Of a stretch of 64,000 nucleotides of DNA, positions 1 to 64,000 are shown piece by piece. Made by a program: the position numbers and the translations under genes. This DNA is from a virus. The first letter of the stretch is position 1. The number at the start of each line of letters is the position of its first letter. The DNA lies in the IMG/VR virus record IMGVR_UViG_3300044634_002252, positions 26,140 through 90,139 of that record. One strand, given 5' to 3'. The notes beneath the pieces were generated by a model. The model ran no database searches and had not been told where the DNA came from. It worked only from the letters and a program-made list of their open reading frames with translations.

Positions 1-133
1 TGGCCTGTTGGGGTTGCGTATGCCCCATTGGAAGATCTGTACTATCTAAATACCAAGCATCTAGCTCTTTTGCGAGCTGTTTGCCAATTATATTCCTGGC
101 ATTTGCATCCATGCCAAACATTTGAATAATCAA
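1..133 (-). CDS. Partial CDS (runs off window): APS-kinase/nucleotide-kinase-like N-terminus with degenerate P-loop
   Basis: Not in the ORF track. TTG at 133 overlaps the TGA of the upstream gene. Reads MIIQMFGMDANARNIIGKQLAKELDAWYLDS..., the CysC-like pattern (IIxxxGxxxxGKTTLAxxLAxxLxA) without GKT. Confidence 0.5.
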   Translation of the reverse strand, partial: MIIQMFGMDANARNIIGKQLAKELDAWYLDSTDLPMGHTQPQQA

Positions 134-372
134 TTTTCACCAACCAAACGATTCTCTATTAATCTTTCACGCTCATCTACGATCTCATATGCAAATTTCA
201 TCATCTTGTCATAGCCAACTGCATTGTCTACAATTTTTTCATAATGGTGACCACAAAACATTAGGTCTCCAGAAACTCCAGTAACCTGGACATAGGCCTG
301 AGCTCCACAACTATCGCATCTATCGGACACCGCTAGCTGCCACTCAACTTTATCATTTACCATAGTTTCCAT
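130..372 (-). CDS. Small zinc-binding protein (DUF7455-like, actinobacterial)
   Basis: DRCDSCGAQAY...LMFCGHH motif; AAGGA SD upstream. Confidence 0.7.
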   Translation of the reverse strand: METMVNDKVEWQLAVSDRCDSCGAQAYVQVTGVSGDLMFCGHHYEKIVDNAVGYDKMMKFAYEIVDERERLIENRLVGEN

Positions 373-374
373 GA

Positions 375-557
375 CTATCCTTTATTATCTGTTGAATAAA
401 ATCCGCCGCCATTAAAGGCAACACCTATAGGAGAGTATACCCTAGTTAGGGGAATTTTGCAAGACTGGCACTGTGGAAGAGATTCCTTGTCTGAAATGCT
501 TCTAACGACAGTTTTAGATAGGCCGCAGGTCTTACATTTGTATTCGTAGAGAGCCAT
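375..557 (-). CDS. FmdB-family zinc ribbon protein
   Basis: YEYKCxxCG...CxxC...F(N)GGGFYSTD signature; AAGGA SD. Confidence 0.85.
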   Translation of the reverse strand: MALYEYKCKTCGLSKTVVRSISDKESLPQCQSCKIPLTRVYSPIGVAFNGGGFYSTDNKG

Positions 558-609
558 AATTTCCTTGTTTTTAATTTATCTTTGTCACATTATTAATATT
601 GACATATAC

Positions 610-638
610 ATTATATACTAGAATAGGTCAAAAGTCAA
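610..638 (-). promoter_or_regulatory. Sigma70-type promoter for the fmdB-like operon
   Basis: TTGACT-17 nt-TATAAT on the minus strand. Confidence 0.65.
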
Positions 639-644
639 CGCTTA

Positions 645-653
645 TGCTATCAT
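645..653 (+). promoter_or_regulatory. Extended -10 promoter, leaderless start of the only plus-strand gene
   Basis: TGcTATCAT, 6 nt before GTG 660; no SD. Confidence 0.55.
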
Positions 654-659
654 TATTAA

Positions 660-1244
660 GTGACCGCCTACACTCCAGAAATTATAAGATTTCTCAATTT
701 AATCCCAGAACCCTTTGAGGCTATAATAGTTTGCTACCCAAGATCTGGGTCAACCTATTTGGGCAGATATATGGACCAAAGAGCTATGGTACATTTAAAA
801 AAGTCTCATGCTTGCGAGGTAGTGCCTGGATACAAGATAGTAGGAACCTTTAGGAAACCTGAAGAGTCCATAACATCTTTTGTCTCTATGGAAAGTTACT
901 ATCAAAATAGAACCGACTATCAGGTTATGATAAACAAAGAGATAGCAAAATATAATCAAATGTTAGATTTTTTAATTAAAAACGCTGACATCATGGTTGA
1001 TTACCAAAGAATGATTATGGCCCCAGAAGAATCTATAAAACTTGTCTGCAATGCTCTAGGCATTAATGTTAAATATCATTTTGACTACATAGATCAGATA
1101 GAAGATATGCCAAAAGACAAATTCCTAAAATCTAGTAAGTATTTAAAACAATACAGGCAAATCGAAAATATGGTTTTAGAGTCTGATCTAGAGGCTTCCA
1201 AAAATCTATATAGCATGGCCTTAAAGCTAGATAAAACTATTTAG
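660..1244 (+). CDS. Sulfotransferase-like P-loop protein
   Basis: YPRSGSTY (5'-PSB-like), KSH, FRKPEESITS (3'-PB-like), YxxMIxAPEE motifs. Confidence 0.65.
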   Translation: MTAYTPEIIRFLNLIPEPFEAIIVCYPRSGSTYLGRYMDQRAMVHLKKSHACEVVPGYKIVGTFRKPEESITSFVSMESYYQNRTDYQVMINKEIAKYNQMLDFLIKNADIMVDYQRMIMAPEESIKLVCNALGINVKYHFDYIDQIEDMPKDKFLKSSKYLKQYRQIENMVLESDLEASKNLYSMALKLDKTI

Positions 1245-1270
1245 ATTTATTATAGCAATCTTGTGCTTTT

Positions 1271-1798
1271 TTAGATATTAGACAACTGCTCTGCCTCTTC
1301 TGAGACAGAAAGTTCTAGCTTTATTCTTTCATCAATTACGCTGTAGTCATCGGACATTTTTCTTCCATTTGATAGATATCTAAAGAAAAGTTTTCTATAA
1401 TGAAAATTGCAAAAAAAGCTGTGGTGTCCGTTATCATGTCTTGTTGCTTTTACAAGACTGCTGTATCCACACCAGCACTTTCCAAAACTATTTGAAATGC
1501 CTTTTCCAGATATTTCTGGAAAGCTTTCTCTTATTAGCTCTCTCTCGTCTATGACTATTTTAGCTATCTCATCCCATTGGTCTGGTGTTCTACGAAGAGT
1601 TATATCCTTCTCGTAATAATAGTGATAGTCGCACAAAAAACGTTTACCCCTGCTACCCTCAATATAAACAGAAGCTGGAGCAACACAAGATGTATTTGCT
1701 TTCATTGGATCATCAATAATATAGTTAGTTTTTTCTGGAATAATCATTATTGGGTCAAACGCTTGGCACAGCTGATCCTCTGAGATAGATCTTGTCAT
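1271..1798 (-). CDS. Hypothetical protein with two tandem Cys/His zinc-finger modules (DUF7455-like)
   Basis: FLCDYHY...VIDERE and FFCNFHY...VIDER, echoing LMFCGHH...IVDERE of 130..372. Confidence 0.6.
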   Translation of the reverse strand: MTRSISEDQLCQAFDPIMIIPEKTNYIIDDPMKANTSCVAPASVYIEGSRGKRFLCDYHYYYEKDITLRRTPDQWDEIAKIVIDERELIRESFPEISGKGISNSFGKCWCGYSSLVKATRHDNGHHSFFCNFHYRKLFFRYLSNGRKMSDDYSVIDERIKLELSVSEEAEQLSNI

Positions 1799-1809
1799 TC
1801 TTTACTTCT

Positions 1810-2454
1810 TTATTCCGCACCCGTGGAGCCTAGCATATTCTCAGTATTATGATACCAATGTGGCATTGAGTACCTTAGTCCTGATTTTATAGGCCATACC
1901 TCATGTACATACAAAAAGTTAGACGGGAAAAATATAATACTTCCAGCTTTTGGCTTTAGCTTTACTCCAGAGTTTACAAACTCAATTTCTCCGCCATCGT
2001 AGTCATCATTCAAATACATTACCGAAGACAAAACTCTTGTTGAAATTCCCTGATCTTGATGAGCTGGAAGGTGACCACCTGGGCCATACTTTAACAAATG
2101 AATGCTTTCCTCTCTAGATTTTATGTTTTTTTCTGCAAATGGATAAATTTCTTTAGAGTAATGACTAAAAGCTTGTTCTAAAGATCCATATAGAATCTTT
2201 GAAATTTCTTTCATTTCTTTAGCATAGTAGTCATCATCAGATACGTCCTGCTGCTCTGGAAAAAATTTTTGCATATTAAAAACAGTATCGCCATACATCC
2301 AGGGAGACCACGTCTTAACAAAAGTATACTGGTCTCCATGCTCATTTGCTAAAAATCTTTTATCAATATCTTCTATTAGCTCAATAAGCTTGTCGGGATT
2401 TTCAATAGCTTCTTTGTAATATACAAGACCTAAATCTAAAATTTCATACTTCAT
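1810..2454 (-). CDS. 2OG-Fe(II) oxygenase, prolyl-4-hydroxylase-like
   Basis: HQD...YLNDDYDGGEIEF...FPSNFLYVHEV...GLRY. Confidence 0.9.
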   Translation of the reverse strand: MKYEILDLGLVYYKEAIENPDKLIELIEDIDKRFLANEHGDQYTFVKTWSPWMYGDTVFNMQKFFPEQQDVSDDDYYAKEMKEISKILYGSLEQAFSHYSKEIYPFAEKNIKSREESIHLLKYGPGGHLPAHQDQGISTRVLSSVMYLNDDYDGGEIEFVNSGVKLKPKAGSIIFFPSNFLYVHEVWPIKSGLRYSMPHWYHNTENMLGSTGAE

Positions 2455-3863
2455 CTAATTATTTCCGTTCCGTAAGTCTGCTCCCAATCAATTATATCAT
2501 TTTCATCATTGAGAAGTGGCTGTCCTTTTATGTTCAGGCTAGTATTTAAAAGCAGCGGAACTCCAGTTTTTTCATAAAACATCTTGAGCAAATCGTATAG
2601 TCCTGGGTGCTGAGATCTATTAACCGTCTGTACCCTGGAAGTACCATCCACGTGGACCACAGATGGAATTAGCTCTGGCTTTAAACACCTAGGAGTGTAT
2701 TGCATATAAGGGCTTGCATAGTCCATGTCAAACCATTCGGAGGCATGCTCCTCCATTACCACTGGAGCAAATGGCCTGAAGAGCTCTCTCTTCTTTATTC
2801 TGTTAACCTTATCCTTGATGTTTGGGTCACGTGGGTCTGCCAGGATGCTTCTGTTTCCCAGTGCTCTTGGTCCAAACTCTGCCCTACCGCTGGCTACTGC
2901 AGCAATCTGGTTTGTCATAATCTCATTAAAAATCTTGTCTACTGGATATTCTCCGCCAAGATCGTATCCAAGATAGGGTCCCTGCCAGTTTAGGTGCTTG
3001 CCGTATAGTGCAGCTGCTGCTCCAAGAGAACTTCCAGCATCTCCTGGATTTGGCATTATCCAGACATCTGGGAATATATCCCAAAGCATTGTATTAGCCT
3101 TGCTGTTCAGGGCACAGCCGCCCATAAATACTAGATTAGGACTATCTAGTTCCTGTCTGACTATGTACATAAAGTCCCACAGCCTTTCTTCGTAGACTCT
3201 TTGAACTGCTGCTGCGATATGAAACTTATCGTTGTCTGTGACATCCTGACCCCAGTCAATAATCCCTTTGTGGAAGTTATACTTTTGCTTATATACTGAT
3301 GGAAAGTACTCAGAAACTCTTTCAAAGTACAGGTCTGGATCACCATATCCTGCCATCCCCATCATGATGTACTCTTCCTCATTGGGTTTTAGCCCAAGCA
3401 ACTGTGTGAATGCAGAATAGAATAGTCCAAAACTAAATGGGTATTCCCACTTCTTGTGAAGATTAATTTTTTCTCCATCACCAATCCATACGCTAGAAGT
3501 GGCAAACTCTCCTATTGCATCCAGCACTACAATAGCTGCCTTATCAAATGGGCTCGTGTAATATCCTGCGCAAGCATGAGAGTAGTGATGCTTAAAGGCT
3601 TTATCGTATCTGTGCCATGGCTTCCAGTCCGCCTTCCCACCGTGTAGCAATAGCCTTAGCTGCTTTAGTCTTGGCTTTTCATAATATGCTATGGCATCTG
3701 GATTTCCAAACTTTAAGCCGTCATCCCAAAGAGCTTTGTTCGTGTACCAGTCATTCTTCTTCTTGCTATATCTTTCGGCATGACCTGCAAATAAAATTGT
3801 ATCCCCTTCAATTACTGCAAGTGCAGCATCGTGAGATGTCTCGTTAAATCCAAAAACTTTCAC
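2451..3863 (-). CDS. O-carbamoyltransferase (NodU/CmcH/TobZ family)
   Basis: HDAA, ER, HHYSHA, DAIGE, GGCALN, GDAG, EFGPRALGNRS, FRPFAP, DGTSRVQTV, LNTSLN. Start moved to GTG 3863 (AAGGAG SD). Confidence 0.95.
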   Translation of the reverse strand: MKVFGFNETSHDAALAVIEGDTILFAGHAERYSKKKNDWYTNKALWDDGLKFGNPDAIAYYEKPRLKQLRLLLHGGKADWKPWHRYDKAFKHHYSHACAGYYTSPFDKAAIVVLDAIGEFATSSVWIGDGEKINLHKKWEYPFSFGLFYSAFTQLLGLKPNEEEYIMMGMAGYGDPDLYFERVSEYFPSVYKQKYNFHKGIIDWGQDVTDNDKFHIAAAVQRVYEERLWDFMYIVRQELDSPNLVFMGGCALNSKANTMLWDIFPDVWIMPNPGDAGSSLGAAAALYGKHLNWQGPYLGYDLGGEYPVDKIFNEIMTNQIAAVASGRAEFGPRALGNRSILADPRDPNIKDKVNRIKKRELFRPFAPVVMEEHASEWFDMDYASPYMQYTPRCLKPELIPSVVHVDGTSRVQTVNRSQHPGLYDLLKMFYEKTGVPLLLNTSLNIKGQPLLNDENDIIDWEQTYGTEIIR

Positions 3864-3865
3864 TA

Positions 3866-4468
3866 CTACTCCTTGACGTACGGATGCTGCTCTGCATGCC
3901 AAATACTTCTGTCAACTTCTGGATGAAATTCTGGATCTAGATGTTTGGGAATGCTAGTATGCATATATAGCGCAGTATGTCTTGACCCAGACTTGATAGT
4001 TGTGATGCCATGAATGTACTCAGAGCCTGATGATGGGAAGAATACAGCAGAATATTTCCTTGGCTTGTACTCAAAATTTTGATTGGGGAAGTATATAACT
4101 CCACCATCATACTCGCTAGGATCATTTAAATAAATGATTGTGCTCCACTCTATAAATGGCTCAGGGTCTTGAGCATCTATGTGTAGATCGCCTTTAGTTC
4201 CTGGATTCCACCAAGAGCCAAACGCCTTGAATACATAAATAGGATTAGCAAATCCATTTAATTCTTTATGAACATCATTAGATTTGTGCCCATACTTGAT
4301 TAACAAATCCATTACCCTTTTATTGTATGGAAACGCTGTACCACCATACCTTTCAGAGTAGTACTCTGGGTATGGGTTTCTTTCAGATGGATTCTTTTGT
4401 TCATCAATAAGTGCCTGGGCATCCTCTGGTGTTATAAAATCATCAATGATAGTTATTCTATGCGTCAT
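3866..4468 (-). CDS. 2OG-Fe(II) oxygenase, prolyl-4-hydroxylase-like
   Basis: HID...YLND..YDGG.IYF...FPS...YIHGI...GSR. Confidence 0.9.
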   Translation of the reverse strand: MTHRITIIDDFITPEDAQALIDEQKNPSERNPYPEYYSERYGGTAFPYNKRVMDLLIKYGHKSNDVHKELNGFANPIYVFKAFGSWWNPGTKGDLHIDAQDPEPFIEWSTIIYLNDPSEYDGGVIYFPNQNFEYKPRKYSAVFFPSSGSEYIHGITTIKSGSRHTALYMHTSIPKHLDPEFHPEVDRSIWHAEQHPYVKE

Positions 4469-4481
4469 TTTTTCTCCTTCT

Positions 4482-5291
4482 TTAGTGTATTGACTTTACG
4501 TTAGATATAAACTTTCTAGAATCTATATCGTTTATCTTAAGACTATTTGGATTGTAGGGTACATCATCATTTGCATAAGGCAATGGTAGGATTGGACACT
4601 TATCTAAACCTATGTGCCTCCAAAAGCTGAGTGTAATGATGTCAAGTACTTTGCCATATTTATGTTCTATAGAAAATGTCCTATACTTATTTTCTATGGT
4701 TCTTTGATTTAAGTCTGAACCAAGACTGCTGGGAGCATTATAAACAGTATATCCATTCTCAAAACATCTGAAAGACAATAGCTCGTCTTCACCCAGATAC
4801 TTAACATATATAGGATAGCTAACTGGCTTTAGTGTGCTGGTCTTCGAAAAAATTAAATTCTTGCTTACTATATTGCTTTCATTAAACTGATCTGACTCTT
4901 CGGATTCGGAGATCACTGTAAATAAGTCTCTGTTTTTAAAGCGCTGCCTCCCAATTCCAGAGACAATAGTTTTGTCATCTTTAATAAAATCTATTAAAAT
5001 ATCGTCCCAGCCTTTTCTAACTAAGATGTCGTCTGATAATACCAAGAAATACTCTGAAGAGCTTTCGTGAATTGTTTTTGACTTGTACTCGCAAGGACTA
5101 TTTAGGTAATCCCAAAAGATATGAGTATAGGATATTTGTGGGCCAGAAAACATTTCTTTTCTGTCTAAAGGGTGTTGATCATAAACGTATATGTGAATAT
5201 CATTACTGGTTGACGCAATAAGATTGTCAACAATCTCTTTTAAAAATTTATTTTTATACGAATAAATAACGGCATCAATCGTTGTCATCAT
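4482..5291 (-). CDS. GT-A glycosyltransferase (GT2/GT60-like)
   Basis: YFLVLSDDILVRKGWDDILI and YLGEDELLSFRCFENGYTVYNAP motifs. Confidence 0.6.
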   Translation of the reverse strand: MMTTIDAVIYSYKNKFLKEIVDNLIASTSNDIHIYVYDQHPLDRKEMFSGPQISYTHIFWDYLNSPCEYKSKTIHESSSEYFLVLSDDILVRKGWDDILIDFIKDDKTIVSGIGRQRFKNRDLFTVISESEESDQFNESNIVSKNLIFSKTSTLKPVSYPIYVKYLGEDELLSFRCFENGYTVYNAPSSLGSDLNQRTIENKYRTFSIEHKYGKVLDIITLSFWRHIGLDKCPILPLPYANDDVPYNPNSLKINDIDSRKFISNVKSIH

Positions 5292-6042
5292 GACTTACCT
5301 CTGGAGATCTCTTATTAAATATGCCAAAATTCTTTTTTCTCCAAGCAAATTTTTTATAATATCCATAAAGCATTGATCGCCTATTTTCAGCCATAAGTTC
5401 ATGCTTATCTAGCTCTTCGTCAGTATCTATAACCTTTGATTCCCAGTCTTCTCTTTTAAATGGAATTATTTGAAATATTGGCGTACCCTTGGGAATCACA
5501 CCTCTAAAATTTCTCTTAAGAAAAAATGCAGTAAAGACTGGAAGTCCCCAAATATCAGACTCTACAATTCCAGATAGGGTATAAAACGGAAGGTCATGCC
5601 TGTTCATTGGTTGTGTAACTAGTACAGAGTACCCTGGAGGAGTTTCATAATACCAGTTCATCCTCCAGCCATAGTGAATTGGATGGCAATTATCTGGAAC
5701 TGGAACCTCTATCGTTGGCCTAGTGTCGACAATCATTACATCGCCCTTCCAGGACAAGACTGGGACTCCGTTTTCATCCAAGTCTACATACAGATCATCC
5801 TCTAAAACATACTGGTATCCAGCGGTTAGCGCATCAAAGAAGGGCATGCACATCTTTGTAGCTACCTGCGCTCCATCTGTTCCTAAAGAGTTTTGGGGGC
5901 TTAGGGTTTTATCACTATTTGATTTTTCAAACTTTGCCAAGCTTCTATACCATTCTGGTACATGCTTTGTAGCTGGTTGTGGTGCCGTTAGCCGATCGCC
6001 AGGCATTCTAAAAGATGGAACAAAATTAATTATGTTAGACAT
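5275..6042 (-). CDS. dUTPase-fold-like protein (DUF6065-like), paralogue 1
   Basis: PATKHVPEWY, TKMCMPFFDAL, TPPGYS, GIVESD, IPKGTPIFQIIPFKR. Confidence 0.55.
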   Translation of the reverse strand: MSNIINFVPSFRMPGDRLTAPQPATKHVPEWYRSLAKFEKSNSDKTLSPQNSLGTDGAQVATKMCMPFFDALTAGYQYVLEDDLYVDLDENGVPVLSWKGDVMIVDTRPTIEVPVPDNCHPIHYGWRMNWYYETPPGYSVLVTQPMNRHDLPFYTLSGIVESDIWGLPVFTAFFLKRNFRGVIPKGTPIFQIIPFKREDWESKVIDTDEELDKHELMAENRRSMLYGYYKKFAWRKKNFGIFNKRSPEVSHDDND

Positions 6043-6764
6043 TAATTATATTCTTTCTTTGACCTAAAGATAAGTTTATATCCATTTGCAAACATACTAC
6101 GCAGCTTAAGTCTCTGGTTTGATAAAGTTTTCTTTGAGTCTTCGGCATCAACGACCTCGGACTCCCAGCTATCTCTTTTAACTGGGATGACTTGTACTAG
6201 AGGAGTGCCACGTTTGATTACACCCTTAAATCCCTTTTCTACAATAAAAGATAGGTGACCTTCTGTAATAAATTTATCAGAGTCGACAAAAGCTGGTATT
6301 GCAGTTAATGGATAGGTGTCTCTGTGAACTGGATTTAAAAATAGGGTGCTATAGCCAGGCTCTGTCTTCATGTACCAGAAAGGCATTACCCTAAATAATG
6401 TTTCGTGTTGACGACTTTTATCTATTGGGTATTCGTCATATTGCTGTTTTTCATGGGAAGAAAACATATCTGCTTGGAATTGTTTAATTGCAATTGGTAT
6501 AGACCATGTTAACTTTTCTGGATCAGTAGCGTCTAAATAAACATCGCATGGCATAGTGATCATATAGCCAGCTGTCATTATATCAAACACTGGCATACAT
6601 CTTTTAACAGTTGAAGTAGAGTAGCCTTTTGGAAGAGTCTCGGAATCATTTACTGTGCCCTTTTGCTTTTTGTACCAATCTGGAACAAACTTTACTGCTG
6701 GCTCAGGCGGGTCTGTGTATGCGGAGGTGCCTTCACTATGTTGATAAAATCTAATCTTTGGCAT
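6042..6764 (-). CDS. dUTPase-fold-like protein (DUF6065-like), paralogue 2
   Basis: PAVKFVPDWY, VKRCMPVFD, TEPGYS, IKRGTPLVQVIPVKR. Start moved to ATG 6764 (GAGGAG SD). Confidence 0.55.
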   Translation of the reverse strand: MPKIRFYQHSEGTSAYTDPPEPAVKFVPDWYKKQKGTVNDSETLPKGYSTSTVKRCMPVFDIMTAGYMITMPCDVYLDATDPEKLTWSIPIAIKQFQADMFSSHEKQQYDEYPIDKSRQHETLFRVMPFWYMKTEPGYSTLFLNPVHRDTYPLTAIPAFVDSDKFITEGHLSFIVEKGFKGVIKRGTPLVQVIPVKRDSWESEVVDAEDSKKTLSNQRLKLRSMFANGYKLIFRSKKEYN

Positions 6765-7422
6765 AAAACTCCTCAATTCCTAAATCTATTATAGCATTCC
6801 TGGGAATTATCATATCGTAAATAGGCGATAGTCTTTTGACTTTTCCAAACTCATTATCTATCATATGACTGCCTTCTTTTTTAAATCTAAAAGGTATCAT
6901 AAATGGCTCTAAATACCTTGTGTCTTCAGGAATTTTAATGCAATGTCTTGTAGTTTCAAATATCTTAAATGCAGACTCTTCTTCTGGAACTACAAATCTA
7001 ACCTCACAGCTTGAATCGATTATCCAAGGAGTATAGGCCACAAAAGTATCTTCAAAGCACTCCGAGTCTAGGCCTGCAACATATGACGATCTATAAAATT
7101 GTCGCAACCATGGCCTATCTAAAAACTTTCTCTCTTTATTATTTACTAAAATAAAAACTTCTGCATGACTATATTGCCTCAGTCTAATAAAATTATCATC
7201 AATGCCGATTAGCTTTGGTGCTGGATAAAGAGCCTCTGCGTATTTATTAATTGGCTTTATTACGCTGTTCTTGTATTTTTCCAATGACTTTATTTTTTGA
7301 AAACTTAGCCACTTTTCTGGAACTCTAGAATTAAAAGAAATTTCTACAAAGCTTGGATCATATGTTGACTTCCATATTCCAAAATCATAGTCAGTATTAT
7401 TAAGTATTTCTGGTTTATCCAT
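6751..7422 (-). CDS. Hypothetical protein, possibly a divergent third dUTPase-fold-like paralogue
   Basis: VPEKW, TPWII and GKVKRLSPIYDMII resemble the neighbours' motifs; start at MDKPE. Confidence 0.45.
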   Translation of the reverse strand: MDKPEILNNTDYDFGIWKSTYDPSFVEISFNSRVPEKWLSFQKIKSLEKYKNSVIKPINKYAEALYPAPKLIGIDDNFIRLRQYSHAEVFILVNNKERKFLDRPWLRQFYRSSYVAGLDSECFEDTFVAYTPWIIDSSCEVRFVVPEEESAFKIFETTRHCIKIPEDTRYLEPFMIPFRFKKEGSHMIDNEFGKVKRLSPIYDMIIPRNAIIDLGIEEFYAKD

Positions 7423-8128
7423 TAGGGCCTGCAATTAAAACAGATATGAAATCTGACTGGTTAATCTTCATGCTAAGAACTTTATCAATAACGGCAGACA
7501 CGCTATCTCTGACTATTGTTTGATCTATCATGGTGACATTAATTCCAATTCCTACGGGATGATGCTTTCCAAAAACAGTTTGAATATCTTTTAAAATTTC
7601 TATGATTTTAGAGTTGTCGTCTTTTCTATTTTTAACTAAAAATAAATATGAAGTATGACTTTGCTTAACCCAATCAAACTTTTCTAGCCTGCCTTTTGAA
7701 GACGAACCTGGAACATCATCTTCGAATATAAAAGACTTGCCACCTACTCCAAGTATAGCAGGCAAGGCTGAAATAATTGATGGTCCTGGAATTACCTCAA
7801 CTGGAAGGCCTTGCTCATGAGCAATAACAATTATTTTGCCACCTGGATCTGCTACTCCTGCCATCCCATCGTCTGGGCAGATCAAAACATTTTTGTTGTT
7901 TTTTAGTGCTTGAATAACTTCCAAAATTATTGGAACCTCAGACTCTTCGTCCATTGGGGCGTAGTACTCAATTATAGCGCCAGACGGAACAATAGCTAAG
8001 TCTTTGCAAAGATTGTCAAACATATATCTATTTTCTACTAAAACAATGTCACAATCTTTTATCGCAGATATCATCCTAAGACCAACGTCTAGCCTATTGC
8101 CAATGTCTACTCCGCCAACGATTAACAT
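7415..8128 (-). CDS. RsmI-like SAM-dependent methyltransferase (tetrapyrrole methylase fold)
   Basis: LIVGGVDIGNRLD (cf. LYLVATPIGNLED), VLVENR, DDGMAGVADPG (cf. SDAGTPxISDPG), VEVIPGPS, FIFE. Confidence 0.75.
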   Translation of the reverse strand: MLIVGGVDIGNRLDVGLRMISAIKDCDIVLVENRYMFDNLCKDLAIVPSGAIIEYYAPMDEESEVPIILEVIQALKNNKNVLICPDDGMAGVADPGGKIIVIAHEQGLPVEVIPGPSIISALPAILGVGGKSFIFEDDVPGSSSKGRLEKFDWVKQSHTSYLFLVKNRKDDNSKIIEILKDIQTVFGKHHPVGIGINVTMIDQTIVRDSVSAVIDKVLSMKINQSDFISVLIAGPNG

Positions 8129-8143
8129 CTGTTCCTTTCTTTG

Positions 8144-8215
8144 AGCCTCCTGTCAGGATTGAACTGACGACCTACGCATTACAAGTGCGTTGCTCTACCA
8201 CTGAGCTAAAGAGGC
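8144..8215 (-). tRNA. tRNA-Thr(UGU)
   Basis: Cloverleaf GCCTCTT/AGGAGGC, anticodon loop CTTGTAA, GTTCAATC; no encoded CCA. Confidence 0.95.
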
Positions 8216-8216
8216 G

Positions 8217-8289
8217 TACTCCCAACGGGATTCGAACCCGTGCTACCGCCGTGAAAGGGCGACGTCCTAGGCCACTAGACGATGAGAGC
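8217..8289 (-). tRNA. tRNA-Glu(UUC)
   Basis: GCTCTCA/TGGGAGT, loop CTTTCAC, GTTCGAATC; no CCA. Confidence 0.95.
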
Positions 8290-8293
8290 AGTG

Positions 8294-8367
8294 CGACCCT
8301 GACCAGACTTGAACTGGCGACCTCCTCCGTGACAGGGAGGCGCTCTAACCAACTGAGCTACAGGGCC
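8294..8367 (-). tRNA. tRNA-Asp(GUC)
   Basis: GGCCCTG/CAGGGTC, loop CTGTCAC, GTTCAAGTC; no CCA. Confidence 0.95.
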
Positions 8368-8370
8368 CTT

Positions 8371-8420
8371 GTCCACTTTTATCCCTTCTCTCTGCGGGAG
8401 TGGTGTAGACTAAACCATTA
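8371..8420 (-). ncRNA. Candidate structured RNA, copy A (pseudoknot plus hairpin), between tRNA-Gly and tRNA-Asp
   Basis: UAA-UGGU-UUA-GUCUAC-ACCA-C-UCCC(N10)GGGA-UAAAA-GUGGAC; covaries with copy B. Confidence 0.65.
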
Positions 8421-8421
8421 G

Positions 8422-8492
8422 AGCGAATGGAGAGAATCGAACTCTCACCGTCAGTTTGGAAGACTGAGGCACTACCACTATGCAACATTCGC
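8422..8492 (-). tRNA. tRNA-Gly(UCC)
   Basis: GCGAATG/CATTCGC, loop CTTCCAA, GTTCGATTC; no CCA. Confidence 0.95.
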
Positions 8493-8495
8493 ATT

Positions 8496-8544
8496 GCCCA
8501 TTTTTATCCTTATACCCTTAGGAGTGGTATGGGCCACACCATTA
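8496..8544 (-). ncRNA. Candidate structured RNA, copy B, between tRNA-Asn and tRNA-Gly
   Basis: UAA-UGGU-GUG-GCCCAU-ACCA-C-UCCU(N9)AGGA-UAAAA-AUGGGC. Confidence 0.65.
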
Positions 8545-8545
8545 G

Positions 8546-8617
8546 CTCCCCTCCGTGGATTCGAACCACGAACCGACGAGTTAACAGCTCGTTGCTCTGC
8601 CATTGAGCTAGAGAGGA
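8546..8617 (-). tRNA. tRNA-Asn(GUU)
   Basis: TCCTCTC/GAGGGGA, loop CTGTTAA, GTTCGAATC; no CCA. Confidence 0.95.
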
Positions 8618-8649
8618 TTGTGCCCGTTAAGGATGGGCTTCCATTTTAT

Positions 8650-9687
8650 TTAATTATTATACACTGAGTCGAGCTGGCTTGCAAGATCCCTAAGGGTCTT
8701 TGCTAGTTCAGATGCAGACGCTCTATCTAAAGTGTCGGTAGAAGCAGCATTGGCACGAACCTTTTGAATCAAAGATGCCAAACTGTCTAGCGATCCCAGC
8801 AAAAGCTGTCTTGAAGATACAGTGGATGTTGTTGCTGGTGTTTCAGCTACCACTCCTACAACCTTAGAAACTGTAGGTTCTGGAGCTTTTGCCTTAACTG
8901 TAGGAACTGAGGCTACTGCAGCAGTCACCGTTGCTACTGATGTTGTAAAGCCAACCATAAATGGATTAGGGCCTGTAGTGGTAATTGGAAAAGAGTCGTG
9001 CAACCCCTGAACGGCAGTCCTAATAGACTTTAAACTCTTACTAGTATATGCATTGCCAGATAGCACTAGGTCAGATCGCTGAGTGCTGCCTGCAAACTGA
9101 GTAGAACCAACTGCAACAGAGTCTGAAATACATGCTGGATAGTCAATGTTGTTTCCGCTTCCATAGTTTCCAGATGAGGCATAAAAATCAATCTTGGATG
9201 CCTTGAGTACGGCGATTGCATTAACAACATTGTTATGAGTTGTCAAAATATTTACACCTGGAGATGCTGGCGTACAGCTTGAGCCTTTTCCAGCATTGTA
9301 AGAAAATGACACTGCTTTAATATTATACTTAGCTGAATTAGCAATTACCCAATTAAGAGCATTGGATAACTGAATTCCAGTAATTACACCAGTCTTGTCT
9401 GTTCCTGCCTCAATTAAAACTAAGGGAATATTTGCGTTATTTGATCTAGCAACATCTGCCATGATTGTGCCATGATTAAATGCCTTAAACTGTGAAGTGT
9501 TTCTTGGAGTTGGAGCTGAGCTACACACCGAAGGTGCAGCCAAACAAATCTCTGTTACCTCTCCACTAATTAAAGTAGATTCAAAATTTACATCAATAAT
9601 TGCAACGGCCCCAGTTGTTTCTGCCTGAGCTGGAACAATTCCAACAAGTGCAAGGATTGTGACAAATGCAATAGCTAGTTTCTTCAT
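8650..9687 (-). CDS. Secreted subtilisin-like (S8) protease with C-terminal helical extension
   Basis: Signal peptide ending AQA; AIID (Asp), NHGTIM (His), SSGN (oxyanion), YPAC, TTSVAT (Ser). Confidence 0.75.
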   Translation of the reverse strand: MKKLAIAFVTILALVGIVPAQAETTGAVAIIDVNFESTLISGEVTEICLAAPSVCSSAPTPRNTSQFKAFNHGTIMADVARSNNANIPLVLIEAGTDKTGVITGIQLSNALNWVIANSAKYNIKAVSFSYNAGKGSSCTPASPGVNILTTHNNVVNAIAVLKASKIDFYASSGNYGSGNNIDYPACISDSVAVGSTQFAGSTQRSDLVLSGNAYTSKSLKSIRTAVQGLHDSFPITTTGPNPFMVGFTTSVATVTAAVASVPTVKAKAPEPTVSKVVGVVAETPATTSTVSSRQLLLGSLDSLASLIQKVRANAASTDTLDRASASELAKTLRDLASQLDSVYNN

Positions 9688-9700
9688 ATTATTTTTCTTT

Positions 9701-9919
9701 CTATTGACTGATTAATTTAATTACTGGGGCACACGGGTCTCCGCCGTCTTCCCATTCTTTTTCTTCTTCTTCTGTCATGTACGGATCTCCGTCATGAGTA
9801 TAGCAGAATGGCTCAGTTACCCAACCATTGCTAATGCCAATCATAAGCCATTCATCAAAGTCAGGCAAAGATGGCTCATTGTCTATAATGTTTTTCATAG
9901 AAAAACCCCTTTGAGTCAT
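9701..9919 (-). CDS. Hypothetical acidic protein (CYTHDG...GGDPC), leaderless
   Basis: ATG lies 6 nt after TATAAT of a consensus promoter. Confidence 0.7.
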   Translation of the reverse strand: MTQRGFSMKNIIDNEPSLPDFDEWLMIGISNGWVTEPFCYTHDGDPYMTEEEEKEWEDGGDPCAPVIKLISQ

Positions 9920-9948
9920 ATATATATTATATACAATCCAAAGGGGCT
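9901..9948 (-). terminator. Intrinsic terminator hairpin overlapping the promoter
   Basis: GCCCCTTTGG...TCAAAGGGGT followed by a T run, just after the stop at 9959. Confidence 0.6.
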
Positions 9949-9954
9949 TGTCAA
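9926..9954 (-). promoter_or_regulatory. Consensus sigma70 promoter for the protease/tRNA/modification transcript
   Basis: TTGACA-17 nt-TATAAT, perfect consensus. Confidence 0.85.
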
Positions 9955-9958
9955 CTAA

Positions 9959-10225
9959 TTACTTAGCGTTTTTATCTACCTTGGAAAAGGCCTGGTTGAT
10001 CTCTTCTAGGGTTAACTTTCCATCATCCAAGAATGCTCTAGCTAGTCTTTCAACTACTGATGCTACTCCAAGAATACCTGCCATAAGTACGGCAGAAATC
10101 ATGTCAACGCCTACAACTGCTCCTGCACCCAGAACGGTAAGTCCTGATGCTGCGAATACAGCTAAGATTCTCCAGAATACATTCTTGATGGTTGCCCATC
10201 CTCCTGCTACTCCTTGTTCTTCCAT
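9959..10225 (-). CDS. Small 2-TM membrane protein (holin-like)
   Basis: Two hydrophobic segments, charged C-terminus DDGKLTLEEIN; GGAGG SD. Confidence 0.6.
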   Translation of the reverse strand: MEEQGVAGGWATIKNVFWRILAVFAASGLTVLGAGAVVGVDMISAVLMAGILGVASVVERLARAFLDDGKLTLEEINQAFSKVDKNAK

Positions 10226-10239
10226 GTTATCCTCCTATT

Positions 10240-10425
10240 TTATTTATCTTCTTTTTCATAACGAAAAATCGGAAATGTTACTATCCATACTAATAGTGTT
10301 ATTAGTATTAGGTTTCCTGTAAGTTCCTTGGCGGAACCCTCAAGAACAAGCCAAGCGATAACCATTCCAAGCAATGTCCATGCTTGCTCTAGAATATCCT
10401 TAGCTAATGCTGTTAAGAATTTCAT
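10240..10425 (-). CDS. Small 2-TM membrane protein
   Basis: WTLLGMVIAWLVL and LILITLLVWIVTFP helices; start either 10425 (ATG) or 10437 (GTG). Confidence 0.65.
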   Translation of the reverse strand: MKFLTALAKDILEQAWTLLGMVIAWLVLEGSAKELTGNLILITLLVWIVTFPIFRYEKEDK

Positions 10426-10426
10426 C

Positions 10427-12406
10427 TTAAGATCCACTCCTTATGTTTACTGTTGTTGCAATACCGCTTATTGAAACTGCGGATAGGGCTGCTTGCACTC
10501 CAACGATTGCTGCGACCACTACCTTTTCTGATTGCTCTCTAATCTGGGGACTCATATCTGCCCCAGCATTTCCCAAAAAGTTAACAAGTTCTGTAGCTCC
10601 CCCAAGAACGTCTCCAAGGAGCGGGATAGCTGCTAGCGACTCATCTAGAACTATGTCATCCTGTTGAGCGGCCACAAACAGGGCCTCCAAGGCCTGCTGG
10701 TACTCCTCTGAGCCCTGCTCAGCAGTTTCAAAGGTTTCTATGGCTGCGGCCACTAAAGCCTCTGCCTGAGCCTCTGAAAGCTCTGTAGGGTCTATTTGAG
10801 CTAGGTCTACCTGCATCAATTCTTCAGCAGAAAGCTCCTCTGGTAATTCTTCCGCAGATGTGATAGACTCTTCTTCTGGTTCTATAATAGGAGGTTCAAT
10901 TGGTTCAGGTTCAATTGGAGAGGGTTCTACAGGTTCTGTGGTTGGCTCTTCTGGTTGCTCTAATTCCTCTGGCTCTGGTGTGGGCAGTACTTCTGGCTCT
11001 GGCTCCAGTGACGGTTCTGGTTCTGGGATTACTGGTATGGAGGGCTGTGGCTCTGGTACAACGGGCACGACTGGGGATGGCTCGGGAAGAGTCTCAATTG
11101 GAATATCTTCATAAGTAATAAGAAGAATCAATACCTTTACAGTCCCCCCTGCTGGATCATTCTGAAAAGTGTCGTTTGATACTTCTACTGTTGCTGAGGT
11201 TTCTCCAGCCAGTAGTTCAAACAAAATAGAAGAGACGTCTTGTCCACGAGTGGAGTTATTGGGGTCTCCGTAATAACCAACTGCGCTCGCAATCCTTTGA
11301 CCTTCTGGCGCAACTATCTCGACGAATGATCCTTCATTTGTAACTGTTGCACCATTTGGAACTGTAGGTGCAGGAGGTGGAGGAGACGCCACTACTGTCG
11401 AAGCAGTTGCGGAGAATGAAGAGTAGACGGCAGCTGTGTCGTTGTCAGAACGAATTCTGAATTGGTAAGTCTGATCTAATCCACCTGTAGTTGCAAATGA
11501 ATCTCTAGGTATGGTGATGCTGTTTGTGGTTGAAGCAATTCCCCATCCTGTATCAAAGTTGTTTGTAGACCAACTAATTGCATAACGCTCTACGGCAGTG
11601 TTGCTTTGCACTGGAACATCCCAAGTAAGTTGAACTGAGCCATCTGAAAGCTGCGTAGCTGTAACGTTTGTTGGTGCGTTAAGTACTAGAGGTTCTGGGG
11701 TTGGGGTAGGTTCTGGTGTTGGTTCTGGGGTGGGGGGAGTGAACGGTGCCTCTTCTGTTGGCTCTGGAGCTAGCTCTGGAGTCTCTTCTGTTTCTTGGAT
11801 TCCGTAAGTCTCGAAGTCAACAACTGAGCCATCGTTTAGACGAACTCCAGTTCGTGGGTTGTTCTGTGGGTACTCTGGGCCACTGAGGGTATAAGCCATA
11901 GCAACTGTTCCATCTGAGAGGATAGCTGCAGTAATTACGATATGAGTTGGTTCTGCTGTGCCTTGTAGCCAAATAGGTCTAGCTGAAATATCTACCTGGA
12001 ATCCACCATCTGATGAACGAATGATTAAATGTTCGTCAGATCTCCACTGTGGGTAGACAACCCAGTCGAAAGAGTATAGTGAGATAGACGGTGTGGTTGG
12101 GTATGTCCAGTAAGTTCCATCTGGCTGACCAAAGGTAATTACTGAGTTAGTGGTGGCATAAATATTGCTGTAAGTTACTCCGTCAAAAGTTACGGTAGTT
12201 GTCAATGGGATCTGGTAAGAGACGTCATCTCCACCGCAGGTGGCTATTTCAGTGACTACTGGCTCAGTTGAGCCGTTTTGCTGAGCGGCTGCTACGGCAG
12301 CAACCTGTCCAGGATTGACACAGTTAGCGTGTGCAAAGCTAGAGCCCATAAAGGATGGGAAAAAAGCTAAAGACAATGCTATAAAGATTTTAAGTGGGGT
12401 TTTTAT
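10427..12406 (-). CDS. Secreted, membrane-anchored multidomain surface protein (NIDO-like, FN3, lectin-like, Pro/Glu linkers)
   Basis: Signal peptide ending AHA; FDGVTYSNIYATTNSVITFG; APTNV...VQLTWD...YQFRI (FN3); YYGDP...NDTFQNDPAGGTVKVL; PE/PT repeats; hydrophobic C-terminus. Proposed ATA start at 12406 (track uses TTG 12376). Confidence 0.7.
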   Translation of the reverse strand: MKTPLKIFIALSLAFFPSFMGSSFAHANCVNPGQVAAVAAAQQNGSTEPVVTEIATCGGDDVSYQIPLTTTVTFDGVTYSNIYATTNSVITFGQPDGTYWTYPTTPSISLYSFDWVVYPQWRSDEHLIIRSSDGGFQVDISARPIWLQGTAEPTHIVITAAILSDGTVAMAYTLSGPEYPQNNPRTGVRLNDGSVVDFETYGIQETEETPELAPEPTEEAPFTPPTPEPTPEPTPTPEPLVLNAPTNVTATQLSDGSVQLTWDVPVQSNTAVERYAISWSTNNFDTGWGIASTTNSITIPRDSFATTGGLDQTYQFRIRSDNDTAAVYSSFSATASTVVASPPPPAPTVPNGATVTNEGSFVEIVAPEGQRIASAVGYYGDPNNSTRGQDVSSILFELLAGETSATVEVSNDTFQNDPAGGTVKVLILLITYEDIPIETLPEPSPVVPVVPEPQPSIPVIPEPEPSLEPEPEVLPTPEPEELEQPEEPTTEPVEPSPIEPEPIEPPIIEPEEESITSAEELPEELSAEELMQVDLAQIDPTELSEAQAEALVAAAIETFETAEQGSEEYQQALEALFVAAQQDDIVLDESLAAIPLLGDVLGGATELVNFLGNAGADMSPQIREQSEKVVVAAIVGVQAALSAVSISGIATTVNIRSGS

Positions 12407-12444
12407 TTGTTTCTCCTTGTTAGTGGGGTAAGACTAACAAGATA

Positions 12445-12453
12445 AGTATACCA
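12445..12453 (-). promoter_or_regulatory. Extended -10 promoter
   Basis: TGgTATACT between nrdF and the surface-protein gene. Confidence 0.6.
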
Positions 12454-12468
12454 TTTTATTTAGATATA

Positions 12469-15522
<3,054 letters not shown>

Positions 15523-15536
<14 letters not shown>

Positions 15537-15942
15537 ATAGAATCCTCATCCTTTGTTTTACTTTGTCTACGTCTTCGGGTGTGCCGAATATTTCTATCCT
15601 GGCAACAATTGGTACTCCAGTTTTTTTAGAGATTAGTTCTGCAGCTTTGCAAAAATGTTCTCCAAAGTTTGTATTCCCAAATCCGACTACTCCTCTAAGG
15701 AGGTCTCTATTTTGGGGTACATTTAAAAATTGTCTGACTTGTCTGGGAATCGCACTACGTTCGGATCCTCCACCGTAAGTCGGTACAAAGAGTATATAAG
15801 GAGCACTGGAAATAAAAGGAGCATTCCCAATCCCAGAACTAATAGGAATCCTAGCAATATTAAAGCTTCCATCATCTACCTTATTTACAAATCTTTTTGT
15901 ATTCTCAGAGTAGTTTGAGAAATACACAATGTTTATGGACAT
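15523..15942 (-). CDS. nrdI: Flavodoxin-like NrdI
   Basis: [31 protein letters not shown]. Confidence 0.97.
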
Positions 15943-15973
15943 TAATTATACCTCTCTTTTTTTACTTGGGGAT

Positions 15974-16004
15974 AAACAAAGGGAAGGGCAAAATAGCCCT
16001 TCCC
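15974..16004 (-). terminator. Intrinsic terminator after the surface-protein gene
   Basis: GGGAAGGGC-TATTTT-GCCCTTCCC-TTTGTTT. Confidence 0.75.
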
Positions 16005-16023
16005 CAAGTCTATCTTGTTTCAA

Positions 16024-16908
16024 TTACTTAATTAGCTTAACTCGCTTGTTCTTTTTTACCAGCTTGTTGTACTTGGTAGCTAGCTTGTTAAAGTCGCTCT
16101 TTAGCTTTGCATTCTCTGCATTCAAAAGAGCTACCTGAGTAACTAGATCTGCAGTTGCAATAGAGAAAGAAGTTTCTGTTACTGCCTTTGGCAAACCAGT
16201 CACATCTGTAGCAGAAATGTTTGCAATACCAGCAACTGTACCAGCAGTAGCAGGAGTGGTAATTACACCCTTGTATAGCTTGGCGGTTGAGCTCCAGGTT
16301 AGTGCTGTCTTAACAGTTCCACGAAGAAGTGTTGTTGTAATTGTTGCATTTTCAACTGCGTTACCAAAAACGTCAGTAGCGGTTGCTGTAAAGTCCACAT
16401 CGGAGCCGAGGCCAGCAACAGTTGGAACTGAAACTGACAGGTTGTATGCAGAGCCAGCAAGACCCTTTAGGTAATAGGTGGAAGATGATCCACCAGCTGT
16501 AACAACTACTGAGCCAGTAGTAGTCTTAGTTGTAAACGCATAGAATGTAGCGGTAGTTCCTGAACCAGTGTTAATCTCAACACTAGAAGTTCCTGCCGAA
16601 GCTGAAACCTCAGCACCCACTGCATCCAAAGCTGTTACTAGCTTTGCATCGGTTGCTGTTGCACGAACAACTGTACCAGTTGGCACTGTAACAACAAACT
16701 TAACAGTGTCAGCAAGGTCGACCTTGTTGTCTGATGGAACTGTTGGTGTTGCTGGAGTTGTTGATACCTTAGATGTAGTTGCTACGTCTGTTGCACCTAC
16801 GGTTACTGCTGCATTTACTGTTGCGTTAGCTGGAACTGCCAGAATAGCAGTTGCAACTAGAGCTACTGCTGAAGCAATAGCAATTAGTGGCTTCTTTAAT
16901 GAAGTCAT
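16024..16908 (-). CDS. Secreted Thr/Ala/Val-rich protein with bacterial Ig-like (Big-1) domain and basic coiled-coil tail
   Basis: Signal peptide ending ANA; TATATDVFGNAV motif; AAGGAG SD. Confidence 0.7.
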   Translation of the reverse strand: MTSLKKPLIAIASAVALVATAILAVPANATVNAAVTVGATDVATTSKVSTTPATPTVPSDNKVDLADTVKFVVTVPTGTVVRATATDAKLVTALDAVGAEVSASAGTSSVEINTGSGTTATFYAFTTKTTTGSVVVTAGGSSSTYYLKGLAGSAYNLSVSVPTVAGLGSDVDFTATATDVFGNAVENATITTTLLRGTVKTALTWSSTAKLYKGVITTPATAGTVAGIANISATDVTGLPKAVTETSFSIATADLVTQVALLNAENAKLKSDFNKLATKYNKLVKKNKRVKLIK

Positions 16909-16922
16909 GTTTGTTCTCCTTA

Positions 16923-18698
16923 TTATAATAAATTGAATCTATCCAAATACTCTTTAACATCGTTTGGCATAGGCTTATATTTTATCACATCTGGCCTGTC
17001 TTTGTCAAGATCTGATTTTGACCTATCACTAAAAGTATGAATCTCTACTTCAAGGTTTTGGTCTTTTGGAGTATGGGACAGGGCACCAAAGATAGCCCCA
17101 CAAACGGCGTCTGCAAGGTCTTTAGAAGACTTTCTTGGGTGGTCAACTCTATTATTTTTCATAATCTTTAACTCGGTAAGCTCTTCAAACAAAAGCTCAA
17201 TAGCTGGCATTGCAAGTCTTTCTTCATACATTAGCATTGCCATGTCTTCGTAATGCTTTTTAGCTACCGAAACAGTCTCTGTTCTCATACCCACAGACTT
17301 AAGTTCATTCTGGATATCAAAGGACTGCCAGCGGTCAAATGATACCATTCCGATATCAAACCCTTGTCTACGCAAATTCTGGATCCACTGTTTAACCTCA
17401 GACAAGTTCACTGGGCCCTCTACCTTTGGCTCCCAGTAAACAACAGCATCAACAATTACCATGGGAACCACCTGCTCGTAATCTTTCATAACCTGAACAG
17501 ATACCCACTTTTCTACGTGAGCAATCGCTACCGCACACTTGTCATGCTTTTGTGCAAGGTCAGCATGAACAAAATATTTTTTATTTGGATCTGGCTTAAA
17601 GGTTTCGTCAAATCTTTTTGCAGAATCAATGGGGTTTCTTATTGTCATGCAGGCACGAACTTTTTCCTGCTGTTTAAAGAATGCATCTGAAGCGAAGGTT
17701 GGAACACAGGCAAAGCGTTGCATGGCATCGCCTATGTCTGTATAAAATGCAAGCTTAAAATCATCAATTTTTCTAGTAGGATTGACTTCCCATGTTGGCT
17801 TTTTTAGTGCAAACATTCCTGGATACTTGTAAGAAATTATGTTGTCTTCGTCCCAAGAAATTTCCATAGAGTTTCCTGGAGAATCTTCTGGAAGATCTTC
17901 GTTCATGATGAACTTGTGGGTCTTAGAAACTACTTCCTTCTCCATAATAACATCATCATATCTTTTAGAGATAAAGTCTCCTGGATATCTTGGAAATGAT
18001 AGCAGTGCTACTTTTCCAAGGTCTGGGAATCGTGAATCTACAGATGCACGGAAAGCTTTATATATGTTGTCGGCTGTCTTCCCCTGGTCATTACCAGTAC
18101 CAATCTCTTGAGCAAATCCTGAAATCTCGTCGAGTACTGCTAGGATAAGGTTGAGCCCTTCGTGAGACTCTCGCTCCGAATGTCCAGAGTAAACTGTAAT
18201 GGCTTTGTCAAACTCAACGCTGTCTGCCTTTGCATAAAACTTTCCAGCAAACCATGGCGACTTTTCTATCTTGCTTTTAAATCCTTTAAAGAAAACATTC
18301 TTAGCCTGTTGAGCGTTAATAGCAACGTTAATAATATCTATAGCATCTCCACTTGGCTTTCCAAAATACCTGGACGGATCTTTTAGACATAGAAGTTTAT
18401 AAACAATATATGCACAGGCAACCGTAGATGTAAAGTCCTTTCCAGACCCTTTACCAAGCTGCAAGATTACTTCGTTCTTTGTATACTTCTTATAATAGCG
18501 GCGGCCCTCTTCTTCTCCCATAAGGTCGATTAGATCTTCTACCCTATAGATTTGACTCATGGCTTCAACGATATCGTACTGAACTTGAGAAAGTGGAGGC
18601 TGCTGAAGAAAGTCATCCCCTTCAACAAATGTCTTGGCGTCTACTGGCTTCTCTTCAAAGTTATCTGCTTTAAGAACTTCTAAGAACTCATCAAACAT
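16923..18698 (-). CDS. terL: Terminase large subunit
   Basis: GKGSGKD Walker A, AVLDE Walker B, LLSFP coupling motif, HADLA and DHP...KDLADAV nuclease motifs. Confidence 0.92.
   Translation of the reverse strand: MFDEFLEVLKADNFEEKPVDAKTFVEGDDFLQQPPLSQVQYDIVEAMSQIYRVEDLIDLMGEEEGRRYYKKYTKNEVILQLGKGSGKDFTSTVACAYIVYKLLCLKDPSRYFGKPSGDAIDIINVAINAQQAKNVFFKGFKSKIEKSPWFAGKFYAKADSVEFDKAITVYSGHSERESHEGLNLILAVLDEISGFAQEIGTGNDQGKTADNIYKAFRASVDSRFPDLGKVALLSFPRYPGDFISKRYDDVIMEKEVVSKTHKFIMNEDLPEDSPGNSMEISWDEDNIISYKYPGMFALKKPTWEVNPTRKIDDFKLAFYTDIGDAMQRFACVPTFASDAFFKQQEKVRACMTIRNPIDSAKRFDETFKPDPNKKYFVHADLAQKHDKCAVAIAHVEKWVSVQVMKDYEQVVPMVIVDAVVYWEPKVEGPVNLSEVKQWIQNLRRQGFDIGMVSFDRWQSFDIQNELKSVGMRTETVSVAKKHYEDMAMLMYEERLAMPAIELLFEELTELKIMKNNRVDHPRKSSKDLADAVCGAIFGALSHTPKDQNLEVEIHTFSDRSKSDLDKDRPDVIKYKPMPNDVKEYLDRFNLL
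16979..17008 (-). promoter_or_regulatory. Sigma70 promoter inside the terL 3' end
   Basis: TTGACA-18 nt-(TGa)TAAAAT. Confidence 0.7.
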
Positions 18699-19227
18699 CT
18701 GTATGAACCACCGTTATAATTTCTTGTTTTCTAGATACATCTGAAAGCCTTCTCATAATCTTGTCTCTAATTTCTGGATGCTCAGACGCAATGTCCTTAA
18801 GTATCCCGACTAAAATCTCTTGCTTGTTTTCAATCTCTAGCATTTCTTCTGCTAGTTCTTTATTTTCTAGAAGACCAGCCTTTTGTAGCATTTCAATTCT
18901 AGTTTTTTCAATATCCATAACTAATTTAATTGAAGCATTCTTTGCACCAAGATTTGCAGTAGTAGTAGCATCATCCATAACCTCATAGGCTTTTTGAATT
19001 AACTTGTTATAGTGAGCGTCTGCACCTGCCAGAGCTTCCCTGGCACGTCCTCGAATAGCCGCATTGTCTGCAGCCATAACTCTCCACTCATTTATATATG
19101 CAACAACCTTTTGTCTTGGCATATCTAATTCTTTAGAGATTTGGGTTGGCTCATTTCCAGCCAAGTATTTCTCGACTACCTTGTTTACTTCATCAAGGTG
19201 CTCTACGGTTAGGTCTTCAAATGACAC
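18691..19227 (-). CDS. HTH/helical protein, probable terminase small subunit
   Basis: N-terminal HTH (PTQISKELDMPRQKV), directly upstream of and overlapping terL; GTG start at 19227. Confidence 0.55.
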   Translation of the reverse strand: MSFEDLTVEHLDEVNKVVEKYLAGNEPTQISKELDMPRQKVVAYINEWRVMAADNAAIRGRAREALAGADAHYNKLIQKAYEVMDDATTTANLGAKNASIKLVMDIEKTRIEMLQKAGLLENKELAEEMLEIENKQEILVGILKDIASEHPEIRDKIMRRLSDVSRKQEIITVVHTDV

Positions 19228-19501
19228 GTTTGGCTCTCTTTCCTCTTTGTGGTATACGCTTAATACTATCAGACTTGAAGCTCCTGTATGCCCCAACTTG
19301 TCCACGCTGGACCTCAAAGCAGTCTATCCACTGAGCACCAGTATCAAGATTAGTTGTAAGGCTTTGGAACTTAAACTTGGACCCATGCTCGCCTTTAACC
19401 TTGACTAGGTCTCCTTTAGTAATTAAAAATCCATCAAGCATGATCTCTGGATTTTTCTCAAACCTTGTGGGCTGCTCTGTTGTGGGGTTACGCCTTCTCA
19501 T
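19217..19501 (-). CDS. Hypothetical small beta (SH3-like) protein
   Basis: KGDLVKVKGEHG.KFKF...WIDCF; overlaps both neighbours. Confidence 0.65.
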   Translation of the reverse strand: MRRRNPTTEQPTRFEKNPEIMLDGFLITKGDLVKVKGEHGSKFKFQSLTTNLDTGAQWIDCFEVQRGQVGAYRSFKSDSIKRIPQRGKRAKRVI

Positions 19502-19760
19502 TGGCTCCTCTTTCTTTAGAAATTTTAAGAAGAATTAGATATCCGATCAAGTCATCGATGTCATTATCTCCTGGGTATTCGGTCCCCCTTGCAAACCTAG
19601 ATAACTTATCGTCAATCCTGACTAGCAGCTGTTCCATGCCATTTGATTTAGAAAAAATTCTAACTGGATTTAGGGCTGAGTCTCCATATGCTAGATTTTT
19701 TTCCATTAGCATACGCTTAATCTCATCGCATATTCTGTTAATATCATTTATAGTATTCAT
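19488..19760 (-). CDS. DUF1599/Nmad1-like nucleotide-modification-associated domain
   Basis: KNLAYGDS...VRIDDKLSR...DDLIGYLIL. Confidence 0.7.
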   Translation of the reverse strand: MNTINDINRICDEIKRMLMEKNLAYGDSALNPVRIFSKSNGMEQLLVRIDDKLSRFARGTEYPGDNDIDDLIGYLILLKISKERGANEKA

Positions 19761-19912
19761 CTGCGGGATTTCCTTAATCCGAACTTAGCAAGATAAACGT
19801 AGACTGTTTCTACGCTCGTCCCGCATTCTTTTGCAATTTCTTCTGGGCTTTTCTTGTCTAGCCAGTAGCGTTTCTTTAGCCATGCTTCATTAGTGTATAG
19901 TTTAGCAGCCAT
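19757..19912 (-). CDS. 51-aa HTH DNA-binding protein (missing from the ORF track)
   Basis: MAAKLYTNEAWLKKRYWLDKKSPEEIAKECGTSVETVYVYLAKFGLRKSRR; ATGA overlap with the next gene. Confidence 0.8.
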   Translation of the reverse strand: MAAKLYTNEAWLKKRYWLDKKSPEEIAKECGTSVETVYVYLAKFGLRKSRR

Positions 19913-19923
19913 GATCTTTTCTG

Positions 19924-20499
19924 TCAATCCCCCAGCTTGTCCCAGTTTCGCAATGCGTAATGACCAATTCCAATTGCATCTGCAATATCATTGTCGGTAA
20001 TTTCTAAATCATAATTAATATTAATAAAGTTTATAGTCTTTTGCTTTCTTGCCTCACGTTCGTGTTGCTTATACCAAGACTCTGATCTTTCTGGATTTTC
20101 TTTTCTCATTAAAAGTTTTGCATCTTTTGTGACTTTGCCATTTCCAATATATGTTTGCCAGGCTATAGGGTTTGTCCCCTTAAAAATTTTGATTCCTGCC
20201 AATGAGGCTCCAGCTAAGATTGCACCCTGTACCATAGAAAGTTCGGACATTGTTTTTGGACTATTTATAAAGATTGCTCTTTCTATAACTAGTGCTTCTG
20301 GAGCAATGTCTTTTATAACATCTACAACGGATCCTATTGCACTAGATATCTTTTGGTAAACGTTTTTCCCTAAAAACTCAACTTTACCATTAAGAATAAG
20401 TTTTTTATCTTCGAAGACTGCGTAAGCTATGCTTGTTGTGCTAGCATCAACTGTAATAATTTTATTTGGAATAATAGAGAACTTAGTCAAATTTACCAT
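19924..20499 (-). CDS. RuvC-like Holliday junction resolvase
   Basis: VDASTTSIAYA, LVIE, NDIADAIGIG acidic residues. Confidence 0.8.
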   Translation of the reverse strand: MVNLTKFSIIPNKIITVDASTTSIAYAVFEDKKLILNGKVEFLGKNVYQKISSAIGSVVDVIKDIAPEALVIERAIFINSPKTMSELSMVQGAILAGASLAGIKIFKGTNPIAWQTYIGNGKVTKDAKLLMRKENPERSESWYKQHEREARKQKTINFININYDLEITDNDIADAIGIGHYALRNWDKLGD

Positions 20500-20776
20500 C
20501 AGAAAGACCTTTTATTTCTTTTATGGCTTTTTTAACGTCTAGCGGATTGACAAGGCACTTAACGCACAGAGGATCATCATTGTAAACTGACAACGAAGCA
20601 TTACAGCTTTTACAAAGTCTTTCCTTGCCTACCCTTTTAGCTCTTCTATTTTGAGCATACTTCTGGGCCATCTTCTCTTTGGTTGCAGCTTCTCTGCATT
20701 CTGAAGAACAGTATATTTGATAAGAAATCTCTGTCTGAAATACAGAGTCACACCAGCTACAATGCTTGTTTGTCAT
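20483..20776 (-). CDS. Zinc-finger hypothetical protein
   Basis: CxxC...YCSxxC and CxxC...CxxC. Confidence 0.7.
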   Translation of the reverse strand: MTNKHCSWCDSVFQTEISYQIYCSSECREAATKEKMAQKYAQNRRAKRVGKERLCKSCNASLSVYNDDPLCVKCLVNPLDVKKAIKEIKGLSDGKFD

Positions 20777-21554
20777 CCAGAGGCTCCAAGGAATTAATCT
20801 TTATTAGTCCCTTGCCAGCTTCTGCGCATGCCATTTGTATTGGACATGTCTTGCAAATTTTAGAATTAGATCGATAGTTTTTTTCTGGAAGAGTTTTAGT
20901 CTCCCATGCACTACGCACGGTCTTCATCCAATCGAACGCCTGGTTTACCCACCTGACATAATAATCATTAATCTCTACTGGGATTACCAGAAGGTCATGA
21001 TTATTTTTGTTTTCATAAATCAAGACGGCCTTTGTCTTGTTTAAGATCTTCATATAGATAAGCAGCTGAATGAGGTGACCTAGCTTAGCCTTACCGCTTG
21101 CTTTTCTGTACTCAAAGCCTTCGGCTGGCATTGTCTTGATTTCTCCAAGAAGGTCCTCGCCTGCCCAATCTAAAATAACATCCCCAAAACCAAAAATTGG
21201 AGGATCGCTATAAGTAACTTTAAATTCTGAATCCTTTAAGATTCCAGCGTCAGCCATAGCTTGCTGGATTCTTTCGTGTGACTTTGTTCCAGCAGTCATG
21301 TTAGCTCCGCCGTAAGCATCTGCATTATCTTCAAAGGTTGCACCCTCAAAGGCTAGGTACCAATACCTAGGGCACTCTCCATGGGAGTATGCTATTGTGC
21401 TTGGAGCAAATGACTTTTTCTGTGTAAACTTTGGCAGCCGCTTAGAAATGTAGCCATAGTTAATCTTTTCAATAAGCTCCTTAGTGTCAAGAAATGACGG
21501 GCCAGAGTTTTGTACATTTTTTAGCATTACCTGCTGTAATAAATTTTTAGCCAT
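20757..21554 (-). CDS. Cas4-like PD-(D/E)XK exonuclease
   Basis: CPR, GTKSH, D...EIKT, QLLIY, C-terminal CxxCxxxxxC. Confidence 0.85.
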   Translation of the reverse strand: MAKNLLQQVMLKNVQNSGPSFLDTKELIEKINYGYISKRLPKFTQKKSFAPSTIAYSHGECPRYWYLAFEGATFEDNADAYGGANMTAGTKSHERIQQAMADAGILKDSEFKVTYSDPPIFGFGDVILDWAGEDLLGEIKTMPAEGFEYRKASGKAKLGHLIQLLIYMKILNKTKAVLIYENKNNHDLLVIPVEINDYYVRWVNQAFDWMKTVRSAWETKTLPEKNYRSNSKICKTCPIQMACAEAGKGLIKINSLEPLDDKQAL

Positions 21555-21560
21555 AGCTAA

Positions 21561-21872
21561 TTAACGAATGATATATTTAAGCGCAGCAACTAAACTATTA
21601 ATTGATTCTGCTGCAGTATAATAAATATTCTTTTTCGCTCTATCTCCTTTTTCTACGTTTGTCAACCAGGTTGCACGAAATGCCATTTTAGCTGCAATTG
21701 CCTGTAGACGAACGATTTCTAGTGTTACCACACTCATTGGGATGTCTGGTTTTAATATAACTTTTGAAATAAAAACTAGAGCAGAAGTAAGCTCTTCGTC
21801 ATTCATATAATCTGCCACTTCAGACAGCCCATTAATCATATCTATTGTTGAAACGTTATTTTCCATAATCAC
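21561..21872 (-). CDS. Hypothetical helical protein
   Basis: ORF preceded by TGcTAGAAT (21876-21884); start may be ATG 21866. Confidence 0.7.
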   Translation of the reverse strand: MIMENNVSTIDMINGLSEVADYMNDEELTSALVFISKVILKPDIPMSVVTLEIVRLQAIAAKMAFRATWLTNVEKGDRAKKNIYYTAAESINSLVAALKYIIR

Positions 21873-21894
21873 TCTATTCTAGCATACCCTGCCA

Positions 21895-22647
21895 CTACTT
21901 GCCAATATTTTTAGCAAGTGAATTGTACATATCCCAAGCTGAGGTGAACTCTTCACGCTCTTTGAGGGTCTCTAAATACTCTCTATGAGCCTCTGGCTTT
22001 CTTAACGGATCTATTGGATCCTGTTCTCCAGAAAACGCCCAGTCAGTTGGTGGGCAGTAGTCAAATGTAACTATCTCTAAAAATTCCCCCTCTTTCCACT
22101 CACGCTTTGGACGCCAGTGTACCTGGTTAACTGCACTAAAGATTATAGCGTCTCCAGTTTTAAGACTATATGGCTTATTGTCTATATAAATATCCCAATC
22201 TATATTTCCGTCTAGCTGGTAATTAAAAGTCACCAAGTTTTCTGTGCTATCTATATGTGGTGGCAAGGATGGCTCATACCTGCCATCACCGTATTTTAAA
22301 TTATAATCAATGTAGCTATAGTGAGCAAGCTTTATTTCATTTTTATGCAATGGCTTAGAATAAGAATCCATAACGCCTTCTACAGATTCTGGGCAGTCAA
22401 ACTCAACAATGAGTCTAGACATGTGTGTCATAAGCCTAGGCTCTAGCCTGCTCTCTGTGCTTATGAATTCTTCTTTATCTCCAGGGAGGGGGTGAGATGC
22501 TAGAGGAGTTTGTTTGATTAGTTCAATTGCTTCTCTTAGCTCTGAGATCTGCTCTTCAGAAAACGGTTTTTCTATGTAGATTGGCAGGGTTGCGTTGTAA
22601 TCTTTAAAGCCCGACAAAAATTTGTGCATCTTTGCAACATTAGCCAT
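21895..22647 (-). CDS. 2OG-Fe(II) oxygenase (tandem paralogue 3)
   Basis: PSLPPHID...TFNYQL..NIDW...FSAVNQVHWRP. Confidence 0.8.
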   Translation of the reverse strand: MANVAKMHKFLSGFKDYNATLPIYIEKPFSEEQISELREAIELIKQTPLASHPLPGDKEEFISTESRLEPRLMTHMSRLIVEFDCPESVEGVMDSYSKPLHKNEIKLAHYSYIDYNLKYGDGRYEPSLPPHIDSTENLVTFNYQLDGNIDWDIYIDNKPYSLKTGDAIIFSAVNQVHWRPKREWKEGEFLEIVTFDYCPPTDWAFSGEQDPIDPLRKPEAHREYLETLKEREEFTSAWDMYNSLAKNIGK

Positions 22648-23224
22648 TTGCTTCCTCCAACTTTAAACGCCATACTTCTGACTTGTCATCCATTAACTTC
22701 GTGTGTTCTGGACCAAGCTGATTGATGTTCTCTTTAAGATATAGATGGCAGAATATCATTTCTAAAAACTCACCAACAACAAAACTTCTTTCTGGCCTCC
22801 AGTGTATCTGATGTGTTCCACTAAAAGTTAATGCCTGGTTATTCTTTAAAACAAATTCCTTGCCTTCTACGTATATTGGCCAATCAATGTTTGACCCAAG
22901 CTGGTAGTCAAATGTGAATCGTGGCTCGATAAAGGCGTCAAAGTGTGGACGTAAATTTGGGACTTCTACTTTTCCATCGATGTCTAGCAGCTCATATCTA
23001 GAAAATTGATATTCTAACTCAAAGCCAGAAAGCCCTGTTATGTTTTCAACATGAGAAATTATTTTGTCTTCTATGCTTTTTGGCATTCTAAAATCTGAAA
23101 TTTGTTGCACATGAAGGTCCATAACATAATTGTTATAAGGCTTTTTAATTGAGCTATACAGGTCAGAAATTTCTGAGTCTGTCAATAGGTTCTCTATGAC
23201 TACATTTTTTTCATCAAATTTCAA
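22640..23224 (-). CDS. 2OG-Fe(II) oxygenase (tandem paralogue 2)
   Basis: PNLRPHFD...TFDYQL..NIDW...FSGTHQIHWRP. Confidence 0.8.
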   Translation of the reverse strand: MKFDEKNVVIENLLTDSEISDLYSSIKKPYNNYVMDLHVQQISDFRMPKSIEDKIISHVENITGLSGFELEYQFSRYELLDIDGKVEVPNLRPHFDAFIEPRFTFDYQLGSNIDWPIYVEGKEFVLKNNQALTFSGTHQIHWRPERSFVVGEFLEMIFCHLYLKENINQLGPEHTKLMDDKSEVWRLKLEEANG

Positions 23225-23852
23225 TTGATTCCTCCATACTGTTAATGCCAGTCTTATTAATTAAAAAGTTGGCTCGTTCTCTTAACACTTCATCCTGATC
23301 ATTCTCTAGTGGCAAATCAGCTGTATACTCTAAATGACAAAATATCATGTCGATTTCTGCATCATCTGCTATTTGCTTGTCTTCTCTCCAATGTATCTGC
23401 TGAGTTCCTGCAAAAACTAATGCCTGATTATCTTGTAGGTTATAGACATCTTCTTCTACGACAAGCGCCCATGGCTCTGATGTTTTTAATTGAATATCAA
23501 ATGTTACCCTCTGGCTTGGTCTAGTGTCATAGTGTGGGAAAAGCTTGGCCTTGTATCCAAACTTAGGGGAGTATCTTGCAAAAGAATAATCTTTTCTAAG
23601 TACTAGATGGTCCCCCAAAGAGTTTTTGACAACTTCGTTAATCCTATCTTCAATCTCCTGGCCCAAAGATACATCCCAAACCTTGTGGCTAGCCCAAGGC
23701 TGGACCCTAGTCTGATCTTCAGAGGTATTATCAATAACTTTATAAATCTTATCGATATGATCCTGCTCAAATATATGATCTACTACCATCACTTCAAAGT
23801 CTTGATTAGAAATATGTCTTTGAGCTGCCTTAAAGTCTTTATAAGATGTCAT
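23214..23852 (-). CDS. 2OG-Fe(II) oxygenase (tandem paralogue 1), leaderless
   Basis: KLFPHYD...TFDIQL...FAGTQQIHWRE; ATG 23852 lies 6 nt after TATAAT. Confidence 0.8.
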   Translation of the reverse strand: MTSYKDFKAAQRHISNQDFEVMVVDHIFEQDHIDKIYKVIDNTSEDQTRVQPWASHKVWDVSLGQEIEDRINEVVKNSLGDHLVLRKDYSFARYSPKFGYKAKLFPHYDTRPSQRVTFDIQLKTSEPWALVVEEDVYNLQDNQALVFAGTQQIHWREDKQIADDAEIDMIFCHLEYTADLPLENDQDEVLRERANFLINKTGINSMEESIEI

Positions 23853-23872
23853 AATTAAATTATACACTATAC

Positions 23873-24481
23873 CTAGTAGACTTCAGTTGCCTCTATGATA
23901 GCCTGCTTCTCTTTGCTGGATACCCTGCCACTAGTAACAAACCATGGCAACAGAATGTCGTACAAATCTATTAGCAGGTTAACGTCCTGGATCTGATACT
24001 TTTTCATTTCTTTCCAAGAGTCCTTGTCACCAGCCATACATCCAAGCCATAATCTAAATCCAGAGTGCTTGACCTTCGCTCCAACCTCAAGCTTTTGTGC
24101 CACATAATCTAGCTTGTTTGAAGGAAACATAAAGTTTGCTTTTGTGACGCTCATTAAATCTAGATCCTTAACTGGTGATGGCGGTAGCATGCCATTTTCC
24201 AAGAATTCTCTATTTATATGTTTGTGATCAAATGATGCTGAATTCCAGCCAACAAGAACATCTGCCTCCTCCATAAGTTCATGCAGCTCTTCTAGCATTG
24301 CCTCTTTGCCGTCATGGTGAACTGACTTAAAGATAACCTTCTTGCTACCAAGCCACCTGGCTCCGAAGCAAAGCATTTCAGTACTCTTAATGATTTGGTC
24401 TATGCTAATGTTTTGGTCCCATAGCCCCCAGGTATAAACCTGCATTGGTGTAGTTTCAATATCTAAAAATAATGTTTTCAT
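23873..24481 (-). CDS. DnaQ/RNase H-like 3'-5' exonuclease
   Basis: LDIET, GWNSASFD, NKLDY, YQIQDV (DEDD). Confidence 0.85.
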   Translation of the reverse strand: MKTLFLDIETTPMQVYTWGLWDQNISIDQIIKSTEMLCFGARWLGSKKVIFKSVHHDGKEAMLEELHELMEEADVLVGWNSASFDHKHINREFLENGMLPPSPVKDLDLMSVTKANFMFPSNKLDYVAQKLEVGAKVKHSGFRLWLGCMAGDKDSWKEMKKYQIQDVNLLIDLYDILLPWFVTSGRVSSKEKQAIIEATEVY

Positions 24482-24765
24482 AATTTATCCTCAATTAGTT
24501 GCTCTAATAGAGATAGCTCTATTATTGCTAGTCTAGTTTTTTTATTGCCTTCCCCCAGTACCACGATGATAGCTGGGTCATTTTTATTTTTCATTGCATC
24601 TGTAGTTGCTTTTGCCCAGTTATCCTGGTTTACGGTAAATCCTTTTGGATACTCCTTAAAATCCACTGTAAAGTTTTCAAAGACTGCATCGCCCTTAGTT
24701 GTTCCTCGACCACTATTTTTTATAGCTTTGGCACCTAAGCGTTTAATCTCAGACCTCTCGCTCAT
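24478..24765 (-). CDS. Hjc-like PD-(D/E)XK resolvase/endonuclease
   Basis: SE...NSGRG..KGD...VDFKE. Confidence 0.65.
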   Translation of the reverse strand: MSERSEIKRLGAKAIKNSGRGTTKGDAVFENFTVDFKEYPKGFTVNQDNWAKATTDAMKNKNDPAIIVVLGEGNKKTRLAIIELSLLEQLIEDKL

Positions 24766-24925
24766 AGTCTTTCTTCGTTTTAGGTTTTAAAGAAACTTCG
24801 CTTAAATGCTTTTCAGAGCATAGCCAAGTTATCAATTTGTCTGTCGCATAGTGCCTAAGACTAGTGACCTCGGCATTGCAAACTTGGCATTTAAACTTTC
24901 CCTGATAGACTGTATATTTAGACAC
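24749..24925 (-). CDS. Small zinc-ribbon protein
   Basis: CQVC...WLCSEKH; GTG start at 24925. Confidence 0.65.
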   Translation of the reverse strand: MSKYTVYQGKFKCQVCNAEVTSLRHYATDKLITWLCSEKHLSEVSLKPKTKKDYEREV

Positions 24926-25928
24926 TGTGAACCTTTTTGTATAAGGAGTCATATAGCTCTTTATCTTCTCTAACTTTTGTCACAAAAGCATCACGACCTT
25001 GCAACTTAGATCCGTCATCAAGCTGGTACCATGCACCAGTCCTATTTACAAACCCAAGCATCTCTGCAGTATCTACTAAATCTCCTACAGAGTCGATACC
25101 TATCATGTCTCCTCTATAGTAGAAGTCGTACTCGGCAGAATCTCCTGGAGCTGATGTCTTAGAATTAAGAACTTCCCATCGAACCTTTCGACCAATTTTT
25201 TGCTCTATCAGCTTGTCTCCAGATTGGATCTTAGCTTTAATTGCTTGAGAGTCCGAACTAGATGAGAACAGCTTAACTATTGTAGATGACATAAACTGCG
25301 TTGTCAGTCCTCCTGTTGGAGCTGCCTGAGTATACGTAGCCTGGATGTTATTCCTGGCCTGAGAGATTGCAACTATAAGAGCTGGCTTCTCACGATTGTT
25401 AGCGTAGTTAAGCATTAGCCAAGCATGCTTAAGGTCTTTAGACTCTGCGCCAATTTGCTTAGTCTGGTCTAGAGCCTTTAGCTCATCTGAGTCTTTTTCA
25501 AAGTAAACCGCTGGTAGCAGAGAGCTAATGCTGTCGATTACAATAATGTCAACACCTGCTTGAAGAAGTGCAACACCTACGTCTACCATGTCATTTATAC
25601 TTCTAGCTTCAGAGTATATTAGCTTGGATGTATCTACCCCCAGCTTTTTTGCCCACTCTTCATCGTAGGACATTTCTGCGTCTACCCAAGCACAGAGCTT
25701 TCCTTCTTTTTGCGCCATTGCAATCATTTGCAAACATAGCGATGACTTTGCGCTAGACTTACTACCCCAAAGAAGGACCTGCCTGCCATAGGGAAAGCCA
25801 CCGCCTAGAGCACGGTTTAACCCAGCGCTTGGCGTAGGCTGCATCTCTGTTTTAATACCAACACCAGTAGTTAGTCTTTTTCTAATTTTTGGATCTAGCT
25901 GAGCCATAGCCTCTTCGATAGTAGTCAT
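24918..25928 (-). CDS. recA: RecA/UvsX-like recombinase
   Basis: LNRALGGGFPYGR, GSKSSAKS, WVDAE, IVIDSI, SQAR, GAWY. Confidence 0.92.
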   Translation of the reverse strand: MTTIEEAMAQLDPKIRKRLTTGVGIKTEMQPTPSAGLNRALGGGFPYGRQVLLWGSKSSAKSSLCLQMIAMAQKEGKLCAWVDAEMSYDEEWAKKLGVDTSKLIYSEARSINDMVDVGVALLQAGVDIIVIDSISSLLPAVYFEKDSDELKALDQTKQIGAESKDLKHAWLMLNYANNREKPALIVAISQARNNIQATYTQAAPTGGLTTQFMSSTIVKLFSSSSDSQAIKAKIQSGDKLIEQKIGRKVRWEVLNSKTSAPGDSAEYDFYYRGDMIGIDSVGDLVDTAEMLGFVNRTGAWYQLDDGSKLQGRDAFVTKVREDKELYDSLYKKVHSV

Positions 25929-26149
25929 TAGCTCACCAATCCTGAAATCTTATCTGGATTAAACCCTGACCAGGACTCGCTATCAGTAATAACTACTGGT
26001 GCTGCTCTAAAGCCTTTAGAAACTATCAAGTCTAGCGCCTCTTCGTTTACTGTAATATCTACAGTCGTATACTCAATATTCAACTTGTCCATCATTCTTT
26101 TAGTTGCATCGCATTGTACGCACGATGGCTTTGTATATACTGTAATCAT
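25928..26149 (-). CDS. nrdH: Glutaredoxin-like NrdH
   Basis: TVYTKPSCVQC, APVV, WSGFNPDKI. Confidence 0.95.
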   Translation of the reverse strand: MITVYTKPSCVQCDATKRMMDKLNIEYTTVDITVNEEALDLIVSKGFRAAPVVITDSESWSGFNPDKISGLVS

Positions 26150-29100
26150 TATTTTATATCCTCCAAGATAATTGTTCCGTCTTTTGTTTTTCCAAACTCA
26201 AAAGTATATGCTGCCCCTTCTTTGATATTCATGTATGCCTTTGGAAAGGCTGTTGGGAATACCGTTACGGAGTGAAGATTTCGGGAAGTGTCTGCCAGTG
26301 TTAGAGATGCCATCTTTTTACCAGCCTTTGTAACCCTTGGCTTAAAGGAAATAACAAACATCTCATCTTCCTTATATGGCAACATCTTATAGTTTAAGAA
26401 TTTAACTAGGGCTGATTCAGAACCCTTAATCTCGTCAACTCCGATGGCACTAACAATCCTATTATCATTACATAAAAGAAGGTAGGTTCTGCCAGTTTCA
26501 ATAGTAGTTTGCTCTTCATCAAAGATCCCGACGCTTCCTGTCTTGTCTAAAATTTCTACACGTGACCAGCCCTTGCCACGCTTAACTGTTTTAACCATTC
26601 CCATAAGAACGTATGCGCCCTTTTCCTCGAACTCTTCTACATCATTAATAAATGCATAGTAGTGAGATGGAATATCTATGTTGAACTCTGGAAGGTTTAG
26701 ATATTCATAAAGATTTTCTCTTACTTCATGCTCGTCCCTGGGATTATCTTCAAAGGTGGCAGCACCAACAAGCTTTAGGGCCTGTAGCGCACGACTATTA
26801 ACTCCATTACCCTTACCAAAAGTAAAAGCCTCTAGGTCCTTATAAGAAGAGAATGGCCTTCTTGCAATATACTTTTTTGCAATATTGTCTGAGATATACT
26901 TAATCGAGCTTAAGCCAAATCTAATCCCCTTGCCCTCAATCTTAAAGTCCATGTCAGACTCGTTAATGTGTGGCAAACGAATAGAAATATTCATCCTTTT
27001 AGCCTCAATCAAATATTCAGTACGAGCATCCTTGTCCTTTTCGTTCTTAAGAACCGAATACATAAACTCTATCGGATAGTACTTTTTTAGCCATGCAGTC
27101 CAATAAGATAGTGTTGAGTATGCTACTGCGTGAGACTTGTTAAACGAGTATCCTGCGTGAGCTTCAAAGTCTGTCCAAAGATTTAGAGCATCATTTGGAG
27201 ATAGGTACTGAGATGCTCCCTTAACAAACTTTTCCTTAAACTGATCAAACTCTTTAGCATCTTTTTTCTTACCAATAATCTTACGAACCTTGTCAGCTTC
27301 TGCCATAGTCATTCCGCCAAGCTCTGTACAGGCTTGCATAACTTGCTCTTGGTATAAAATACATCCATAAGTTTCTGCAGTAAAAGCTTTCATTACTTGG
27401 TGGTGGTAAGAGATGTTCTGCTTACCGTGCTTACGAGCAATGTAGTCTTTACCAATAGTGTTGGCAGCACCTGGACGAACCAAAGCGTTAGATGCAGCAA
27501 GCTCTGCAAAGTTTTTAACACCCATCTTTACTAGCAAGTTTGTATATGGAGTAGCTTCACACTGGAACACACCCTTGGTATAACCAGAAGAAAGCATTTC
27601 GTAAACTCTCTCATCTTCCATGTCAATCTCTAAAAGATTAATATCTTTTCCGCTTCTATCTTTAATAATATCAAGCGTATCTCTCAGAACAGACAATGTC
27701 TTTAGACCTAGAGCATCAATCTTGATTAGCCCAATACGCTCTGCCTCTTCCATATCTACCGCAACTACTGGGATTCTTTCTCCGCTTCCAGGAGAAGTTC
27801 TTGTTTCCATTGGAGCGTACTTGAATATCGGAGACTTTGATGTTACAACACCTGCAGCATGAATTCCTGTTCCACGAATTCGACCTCGAAGCTGCTCTCC
27901 ATATTTTTCAATTTCTGGATACTTCTCACGGAACCAGACTGCCTGCTTTGATGTGCAGTAGTCATCCCAAGTATCTACAACTTTCATAACCTTATTAACA
28001 TCGGTTAGAGGTATATTTAAAACACGAGCAATGTCTCTTACAACACCCTTGTCTTTAAACTGCAGAAATGTAGCAATAGATGCTACGTGACGATATTGAC
28101 GAACAAGGTAGTCCTTTACCTCTTCACGACGTGAGTCCTGGATATCGGTATCGATGTCTGGAAAGTCGTTACGCTCGGGATTAATAAAGCGAAAGAAAAG
28201 CAATCCATGTGGGATAGGATCAATGTCTGTAATCTCAAGTGCATAGCACAGAAGCGAGCCAGCGGAAGATCCACGACCTGGACCAACCATGATGCCTTCC
28301 TTTTTAGCCCAAGAAATCATATTACGAACAACTAGGAAGTAAGGCCCAAAGTTCTTATCCTCAATAACCTTTAGCTCTTCATCTAGTCTAGCTAGATACT
28401 CGTCTGTATGTACACCACGTTTCTGAAGACCTGCCACTGCAATATCTCTAAGCTCTTTATTAGGATTCTGATACTGAACTGGCAATAGGTCTAGGTGATC
28501 TTGAATGTCATAGGAACTAATCTTTTCAGAAATTTCTAGTGTGTGCTGGTAGATATCTTCTCTGTCGATTTCCTGAGACTTCATTGCAGCCTTCATCTCT
28601 TCATAAGATAGAAGGTGAATCTCAAACTTGTTGAACGACATCTGACGATCAGCACCGTATAGGTAATCAAGCTTGTCCATAAGATTTTCATGCTTAAGGG
28701 ACTTTTCGTATGTAGCTTCCTTTGCAATCTTATTTGCATAAGTATTAAGAATTAGCTTTAGTTCTTGAATTTCTTTTTGTCCAGCATGAGAGTGGTGACA
28801 GTCTGGGGTCACTACAGCCTTTACCCCGTACTCATCTGCCAAAGCTAAAAGTTGATGATTTACCTCTGCTGGGTTGTGTGGCATAACCTCAATGTAGTAG
28901 TCGTCTCCAAAGACACGCTTATGCCATTCAATAATGTGCTTTGCCTCAGCTAGCTCCTCTGCCTCAATTGCTTTAGCAAGAGCTCCAGATAGACAACCAG
29001 AAAGGACTACAAGACCTTCAGAATACTTTTCCAAAACCTCATAGTCAATACGTGGCTTCTTGTAAAAACCCTCAGTCCACGCAATCTCATTTAGCTTATT

Positions 29101-29418
29101 TAAGTTTTCCAAACCAACATCATTCTTAGCAATAATGATAATGTGGTTGTAGACTAGGTCAAGCAGGCCCTTTCTTTCTTCTTTATCTCTTTGATCGAAT
29201 CTGTCTTGAGTAATGTATCCTTCTACTCCTAATATCGGCTTAATGCCACTCTCACTAGCAGCTCTAAAGAACTCCCTGTGACCAGAAAGAGATCCATGGT
29301 CAGTGATTGCTAATGCATTCATACCCAGCTCTTTAGCTCGCTCTACATATTCTAATGGAGTAGCGATGCCGTCAAACAAGCTGTAATGAGTGTGGACATG
29401 TAAGCCAACATAGGACAT
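26149..29418 (-). CDS. dnaE: DNA polymerase III alpha subunit
   Basis: PHP (HVHTHYS, TDHG), GPGRGSSAGS, FPDIDTD, HAAG, KIDALGL, FNKSHA; no intein visible. Confidence 0.97.
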   Translation of the reverse strand: MSYVGLHVHTHYSLFDGIATPLEYVERAKELGMNALAITDHGSLSGHREFFRAASESGIKPILGVEGYITQDRFDQRDKEERKGLLDLVYNHIIIIAKNDVGLENLNKLNEIAWTEGFYKKPRIDYEVLEKYSEGLVVLSGCLSGALAKAIEAEELAEAKHIIEWHKRVFGDDYYIEVMPHNPAEVNHQLLALADEYGVKAVVTPDCHHSHAGQKEIQELKLILNTYANKIAKEATYEKSLKHENLMDKLDYLYGADRQMSFNKFEIHLLSYEEMKAAMKSQEIDREDIYQHTLEISEKISSYDIQDHLDLLPVQYQNPNKELRDIAVAGLQKRGVHTDEYLARLDEELKVIEDKNFGPYFLVVRNMISWAKKEGIMVGPGRGSSAGSLLCYALEITDIDPIPHGLLFFRFINPERNDFPDIDTDIQDSRREEVKDYLVRQYRHVASIATFLQFKDKGVVRDIARVLNIPLTDVNKVMKVVDTWDDYCTSKQAVWFREKYPEIEKYGEQLRGRIRGTGIHAAGVVTSKSPIFKYAPMETRTSPGSGERIPVVAVDMEEAERIGLIKIDALGLKTLSVLRDTLDIIKDRSGKDINLLEIDMEDERVYEMLSSGYTKGVFQCEATPYTNLLVKMGVKNFAELAASNALVRPGAANTIGKDYIARKHGKQNISYHHQVMKAFTAETYGCILYQEQVMQACTELGGMTMAEADKVRKIIGKKKDAKEFDQFKEKFVKGASQYLSPNDALNLWTDFEAHAGYSFNKSHAVAYSTLSYWTAWLKKYYPIEFMYSVLKNEKDKDARTEYLIEAKRMNISIRLPHINESDMDFKIEGKGIRFGLSSIKYISDNIAKKYIARRPFSSYKDLEAFTFGKGNGVNSRALQALKLVGAATFEDNPRDEHEVRENLYEYLNLPEFNIDIPSHYYAFINDVEEFEEKGAYVLMGMVKTVKRGKGWSRVEILDKTGSVGIFDEEQTTIETGRTYLLLCNDNRIVSAIGVDEIKGSESALVKFLNYKMLPYKEDEMFVISFKPRVTKAGKKMASLTLADTSRNLHSVTVFPTAFPKAYMNIKEGAAYTFEFGKTKDGTIILEDIK

Positions 29419-29426
29419 AGACTATA

Positions 29427-30083
29427 TTACCAATCTATGTTCGAACTAGCGGTGGATGACGGTGTGTCAAACCCTAGGTAGAAAGCCTCTTGCTCAGCGT
29501 ATGGCACCTTGCTCAAAGCAGACTCTAGTGGGTATGGACGGATATCGGCCCATACAAATGGTTCCTTGTCTGGAGTTGAAGGGATAAGGGTGTAGCTTGT
29601 CTCTGTACCCTGACCATTCCTCTTTAGCTTCCAGGTCTGGTTTGAAATGCTTCCAGTCTCAAGCGCAAACTCACGAATAGTGTTGAATGCAGACTGCTTG
29701 CTTACACCCATAGACCAGATAGCAACGTATGGGTCTTCTAGTCCATCGTCAACAAGGACGTTGCAGTAGAAGCGGAGACGTGCTCTCCATCCAGCCTTTG
29801 GATCTTTTCTGTGCATCTCTTCTGCCCAGTCTCGACCTTCGGTGTCCATAGTATCTACAGCCTTACGTCTGTAATCCTTCGGATTTGTGTGTTCCTTTAC
29901 AACAAGTGCAAGACCACGCTCTTCAGAATAGCTTGAGCTATCCTCGTCCAGCTCTTCAATGAAACGAATCTTTACAGACTGTCCATCTGCTAGCTTTAGC
30001 CAGCGAACCTTAGCCTTGTTCTCATCATACTTTGGCTTATCAAGTAATGCGTTGATATTCTTTAGCCCTTTTACTACGCTCAT
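29427..30083 (-). CDS. Single-stranded DNA-binding protein (gp32-like)
   Basis: KLADGQSVKIRF, KLKRNGQGTETSY, DW C-terminus; between primase and dnaE. Confidence 0.7.
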   Translation of the reverse strand: MSVVKGLKNINALLDKPKYDENKAKVRWLKLADGQSVKIRFIEELDEDSSSYSEERGLALVVKEHTNPKDYRRKAVDTMDTEGRDWAEEMHRKDPKAGWRARLRFYCNVLVDDGLEDPYVAIWSMGVSKQSAFNTIREFALETGSISNQTWKLKRNGQGTETSYTLIPSTPDKEPFVWADIRPYPLESALSKVPYAEQEAFYLGFDTPSSTASSNIDW

Positions 30084-30106
30084 TTTTTCTCCTATATATT
30101 AGTTTA

Positions 30107-31051
30107 TTATTTTAGCATTGAAGCGATTGATTTGTCAAATGATTCGTCCAATTGCTTGATTTCGTCATCTGACATATCGCCTATATCTTTATATTTTTTA
30201 TTTAGTTGTATTACGATAACACGAGATCCAAGATTTTCTACAATCTTGTCTTTCATGTTACCGCCTGCTTCATCATTATCTGCAATAACGCAAATGTTAT
30301 TGAAGTATTTTTTGAGTAGGTCTATTTGGTAGTTAGAGACATTCGACCCTAGAGTAGCTACCGCTGGGAAGCCACACTGATCTAGCCTAATTGCATCAAA
30401 AGATGACTCAACTACGTAAACTTTTTTAGATGCCTTGACCCTGTGGAGATTAAATAGCACCTTTGCTTTTGGAAGTCTTGGGGTGTTTTTAAAGTCTTTG
30501 CCCTCAACTGATCTACCCACAAATCCAACTTCCATACCGTCTGGAGAGTGAACTGGAACAGTTACCATATCTTGTTTTTCAGAATAACCAAGCCAAAACT
30601 TTTTTACAGAAGCTTCTGAGATGAGTCTGCCTTCAAAATACCTCATGGCTCTTGGTGACTCTAGTGCCTGAGAGTTAAGTCTTTTAATAGACACCTGATC
30701 GTACTGAACGTATTCTGGAATATCCACTAGCTTCTTGTTGACTCTATCTAAAACAGAAGAGCTCTCTTCTTTGCTTTTTATAAATCTAACAGCCTCAAAG
30801 TATTTTCTACCAGAGAAATGCATGACCAGCTCAATAAAGTCACAAACGTGGTGGCATGAAAAACAAAAGAACACTCCAGTGACCTTGTCAACTTCTCCTG
30901 CTGGAGTTCTGTTGTTGGCGTGAAATGGACAAAAGATAATAAAGTCAGTATCTACTTCTGACTGGACCTCTAGGCCCGTTCCTTCAAGAACTCTCTTAAT
31001 TTGCTCTCTTGTATATAGATTGGTTTTGTTTCGTCTATTCCCAGTATCCAT
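30107..31051 (-). CDS. DNA primase (DnaG-like)
   Basis: CPFH...CFSC zinc finger; GFVGR; TOPRIM VVES.FD and DNDEAG. Confidence 0.92.
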   Translation of the reverse strand: MDTGNRRNKTNLYTREQIKRVLEGTGLEVQSEVDTDFIIFCPFHANNRTPAGEVDKVTGVFFCFSCHHVCDFIELVMHFSGRKYFEAVRFIKSKEESSSVLDRVNKKLVDIPEYVQYDQVSIKRLNSQALESPRAMRYFEGRLISEASVKKFWLGYSEKQDMVTVPVHSPDGMEVGFVGRSVEGKDFKNTPRLPKAKVLFNLHRVKASKKVYVVESSFDAIRLDQCGFPAVATLGSNVSNYQIDLLKKYFNNICVIADNDEAGGNMKDKIVENLGSRVIVIQLNKKYKDIGDMSDDEIKQLDESFDKSIASMLK

Positions 31052-31296
31052 TCGCTTTGTTTCTTCCCTATATATATTCCGTATAAACTTAGTTTAAATT
31101 CAAAAAAATCTTTTAGCTCGTTATAGTATATCGTAAAATCTGGATTGATGTCAAGCCTTGGTACATACCCAGAAAGCCTCATCTCAGTGACAATCAGCCT
31201 TATATACTCGCCTTTGAGTCTAGGAATGGCAGAGTCATCGTGGATATTACCGTCCAAGCTAAATTTCTTAATTGGCTTGTGGTGTAGATTAAGCAT
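30970..31296 (-). CDS. Hypothetical protein, leaderless
   Basis: ATG 6 nt after TATAAT (31303-31308); overlaps primase 5' end. Confidence 0.65.
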   Translation of the reverse strand: MLNLHHKPIKKFSLDGNIHDDSAIPRLKGEYIRLIVTEMRLSGYVPRLDINPDFTIYYNELKDFFEFKLSLYGIYIGKKQSEWILGIDETKPIYIQESKLREFLKERA

Positions 31297-31309
31297 GTAT
31301 TAATTATAA

Positions 31310-32530
31310 CTACTTATCCTCAAAGTCCTTGTATCTGTACCAGCCCTTATCAAAGTCTACCTGGACCAAAAAGTCGCCCATAAACCCATTACGATTCTTT
31401 CTAAATACACACTCAATAATATCGCTGTTTGTTGCACGGCCCAACGCTAAGACCCAGTCTGCATCGTAAGCAATCTGTCTAGACCAAGCTGTTTGACCAA
31501 GCGTTGGAACAGTGTCAAGCTTTGTTACGTCATCTGGAGTTGCTGAAGAGATTGCCATAATTGGGACCTGCTCAGAAATTGCCATAAGCTTTAGCTCTCT
31601 AGAAAGATTCTTCATCCTAACAGTTTCATTCTCGGACTTCTGGTTTGGAGACATTAGTTGCAAATAGTCTACGACAACAAAGTCTGGCTTGTACTGATCT
31701 AGCTTTCCTCTAAGTACAGAAGGGTTTACATCTCCACCACTATCATTGGAAATAATATGAAACTCTGGCTTGCCTTCAAGATTCTTTTCGTGCCACTTAG
31801 CTAAGTCTTCTAGATCTACCTGACCACTCGAAAGCTTTCTATGTGACCAAAGGCCTTCGCCCATGATTGCATAAACACGATTACGAACTTCGGTTTCGCT
31901 CATCTCAAGACTTACGATCATTGGAGACTTACCCTGCTTCCAAGCCTGTACCGCAAAGTATAAAGATAGCCAAGACTTACCGATACCAGGATACGCAAGA
32001 AACACGCCAAGCTGTCCTGGCATAATTCCAGAAGGAAGGTAGTTGTCAAAACCTGGCAAACCAGTTTTGATTCCAAGCATACCCAGCTCTTGCTCTCTTT
32101 GAAGCTTCTTATAGTATTCTACAGCGGAAGCCAAATCAGTAGCATCAATATCTCGAATTGCAGAGGTATTCTTTTTAAGCTCTGAGGTCTTTGTAATAAG
32201 TGTCTCAAGGGCGTTAACACTACTACCGCCCTGGATCTCTGTCGCTGCAGAAACTAGAATTTCTTTTATGCTGCTTTCAAGGTACTCCCCTTGCAGCTCT
32301 TCTAGGTGGTGCTTGGTGGCACCCACTCCTTCAACTGGAGAAAAGTCTCTAAACTTGTCGACTACTACTGACTTGGGCGGAACTGATCCATTAATCTCAG
32401 CATACTTACGAATAAACTCCCAAATATCTGTGTGCGTTCTTAGAAGCTTTTCTACGTCTGCTTGAAGCAGGACGTGCAGCTGCTTATCCTCCAGGACTGC
32501 AGATATTAGTTTATCTTCTACGCTACTCAC
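31310..32530 (-). CDS. dnaB: Replicative DnaB-like helicase
   Basis: AYPGIGKS, SLEMS, VVDYLQLM, SRELK, YDADWV, KNRNG. Confidence 0.95.
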   Translation of the reverse strand: MSSVEDKLISAVLEDKQLHVLLQADVEKLLRTHTDIWEFIRKYAEINGSVPPKSVVVDKFRDFSPVEGVGATKHHLEELQGEYLESSIKEILVSAATEIQGGSSVNALETLITKTSELKKNTSAIRDIDATDLASAVEYYKKLQREQELGMLGIKTGLPGFDNYLPSGIMPGQLGVFLAYPGIGKSWLSLYFAVQAWKQGKSPMIVSLEMSETEVRNRVYAIMGEGLWSHRKLSSGQVDLEDLAKWHEKNLEGKPEFHIISNDSGGDVNPSVLRGKLDQYKPDFVVVDYLQLMSPNQKSENETVRMKNLSRELKLMAISEQVPIMAISSATPDDVTKLDTVPTLGQTAWSRQIAYDADWVLALGRATNSDIIECVFRKNRNGFMGDFLVQVDFDKGWYRYKDFEDK

Positions 32531-32831
32531 TTAGCCACTCTTTCGCTTTCTTTCTTCTTTCAATTCTTTCAACCGTATCTTCTTCGATACGTGATTTAGA
32601 TTCAATTAGTTTATCTATATTGCTTGCAAAGTTTTTCCAATTTGGAGTTGGGTGCACATCGAAGTAATACTCTAGCATTTCATAGCATACATGAATTCCA
32701 TAAGAATCTATGATTGCATCTGCTGCCCAGGCTTCTGCCCATCTGTTAAGGTTTGGCTTTATGTCATATTTGAACTTGTAGTGCTTTTCAAATTTGCTGA
32801 GCAAGGCCATTTGGTCTTTACGCTCAGCCAT
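32523..32831 (-). CDS. Hypothetical protein (possible helicase loader/initiator)
   Basis: ORF overlapping the dnaB start; function inferred from position only. Confidence 0.6.
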   Translation of the reverse strand: MAERKDQMALLSKFEKHYKFKYDIKPNLNRWAEAWAADAIIDSYGIHVCYEMLEYYFDVHPTPNWKNFASNIDKLIESKSRIEEDTVERIERRKKAKEWLSE

Positions 32832-32832
32832 C

Positions 32833-33042
32833 CTACTTAGCCTCTACCTCAGCTGAAGCTTCTTTAACCTTGGAGGCAAGCTTGTCTTCAACAAAAGCAT
32901 AGACACGCTCAAAGGCATCTCCAATGTTTTCGCCATCACGCTTGTTGTCCTGGATCTCTACGTCAATTCGCAAAGACTGAAAGTTTCCTAGGTTAAGGGT
33001 ATAGCCTAAAGCGACCCTTACCTTAGTTTCTTCGTTATTCAT
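32833..33042 (-). CDS. Hypothetical protein
   Basis: LGYTLNLGNFQSLRID motif; tight operon packing. Confidence 0.7.
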   Translation of the reverse strand: MNNEETKVRVALGYTLNLGNFQSLRIDVEIQDNKRDGENIGDAFERVYAFVEDKLASKVKEASAEVEAK

Positions 33043-33054
33043 ACCCGTTTCTTT

Positions 33055-33585
33055 CTATATAGATTCTGACCAAATTGGAATGAATCTTCCATCTTCGGTT
33101 CTTGTATATGTCAGTATACCATCACCCATCCTTCTTGTCAACTCTTGAGTGGATGGAGTTACATCATTTGTAATTAACTTATCTTTCCTAGGTCTTCCCA
33201 TATGGTAGGATGCAAGTATATCACGAATCTCTCTTATTTGCGACTCTGAGTAGTAGCTTCTTACTTGCCACCCAGTGCTTCCACCCTTTTGAGATCCAGT
33301 TGGATGTGGAATTATACCACGCTTCATTAAATTTGGCAAATACTTTTTGTGACGATTTACAAGTTCAGCAGTTTGTCCAACAGTGTATGCCCTTTGCCTA
33401 CTTTTTTTAAAATCTGAGATCAGACAGCTTTCTATTTGATCTTTAGTTATATTATAAACAGACATAATTCCATTAGACTTATTTAAATGATGAACTCTTA
33501 CAAGACTGTCATTTAAAAACCAAACTTTTTTGCTTCCAGGAATAACTGGAGCAGCGTTGTAGAGACTCATGTCCGTTAGTGGCAT
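33055..33585 (-). CDS. MerR/excisionase-like HTH DNA-binding protein
   Basis: YTVGQTAELVNRH...KRGIIPHP...RSYYSE. Confidence 0.65.
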   Translation of the reverse strand: MPLTDMSLYNAAPVIPGSKKVWFLNDSLVRVHHLNKSNGIMSVYNITKDQIESCLISDFKKSRQRAYTVGQTAELVNRHKKYLPNLMKRGIIPHPTGSQKGGSTGWQVRSYYSESQIREIRDILASYHMGRPRKDKLITNDVTPSTQELTRRMGDGILTYTRTEDGRFIPIWSESI

Positions 33586-33593
33586 GAGTAATC

Positions 33594-34046
33594 CTAGCTT
33601 GGAATTCCTATTGCAAGAATATTAATTCCTATGGAGGCAGTACCGCTTGTTCCGAACCTTGCAACACCTTCTACCCTAGAGGTAGTCACCAAAGTCAGAA
33701 CAACAGAAACGTCTCCACCACTTGCAGTACCAGATATGTTGATTGGTGTTGCTGTTACAATTGGTGGATACTTAAAATCTGCTGCAGGGAAGTTGTAGGA
33801 GAAGCTAGCTGTAGACCCAGCAGTAACCTCTGTATTAGGCGATAGCTCATAATACCCACCAACCATCCTACTGTCAGTAATACGCACATCCTGCCTACCA
33901 ATGTTTGCTGCTGGGGTTTCGATTGAGCTAAACTTGTTGGAAGAGTAGGATGCCTGAGTCGATAGCTGATTTACTGCATTTGCAAGCTGATAAATGTATG
34001 AAAGATCTAGAGGTTGCCCACGCTCTGGTACTGGAATATTTGCCAT
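33594..34046 (-). CDS. Minor tail/fibre protein (H-type lectin-like C-terminus)
   Basis: FKYPPIVTAT...INILAIG; ATG 34046 with AGGAG SD and TGgTATAAT at 34065-34073. Confidence 0.6.
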   Translation of the reverse strand: MANIPVPERGQPLDLSYIYQLANAVNQLSTQASYSSNKFSSIETPAANIGRQDVRITDSRMVGGYYELSPNTEVTAGSTASFSYNFPAADFKYPPIVTATPINISGTASGGDVSVVLTLVTTSRVEGVARFGTSGTASIGINILAIGIPS

Positions 34047-34065
34047 TATTTCTCCTAAACTAATA

Positions 34066-34488
34066 TTATACCAGAGGTATAACTCCTGATTCATAAATTT
34101 CTAATGCTTCGCTTCTGGTCTTGGCTATTCCAGATACCTGAATAGCGAACCTAAAGGAATCTTCTGCATTATTAATAAATGTATATGTATGAACAGATGA
34201 TGTTCCATGATAAAAGTAGTTTTCATTATCAAACTTGACAAAGATGTCATACTGTGGACGACTTTCCTCGTCTCCCCAAACAAGTGTAACCACTCTTCCA
34301 TTTATAGAGTATTCTGCATCTACGGTTTGTGGTGGCTTAGCGTTTAAGGAAAAAACTGAAGACCAGGAGGAAACCCTGTTTTTGTCGTCTGACACTATCC
34401 TATATCTTACTAGATATTTGTTTTCTGAGGTAACATCAGTCAAAGAGGATTTTGGGATTACTACCTTTTTGATTCCTGCGTCTGCCAC
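34066..34488 (-). CDS. Minor tail protein (FN3-like)
   Basis: YLVRYRIVSDDKNRVSSWS; tail-gene context. Confidence 0.55.
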   Translation of the reverse strand: MADAGIKKVVIPKSSLTDVTSENKYLVRYRIVSDDKNRVSSWSSVFSLNAKPPQTVDAEYSINGRVVTLVWGDEESRPQYDIFVKFDNENYFYHGTSSVHTYTFINNAEDSFRFAIQVSGIAKTRSEALEIYESGVIPLV

Positions 34489-35663
34489 TACTCTACCCCA
34501 ATTGCAATTCTAAACTCTATGTAGTTTGAAGTGTTTGAAGCTTTTACAATAGGTAAAGCTCCGTCCGACTTGACTACCGAATACCCTGTCAATCCATATA
34601 AAGGATTGGTTGTTGTCAAATTTTCAAGTTTCATTCCATCTAAAGCAATATAGTAATCCGAAGACGGCTCATCGTCTTTTGACACCTGGGCATAAATCCT
34701 TGCAGTGTTTGCAGTATTCCAGTTAAAACCAGAAGTATAATAAAGATTTTGAATTTCTTTTGAAACTACAAAATATCTGTTTTCAGAAAAGTCACCAACT
34801 TCGGGATCTTCTTCCTGAGTAGTAACAACACCGTTATCTATATTTACTGAAAAGCTTGCATATTGCTGAGGACTTGCTGATGAAAAGAATTTAACCAAAA
34901 TCTTAACATTGTCTGGAACATTTGCATCTTCTCCATCTTTATTTATTAAAGAAAACGCAAGCTTAATTTTATCAGTTGGCGCATTTTTGCTAAAGCTAAA
35001 TGATGTCTCTGCTCTTTCTATGTAGCTACCAGAAGTAATGGAGACGCCTTCCGTTATGCTAGATGCTAGCTGAGAACTGTCTCCAGCAATCATAATCATA
35101 TTATTAAAGAATCTGCATCTTTCATTTCTGCCAACTCTTGTGCTATCTGTAAAGATTCTGTTATCCGCATTAGTATGGAATGTAGGAGTTTCGACCATTG
35201 TTCCATTTACAATATATTCTCCAGTAATTACGTTATTTCCAGCCGTATCTAGTGGCGCATAAACTGATGGAATCTCGTCTGATCCCTGCAGCTTCCAGCC
35301 TTCATTCTGATTAAACAAAAAAAAGTTTTTGCTGTCGAATGAGCCTGCAGAGGGGTTTGATTGTGCTGGAAAAATTCCAACTTCTGTAATTTCATATCTC
35401 TCTTCTGTGGGCAATTCAGCAGTCAGCACTAGCTTTGTTAAATTATTTTCATTAATATATCCCTTTGAAATAATTGGAACACGAAACATCTCAAAGTCTA
35501 ATGATTTTTTTTCTGAATATTCTGTTTTTTGAGAATTGGTAAATCCAGACTCTTCGCTATTCAGAGCCGATGGCCCACAGCCCACAGCAATATAAGAGGC
35601 ATAAGCTGGTGCTTGTCCGATAAGGTATTTAGCCAATATACCTTTTCCAGTATTTGTAATCAT
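34488..35663 (-). CDS. Minor tail/baseplate protein
   Basis: MITNTGK.ILAKYL...YIAVG...ITEVGIF (tail-collar-like N-terminus). Confidence 0.65.
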   Translation of the reverse strand: MITNTGKGILAKYLIGQAPAYASYIAVGCGPSALNSEESGFTNSQKTEYSEKKSLDFEMFRVPIISKGYINENNLTKLVLTAELPTEERYEITEVGIFPAQSNPSAGSFDSKNFFLFNQNEGWKLQGSDEIPSVYAPLDTAGNNVITGEYIVNGTMVETPTFHTNADNRIFTDSTRVGRNERCRFFNNMIMIAGDSSQLASSITEGVSITSGSYIERAETSFSFSKNAPTDKIKLAFSLINKDGEDANVPDNVKILVKFFSSASPQQYASFSVNIDNGVVTTQEEDPEVGDFSENRYFVVSKEIQNLYYTSGFNWNTANTARIYAQVSKDDEPSSDYYIALDGMKLENLTTTNPLYGLTGYSVVKSDGALPIVKASNTSNYIEFRIAIGVE

Positions 35664-36187
35664 TATGAAGACTCCTCAGAGTATATTGTATCATGTAGCT
35701 GGCCTATGTTGGAAATAACTTGCACTTCTACTTGCTCCTCTGGTTTCAGATTAATTAGATCTATAACCAAATCGCCAGTATTAGGGTCTACATAGACATA
35801 CTTACAGTTTGGAACCTCAACGTCATCCAGGATATCATAGCCGCTACCGCATTCTGGAGTCTTGGTATAAATAGAAATTGCAAAATTCTTAAAATAGTCT
35901 TTGTCAGTTCTAGATAGCGGAACTATGTTTTCTGATCTATACTGATAGGCCAAGTCTGAAAGATTTTTTACAAGTTGGTATGTAACGTTTTGACCATTTA
36001 TAATATCATTTCTAACAACGTTGATTATTTCTTGACCACCAATGTCTTCAAAAATAAGATCCACCATTACGTCTTCTGTAAGTGTGCTGTCAGAAAAGTT
36101 CAGCAGGTCTGGGGTAGCAATTTTTACGGAGCTGCTGGTGTTTGAGGCATAAGCTCTAGTTTCTGTTGATAATGGTCTAGAATCCAT
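35663..36187 (-). CDS. Minor tail protein
   Basis: Position in the tail operon; TAATG coupling. Confidence 0.55.
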   Translation of the reverse strand: MDSRPLSTETRAYASNTSSSVKIATPDLLNFSDSTLTEDVMVDLIFEDIGGQEIINVVRNDIINGQNVTYQLVKNLSDLAYQYRSENIVPLSRTDKDYFKNFAISIYTKTPECGSGYDILDDVEVPNCKYVYVDPNTGDLVIDLINLKPEEQVEVQVISNIGQLHDTIYSEESS

Positions 36188-39100
36188 TATGCCACCTCAC
36201 TTAAAAATACAGACATCTCTGGGCCGTCTGAGGATACTGAGTACTCTATCTGATAAACTACAAACCTATCGCTATCGTCTGATACTTGATTTATATTGTT
36301 TGTATCCTTATAGTTAATATTAACAATATCTCCTAGCTGTAATATTGGCACTCCAAAAACATTAACCCCAACAGATTTTCTTGGCTTCATAACTTTAGAT
36401 ATCATCCAAGACATTAGATTTTCTGCATCGTCATGTGACTGTATATATGGTGCATCTAGGGTAAAATCTTTTTTACCATGAGTTAGTCTGCTAACCTTTA
36501 TGTCCTGATAATCTTGCTTAAATTTTGTTGGATAACTAACTAATTGCTGACCATCAAATTGTGGATTAGATAGGTCGCTATTTTTATCAAAGTATTCATC
36601 TACAGTTAGCTCGTGAGTAGACTGCTGAGTAAAGGTAACTCCCTGAATTCTTAAGTAGTTTCCGCTTGTCTCATCTAAACTTAATGCTGTGTCAGTTGCA
36701 TTAAATATTAAGAACTCTGCTCCATATGCAGTAGCCATAAATCCAGAAGTAGTGTATCCCTTTATTTGATTAAATGTTGGAGATAGCTTTGCATAAAGAG
36801 CTGGAAAAGCTTTGTCATATCTTATATTGAAGTAAGCGGCCTCTCTCATAATTGTTCCAAACTCTTCAAAATAGATGTTGTATCTTGGCGGTTCTGATGG
36901 GCTAATTCCAGATAGATATGTTGACTGCACTACGCCACTTAGGGCATACTTTCTAAATGATTCATTCATGCTTATCTCCTCTCCAGAGAAGACGTCGCTT
37001 ATTGGAGTATCCAGTGCATACGCTGTATTTTGAGAATAATTATTTGTAATTGCATAAATATTTTCAAACATGGCTCTGGATCCACCACGAACAAATAAAC
37101 ACATGTTTCTGTGTATTGGCAATGGATTGTCGTCTACGACTGTAGCTATTAGCTTATTATTAATATATAAGAAGAATCTTCTAGATGTTCCAATATCCTG
37201 GTACTCAACTGCTAGGTCATAGACAGTTGGTTTGTCTTCATTCGCCATTCTATATTGACCAGTAAAATTACCATCATCTACTAAGATTTGTGCGAAGCCG
37301 CCAAATAGCTTTACTGGCATAGCTTTGGTTTCAGAGCTATTGGTTGACTTTGCTACCTTATAGAATAATACATTGTGTATTTCGTCTGAGTTATCGTACG
37401 AATTTATGTTATTTTCGGTAAGTGCAACTATCTCAAAAAAGTATCCATTGTTTGTTTCTGGATTTACTAAAATTCCTAGACCGCCACTGGCACCAGAAAT
37501 TATTGATGCTTGGCTTGGTGTGCTTGATGATCCTAAATAGTAAGATGACGATCCAATTGGAGTTTGTGCACTATTTACATTATTCTCAACTTTGCCAACA
37601 ATCCTCATCCTAGAGCCAAAGTGTTTATACTTATCATCTAAAGGTTTGTATACGTATGATATAAAGTCTGTTGGAGTATCGGCAGTTGTGAATGCTGGAC
37701 CAGTAAATACAAAAGCTGATGACTGGATTGTTCCAGGAGCCATGGACTCTTCTGAAACATTTTCTAGCTGAGGTTTATAGGTTAGAAAGTTTTTAAGAAT
37801 TCCAGTTCTAGAAGAATTTTGTGCAAGAGAATTATTAGAACCAATTGCTCCAGAAATAACTGTCTGTGCTGTAGCATTTCCAAATAACTGAGATCCGTTC
37901 ATGACGCACCCACGAACATTTTGGTTGTCTGACCAATAAGAAGAAAGGCCAGCCTGGTGACTAACAATCTTAGTACCAAATTGGTTTCTTCCATGCTTGG
38001 CTACTGGACCGTTTGCTAGCTGAGGTCTGCCCTCAATAGTGACATAGTTTGGCTCAGAATATATCCTAACTCTTCCAGTTGGATACATCTTTCCATTAAA
38101 TGGCAATTTGGCAAAATACTTTTGATAGTCTCTTACGCTAGTTATCCATACCCTGCCAATACCACCAGAAACAGATGCATCTGCAACGAGTTCTCCATTA
38201 ATATTTTCTTGTAAGATAGTTCTCTCTAGTCCAGGAATTTCAAATTCTACGGCATCGTATTTTATAACTTCACCATTTGCATAGAAGTATCCGTTATACC
38301 TTGTAATCCAATAAACACTTTCTCCTAGATCCATAATGTTATTTTCAATAGTTCCGTTAACAACAAGTGGTGGTTGATCGTTCAGAGAGGTGCTCAGTGG
38401 AATGGCAGCCAAAACAAAATTAGACTGATTATTCACAACATCATTTACCGATTTTGTATTTTCAGAACCAGCTACCTCCCAAAGTAAAGCAGGTCTATAA
38501 ATCCATACCTTATCTTTATCTATCATGCTTGCCTGTCTAATAGTTCCGTAAGATCTTTGAATATATCTAGTATTATAGTTAATCTTTCCACCATTAAAAA
38601 CATCATCTTTTTGACTTGCAATTTGAACAATATTTGCTAGCTTTGCGCTTGTCGTCTTATTGGCTAGTTGACCATCTACAGAAAAATCTTTTGATCCATA
38701 GAGTGTTAGGTCTATCTCTCTTTCAGATTCTGAAGGTAGCATATATTCTTTTGACATTACGACTAAGTTATTATACTCGTCAAAGAACATAGCACTTTGG
38801 GTTGATACAGCTATATCATTCAATACCTCTGCCAAAGATTTATCTGGTGCCACAAAAAAGTTTGGAATTATTGCCTCTGAGAAATTATTTAATCTCTTAA
38901 AAATATAGTTTGAGAATCCAACAGAGTCTAGTACCATAGATACTGCATAGCTAAGGGATGCATTTTGAATAAAAGTTTGTGGCGCTGCCTTTGATTCAAA
39001 ATAAAAGAATAGATCTCTAAGCTCTATCTTGACAGATCTGTCTTCTGAAGTTAACTCTGGAACTTGTTCGGAGTACATTGTTTTAATTGGCACATAGTAG

Positions 39101-40548
39101 TCTTCTCCATTAACATCTAGAATAACTTCGTATAGTTTAAACTGAATGCCCTTATTTAAATATCTTCTAACAATGCTATTAGTGTTGTTAGAACTAAATG
39201 CCAAGTCATAGTCAAATAGTGATATAGATCCTACCCCTGCTAAAAGTTGCCCTACTGGCATTCCGCTATTTCCAAGGTCGGAAGCGGCCTTTGTAACACT
39301 AAACCCCTCCACCTTATCAGAAAGATTTACTGCCAGCCTAGGGGATAGTTCAATTAGGTCAAATGTTGAATCTACCTTATTCATTGTATCTACTACAATG
39401 CGTATTCCAGAAATTTCATCAAACTCTCTGTACTTCTTTATTCCGTCTGTTGGGTCTAAGTAAAATGCTGGAGCTGTTAGGTTTGTTGCAAAGTTTGTAA
39501 GCTTATTTACCTGAGACTCCTCAAGATGCCATCCGTATTCTGGAACAAAGGTTTCGTAATCTTCTAAATAGTCTAGCCAGATATGATATGTTCCAATCTC
39601 ATCAGCTGTTTCTTTAATGAGATAAGCCTGACCATTAAGAGATTGCTCTGGAAGAAAGCTTTGTGTATAATACTCATCTGCCTTAATAAAAATATCTTTA
39701 TAGATTTCTGGAACAATTAGTCCGTAAGAAAGCTCTAAGTATCCGTCTGACTTAATTATAGGAGTTCCGTCTTCTCTTGTTGAGCTAAGGTCGAAGGACA
39801 CGGCATCTGTCCAGTTATTATCTTTTAATGTTTGAACTTTCCATTTTACTGGAGTTGTGCTATTTTGATTTCCAAAAAATGGATCTTCAAAGTCGCCACC
39901 GTTTTCGGAGAAGGTTCCAAGGTCAATATCGCCTATGTTGGTTTGCATTTTTACAACCAGTCTGTTTGCTGGAACTATGTTTTTATATACAACAAAAGGA
40001 GATGCATCATCTATAAAGTATTGATTATTAATAAATTTATTAGCAATTCCTCTTTCAGTGCCAGCCTCTGTTCTATATGATGACCAGTATTTGAATTGAT
40101 CATCTTTATGTGCCATATAATACCTTGGCCTTCTGACCATATCAATATTAGTAAAATGAGTGTACTTACCAGGGAAATACCTAAGTTTGTTAATTCCTGA
40201 ACGGGGCCTAAATTTTCCGAAACAGTCTTCTAATGAATAAAGAAGTCTTTCTTTTTCTTTTGGAGGCGTAAATAGGATTGGAGTTTCATCGTCATCTTCA
40301 AGGCCACCGTCAATAACTACATCTGCGTCTGTTGCATTTGTGTAAAAATTTCCAGAGTCGCTCTCATCAAATGAGGTTACTGCTAGTCCGTAGTCACTGG
40401 ATGGACCCTCAGATGGGCGGTATCTGTAGTTACCAATCTTTAGAATGTTTTCTGCAATATTCATATTCCATTCTGCAATTACAGCAGAATTAGTTTTAAT
40501 TGTAGAAGATGTCTCTAAATGATTTAATAGTTCATCATTCTTAAACAT
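36187..40548 (-). CDS. Large minor tail (hub/central fibre) protein
   Basis: 1453 aa after the distal-tail gene; MFFDEYNNLV and C-terminal PILQLGDIV hub motifs. Confidence 0.7.
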   Translation of the reverse strand: MFKNDELLNHLETSSTIKTNSAVIAEWNMNIAENILKIGNYRYRPSEGPSSDYGLAVTSFDESDSGNFYTNATDADVVIDGGLEDDDETPILFTPPKEKERLLYSLEDCFGKFRPRSGINKLRYFPGKYTHFTNIDMVRRPRYYMAHKDDQFKYWSSYRTEAGTERGIANKFINNQYFIDDASPFVVYKNIVPANRLVVKMQTNIGDIDLGTFSENGGDFEDPFFGNQNSTTPVKWKVQTLKDNNWTDAVSFDLSSTREDGTPIIKSDGYLELSYGLIVPEIYKDIFIKADEYYTQSFLPEQSLNGQAYLIKETADEIGTYHIWLDYLEDYETFVPEYGWHLEESQVNKLTNFATNLTAPAFYLDPTDGIKKYREFDEISGIRIVVDTMNKVDSTFDLIELSPRLAVNLSDKVEGFSVTKAASDLGNSGMPVGQLLAGVGSISLFDYDLAFSSNNTNSIVRRYLNKGIQFKLYEVILDVNGEDYYVPIKTMYSEQVPELTSEDRSVKIELRDLFFYFESKAAPQTFIQNASLSYAVSMVLDSVGFSNYIFKRLNNFSEAIIPNFFVAPDKSLAEVLNDIAVSTQSAMFFDEYNNLVVMSKEYMLPSESEREIDLTLYGSKDFSVDGQLANKTTSAKLANIVQIASQKDDVFNGGKINYNTRYIQRSYGTIRQASMIDKDKVWIYRPALLWEVAGSENTKSVNDVVNNQSNFVLAAIPLSTSLNDQPPLVVNGTIENNIMDLGESVYWITRYNGYFYANGEVIKYDAVEFEIPGLERTILQENINGELVADASVSGGIGRVWITSVRDYQKYFAKLPFNGKMYPTGRVRIYSEPNYVTIEGRPQLANGPVAKHGRNQFGTKIVSHQAGLSSYWSDNQNVRGCVMNGSQLFGNATAQTVISGAIGSNNSLAQNSSRTGILKNFLTYKPQLENVSEESMAPGTIQSSAFVFTGPAFTTADTPTDFISYVYKPLDDKYKHFGSRMRIVGKVENNVNSAQTPIGSSSYYLGSSSTPSQASIISGASGGLGILVNPETNNGYFFEIVALTENNINSYDNSDEIHNVLFYKVAKSTNSSETKAMPVKLFGGFAQILVDDGNFTGQYRMANEDKPTVYDLAVEYQDIGTSRRFFLYINNKLIATVVDDNPLPIHRNMCLFVRGGSRAMFENIYAITNNYSQNTAYALDTPISDVFSGEEISMNESFRKYALSGVVQSTYLSGISPSEPPRYNIYFEEFGTIMREAAYFNIRYDKAFPALYAKLSPTFNQIKGYTTSGFMATAYGAEFLIFNATDTALSLDETSGNYLRIQGVTFTQQSTHELTVDEYFDKNSDLSNPQFDGQQLVSYPTKFKQDYQDIKVSRLTHGKKDFTLDAPYIQSHDDAENLMSWMISKVMKPRKSVGVNVFGVPILQLGDIVNINYKDTNNINQVSDDSDRFVVYQIEYSVSSDGPEMSVFLSEVA

Positions 40549-41247
40549 TTACACCTCTTCCAGCGTTACCGATATGTTCCAAAAATCGTGTGTATTGGAT
40601 CCACGCTTAACAACGGTATAGGAAAAGTCTGCAATAAACATTTCGACCAGTTGATTGTAGTGTGGAAGATGCGAGTATGCCTGATCATCATTTCCAAAAA
40701 CAGAGTATTTGTCATACGCAAGATATACCCAGAAAGAACCTTGATGGTTTTCATACCATCTTAAAAGCTCGACTCCACCAGCGCCGCCATCTGTTGTGTA
40801 TTGCTCAGAAGAATTTGTTATATTTGGCAAAATACTAAATGAACCATCTACGCCCTTTTCTCTAGATCCAGAAGTAGTTAAGTCAGGCTCTCCAGTTGCT
40901 TGCTCAAAGTTTGGCCTTGACTTATGAGACCTAGATGGTAGCATGTCCCAAGAAGTAGAGACTGTTAGCTTATCTGCAATGTGATAAGAGCGCATTCTTC
41001 CGTTCACCATGCGCTTACGGCTTTCAATTCTTGTTGGTCTAAAATCTATAGGAGACCTATTGTCATCCGACAGTATTAAGAACTGATCTAAATTTGCTAG
41101 ATCGCTATTAGAACTAGTATCAGAGTTAACTTCAAGGCCATTTGGAACATACAGGCCATCTACGATTGTGCCAGGGTTTTCAGACCACAGCATGGCTTGT
41201 GGTCTTTGATACTTTTTACGGCCTAGCACGTAGTCTTCTGTAGCCAT
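40549..41247 (-). CDS. Distal tail-like protein
   Basis: Follows tape measure; RMVNGRMR...WDML...ISVTLEEV. Confidence 0.65.
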   Translation of the reverse strand: MATEDYVLGRKKYQRPQAMLWSENPGTIVDGLYVPNGLEVNSDTSSNSDLANLDQFLILSDDNRSPIDFRPTRIESRKRMVNGRMRSYHIADKLTVSTSWDMLPSRSHKSRPNFEQATGEPDLTTSGSREKGVDGSFSILPNITNSSEQYTTDGGAGGVELLRWYENHQGSFWVYLAYDKYSVFGNDDQAYSHLPHYNQLVEMFIADFSYTVVKRGSNTHDFWNISVTLEEV

Positions 41248-44200
41248 TAAAACTTATTTCCCCTAATTCTTTGAGAGTCGATCTGCTTGATTTGTCCGAT
41301 AACTGACCTAGCAATTTGGTCTGCATTAGCATCTGTCTTGACGTTAACATTTACTTCATAATTATACACTGAATCGCTTGACTGTGCTCCATTATTTATA
41401 GCCCTCATCTTGTCCACACCGTACTTTTGAACAGCATACTTGCTCATTACAAATTCTCCAGGAGTTAGCATTGCTGGCACTGTATCTGTGCCTCTTGCAA
41501 ATCCACCATCGACAAAGTATTTTGGAACTAGTCCACCCTTAGCTAGAGCTACATAACTGCCTCTAGGCCTTCCTAGCGCCTGATTCGTAGCATTGACATA
41601 GTCTGTAACCTGGCTGCCAGATGCAGTTCCTGATGCGATTGCTGGCAAAACTACATCTTCAAAGTACGCTCTATTCCTTGACGCTGTTCCCGAATTTTGT
41701 AAAATCTTATTTGGGTCTAAAGGATTTGTTCGCATTTGATTCCAATAATTTACAATTTCCTTAACAATATCCAAAGCAGTTTGCATGGCATCTTTAAACG
41801 ATTGGCTAGAAGTAACAGCCAAGTCAATTCCGTTCTTTACCTGTCTCCACTCAAGAGATGTCTTTCCAAGAACTACTAATGATGCAGTGTCTGCAGCAAG
41901 CTTTGCTTCTGCTTTTCTAACTGCCTCAGTTGCTGGCTCTAGCCTTTGCTCTTCAATCTTAAATATTTCTTTTTGAATCTTTAGGATATCTGCTTCTAAT
42001 TGCTCTCTTGTCTTTCCGCCAGAAGACCTTAAGCTGCCAAGAGCTCCCTGCCTAGATGCCTCTATCATGTCTCTCTGGTTTCCAATAGCACCCTGTGCAG
42101 ATTGAGCTCTCATTTCCTGGGCTGCCCTGGCAGCTCCTGCAATGTCACCCTGAGTTAAAGCATCGGCAAGGGAAATCTGTGTTTTCTGTTGAGCAGAGAT
42201 AGCTTCATTTGCTTTTTCAATCTTATCTAAAGCCTCTATCCTCTTGTCATACTTTTTATTAACCTCATCCTCTTGCCACTCAATTTCTTGAATTCCAGCT
42301 TGAAGATCGTCCATCTTAAACTGTAAGGCCCCTATTTCATTTTGAGCCTGAGCCATAATTTCTCTTGCACCTGTTTGAGCAACTCCTTCAATGCTAAAGC
42401 TCTTAAGATCAACTTCCATATCAATTTGAAGCTTTTCTTCTTGTGCAGCAAAGGCTTCCATAGCCTTACCAAATCCATCTTGGAAAACTGATTCTTTAAA
42501 TTCAATGCTGTCTATGACCTGTTGCATTCGAGTAGCAAACTCTGCTGGTAATTCGTCGATCATGCCAGTCAAAAAGTCTTGGTAGGTTTTTGAAAGTGTG
42601 GCATCAAACTTAATAGCTGCCTGTTGCAATTCGTTAAGCTTAGTGTTGTTTGTATTAAAGCGATCAGCCATCGCCCTTTCGCCTGAAGCATCCTGAATAT
42701 CCTGAATTAGCTGTAGTCTTGCTGCTACTAAACCTATCTTAGAAGCAGCCTCATTTGCGTCAGTTGCTAGAGTTTTAAGCTCTTCTGAAGAAATGCTCTT
42801 TGATGCAATGGCTGCAGCTAGGGCTGGATTTTCAATTGCCTTAAGTGCTTCGGCAACAGACATGCCAGAACCAACTAGCTTATTGAAAGCGTTTGATTGA
42901 TTTAATGCTTCTTGAGATGACTTCTTTAGTGATGACTGGTATTCTCCCAAGGCAATTTCGTTAAACATTTTAGCAAGGTTTTTACCTTCTTTTGTTATTG
43001 TTAACAGTCCATTTTTAAATTTTACAAACTTTGTCTGTACATCTTTATCAAGTCCAAGGATATAGTCTATAAATGTTGTGTTAGTTCCACTCTTCATTAA
43101 ACGCTGCTCAAGTCCTTCGAACTGCTTCATGTTTTTATTACCACCAAGCCACTTACTTAGCTCTTTTGCACCGCCTGCGGCATCAACGGCTGCAGACCTT
43201 ACTTCTTTAAGTCTCTTTAGCGGTTCTGCGTATGGGTCTGTTTTTCCGCCACCTGTGGTGTCCTCAGGATCTTCACCATCAGTGTTGCCGTCTTTGCTTC
43301 CTGTGCCACCTTCTCCAACAGTCCAGGCAGAAGCTGCGCCACCATAAGTAGCTTGGTCTACGACTGCGCTACCAGTGCTAGTGATTCCCTTTTCTGCCAT
43401 ATATGCTGCCAAAACGCCTTTATCAGATTTTCCAGCTAAGAAGTCTACTGTTACTTGATAAGATGCCTCATTGTCTCCTCCAGAAATAACATCCCAGTTA
43501 GCAATCATTGATCTTAGCTGAGCACCTAAAACTGGATCTTTAGTGGTATCTGCCATTTCTGTAATATACTTAAGGTCTATTGTTTCTGGGAAATCCTTTG
43601 TTTTATCCATATAGTCTTTAATAGAGTCAATCTTTTCTTCGCCCTTTACATTTAAGTCAATGGTGAAGCCGTACTTACTCCTAAAGTTAGTTAGCGCTGA
43701 TAGAGCTTCAAAGCTAGAATCAAAGTCTCGATCTTTTTGAGCAAACATTTGCAAATATATTGGATAATTTTCTTGTTTTACATTAGAAGTTGCAAGCAGT
43801 TGCAATAGATCATTTGCCTCACCAGTGCCCTTTGCTTTTACCAATGCGGAAAACTCTGTACTGATCTTTCCACCTGTTTTATCATCAGCAGCTAGCAAGC
43901 TAGTTATAACTTGTGGATCAAGTTCTTTAGATAGGTAAGCTAAAGATAGTGTGGCCTGGAACTCTCGGCTATAGCCCTTCTTGTTATCCATTTCATCAAT
44001 GGCTTTTATAGCCTGATCGCCAAATATTTTATCTGTGCCCTCTGTATATACGTTTGCTGCGGCTGACTTAAATCCATCATCAAAGGTTGTCTTATCCATT
44101 GCTAATGACTGCTGAATTATGCTGTCAAAAATAGCAGCGTTAGATTGCCTAATTGTCTCTACGTCTGATTCTCTCTTCTTGTATAAGTCGTTCAAATCTT

Positions 44201-47200
44201 CTTCAAGAGCTTTTCTCTTTTCAACGTCTGTTGTAGCTGCAAGCTCTGCTTTCTTTATATTTATCTTTTCGTCATACTGTGCTTTTACAGAATCTAACAG
44301 TCCTCTATTTTGTGCTAGCTGTTCAGCCCCCAATGTAAGATTTGCACTAATAAGTTTGTTGTTTTCTTCATATTGATCAATTTCTGATAGTGCTGGAAAA
44401 ATTAACAGTTTTCCTAAAATTGAATTATTAAAAGCATCATCTTCTTTATTTTTGCTGACGCCAGATTCTAGTGACTTAAAACTTTGTTCTAGATTTGCCA
44501 TTGAGTCTTCTTGAATTTTAAGAGCTATCTCTAATGGATTATCTAAAAGATTTTCTCCATTTTTGCCAAACAAAGATACTAGGTTTCCAGAAATACTTGC
44601 TGAAATGGAATAGTCTCCAAGCTTTTCTCCAAGTGCTGCTGCAATACTTTGAGCCTGGTCCTGAGTAATAACTCCCTGCATAATTGCATATCCAAGCTGT
44701 CTTGAAAGGTTTTTAGAAATATCTCCAGAACTCATTCCAGAAGATGCCATCGTCTCAATGTCTGCCATCATTGTGGAGCCAGTTTCAGATTCTAGATATG
44801 ATTGACCAAACTTTCTTTGCCCTCCAGAAGTTCCAGAAATCATATCCTGTCTTGATCTTTTTGAAATTTCTGTAGCAGAAACTGTTCCTATAAATTCGGA
44901 CATAGCCTGTAACTTATCGCCAGTCATTGTCATCGCTTTTGCAGTCTCAACGCCCTTTTTCCTTGCTTCCTCAAGTGCTGAGTTAAGCAAGTATATTCCA
45001 GTAGCTAAACCTCCTATTGCCAAAACTGCAAGTGCAATTGGGTTTTTTAACATTGATAGCATCATAAGTGGCATAGAAACTAGGCCTGCAATATCAGCCC
45101 CTGGGCCACCAGACATTCCATATGCCATGGCACCCATTCCAGCAACAGTTCCTGCTGCACCTATTGCTCGGCCACTAGGAGCTCTAGAACTTTGCTTATT
45201 ACTTGCTCGAACTGCAGAAATTCTTGCTTGAGCATCTTTTGGCTTTACGTATGCGCCAGTTCTGGCATCATAGTACCCGCCCTTTGCACCACGAGTTAAT
45301 CCAGCTGCTTCTAGGCCATCCTCATATCCAGGAATACTTCCTGCTATCATCGAGTTAATTAGTGGGGCATACTTTTCAGACATTTTAGCTGGGATAACAG
45401 CTTCACCAGGTGACAGCATTGCTGGTACCACATCGCCCTTACCCTTTGGCCCTGGCACAGAAACTACCCCATCGTTAAAACGATTCTGAGAAAGCTTTGC
45501 AAGAAGCCCAGCTATCCCCCTTGCTGCTGGAAGAGTCTTAGCACCACCACTGCCAACACTTAATATTTTTGATAAAGAGGCTGATGCCCTGGTCGGCGTT
45601 GGTGGTTTCGGACTAGGCTTCTTACTAGCTGCTCTTTTTACTACAGCTTTCTTTGGTTCTTTAACTGTATAATCTTTTCCAGACTCTCTAGCGTCAACAA
45701 GCTTTTCCATTGTCTCGTATCTAGACTTTTCTGGCAAGGGCAGGGTTTTAATCAATTCGTTAGAAAAACGCATAGCATCTTTTTTAGGAAGAGAATCTAG
45801 AAGTGGCAAAATCCTATTTTTAAGATTTTCTGGAATCATGATCTTGGTCTGAGATAGGAAGTTGCTTTCTAGCTTTTTAGTAAAGGTTGGACCAAACATT
45901 TTTGAAAGAATTCCACTTCTTCTTAAGCTAATTGCTTTATCTTGAACATTTCCAAAAATACTTAAATATCTTCTGGTTGATCCGCTGGCCTGTCCAGGTC
46001 CTTGGGCTGGCGTAAGGCCTAGCTTTCCAAGAGAGTTGGCGTCCTCAATTAATCTTTTGGCTATTGGATTTTTTATTTTTTTAACAGCTGAAGCCTCTGC
46101 CCTCTGATACATCTTGTGAACGTCAGACTCTTTTAGCTTTGAGTCATAAGATCTTTTTAATTCAGAAGTGAATGACTTCTCCATGTTTAATATATAAGAC
46201 TTAAGTTGCTTGTCTGAAATTCCATGATTTTCTGGAAGCCTAGTCAATATCCCAGAGCCAAAAAGTCCCTTTGGCATTTTACGAAGTGACTTTAGGTAGT
46301 CCTTTCCAGACATCTTTGTGCTATCTGGATTTGCCGTGGCCTGGTTTGCGAGTGATGGCAGTGCCTCTACCATATTTGAATAAAGTCTAAGATTATTTTC
46401 TGGAAGCTTGCTTACTGTTTTAAAAAATTCTTCCTTTAGCTGGTTAGGGTCAATTCCTCTTCTTTTAAAGGCGCCAGACTTAATTCCCTTTTGTAGCTCT
46501 GTCTCAAAAAGACCAGCTAGTTGCTTTCTTGTTAGGCCCTCTCCAATGGATGGAGAGAAGTGCGAGCTTTCTAAAGTTTTAGATGCATCAAATCGCATCT
46601 GCTTAATCTCTGCAGAGCCATTTTTATATCCAGGGATACCCAAGCCTCTAAACAATCTTGCAGCAAAGCCAGAACCAGTTACCCTAACACCACCTAGACC
46701 TGCTGCACGTAGTTCTTGCTTTAGCTGTTTTGCAATAGCTGGATCACGTGCGATAATCTTATCGATTTCTTTAAACGAGAATCCTCCAGGAGTTTGAGTT
46801 TCTATGTATGGAGATCTAGGATTCAAAGAATATTGATTGCTGGTTCCTGATACCAGATTGCTACCAAACGGTAGACCTAGCCTTTCAAAGGCTTTTAGCT
46901 GTTCTGGAGATGCTCCACGCATGGGCGCTGGCTGAATGAATCTACTAAGATTGGCAGATGGCATTCCAGAATCTTTTGCTCTAGCATATGCCATTAGCAT
47001 GTCATTAGGGTATGCAGATGACCTTCTAGCTACAGAAGAATTAGCAATAATGTCTATGTTTCCATACCTAGCCAAAGACTTTTCGCTAGGATTAGTGGTA
47101 AGAGCATTAAAGTTTTTGCCCTTAGTTCCAAATATCTTATTAATTATGGATTGAAGTATTGAGGTTTTTGCATAGCCATATGTGGGCCTAGCTGATGCTG

Positions 47201-49610
47201 ATGTTGATTTTGGATCTAAACCAAATAAGTCTCTTTCCATGTCTGACCTAGATTGTTTTTGCCTTGGGTTTAAGATTCCATACTTTGTCAAATAGTCTGC
47301 GCCAGATTGGGTTTCAAATGCGCTCTTGTACCTTGCACTGCTACCGCTGGTTTTTAAAGCATCCATGAATGTATCTGACTGCATCCTAACGCCAACTCTG
47401 GAACGACCTAGCATTGAGGCAAATGGATTAAGTCCAAATCTGAATCCTGGAATATTATCTGAAATCATTGAGGAGACTAGCCCTCTATACTTTTTTGCCT
47501 GCTTAGCTGGTATAACGGCTTCGCCTGGGGAAAGCATAGCTGGAACTACATCCCCAGCACCCTTAGGGCCTGGAACAGAAACAACTCCTCTAGCATATTT
47601 TTTAGGAGATCTTCCAGCCCCACGAGCTACTGGAGCACCAGTTTCTGGATTTATCCCCAAGAATTTAGATTGCTGAACAATAGCTCTTGCATAAGAAGTT
47701 GCCAGCTTATCTACAGCCCCAGCCTCTACAGCAAATGTCTGAACAAGCTTTGCATGTGATTGGTTTAGAGATGATGCTACAGCTGTGGCTTCAAGCTGTT
47801 GCTGTGTCATGTAGTCAGTTGAAAGGCCTAGACCTCTAGAGGAGTCGCCAGTTTTTGAAAAGACATTCATTAAAGTAGCAAAAAGCTTAATTATATTAGC
47901 AGCACCATTAGCTATAAGACCAAACATCATTAAGAATATTGGACCAACAGCACCGACCAGTGTGGTTGCAACTACTGTAAACTGTTTGGCACCTGAGCTC
48001 ATCTGGTCAAACTTTTTCAATAGCTCTGCAGCAAACTCTACTATTGGAGTTATTGCCTTTAAGAATTCTTCTCCAACTGGCGCTAAGGCTGCCTGAAATC
48101 TTTCAAGTTGTTTTTGAAATTTAAAAAGAGGCGAACTCTCTACTCTCTTTAGCTCTCGTTCAGCAACGATTGCTAGCTCGGCTGTTGAGGAGCTTGTCAG
48201 CTTCAGAACTCTCTGTGCCTGAGATCCTTCTTTAATAACATTTTGAAATAGTGTTGATAGACGTGAAAACTGAAACTTACCAAATAATTGTTCGATTGCT
48301 CTTGCACGGTTAAGTGGATCTAGGGTATCAAGTGCTTGAGCAAATCCAATTACAATGCCCTTAACATCTCCCTTATTGGCCTCAACAATGCCCTGTATAT
48401 TAATTCCAAGAGCACCCAGCATCTCTGCCGCTTTTCCTGTTGGATTAATCAAAGCTGCAAGACCAGACTTTAGGGCGTTAGCACCTTCTGAGGCATTAAT
48501 TCCACCCTCTTTCATGGCTGTCAGGAAGAAGGCTAGATCTTCAACATTTCCACCGAGCTGCTTTACAACTGGACCAGCTTTTGGAATTGCAATAGTCAAA
48601 TCATTAATCGAAGTTACTGTTTCGTTTTCTACGGAGTTTAAGAAGTTAATCTTAGCTGCTAGGTCTTCCGCTGCCACTCCAAACGCATCTGTAACTGATA
48701 TTGTTGCTCTTAGGGCTTCTTGCTGATCTACCTCACCAAGAACTGCAAGTCTTGTTGCCTGAGTTACCTGAGCCATAAGGGCAGAGCCTTTTAGGCCCAT
48801 CTGAGCTGCATCTGCCGCAAGCTCAAGAGTTTTGTTTACTTCAACGCCGTACTTTGTAAAACCATCAGCAAGGCGCTTCATTTCTTCTAGAGCTTTATCC
48901 GTTGCCCCGTCTGAGTCAAATGCGTCTCCGTAAACACGCTTAAATCTAATAGCCTGCTTTTCAATTTTTTCAAATTCTTTTACGGCCATAGAGCCAAAAA
49001 TTGCTAGAGGTATTGTAAAACCAACCATAAGCTGTCTACCAGCCCACTGGGTGTTCTTACCAAAGTTTAGAAGGTTGGTAGATCCTTGCTTAACTAGCTG
49101 ATTAAAGAGCTGTTGCTTTTGTGCGGCAACGGCAGTTTTAGTTGCTAGATTCTCCATGTCTAAAGCTAAAGGCCGAACAGCAATGGCCTTCATTGCACCA
49201 CTGCCGTCACGGCCTAGCTTAACATATTGAGTCTGTAAGGTTTTTACTCTTTCACGAGCAACCTTTTCAATTGTGTCAAATTCACTTCTAAATAATCTAC
49301 CAAAAGTCTTTGTAGATGCTCCAGCATATCTGAAGTACTCCCCCATGCCGAGCTTGTTTTTTTCAAGCGCAGTAGTAAAAGATTCTGCAGTTGTAGATAT
49401 ATTTTTTACACTGGCAGCAAACTGACCAGTCGCATTAATATTATTTATTAAGTTACGCTGGATGTTCTGGGCGGACTGTGCCTGCTGTGCCCCGCTCTTG
49501 AGCAGCTGAGCATTTAGCTGAGATATCTGCCTCTGCAGGTTTTTAATTTCTGCTATACCCACAGATGTGTCAACATTAATTATAATGTCGGATCTGATAT
49601 CATCAGCCAT
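41247..49610 (-). CDS. Tail tape measure protein with internal cargo domains
   Basis: TP901-like TMP core (GINASEGANALKSGL, AIEQLFGK), hydrophobic segments, three VPAML(S/T)PGE motifs; GGAGG SD. Confidence 0.92.
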   Translation of the reverse strand: MADDIRSDIIINVDTSVGIAEIKNLQRQISQLNAQLLKSGAQQAQSAQNIQRNLINNINATGQFAASVKNISTTAESFTTALEKNKLGMGEYFRYAGASTKTFGRLFRSEFDTIEKVARERVKTLQTQYVKLGRDGSGAMKAIAVRPLALDMENLATKTAVAAQKQQLFNQLVKQGSTNLLNFGKNTQWAGRQLMVGFTIPLAIFGSMAVKEFEKIEKQAIRFKRVYGDAFDSDGATDKALEEMKRLADGFTKYGVEVNKTLELAADAAQMGLKGSALMAQVTQATRLAVLGEVDQQEALRATISVTDAFGVAAEDLAAKINFLNSVENETVTSINDLTIAIPKAGPVVKQLGGNVEDLAFFLTAMKEGGINASEGANALKSGLAALINPTGKAAEMLGALGINIQGIVEANKGDVKGIVIGFAQALDTLDPLNRARAIEQLFGKFQFSRLSTLFQNVIKEGSQAQRVLKLTSSSTAELAIVAERELKRVESSPLFKFQKQLERFQAALAPVGEEFLKAITPIVEFAAELLKKFDQMSSGAKQFTVVATTLVGAVGPIFLMMFGLIANGAANIIKLFATLMNVFSKTGDSSRGLGLSTDYMTQQQLEATAVASSLNQSHAKLVQTFAVEAGAVDKLATSYARAIVQQSKFLGINPETGAPVARGAGRSPKKYARGVVSVPGPKGAGDVVPAMLSPGEAVIPAKQAKKYRGLVSSMISDNIPGFRFGLNPFASMLGRSRVGVRMQSDTFMDALKTSGSSARYKSAFETQSGADYLTKYGILNPRQKQSRSDMERDLFGLDPKSTSASARPTYGYAKTSILQSIINKIFGTKGKNFNALTTNPSEKSLARYGNIDIIANSSVARRSSAYPNDMLMAYARAKDSGMPSANLSRFIQPAPMRGASPEQLKAFERLGLPFGSNLVSGTSNQYSLNPRSPYIETQTPGGFSFKEIDKIIARDPAIAKQLKQELRAAGLGGVRVTGSGFAARLFRGLGIPGYKNGSAEIKQMRFDASKTLESSHFSPSIGEGLTRKQLAGLFETELQKGIKSGAFKRRGIDPNQLKEEFFKTVSKLPENNLRLYSNMVEALPSLANQATANPDSTKMSGKDYLKSLRKMPKGLFGSGILTRLPENHGISDKQLKSYILNMEKSFTSELKRSYDSKLKESDVHKMYQRAEASAVKKIKNPIAKRLIEDANSLGKLGLTPAQGPGQASGSTRRYLSIFGNVQDKAISLRRSGILSKMFGPTFTKKLESNFLSQTKIMIPENLKNRILPLLDSLPKKDAMRFSNELIKTLPLPEKSRYETMEKLVDARESGKDYTVKEPKKAVVKRAASKKPSPKPPTPTRASASLSKILSVGSGGAKTLPAARGIAGLLAKLSQNRFNDGVVSVPGPKGKGDVVPAMLSPGEAVIPAKMSEKYAPLINSMIAGSIPGYEDGLEAAGLTRGAKGGYYDARTGAYVKPKDAQARISAVRASNKQSSRAPSGRAIGAAGTVAGMGAMAYGMSGGPGADIAGLVSMPLMMLSMLKNPIALAVLAIGGLATGIYLLNSALEEARKKGVETAKAMTMTGDKLQAMSEFIGTVSATEISKRSRQDMISGTSGGQRKFGQSYLESETGSTMMADIETMASSGMSSGDISKNLSRQLGYAIMQGVITQDQAQSIAAALGEKLGDYSISASISGNLVSLFGKNGENLLDNPLEIALKIQEDSMANLEQSFKSLESGVSKNKEDDAFNNSILGKLLIFPALSEIDQYEENNKLISANLTLGAEQLAQNRGLLDSVKAQYDEKINIKKAELAATTDVEKRKALEEDLNDLYKKRESDVETIRQSNAAIFDSIIQQSLAMDKTTFDDGFKSAAANVYTEGTDKIFGDQAIKAIDEMDNKKGYSREFQATLSLAYLSKELDPQVITSLLAADDKTGGKISTEFSALVKAKGTGEANDLLQLLATSNVKQENYPIYLQMFAQKDRDFDSSFEALSALTNFRSKYGFTIDLNVKGEEKIDSIKDYMDKTKDFPETIDLKYITEMADTTKDPVLGAQLRSMIANWDVISGGDNEASYQVTVDFLAGKSDKGVLAAYMAEKGITSTGSAVVDQATYGGAASAWTVGEGGTGSKDGNTDGEDPEDTTGGGKTDPYAEPLKRLKEVRSAAVDAAGGAKELSKWLGGNKNMKQFEGLEQRLMKSGTNTTFIDYILGLDKDVQTKFVKFKNGLLTITKEGKNLAKMFNEIALGEYQSSLKKSSQEALNQSNAFNKLVGSGMSVAEALKAIENPALAAAIASKSISSEELKTLATDANEAASKIGLVAARLQLIQDIQDASGERAMADRFNTNNTKLNELQQAAIKFDATLSKTYQDFLTGMIDELPAEFATRMQQVIDSIEFKESVFQDGFGKAMEAFAAQEEKLQIDMEVDLKSFSIEGVAQTGAREIMAQAQNEIGALQFKMDDLQAGIQEIEWQEDEVNKKYDKRIEALDKIEKANEAISAQQKTQISLADALTQGDIAGAARAAQEMRAQSAQGAIGNQRDMIEASRQGALGSLRSSGGKTREQLEADILKIQKEIFKIEEQRLEPATEAVRKAEAKLAADTASLVVLGKTSLEWRQVKNGIDLAVTSSQSFKDAMQTALDIVKEIVNYWNQMRTNPLDPNKILQNSGTASRNRAYFEDVVLPAIASGTASGSQVTDYVNATNQALGRPRGSYVALAKGGLVPKYFVDGGFARGTDTVPAMLTPGEFVMSKYAVQKYGVDKMRAINNGAQSSDSVYNYEVNVNVKTDANADQIARSVIGQIKQIDSQRIRGNKF
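45315..47600 (-). repeat. Two ~55-aa repeat modules inside the TMP (about 45315-45480 and 47435-47600)
   Basis: GVVSVPGPKG(A/K)GDVVPAMLSPGEAVIPAK...L(V/I)xSMI...IPG(F/Y); a third divergent copy at about 41400-41545. Confidence 0.85.
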
Positions 49611-49641
49611 GCATTAGCACCTCCTAGCCGCTAGTCCATAT

Positions 49642-49953
49642 TTAAGTGTTTATTCTGCCGAAGATGCTTGCGTTTCCTGATGCCTCTTCAACAATCTTAT
49701 AAACTGTAGGAAGGTCTAATAGATCTTCCAAAACCTTTACGTCTTCTGCTAGCTCTGGCTTAAACTGCTGCATAGCAATCTGAACACACTCGATAAGAAG
49801 ATTCATAGACTTCTCGTTGTCTTCTGAAACATCCTGAATTTCCTGGAACTTCTTTAGGAATGGTCTCAAAAGTGAAATCTTTAGTGGTCTAATCTGAATC
49901 TCTTGACCGTCTAGCAATGTTACCTTTTTTTCTTCATTTACTGTAGTTGCCAT
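49642..49953 (-). CDS. Tail assembly chaperone, short form
   Basis: Between major tail and TMP; homologous to the N-terminal half of 50010..50702; own TGaTATAAT at 49992-50000. Confidence 0.7.
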   Translation of the reverse strand: MATTVNEEKKVTLLDGQEIQIRPLKISLLRPFLKKFQEIQDVSEDNEKSMNLLIECVQIAMQQFKPELAEDVKVLEDLLDLPTVYKIVEEASGNASIFGRINT

Positions 49954-50009
49954 AGTATTATTTCCTTCCTAGGTTTTTTGTGGCTTTGATAATTATATCA
50001 CAGAGAGGC

Positions 50010-50702
50010 TTATTTTTTAGTTAAATCTTCGTAACCAAGGCCCATCCCAATACCAAATCCAGCCTTTTTAGCATTCTGCCCTTGCAGTGCAGTAATATCG
50101 TTTGCATCCTTTGCTTTGCCCTTGCTAAACACTCTAGCTTTCATCTGTTCCCAAGCATTGCTATCATTTCTTCCAGTTTGCTTATCTAGGTCTACGCCCT
50201 GGATGGCTGCAAAAAACTTTTTTTCTTGATAATCTAATTCTCTTTTTGTTTCTAGTATTGAGGTAAGTTCTGGCATAGATATACTAGATTCCATCTCTTC
50301 GTAGTTTTTCCAAATTCCCGTCAAAAAAGCTTCAGCCTCTAGCTTCACAAGGTCTAATCCAGACCAGTCAGCGCCGCTACTCACGGCCTGCTCTTTAACT
50401 TCTTTTTCGCTTTCTTTCTTTATCTTAATTCCTGCAGCCACATCTATAATTTTATATATTGAGCTTAAGTCAAGGTTTTCTTCTAGGTCAGCCATTGTCT
50501 TAATTGATGGATAATACTGCTGCATGCATATTCTGGCACATTCAGAAAGGAAGAATATAGCGTCGTCGTCAGTTTTTGCAGCTTTTACAAACTCGAAGGC
50601 ATCCATAAATTGACGTAAATACTTTATCTTAAGTGGGGATACCTCAATACTGTTGCCGTCAAAAAGCTCAACAATAGATGTTTCGTATATTCTGGTTGCC
50701 AT
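50010..50702 (-). CDS. Tail assembly chaperone, long (G-T-like) form, leaderless
   Basis: N-half paralogous to 49642..49953; C-half W..YEEME.SISMPEL; TGgTATAAT 6 nt before the ATG. Confidence 0.7.
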   Translation of the reverse strand: MATRIYETSIVELFDGNSIEVSPLKIKYLRQFMDAFEFVKAAKTDDDAIFFLSECARICMQQYYPSIKTMADLEENLDLSSIYKIIDVAAGIKIKKESEKEVKEQAVSSGADWSGLDLVKLEAEAFLTGIWKNYEEMESSISMPELTSILETKRELDYQEKKFFAAIQGVDLDKQTGRNDSNAWEQMKARVFSKGKAKDANDITALQGQNAKKAGFGIGMGLGYEDLTKK

Positions 50703-50716
50703 GTATCTATTATACC

Positions 50717-50755
50717 AAAAGCAAACTGCCCCAGCAACTTAATGCCAGGGCAGTT
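50717..50755 (-). terminator. Intrinsic terminator after the major tail gene
   Basis: 13-bp stem AACTGCCCTGGCA/TGCTGGGGCAGTT, then TGCTTTT. Confidence 0.75.
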
Positions 50756-50777
50756 CTATTAAATTATATTTAAGCTA

Positions 50778-51401
50778 TTAGCTTGCTGGGATTGTGCGGT
50801 CCACGATCTTTCCGTATGACGCTGCGTCATTTGGAAGTAAACGGAACGAAACTTCAAACATTGTTGCTTCGTCACGCTTAGCGCCTACAGTAACACTTTC
50901 AATAGAAAGTGCACGGTAAGCAACGTAAATACGTTCAATCTGGTCAGATGCTGCACAGTCACCAGTTCCTGGGCCAACAGCAACTAGACCACGCTCTACT
51001 GGACACTCTCCAATGTCACCTGCGGACAGGTTCATTGTTGGGTTTCCAGCAACAGTAGTTAGATCATCATCCTTTGCAGCAAGTGCAAATAGAAGGTTCT
51101 CTAGTGTAGCTTCAGCAAATGCAGTATTCAGGTTAACCTGCATACCCTGCTTGTATAGTTTAGCAACGTCTAGAACCTGGTCAACCTGTACTTCTCCGAA
51201 GTCAGGCTGGAATACGATTTCAAGACCATTCATTGTGTAACCAACGTTACGGTAGTCAGCATCGTCAGACAAGGTTGTCTTGTACGATACGTCCTCTGTA
51301 TAAGCTGGTAGATCACCGTCTGTCAAAAGACCGTTTTCGTAAGTAAATAGAGCAGCTGCACCAACAATAATTTGTGAGCTATTACCACGTGTATATGCCA
51401 T
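50778..51401 (-). CDS. Major tail protein
   Basis: IIVGAAALF, VGYTMNG, EVQVDQ, FAEATLENL; own promoter (TGgTACAAT 51458-51466) and terminator. Confidence 0.85.
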   Translation of the reverse strand: MAYTRGNSSQIIVGAAALFTYENGLLTDGDLPAYTEDVSYKTTLSDDADYRNVGYTMNGLEIVFQPDFGEVQVDQVLDVAKLYKQGMQVNLNTAFAEATLENLLFALAAKDDDLTTVAGNPTMNLSAGDIGECPVERGLVAVGPGTGDCAASDQIERIYVAYRALSIESVTVGAKRDEATMFEVSFRLLPNDAASYGKIVDRTIPAS

Positions 51402-51471
51402 AATTTTTCACCTCTTTTTCATTTTATGGATAAGAGGGCTTTGTTTCCTCAAGACCAATTGTACCACGCTT

Positions 51472-52047
51472 TTATATAAGAGTATTATTGTAGGATACGT
51501 TTCCTGGCGCATATCCCTTGGTGTGGTAGCAGTAATCTATAATTATCTTGTTACCAGCATAGGTTCTGGCAGTTCCAAAGTCTATAATATCCCTAGTCTC
51601 CTCTAGCTGATATATCTTGATGTCATGGAAGTATACTGGCAGGAACTCTCCCTTATATAGGCCTGTTGCTGGATTGTAGTCTGGACTGGACATAATCCAA
51701 TTATTAAGATCTTCTGCAGACTCGTCCCCTCGATCCAGGAGATCCTGAACAGCCTGAGTTGCAAAAATAAGAGCTTCAGAATCGCTGTGCATTTTGTAGA
51801 AATAGTAAAGGAGTTGTTCATCTTTGATGTGTGGAAAAGCCCTTCTCCTCATCTTGAACATTCTATCGTATACAGCAAATACGTCCGCAGATGCATCTGG
51901 GAAGTTTTCTGTTAAGGCTTGCAGGTCTGTTGGGGCTGTCGGAAAAAATCTCATTAGATTAGCATTAAATCTTTCTGGACCAAGAATCTCTGGTATTTTT
52001 GAAGAGAGATAATCATTAATAAATATTGGTGGGTATGACATTGCCAT
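51472..52047 (-). CDS. Probable tail terminator/completion protein
   Basis: Immediately upstream of the major tail gene. Confidence 0.5.
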   Translation of the reverse strand: MAMSYPPIFINDYLSSKIPEILGPERFNANLMRFFPTAPTDLQALTENFPDASADVFAVYDRMFKMRRRAFPHIKDEQLLYYFYKMHSDSEALIFATQAVQDLLDRGDESAEDLNNWIMSSPDYNPATGLYKGEFLPVYFHDIKIYQLEETRDIIDFGTARTYAGNKIIIDYCYHTKGYAPGNVSYNNTLI

Positions 52048-52715
52048 TATAGAACACCAGCCTTTTTAATCCAATTCAAACCGACAGCAATTCCTCGTGA
52101 TCTACCGCCACGCTTTGCTGAGCTAAAGTTAGTCTTAAAGTCTACTGGGTTACGAAGATAGTTTGCAATTCCAGTTGATTCCAAAAACGACTGTCTAAAG
52201 TATCTACTAAAGAATGAGTCAAACACTTTCTGATATTCTCCCTGAACTGGGCCTCCTGGATTTTCTACCCTAACTGGAGAAGATGTAAAAACCTCTTCTC
52301 CGTCAACCTCAAAGGCTAGTACAGATTGTTTTGGAACTATTGTAACTGGAATTCCGTTTTCCATAATTTCTGCTTTATTATAAAAAGGAACGGTAGAGCC
52401 ATTCTTTATACTTCTAGACTGTCTAAACGTAGAGTTAAAGGATAAGCCATTGCCCTTAACGACATAGCTCAAACTAAATAATCTTGAATCTGGAGATCCA
52501 GCTTGATCCCACTCATACATATGATGAAGAAGCTGTGGGTTTACTCTTGCATTTGAGTCTATGTATTGCTTTAGTGCAGACAAGGAAGTTTCTCCAAAAG
52601 ACTTTAAGAATGAAGGAAGTCCTCTCTTTACGCCGTCAAGAAATCCGAATGTGTATTCAACCATGTTGTCCATGTCTCGCATAAAACTTTTAGTATTAAT
52701 TTTTAAACCAATCAT
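52047..52715 (-). CDS. Neck/tail-completion protein (HK97 gp10-like position)
   Basis: KAEIMENG motif; synteny. Confidence 0.5.
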   Translation of the reverse strand: MIGLKINTKSFMRDMDNMVEYTFGFLDGVKRGLPSFLKSFGETSLSALKQYIDSNARVNPQLLHHMYEWDQAGSPDSRLFSLSYVVKGNGLSFNSTFRQSRSIKNGSTVPFYNKAEIMENGIPVTIVPKQSVLAFEVDGEEVFTSSPVRVENPGGPVQGEYQKVFDSFFSRYFRQSFLESTGIANYLRNPVDFKTNFSSAKRGGRSRGIAVGLNWIKKAGVL

Positions 52716-53164
52716 TAGACATCAGCCCCCTGATTTTCTGATCTTCTAATAACAATTTTATAGTATTCCATATTTCCAAAAGGACCAATAAATGGTTGGT
52801 TTGTTGCTATTTCAAATATAGTTGATTTCCCTTTTCGGGGACCAGAAGTTTCAGTATAAAGATGATTACAGTTTTTGTCACGTATGTTTGTGATAATTAC
52901 GTTAGTCATTGCATTTTCAGATTGTCTGCTTGAGATTCTAAGGTCTTCTTTAGCTCTACCCATAAGTATATTGTCTTGTGTTATGTCTACGTTTGGCTTA
53001 AGTTCTTCTTTCCAAGCTGTGCCAGCTGTATTAAAGCTGCATGCAATAGTCCTGTCTAAAATCCAACTTTTCTTAACATTGCCTAAAGCTGTTTGCTCTA
53101 CGATAGGGTAAAAGATGTCTGCTTCCATTGGGAACGTGAAATCTGTTTTGTCTCCACATGCCAT
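52715..53164 (-). CDS. Head-closure (stopper) protein
   Basis: Size and synteny in the head-tail block. Confidence 0.5.
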   Translation of the reverse strand: MACGDKTDFTFPMEADIFYPIVEQTALGNVKKSWILDRTIACSFNTAGTAWKEELKPNVDITQDNILMGRAKEDLRISSRQSENAMTNVIITNIRDKNCNHLYTETSGPRKGKSTIFEIATNQPFIGPFGNMEYYKIVIRRSENQGADV

Positions 53165-54042
53165 TAAAAGACTCCTAATGACTTAATGGGCTTCTGATAC
53201 TTAGAAAGTATCTTATCCACTAAAATGTTCCCCGTCCCGTCAAACACTCCTGCATCAAATTTAATCTTAAACTGGTCGGTGCTGTAGTCAGCAATATACC
53301 TCTTGTAGTAGTCTAGTTTTCCGCACTCAATATCATCTATTAGAAGTTCTGTTGCCCTGACAATCTCTGATGGAATTTTTGCATAGCCAAATTCTCCAAC
53401 AACAAAGTAGTCATAGCCCCTTGGGAATCCTCTGAAAAAATAGTTAAGATCTAACATATCTGTAGCAGCGGCAGGAAGGATATTTGGGGCTGACTCACTT
53501 CTATTAAAGGTATCAACTATGGTCTCTTGTATACCTATTTTATTTTTGTCTAGCTCATACTTAACTGTATAAATATCTGGATCTGAGGAGTCAAATACTA
53601 ATACGTTATTTTCGTAAAGCTTTAATAGCTTCTTGATGCTGTCCCAAATCGGCAAAATGTCTGCCCCTAGCCCCACAGTAGAATAAACTTTCTTTTTATA
53701 ATAAAAACCATCGTCAACAACTGAGTCAATTATTGCTCTAGCTAGTTCTTCATTTCTTGCATACTTCTCTATTTCTGTGGCAGTTTCACCTTTAGTATTG
53801 GGATCTACGTATGGCCTGACCACGTCAACAATATACTCTTCGTCATCGATAGAAATTGTGTAAGTGTTGTCATACTTGGATGGTAAAGATATTGTCACGT
53901 TTGATGCAGAGTTTGAAGTGACAGTTTCAGAAGTAATTGAGGAGTCCGCCATATCTAAGATGGTATATTCATACTCAGTTCCAGGGGAACTAACAGAAAC
54001 TACAACATCAGTATTATATGGCGGGACCCTCAAAATTTGCAT
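53164..54042 (-). CDS. Head-to-tail adaptor
   Basis: ARAIID, FGY..IP.EI..AT, TGN..VD.IL..Y. Confidence 0.7.
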   Translation of the reverse strand: MQILRVPPYNTDVVVSVSSPGTEYEYTILDMADSSITSETVTSNSASNVTISLPSKYDNTYTISIDDEEYIVDVVRPYVDPNTKGETATEIEKYARNEELARAIIDSVVDDGFYYKKKVYSTVGLGADILPIWDSIKKLLKLYENNVLVFDSSDPDIYTVKYELDKNKIGIQETIVDTFNRSESAPNILPAAATDMLDLNYFFRGFPRGYDYFVVGEFGYAKIPSEIVRATELLIDDIECGKLDYYKRYIADYSTDQFKIKFDAGVFDGTGNILVDKILSKYQKPIKSLGVF

Positions 54043-54516
54043 TTACTTGCCAAACTCCCTTGCAACCTCTTCTGGAGTTGCAGTTCTTGTGTGATCACGA
54101 GTGAGCCACATCTTGGCCTGGTCGGGGGTTACAAGATTGTATCCCTTATAAACCTTACCTACAGGCCCCCAAGTTACGTTCTTTGTAGAGTGAATCGCAA
54201 CCTTTTCAACCTTTGGCTTGCTCTTTGGATCTGCTGGCTTTGGGCTTTTTGCAACCCTTCCTGCGCCAATGACCCCGTTAGCTACGGCAGTAATTGAAGA
54301 GACGGTACTGTCTCCTATGTTCTGCCTCTTGTTTGTAATTACATTCTCTGCTACTGGCTCGTCTACTGACACCTTTGCAGAATTCTGAACTTCTTCAATT
54401 ACGGCTTTAAACTGCTCAGCGCTTTCTTTTGAAATTACTGGCTCTCCATCTTCAAGCTTTGCTGGCAACACTTCTTGCTGCTCTAAAGCATCTTCATTAT
54501 TAATTTCTTCAGACAT
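54043..54516 (-). CDS. Hypothetical head-associated protein
   Basis: Follows capsid; AAGGAG SD; TGtTATAAT at 54543-54551. Confidence 0.6.
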   Translation of the reverse strand: MSEEINNEDALEQQEVLPAKLEDGEPVISKESAEQFKAVIEEVQNSAKVSVDEPVAENVITNKRQNIGDSTVSSITAVANGVIGAGRVAKSPKPADPKSKPKVEKVAIHSTKNVTWGPVGKVYKGYNLVTPDQAKMWLTRDHTRTATPEEVAREFGK

Positions 54517-54559
54517 GAAAGTCTCCTTTTCTTGTTAACTTAATTATAACAGATTAATG

Positions 54560-54593
54560 AATAAAGGGGCAGGAGCTAATGCCCCTGCCCCCT
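54560..54593 (-). terminator. Intrinsic terminator after the major capsid gene
   Basis: GGGGCAGGGGC-ATTA-GCTCCTGCCCC-TTTATT. Confidence 0.8.
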
Positions 54594-54610
54594 CAATTTT
54601 TTGCTACAGT

Positions 54611-55750
54611 TTAGCTGTCAGCAGCGGCGTCAGCGAACGCAATGGCGTCCTCTTCTTCCCACTGTAGACCAAAGCGGACGAACACTGTATATTCAATGGT
54701 GTCCTTCTTTGGCTGGTACTGACGGTTAACGGTGATGTCTCTCTGGAATCCCCACACACGGTTCTGTGGGAATGTAAGGTCTACATAACCATCTGGGTAG
54801 TAAGGAACTTCCTGTACGTCAATTCCTAGAACACGGGTAGTGCGAGCACCACCAAATGTCTGGCCCTGTCCATCAAGGTAGCTCTGGGTATTAGCCTGAG
54901 TGTTACCATTCTTTCCAAGTGCCTCAGCAATTGCGTCAGATAGTGTACCGTTGTTCTTAACGATACCCTGGAATGCATCGGTACCTGCGTAGAACTTCAA
55001 GTTAGACTTGATTGCACGGTACTTACGTGGCATTGCCAAGATAAGCTGCTGCATAACCTCTGGAGTCCATGCATTGTCAGCTACTGTTACAACAGCCTCG
55101 TGTGCATCTCCAGTCTTTGCCTTGTTGACAAAGCCGTCCATAATGTTAAGGAATGGGTTTGAACCCGCTCCTGTACCATTGATGGCTAGATCTTCGATGT
55201 CATTTGCAAAAGCATTTGTCATCAAACGAACTAGGTGGTCCTCTAGTGCAGCCCCCTCAATACCATCTTCGAGAGCCTCTGCTGAGACTTCCCAGTCAAG
55301 ACGAATCTTCTTGGTTGTTAGCTCTACCTTTGAGAACTGAGCGCCAGCGTTTGTGTAGTCTCCTACAGCCTGAGCTGCAGCACGGATTACACGCTCTCCA
55401 ACGTTTACCTTCTCTAGTTCCATGGTGTTGGCTCGCATAGTTACACGACGACCATCCTTGGCGAGTACAGTTGCATCCCATACGTAGTCGATAAAACGAC
55501 GTGCCTGTTCAGGGCGTAGAATACCACTGCCTGCATCACCCGAAGGATTTACAGCATTTGGTCCAGTAGTTAGACCATATTCAGCGTTGGGGATGTTGCC
55601 TAGTACGCCACCATCTCCATAATTACCAGGGATATTCTCCCCAGCATCTGAGCCAGAGGCAAAAGCACCCTGACCCTGGAAGGTTCCAGGAGTTGTTCCT
55701 CCTAGTTCACCAGTTTGACCTGGCTGATTTTTAATAATCTCTTCCGACAT
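54611..55750 (-). CDS. Major capsid protein (HK97 fold)
   Basis: GILRPEQARRFID, VSAEALED, DIEDLAING; start moved to ATG 55750 (GGAGGTG SD). Confidence 0.9.
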   Translation of the reverse strand: MSEEIIKNQPGQTGELGGTTPGTFQGQGAFASGSDAGENIPGNYGDGGVLGNIPNAEYGLTTGPNAVNPSGDAGSGILRPEQARRFIDYVWDATVLAKDGRRVTMRANTMELEKVNVGERVIRAAAQAVGDYTNAGAQFSKVELTTKKIRLDWEVSAEALEDGIEGAALEDHLVRLMTNAFANDIEDLAINGTGAGSNPFLNIMDGFVNKAKTGDAHEAVVTVADNAWTPEVMQQLILAMPRKYRAIKSNLKFYAGTDAFQGIVKNNGTLSDAIAEALGKNGNTQANTQSYLDGQGQTFGGARTTRVLGIDVQEVPYYPDGYVDLTFPQNRVWGFQRDITVNRQYQPKKDTIEYTVFVRFGLQWEEEDAIAFADAAADS

Positions 55751-55775
55751 ATTGTCACCTCCTAAGTGATTGTGT

Positions 55776-57122
55776 TTATTTGAATAAATCGGCAGTTTTG
55801 AGGAAACGTCCGCCCCATAGGGATTTTTCAACCTTTTCTGGTTGAAACTGTACGACCTCGCCGAGATCGCCAGACTTGCGAAAAGCGGTATCTGCCTCAA
55901 CGGCGTCAACTCGCTTTCCAAAATTATCAAACTCTGATTTTGCAGAACCAAGCTCGCCCTTTACAGAGGAAAGCTCGCTCTTGACAAGACCAAGAGACTT
56001 GTTTAGTTCCGATACCTGTTCGTGCAAAGACTTTACAGTTTCGGCTAGATCGCTAAAGGCTGATGTTAGAGTACTCTGGATTTCAGTTACTGCGTTAACA
56101 ATTACTTCATCCGACTTAGATACCTCATCGACTTCTGGTGCAGACTCTGACTTCATTTCGTCTTCTGACTTCATTTCGTCTTCATCCATATCTGCAGACT
56201 TCATTTCTTCCTCATCCATAGATTTCTCTTCGGATTTGGCATCTTCGTTGTCCATGGACTTTTCTACTGCATCGTTAGTTGTGGCATCTGCCTCTGGAGC
56301 GACCTGTGTTTCTTCAACTACCTCATCGTTTTTTTCAACGATGTCTTCAGTTGTTTCATTCATAGGATTTCCCTCCTTGTTAATCTTAGAAGTATTAATG
56401 CCTTTAGCACTATCAACTAAGAACTTTATCATTTCTGTTTTTTCGCTGTCGTTTTTTTCAACGAAACCTATATTTTTCATTAGTGACCCATCTATTGGAC
56501 TTTCTTCAGACTCTTCAGATGAGACCTTTACGATTCCGTTTGACCTATCCCAAAAAACGTTTTCAAATTCTACGTCAAGGTTCTCGCCCTTAATCATGTC
56601 TACCCCGTCCACCTTTTCAATAGAAAGTATATTTGCAAACTGGTTGGCTGGATTATCTACAAGAGAAAGCTCTACAAGGTCATAGTCTTTAATGATTCTG
56701 ATTGACTTATCAATTGACTCATCATATCCATCATCCCACTTATTCATCTTGCCACCGATAGAAAATCCAGAAAGGGTTCCGTCCAGAACCTTTTCCCAAG
56801 TATTCTGAGCACCCTTAGAAATGTATGCAGAAACAAAAACTCCAGAATAGAATTTTTTAGTGTCTGCGTCAAAGAACTTTTCTTCTTTAAAGTTAACCAT
56901 CTTGCCAACAGATAGTGGCTGGTGCATCTCACGGATGTTGCCACGGAATTTCTTAAAAGCTTTTACACTAGCTTCTGTAGTAACTATGTCTGCCTGCTTG
57001 TCAACATTGTCAAGTGTGGCAAATCCTGAAACGATCCTTCGTTCCTGGTCAACCTTACTAAATGGCATAGACAGTCTTACACTGTCGCCATCCATATCCC
57101 ATTGCGCTTTTGACATAGTCAT
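55776..57122 (-). CDS. HK97-type prohead protease fused to scaffold
   Basis: VSGFA, IREMH, GFSIGG, ELSLVDNPAN; acidic/coiled-coil C-half. Confidence 0.9.
   Translation of the reverse strand: MTMSKAQWDMDGDSVRLSMPFSKVDQERRIVSGFATLDNVDKQADIVTTEASVKAFKKFRGNIREMHQPLSVGKMVNFKEEKFFDADTKKFYSGVFVSAYISKGAQNTWEKVLDGTLSGFSIGGKMNKWDDGYDESIDKSIRIIKDYDLVELSLVDNPANQFANILSIEKVDGVDMIKGENLDVEFENVFWDRSNGIVKVSSEESEESPIDGSLMKNIGFVEKNDSEKTEMIKFLVDSAKGINTSKINKEGNPMNETTEDIVEKNDEVVEETQVAPEADATTNDAVEKSMDNEDAKSEEKSMDEEEMKSADMDEDEMKSEDEMKSESAPEVDEVSKSDEVIVNAVTEIQSTLTSAFSDLAETVKSLHEQVSELNKSLGLVKSELSSVKGELGSAKSEFDNFGKRVDAVEADTAFRKSGDLGEVVQFQPEKVEKSLWGGRFLKTADLFK
56146..56220. repeat. Short tandem coding repeats in the scaffold (E-D-E-M-K-S units)
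   Basis: Exact 18-nt tandem TCTGACTTCATTTCGTCT x2 (56146-56181) plus a degenerate third copy. Confidence 0.8.
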
Positions 57123-57169
57123 TCTATTCTAATTATATCGCTTTTTTATCAAATTATAGATAAAGGACC

Positions 57170-57178
57170 ATTATATCA
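57170..57178 (-). promoter_or_regulatory. Extended -10 promoter for the protease/capsid transcript (second TATAAT at 57132-57137)
   Basis: TGaTATAAT in the portal-protease gap. Confidence 0.6.
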
Positions 57179-57182
57179 GATA

Positions 57183-58811
57183 TTATTCTGAAGATCGGCC
57201 TTCTCCTTGAGCATTTCTACCTGATATGGTAGCCGTACTGTCGGACTGGTTATTTGTTCTCTCGGTGTCCCTTTGTCTGTTGCCAGCTAGGTTGGACCTA
57301 GAATCTGCAGCCTGTCTTGTAGACATCTCAAATGGCTCATCTCCGTCTGGCCTTTGTGGCAAGCCAAGAACTTCTCTGGCCTCATTTGGAACCATAATCT
57401 GAGTCTTAACATAACGCTCTAGAATCTGTGACTGAGCAATTTCATCAGTGAGGGTAAGCTCATTAAATCTTAGCTCAAGGACGTCTGTCTTTTCCTTAAC
57501 AATTCTATTTACAAGCTTCTCAATAGTCCTCTGTAGAGGTCTAGCGACCTGCTCCTTAAAGGTACGGTCCTGAGATAGCGAAGATGCAATACTTGATGAG
57601 TCGGATCCACCTATCTTTGACAAAGGAACCTGATGCGCAACAAGGATGTCGTCACGATTACGCAATCGGTACTCATTAAACGAAGCCTCTTGAACATTAT
57701 TCTCAACTGGCTTCATTTCAAACTCAACCTTGTTTTGATCTGTGTCGCCTGGAAGTGGAATGTAAAGGGTTCTATGAGACTGCCCTTTTAAGTTTGTTTG
57801 CATAAATCTGAACAGCTTGTCTTCAGCCTCTGAAGAAAGCTTGGCGCCCTTAAGAGTAAAGATGTACCTAGGAACTGCCTTATTGCTAAAGTAGTCTATA
57901 TTGTACTGTGATGCCAGCTGGTCACCATGTAATGAAGATACAGCAGACATAATGTCTGGTATACCGTAGTAAGTGTTTAGCGGAGAGTACTGCTTAAAAT
58001 GAATAATTTCATTTGGACGTGGGTCCTCAGTAATAGGATTTATGTTTGTAGCTTCAAAATTTCTAAAGTAAACTACTTTGTTTCCAATAATCTGAACATA
58101 TCCATCCTTTAGTCTACGAACACGCATAGTTGTTGCAGGGATGTGACCAATATATCCGATTTCTCCACGTGTAGTTCTTCCAATTTCTAAATAGCCATTT
58201 CCAGTAGACTCGTAGTCAGTCAGAACCTTCATCATTATATTAGTAAAAGCTTCTTCATCATTAAGATTTTCTAACCAGTCACGCATTTCCATCTTTATTC
58301 TTTCGATGCGCTTTCTTGCCTTTTCTCTTGCTGAATCATTTTCGTTAGACTCTAGCATCATAAGCGTTCTATCGGAAACATGGAAGTCGTATCCTAGGCC
58401 TACTGTATTTTGTACTTTTGCGTCAATCGATGCATGGTTTGCAAATGACGTGTCATAAAAATTAGCTAACTCATAAAGATTCCATGGCGGAGTAATGACA
58501 TCAAACATACCGTAGCCATTACGATAAACAGTCCCTGGGTTTATTTCTTTTGAGGTTGCACCGTTCATACCAGAATTAATTGCAAGAGCGCTATCTAGAT
58601 AAACTGGATTTGAGGTATCTAAGTTTTTTGGAACTTGAACATCGTAGGCCTTTGACATTCTGTCTGTTCTACGTTTAAAGTTTTTCTCTAGGCCAGTCAG
58701 ACCCTTTAGATCATTCCAGGTCTTGTTAAAAGGATCTTGAGCCTTAAAGTCATCTTGAGCTATTTCTGACTCTGGCAAGCCCAAATCTCTAATATAGTAG
58801 TCTTCAGACAT
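57183..58811 (-). CDS. Portal protein
   Basis: DYESTGNGYLE, EIIHFK..SP...YYGIP, YFSNKAVP, PNEAR..LGLP. Confidence 0.92.
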   Translation of the reverse strand: MSEDYYIRDLGLPESEIAQDDFKAQDPFNKTWNDLKGLTGLEKNFKRRTDRMSKAYDVQVPKNLDTSNPVYLDSALAINSGMNGATSKEINPGTVYRNGYGMFDVITPPWNLYELANFYDTSFANHASIDAKVQNTVGLGYDFHVSDRTLMMLESNENDSAREKARKRIERIKMEMRDWLENLNDEEAFTNIMMKVLTDYESTGNGYLEIGRTTRGEIGYIGHIPATTMRVRRLKDGYVQIIGNKVVYFRNFEATNINPITEDPRPNEIIHFKQYSPLNTYYGIPDIMSAVSSLHGDQLASQYNIDYFSNKAVPRYIFTLKGAKLSSEAEDKLFRFMQTNLKGQSHRTLYIPLPGDTDQNKVEFEMKPVENNVQEASFNEYRLRNRDDILVAHQVPLSKIGGSDSSSIASSLSQDRTFKEQVARPLQRTIEKLVNRIVKEKTDVLELRFNELTLTDEIAQSQILERYVKTQIMVPNEAREVLGLPQRPDGDEPFEMSTRQAADSRSNLAGNRQRDTERTNNQSDSTATISGRNAQGEGRSSE

Positions 58812-59182
58812 TATTCTTCATCCCCATACATCTCTAATGTTTTCTTTGCAGCCATTACAGCACCAATATCGTTAAGTGATGGAATAAGGCCTTGCTTCAT
58901 ACGATCAATTTGTTCTGAATGCTCTTCTTCGCTAATTCTTGCGGTCCCTGGGAAAAATACTGGAGAGCCATCTGCTTCGCCATAGTGGGCTGCAGTCTGC
59001 TTTAACTTTGCAATTTGATTTTCATCGCCCTTGTTAGCTGGAACATTAAGGACATTGCCGTTACCATCAGTAAACCATTTGCCGTTAGACTTTTTCCAAA
59101 CATATACGCCCCAGGCATAACCGCTGGGCTCTACTAAAGTGACTCTTGCTTTGCCAAGAGCTTCTGCAAATTTATCTTTCAT
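58811..59182 (-). CDS. Hypothetical protein upstream of portal, leaderless
   Basis: TGgTATACT (59190-59198) lies 7 nt before ATG 59182. Confidence 0.65.
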   Translation of the reverse strand: MKDKFAEALGKARVTLVEPSGYAWGVYVWKKSNGKWFTDGNGNVLNVPANKGDENQIAKLKQTAAHYGEADGSPVFFPGTARISEEEHSEQIDRMKQGLIPSLNDIGAVMAAKKTLEMYGDEE

Positions 59183-59200
59183 GACCACAAGTATACCACA

Positions 59201-62200
59201 TTATACCGCTTGGTACACTTGTGAACGCCAAGCAATATCTTCAGCGACCGTGTATGAGTAATCTCCGAACCGAATCTCGATTTCATCATCAATAATTATC
59301 TTATTTGTGCCAGTATATATCTTATAAATGTCTGATGGATCAACCCCATAATAGCTAGTTGTTGCAATTACTAGAACATTTTCCCATAAAAATGGGAATT
59401 TCCAATAATCCCACTCTAATTCTGTGGTTTCTGCTATCTTTACCTTAAACCAAGGTCTTTCGATAACTGTCTGAACCTCTTGCAGGTTTGTAGACTTGTA
59501 GTAAGATATGTTGTTATATGTTAATGGTGCTGTCAGTCTTAAAGCTCCCGCATAGTTCCCAAATTCTTGGGTATTTGCAAACCTAATCCCTAGCATAGCC
59601 CATTCTTTTACAGTAAGAATAGGATTTTTTACGAGCTTTCCATTCAGGAAAAATGACAGCCCATTCTCCAGCTTACCCTCGTCATTAATAGCATAAATCT
59701 TAGCTCTTTTACCCTGAGGATCAACGGCAGACATGTAAAACTTTATGTAAGAGTTCTTGCTCTGTATCTCAAATACCTTGGTTGGTGCATAAGGGAAAAA
59801 GTCTTGATCAAATCTCATGGCCATTTGCATAGCAATTACCTTATAGTTTTCAGATTTTGCCTCATTAATAGGCACAGAAATCCCTCTATTCACAAGAGGG
59901 TCAAAGTCTCCACGAACAGTAATTCCACTATTCCTAGTCAAATAAAGATATGGCGTGCTGCCCTTATAAATCGAAAATGGGTTTCTTTCTTTATAAGTAA
60001 AGTAAAAGCCATCTTTTCTATATGGATAAATGTCATTGCCAAACCTTGTGCCTACTGGAGTAGGAGATGTTTCTGATAAAGACATTGATGCATACTCTAG
60101 AGATTTTATGGATATCGGAGTGTCCTTAATGCTATTGGATATCATCTCTATGTGCGTAACTATAGCAATATCTCCAAATGATACTGATTGTGGAGGATAG
60201 ATAATCATATTGTCGACAACTTCATATTTTGTATTTATCCAATTGTCTCCTGGAGATATTATTCCATTTTTAGGTGCAAGCTCTGTATTTACAAAAAGCT
60301 CAGCTGGTTTGTTTGCTCCTGTTTCTAAAAGCTGGAAGGTTATGTAGCTTTTTACTACTGAGCCAGATGTGTCATATTTGTAAGATACACTAGACCTATT
60401 TTTTAAGTCTTCATAATTTTCATATCCAGTAAATAGCTGATTATCTAAAGAGTCATAGTTTCTTTGGACTGGGCTAGAATACTCTTCCTGAAGCTCTTCG
60501 TAAGTCCAGCTACCCTGTTCTGCATCTTGTACAAATATTGATGGAGAAGGATAATTAATATTAAATTGTATAAAATCTAGATCAAGCTTTTCGTCACCTC
60601 TTGAATCTAAAGCATTTTTAGCAAAAAATGAAAGAGGGATGTAGTCTTGCCAAGAAGAGTCTGCAGATACCAAAAGACCAAAGCCAGAAAGACTGTCGCC
60701 AACTTGGATTCCGTAGCTTGGGGTATGTCCACTTATAACAGATTCTGAATATTCTTTAAGCGTTCCTCCATCATATAAAAATTCAAAAATTGAGTTATTG
60801 TACAGCCCAGCATCTGCCACGTTTAAGTGTGGCAAAGAGCCATCGACAAAATCATCGGATATTGGCAATCCGTCTGGACCAAATGCAGACGATATCTTGC
60901 TTAGATTTTTAGCTGAGCAAAAACCAATAGTATAGACTTTTCCACCAAAAACCTGTGAAAAGTCTTTCCTGCTTCCAACGTATACTGATGGAGATGACAA
61001 TCTTCCAAAAAACTGAGCAGCCTTTCCTCCGTAATAATCAGAGAATTTTCTTATGTCTAGGGCTATGGCATTCTTTTCTCCAACACCAGCTAAGTATTCC
61101 CTTTCCTTAGAAGCTATAAGATAAGACTGCCCCCTTTCGTTAATAAAATATTTTATGCCCTCGGAGTCGAGCTTAATTTCAAAGGTTGTTTCGGAAGACC
61201 TATCTTCAATAACTATAAGGGTTTGCTCCGATGATGGCAAAGATCCTTCTTTACAGACTACATACAGTCCTCTAACTTCTTCGTTTATAAGGTTTGCATT
61301 TTCAAAAAATAGATGGCCGCTTGAAGAGTTCCAGGAAGAATCAGGCCTTATTTTAATAAATAAGTCAGATTCATTTTGAGCTTCTTCTAAGTCTAGCAGC
61401 CACTCGCTTTCTGTTTTATTATTAAACTTAGCAACTGGGGCGGTATACGAAGGGAAAGAAATAGAGTTTCCATTAATCAAAAGGTTATCGTAGGCACCCT
61501 GTTTCCATTTCCCGAGGCTTGGATAGTTATAGTTTTTAGAATATTTTGAAAAAGGATAGTCGATAAATATAGAACTTCCACTATAGGCATTATTTATGTT
61601 TTCTGGAAACTCTACGCCTTGACCGTAAACGAACCTTCTCTTTGCCATTTGATCTGGCACTCTATAGCCATAAATTGCAATACCATCTAGGTCTATTGGA
61701 GAAACGTCTCCATATGACCAAAACCCTAGCCAATCATTATCTAAAGTTAGTGTGCTTGACGCTACAGTTCTAGGCTCTGGAAATTCTAAGGATTCTGCTG
61801 CTATAGATAGCTCTCCAACCTGCTCACCATTTATTACCAATCCTATAGAAGATGCCGAGTATCTTATTTGAATTAGTAGTGGCCTATACCATTGACCAAC
61901 ATAGTGTCTGATTACATTGCTACCAACCTTTAAAGATATTGAAGATCCGTTAACATATAGCCCATCTGAGCCACGAATATTTCCAAAAATTCTTTTTTCT
62001 TCTGTTGTATCAGAGTTTATCCTAGCCCAAAACTCAAAAGTGTAGTCTTTGTATTGTCCAGCTTTATTTAAAAATCCTAGCCCTGGAACAATTAGTGATG
62101 GAACAATCCCACCACTTTGCTGGACTATTGTACTATTCGTTGCCCCATAAACTAACGGAATTCCAGAGTTTTTTGCAGCTAAAGAATTATTCCTAACTAG

Positions 62201-62899
62201 ATAATATCCAGTTAAGTCCTCTAGTCCATAGGCTTTAGCTGGAATAGCATCTATGTTCGTAGCACCAAAGATACCTACAGGAACTTCTACTGGAGTAACC
62301 CCAAGGGAACTGGCATTAAACTCTTCAGACCATTGACCTAAGGAGACTCCATTTACTAAAAATGAGAAATCCTCCAGGGTTCCCCCATCAAAAAAATTAG
62401 CTTTTATTACTAATCTTATATAGGAGTTGTCCGAGGGCAATGGAAACGTTTCTGAAACAAATATCCAGTTTTCTGTAACTTGAGATGGAAAAGACTTTAA
62501 CCTTTGTACTAGGCTACCGCTTGTGGCATCAAAGTACTCATAGCCAATTTCAAATCCAGAGATATACGGGGTCTTACTATAAAGCATGGCAGAAATAGAA
62601 AAATTTGATAAATCTTGATTTAGATCTGAAGCTGCAATTATGTTAGGGCTAACAGCTGTAACGCTAGATGAGGCTTCTAGACCTATCGGTTGAATTTCTG
62701 TAGTATGGCTTTCAGGGAACGGCTCATCTAAAATAAAAGGAACTGCCTCAGCTGTTCCATTTTCTATATCCCAAAGTGTTAGGTCTCTATTTGTCTCAGA
62801 AATAAGAGAGACGTAGTCAGCCTTATCGTCAAGGGGCCAAAAGGCTATTGGATGCTCTGCAAAGATTTTCTCAGCATATAAACTAGAAGGAGTAGACAT
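59201..62899 (-). CDS. Large virion structural protein with LamG/ConA-like domains
   Basis: HPIAFWPLDD, YTFEFW, LVINGEQV, DGIAIY; TGgTAAACT promoter at 62914-62922 and AAGGTG SD. Confidence 0.65.
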   Translation of the reverse strand: MSTPSSLYAEKIFAEHPIAFWPLDDKADYVSLISETNRDLTLWDIENGTAEAVPFILDEPFPESHTTEIQPIGLEASSSVTAVSPNIIAASDLNQDLSNFSISAMLYSKTPYISGFEIGYEYFDATSGSLVQRLKSFPSQVTENWIFVSETFPLPSDNSYIRLVIKANFFDGGTLEDFSFLVNGVSLGQWSEEFNASSLGVTPVEVPVGIFGATNIDAIPAKAYGLEDLTGYYLVRNNSLAAKNSGIPLVYGATNSTIVQQSGGIVPSLIVPGLGFLNKAGQYKDYTFEFWARINSDTTEEKRIFGNIRGSDGLYVNGSSISLKVGSNVIRHYVGQWYRPLLIQIRYSASSIGLVINGEQVGELSIAAESLEFPEPRTVASSTLTLDNDWLGFWSYGDVSPIDLDGIAIYGYRVPDQMAKRRFVYGQGVEFPENINNAYSGSSIFIDYPFSKYSKNYNYPSLGKWKQGAYDNLLINGNSISFPSYTAPVAKFNNKTESEWLLDLEEAQNESDLFIKIRPDSSWNSSSGHLFFENANLINEEVRGLYVVCKEGSLPSSEQTLIVIEDRSSETTFEIKLDSEGIKYFINERGQSYLIASKEREYLAGVGEKNAIALDIRKFSDYYGGKAAQFFGRLSSPSVYVGSRKDFSQVFGGKVYTIGFCSAKNLSKISSAFGPDGLPISDDFVDGSLPHLNVADAGLYNNSIFEFLYDGGTLKEYSESVISGHTPSYGIQVGDSLSGFGLLVSADSSWQDYIPLSFFAKNALDSRGDEKLDLDFIQFNINYPSPSIFVQDAEQGSWTYEELQEEYSSPVQRNYDSLDNQLFTGYENYEDLKNRSSVSYKYDTSGSVVKSYITFQLLETGANKPAELFVNTELAPKNGIISPGDNWINTKYEVVDNMIIYPPQSVSFGDIAIVTHIEMISNSIKDTPISIKSLEYASMSLSETSPTPVGTRFGNDIYPYRKDGFYFTYKERNPFSIYKGSTPYLYLTRNSGITVRGDFDPLVNRGISVPINEAKSENYKVIAMQMAMRFDQDFFPYAPTKVFEIQSKNSYIKFYMSAVDPQGKRAKIYAINDEGKLENGLSFFLNGKLVKNPILTVKEWAMLGIRFANTQEFGNYAGALRLTAPLTYNNISYYKSTNLQEVQTVIERPWFKVKIAETTELEWDYWKFPFLWENVLVIATTSYYGVDPSDIYKIYTGTNKIIIDDEIEIRFGDYSYTVAEDIAWRSQVYQAV

Positions 62900-62930
62900 A
62901 AATCACCTTGTCTAGTTTACCACATAAAAC

Positions 62931-63545
62931 CTAGAATCCTCGGATCTCCCAATTGTCCCACTCAACTTTATCATAATCTACGTTTGGGAACCAGGACTGA
63001 CCCTTAAGGCCCATCCATGCTTGAGAAAGATACATCCTACCATCTAGAACTGGAGTTATTTTTCTCATGTCTTCGGCATTACCCTCTTCAAAAATAATGA
63101 GATCTCCAGGCGAGTAGTCAACCTCTGACTCTTGCTGCGTTTTGTTATTTATAGAAGTAATATTTCCACCAGAATAATTATTATTCCAAAAAATATAAGA
63201 CACAAGCGTATGTTCTGGCCTGTTTGTATCTGTATGTGGAAGTTCTCCAGAGCCAGTGAGATATCTAGCAATATAGTGTTTTGAGAACATCGGTGGTAAA
63301 TACTCTAAGTCTTTATTCATTTCAGTAACGATGTCGTAAAAACCTTTAGAATACTTAGAAAAAATTTGCAATATTTCATCCGAGAATTCTCCACGTGTCC
63401 TAATATCAAAGGTTATTGCGTCCTGACTATATAGATTATCGTGAAGTGGTGTGTGATTATCTTTTGTATGAAAGGTAGATAATTCCGCATATTCATATAC
63501 GGTTTTAACGTCTTCTGGAGACAAAAAATTCTTTATTACTATCAT
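62931..63545 (-). CDS. 2OG-Fe(II) oxygenase-like protein, distal His apparently lost
   Basis: PHTD...FWNNNYSGG...PGDLIIF...MRKITPVLDGR. Confidence 0.7.
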   Translation of the reverse strand: MIVIKNFLSPEDVKTVYEYAELSTFHTKDNHTPLHDNLYSQDAITFDIRTRGEFSDEILQIFSKYSKGFYDIVTEMNKDLEYLPPMFSKHYIARYLTGSGELPHTDTNRPEHTLVSYIFWNNNYSGGNITSINNKTQQESEVDYSPGDLIIFEEGNAEDMRKITPVLDGRMYLSQAWMGLKGQSWFPNVDYDKVEWDNWEIRGF

Positions 63546-63679
63546 TTAAAAGACATCCTTATGTGAGAGTTGTTACTTGAGCATCTAGAGCAAATTTCCT
63601 GCCTAGCTTTTGTTACTGGACATTCCTGTATTTTTAAGTCGTGTCCAAATATAAAACACTTTAATTTATTAAAGTTCAA
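63542..63679 (-). CDS. 45-aa zinc-binding protein (DUF1660-like; missing from the ORF track)
   Basis: MNFNKLKCFIFGHDLKIQECPVTKARQEICSRCSSNNSHIRMSFK; ATGA overlap with the next gene. Confidence 0.65.
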   Translation of the reverse strand: MNFNKLKCFIFGHDLKIQECPVTKARQEICSRCSSNNSHIRMSFK

Positions 63680-64000
63680 TCCAGTTACCACCAAAAAAAT
63701 TAGGGGTTACGTCATATGCAATTGTAATCCTTGGCTTTTCTTCAAACCAGTCGTCTCTTCCATGAGGGTGTCCAGTTTCAGATAATATTGCACGGTTATT
63801 CTTGTTAATATTTTCAAATATTTGACCAGACCTGTCTATATCATAGAATGTTTTTGATGGCTCTGCATTTATACAATAATAGCCATGAAAAACTGGTGAC
63901 CCAGTGCCCCCAGCATGATCATGGAAAAACATTTTATTTTTTAATGGATTAACCCCAAAATCAGCATTTTGAGTTTTAGGGTCTAGATTAAACCATCCAT
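63669..64000 (-). CDS. Partial 2OG-Fe(II) oxygenase/cupin-like protein (5' end outside window)
   Basis: Frame open to the window edge: GWFN...HDH...FHGYY...HPH...RITIAYDV. Confidence 0.65.
   Translation of the reverse strand, partial: GWFNLDPKTQNADFGVNPLKNKMFFHDHAGGTGSPVFHGYYCINAEPSKTFYDIDRSGQIFENINKNNRAILSETGHPHGRDDWFEEKPRITIAYDVTPNFFGGNWIEL

Follow-up and report, generated by a model that had tools for sequence, protein, structure and literature searches.

Comparison of phage tRNA arrays points to a new RNA family, an element of ∼50 nt that serves as a fixed 3′ trailer of phage tRNAs. The element is predicted to fold as an H-type pseudoknot in which the loop of a 4-bp helix (P1, consensus YGGY/RCCR) bears the 5′ strand of a second, long-range helix (5-7 bp). 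On its way back to pair in this helix, the chain passes through a C, a hairpin of 4 bp and the sequence UAAA(A), of which the C and UAAA(A) are invariant, and the A-rich strand probably lies in the minor groove of P1.

The first two copies were found in a stretch of 64,000 nucleotides (hereafter the window), which is part of a linear IMG/VR virus record of 90 kb with an estimated completeness of 79%. Five tRNA genes were located on its minus strand by ARAGORN and Rfam, in the order Asn, Gly, Asp, Glu and Thr; the tRNA coordinates in Table 1 are those of Rfam, and the ARAGORN calls add the following C. The spacers from Asp through Glu to Thr are 4 nt and 1 nt long and contain no element. All five tRNAs have C at position 74 (8143, 8216, 8293, 8421 and 8545, minus strand), and CCA is encoded in none of them. 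C74 is present with or without the element and thus belongs to the array, whereas the linker proper to the element is UAA. The Glu-Thr spacer consists of a single C, and therefore tRNA-Glu would end in C74 if RNase P were the only enzyme to cut. A promoter-like site ahead of tRNA-Asn is a possible start of the array transcript. No terminator-like site was seen between tRNA-Thr and the TP_methylase gene, and thus this gene may be co-transcribed with the array; the other neighbour genes of the element encode proteins without a family match. A coding function of the region was discarded, because the plus-strand open reading frames across the array overlap the tRNAs and the substitutions are compensatory.

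Table 1. Coordinates of the tRNA array, the two copies of the element and other features of the window, and of manA RNAs in related loci
Feature	Source	Position	Strand	Description	Support
tRNA-Asn (GUU)	Window	8546..8617	-	no encoded CCA; upstream partner of copy B	Rfam tRNA 64.0 bits, ARAGORN
Copy B	Window	8545-8493	-	53 nt; between tRNA-Asn and tRNA-Gly	model R1 72.8 bits, E 4.5e-15
Copy B, 5′ part	Window	C74 8545; UAA 8544-8542; P1 5′ UGGU 8541-8538; loop 1 GUG 8537-8535	-		
Copy B, middle	Window	long-range helix 5′ GCCCAU 8534-8529; P1 3′ ACCA 8528-8525; C 8524	-		
Copy B, hairpin	Window	UCCU 8523-8520; loop 8519-8511; AGGA 8510-8507	-		
Copy B, 3′ part	Window	UAAAA 8506-8502; long-range helix 3′ AUGGGC 8501-8496; tail AAU 8495-8493	-		
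tRNA-Gly (UCC)	Window	8422..8492	-	3′ of copy B, 5′ partner of copy A	Rfam tRNA 66.2 bits
Copy A	Window	8421-8368	-	54 nt; flanked by tRNA-Gly and tRNA-Asp	model R1 68.8 bits, E 4.1e-14
Copy A, 5′ part	Window	C74 8421; UAA 8420-8418; P1 5′ UGGU 8417-8414; loop 1 UUA 8413-8411	-		
Copy A, middle	Window	long-range helix 5′ GUCUAC 8410-8405; P1 3′ ACCA 8404-8401; C 8400	-		
Copy A, hairpin	Window	UCCC 8399-8396; loop 8395-8386; GGGA 8385-8382	-		
Copy A, 3′ part	Window	UAAAA 8381-8377; long-range helix 3′ GUGGAC 8376-8371; tail AAG 8370-8368	-		
tRNA-Asp (GUC)	Window	8294..8367	-	downstream of copy A	Rfam tRNA 68.1 bits
tRNA-Glu	Window	8289-8217	-	same array	Rfam
tRNA-Thr	Window	8215-8144	-	same array	Rfam
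Promoter-like TTGCAA-17-TATAAT	Window	8656..8684	-	∼39 nt upstream of tRNA-Asn; pattern match only	consensus scan, 10/12 positions
TP_methylase-family gene	Window	7415-8128	-	starts 15 nt past tRNA-Thr	Pfam E 4e-17
Portal protein gene	Window	57183-58811	-		
manA RNA	L173	204-386	-		66.5 bits
manA RNA	L019	657-838	-		64.5 bits
manA RNA	L179	2099-2285	+		55.5 bits
manA RNA	L170	2127-2312	-	just under gathering score	54.2 bits

Rereading of the window gave both copies with the same sequences and parts as the preliminary description, including the compensatory swaps that it had noted between A and B in the long-range helix (GUCUAC/GUGGAC versus GCCCAU/AUGGGC) and in the hairpin (UCCC/GGGA versus UCCU/AGGA). 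The core pattern had two exact occurrences in the window, copies A and B, and one further match with three mismatches on the other strand, compared with a chance expectation of 0.41 matches at up to three mismatches; two copies are more than chance would give. The long-range helix, loop 1 and the hairpin loop all differ between these two copies of the same phage, and thus it is the fold rather than the sequence that is conserved. The minimum free energy fold of each copy is the nested part, that is, the long-range helix and the inner hairpin, and the folding energies of the two copies are -12.6 kcal/mol (z -0.61) and -13.0 kcal/mol (z -1.89). Such energies alone are unremarkable, and therefore the case rests on comparative data.

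The preliminary description had proposed a candidate new RNA, to be checked against Rfam, and our scans, which gave no matching family, agree with it. Rfam 15 was searched with positions 7900-9000 of the window at E values up to 10, and only tRNAs and spacer noise were returned (DUF2815 RNA, E 3.7; YrlA, E 0.4). At gathering scores the whole window gave the five tRNAs and nothing else, and eight related loci, at E up to 1, gave no family for the element and no HDV-type model. Literature searches returned no description of the motif. One catalogue (PMC10690425) reports 8,495 unnamed structured-RNA candidates from IMG/VR and may contain the motif.

The search for further homologues with covariance models, which had also been proposed beforehand, yielded a family set of 99 copies (65 distinct sequences; model R2) from 89 pattern-seeded viral and metagenome loci, one copy being present in 79 loci and two in 10. 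Four pattern scans supplied the loci. The pattern derived from copies A and B found 29 IMG/VR loci, 16 of which were true homologues and 13 chance matches; leaving most of P1 free added at least two loci (L094 and L133). With the upstream T-loop as anchor and no constraint on P1, 57 metagenome loci were found, among which 33 fit the covariance model (37 hits at E < 0.01), and a pattern fixing only the P1 GG, the P1 CC and the following C added another 37 IMG/VR loci. The upstream T-loop was demanded by two of the four scans, and thus unbiased support for the tie to tRNAs comes from the other two, in both of which the true hits were all tRNA trailers. The covariance models were run on the 89 pattern-filtered loci only; the remaining fetched loci were scored as chance matches by script, and L273 was removed by eye after the filter. 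The set is therefore a lower bound of at least 99 copies, and more exist. Among 185,579 species genomes of cellular organisms, none of the seven pattern matches had the CUAA prefix or a complementary long-range helix, the pattern being so strict that diverged copies could escape it. Copy B had no blastn match in 50,697 GenBank phage records, and the matches of the whole array to GenBank phages were confined to the tRNAs. The cultured phages closest by portal protein, three of which (all from Streptomyces) were scanned, lack the element: R2 returned nothing but partial hits in them (E >= 0.015). On the basis of these GenBank searches and the three Streptomyces phages, we know of no cultured carrier.

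The conserved, covarying pseudoknot proposed from the two copies is borne out by the family. Standard pairs are formed in 99.6% of 899 alignment cells (99 copies, 65 distinct), compared with 30-47% in a control in which the partners were slid by 1-3 columns. Changes on both sides were observed in 11 of the 14 pairs: all six of the long-range helix, all four of the hairpin, which is completely swapped to CUAC/GUAG in two sequences, and one of the four in P1. It should be noted that many of the sequences are mutually related, so that cell counts overstate the number of independent events. P1, on which the pseudoknot character of the fold depends, reads UGGU/ACCA in most copies and is intact in every copy. 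Its covarying pair is UA in 58 sequences and CG in 7, and its inner pair is UA in 59 and UG in 5. CGGU/ACCG occurs in seven distinct sequences, all from one clade, and UGGU/GCCA in five sequences with at least three helix backgrounds; UGGC/GCCA occurs in a single copy (L189:3199) that was parsed by hand, being misaligned in alignment A4 and counted there as a gap. With two independent double changes and several wobble steps, the support for P1 is modest but consistent. Of the 899 cells, 21 are G-U pairs, which the opposite strand would turn into A-C mismatches; thus, the structure belongs to the tRNA-sense RNA, and a function at the DNA level was dropped on account of this strand specificity. 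Two other readings of the short motifs were also discarded. Pairing of UGGU with an ACCA tail disagrees with the tails of the CGGU copies, which are non-complementary to it, and the internal ACCA as a mimic of a CCA end disagrees with its change to ACCG together with a compensating change, which indicates that pairing rather than CCA identity is selected.

The invariant unpaired positions are C74, the UAA linker, the C after P1 and UAAA(A), the last being present in all 65 distinct sequences; the one exception in the linker is a natural copy (L012) with UUA, that is, CUUA. Other parts vary in length, including loop 1 (0-3 nt), the long-range helix, the hairpin loop (∼4-11 nt), the A-rich strand and the tail.

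All 99 copies are preceded by a tRNA-type 3′ end with zero length variation (N73-C-UAA-P1). ARAGORN called the upstream tRNA for 94 of them, namely Asn in 61, Asp in 19, Gly in 8 and Met in 6; among the uncalled cases, three are truncated by contig starts and two are tRNA look-alikes (L188 and L206). On the downstream side, 87 copies have a called tRNA within 12 nt, with a tail of 2-5 nt, whereas seven have no tRNA within that distance; two more reach the ends of their loci and three are followed by uncalled tRNA-like sequences. Thus, of two statements in the preliminary description, that the element starts right after the tRNA discriminator holds for the whole family, whereas that it ends exactly 3 nt before the next tRNA holds only in the window. 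The tail sequences of the 87 copies include ACCA (11), ACUA (12), AAU (21) and many others, and the 11 ACCA tails end exactly at the RNase P site of the next tRNA. In two loci (L019 and L028), the element is separated from tRNA-Gly by an inserted gene for an HNH endonuclease (phrog_2255, E 9e-30; no Pfam hit), which occupies 1134-1583 (-) in L019, is the same in L028 and extends with its 3′ end into the tRNA. In two others (L253, 3188-3235, and L289), a hairpin of ∼45 nt, identical in sequence, separates the element from tRNA-Asp as another slot filler, and in L156, L232 and L263 the element stands at the end of the array. The same tRNA species are also found in relatives that lack the element, the Asn-Gly spacer being 0 nt in L133 and 14 nt in L199; therefore, no single tRNA needs it.

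Other RNAs share this kind of location. In four related loci, manA RNA (RF01745; gathering score 55.2) lies flush between tRNAs and not in a 5′ UTR (Table 1), and such array-embedded copies would be released by tRNA processing. manA RNAs commonly occur in potential 5′ UTRs of genes (Weinberg et al., 2010). The element itself fits a descriptive class that may be called tRNA-punctuated passenger RNA, that is, a structured non-tRNA RNA flush between tRNA genes. Two further kinds of sequence were observed in these arrays. tRNA look-alikes of ∼68 nt (L006 1761-1828, L019 846-913 and L173 393-460; others lie 5′ of the element in L188 and L206, and 3′ of it in L167) have a good acceptor stem and T arm with an odd anticodon region; they score 42-44 bits as tRNA in Rfam and are uncalled by ARAGORN. 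A conserved spacer of ∼170 nt without an Rfam match lies 3′ of tRNA-Gly (L006 1587-1760, L011 1510-1682, L019 914-1087 (-) and L025 2333-2680). It begins with a hairpin, followed by a part resembling an H-type pseudoknot (5-bp helix, 1-nt loop, 7-bp second helix and A-rich third loop), and is possibly a second uncatalogued trailer RNA.

We also considered the phages that carry the element. Genes for RNA end healing and processing (CCA-adding enzyme, RNA ligase, RtcB and RNase Z-type fold; PF01743, PF09414, PF01139 and PF12706) were each absent from all five carrier phage records, three of which are at least 95% complete. Therefore, host enzymes would have to act. Among cultured phages, the portal protein is best matched by Streptomyces phages of the Stanwilliamsviridae (∼46% identity), which suggests a freshwater actinobacterial host. 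Sequence matching the surroundings of the array is frequent in metagenomes of lake water: of a 601-base stretch around the array, at least half of the sampled words are present in each of at least 14 lake or freshwater DNA runs, which stem from 11 studies. Six RNA runs hold small shares of this stretch. The contigs of three of these RNA runs cover tRNA bodies only and neither spacer; they probably come from other organisms and have no bearing on expression either way.

The best explanation, to which we give about an even chance, is that the element is a tRNA-trailer module freed by host tRNA-processing enzymes, leaving a nuclease-resistant RNA of ∼50 nt. The element would be transcribed within the transcript of the tRNA array, in which only C74-U-A-A is left exposed between the body of the tRNA and the knot. 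A host endonuclease for tRNA 3′ ends, of the RNase Z type or another single-strand-specific one, would cut in C74-UAA and make the tRNA free for CCA addition. RNase P cleavage at the next tRNA would leave 2-5 unpaired nucleotides on the element; where no tRNA follows, trimming by a 3′ exonuclease back to the knot would have the same result. Bacterial 3′ exonucleases need a single-stranded overhang longer than this to start. The product would be a compact knot with both ends nearly buried, resistant to exonucleases and likely to persist as a discrete small RNA. It may function in trans as a small RNA, such as one that binds a protein through its fold, or the element may simply provide a well-defined cut site. 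Release by host enzymes is proposed because C-UAA is the sole exposed stretch and the tail is shorter than the overhang that exonucleases require. The absence of healing enzymes from the carriers fits such reliance on the host, unlike the situation of theta ribozymes, beside which genes for CCA-adding enzyme and RNA ligase are enriched, as reported by Kienbeck et al. (PMC10879173). On the other hand, a rigid 5′ junction with a loose 3′ side would also be expected of a ribozyme that defines the site itself, and RNase Z might be impeded rather than helped by a stable knot that lies 4 nt from the cut. Conservation of the P1 GG/CC, the C and UAAA seems to exceed the apparent need of a mere spacer, and no protein or RNA partner is known for a role in trans.

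Self-cleavage seems rather unlikely to us as an alternative. The element would then be a new class of small ribozyme, unrelated to the HDV-like theta ribozymes and among the smallest natural ribozymes, that cleaves at C74 or beside it and, in the manner of theta ribozymes, generates the tRNA 3′ end on its own; the knot would set the C-UAA linker in an active site among P1, the base of the hairpin, the invariant C and the A-rich strand. Its niche directly 3′ of CCA-less phage tRNAs is the one that theta ribozymes occupy (PMC10879173), its strand order resembles P1-P2-P4 of HDV, and its size is within the range of known small ribozymes. Moreover, the junction length is constant in 65 distinct sequences and four tRNA slots while loop 1, the A-rich strand and the tail vary, and nine unpaired nucleotides are invariant or nearly so. 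However, Rfam gave no match to a known ribozyme family, no unpaired G is conserved, a U is found where HDV has its catalytic C, the enzymes associated with theta ribozymes are missing (CCA-adding enzyme and RNA ligase, 0 of 5 carriers each), and a natural linker variant, CUUA, exists. In another reading, P1 stacked on the long-range helix (∼10 bp), with the following purine and tail, would imitate the acceptor/T arm of a tRNA, so that RNase P could cut in loop 1, or the element could be a decoy for enzymes that grip the acceptor or CCA end or for defence nucleases. For this there is precedent: bacterial RNase P RNA cleaves H-type pseudoknots with a 3′ RCCA in loop 1 (PMC12710915), and defence systems that cut CCA exist and accept minimal stem-plus-CCA substrates (PMC12851939). 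The long-range helix starts with G-C in 50 of 65 sequences and is itself mostly followed by A, and the ACCA tails at RNase P sites would suit such a mimic. Yet ACCA is a minority among the variable tails and is absent from both window copies (AAU and AAG), the compensated ACCG again speaks for pairing rather than CCA identity, and cleavage in loop 1 would destroy the conserved fold; we consider this reading improbable.

The knot could also act as a roadblock in the manner of an exonuclease-resistant RNA, its fold, braced by the A-rich strand, withstanding unwinding from the 5′ side and stopping a 5′-to-3′ exonuclease of the RNase J type once the upstream tRNA has been cut off, which would shield the RNA downstream. 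The H-type knot, the A-rich strand beside P1 and the presence of only 4 unpaired nucleotides at the 5′ side are in line with this, as is the fact that the nearest cultured phage relatives infect Actinobacteria, which possess RNase J. Nevertheless, directly abutting tRNAs, such as Asp, Glu and Thr in the window, need no shield, seven of the 99 copies have no downstream tRNA within 12 nt, the fixed 5′ junction is left unexplained and no sequence likeness to known xrRNAs was found in Rfam, which makes such a role improbable. We regard as very improbable a ligand-sensing aptamer that gates maturation of the neighbour tRNAs. Its design, a small H-type knot with an A-rich third loop and an invariant junction C, is common among riboswitch aptamers, such as those of the preQ1 and SAM-II types. 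The tRNAs most often found as partners, Asn and Asp (80 of 99), are queuosine-modified. But the element also occurs behind Gly and Met tRNAs, no riboswitch family was matched in Rfam, and there was no sign of an expression platform or of a pathway for a candidate ligand.

Phage tRNA arrays increasingly turn out to carry structured RNAs, such as theta ribozymes and manA, and the element is a compact and strongly supported addition, with 65 distinct sequences, covariation in every helix including the pseudoknot-forming P1 and an unusually strict tie to tRNA 3′ ends. If it cut itself, it would be a new ribozyme class; if a host enzyme cuts, it would represent a phage route to defining tRNA 3′ ends or to delivering a nuclease-proof small RNA; and in the case of cleavage by RNase P, that enzyme would have a natural pseudoknot substrate. 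Whether RNase P targets pseudoknots in vivo is called an open question by the authors of PMC12710915. At ∼50 nt, the element is easy to study in vitro and by structure solution.

Among known systems, theta ribozymes are minimal HDV-like ribozymes located directly 3′ of phage tRNAs lacking CCA (Kienbeck et al., 2024; PMC10879173). Both they and the element are small nested pseudoknots immediately 3′ of CCA-less phage tRNAs, and the order of P1, long-range helix and hairpin in the element equals that of P1, P2 and P4 in HDV. However, the element has no P3/L3 or P1.1, both of which belong to the five-helix nested double pseudoknot of HDV-like ribozymes; its 5′ long-range strand abuts the P1 3′ strand in all 65 distinct sequences, and thus there is no room for P3/L3. 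It also has U, not the catalytic C, at the first J4/2-equivalent position, where a change of C to U is reported to inactivate the ribozyme (PMC10879173), and its carriers lack the CCA-adding enzyme and RNA ligase genes. Together with the absence of an HDV-type Rfam match, the missing P3/L3 and P1.1 and the U in J4/2 led us to reject an HDV-like or theta identity, in agreement with the preliminary description. The element further resembles the pseudoknot substrates of RNase P and the viral tRNA-like structures (PMC12710915) in its H-type knot, coaxial helices, and purine with a short 3′ tail, but differs from them in having ACCA in only 11 of 87 tails and an extra hairpin in loop 3; the 3′-terminal RCCA of that class is replaced by AAU and AAG in the window copies. 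In contrast with viral tRNA-like structures, no aminoacylation or anticodon mimicry is evident.

preQ1-II riboswitches, to which the preliminary description likened the topology, combine an H-type pseudoknot, a hairpin within its third loop and an A-rich strand. The element shares all three, but Rfam gave no match for it at E up to 10, its position is outside 5′ UTRs and no queuosine genes adjoin it; with no Rfam match, and with 99 of 99 copies behind a tRNA and mostly before another, membership of preQ1-I, preQ1-II or other pseudoknot riboswitches was rejected. Type III antitoxins of the ToxI type, which form tandem direct repeats beside the gene of a cognate endoribonuclease toxin, are likewise small pseudoknotted RNAs that occur in multiple copies and are cut out by endonucleases, as the element would be. 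The earlier idea of an antitoxin mimic nevertheless found nothing in its favour: there is no tandem array, the copies being parted by whole tRNAs, no Rfam antitoxin family matches, and sequences vary between copies in the same phage, contrary to what would be expected of a sequence-specific antitoxin mimic. Parallels in location are the T4 stable RNAs C and D, non-tRNA RNAs carried inside a phage tRNA array, and manA, which occupies other slots of the same arrays in related phages. Like the element, these lie flush between tRNAs, so that tRNA-processing cuts would release them. In contrast with manA, which is ∼190 nt long and has another fold, the element is ∼50 nt long, was found only as a tRNA trailer and has a fixed junction.
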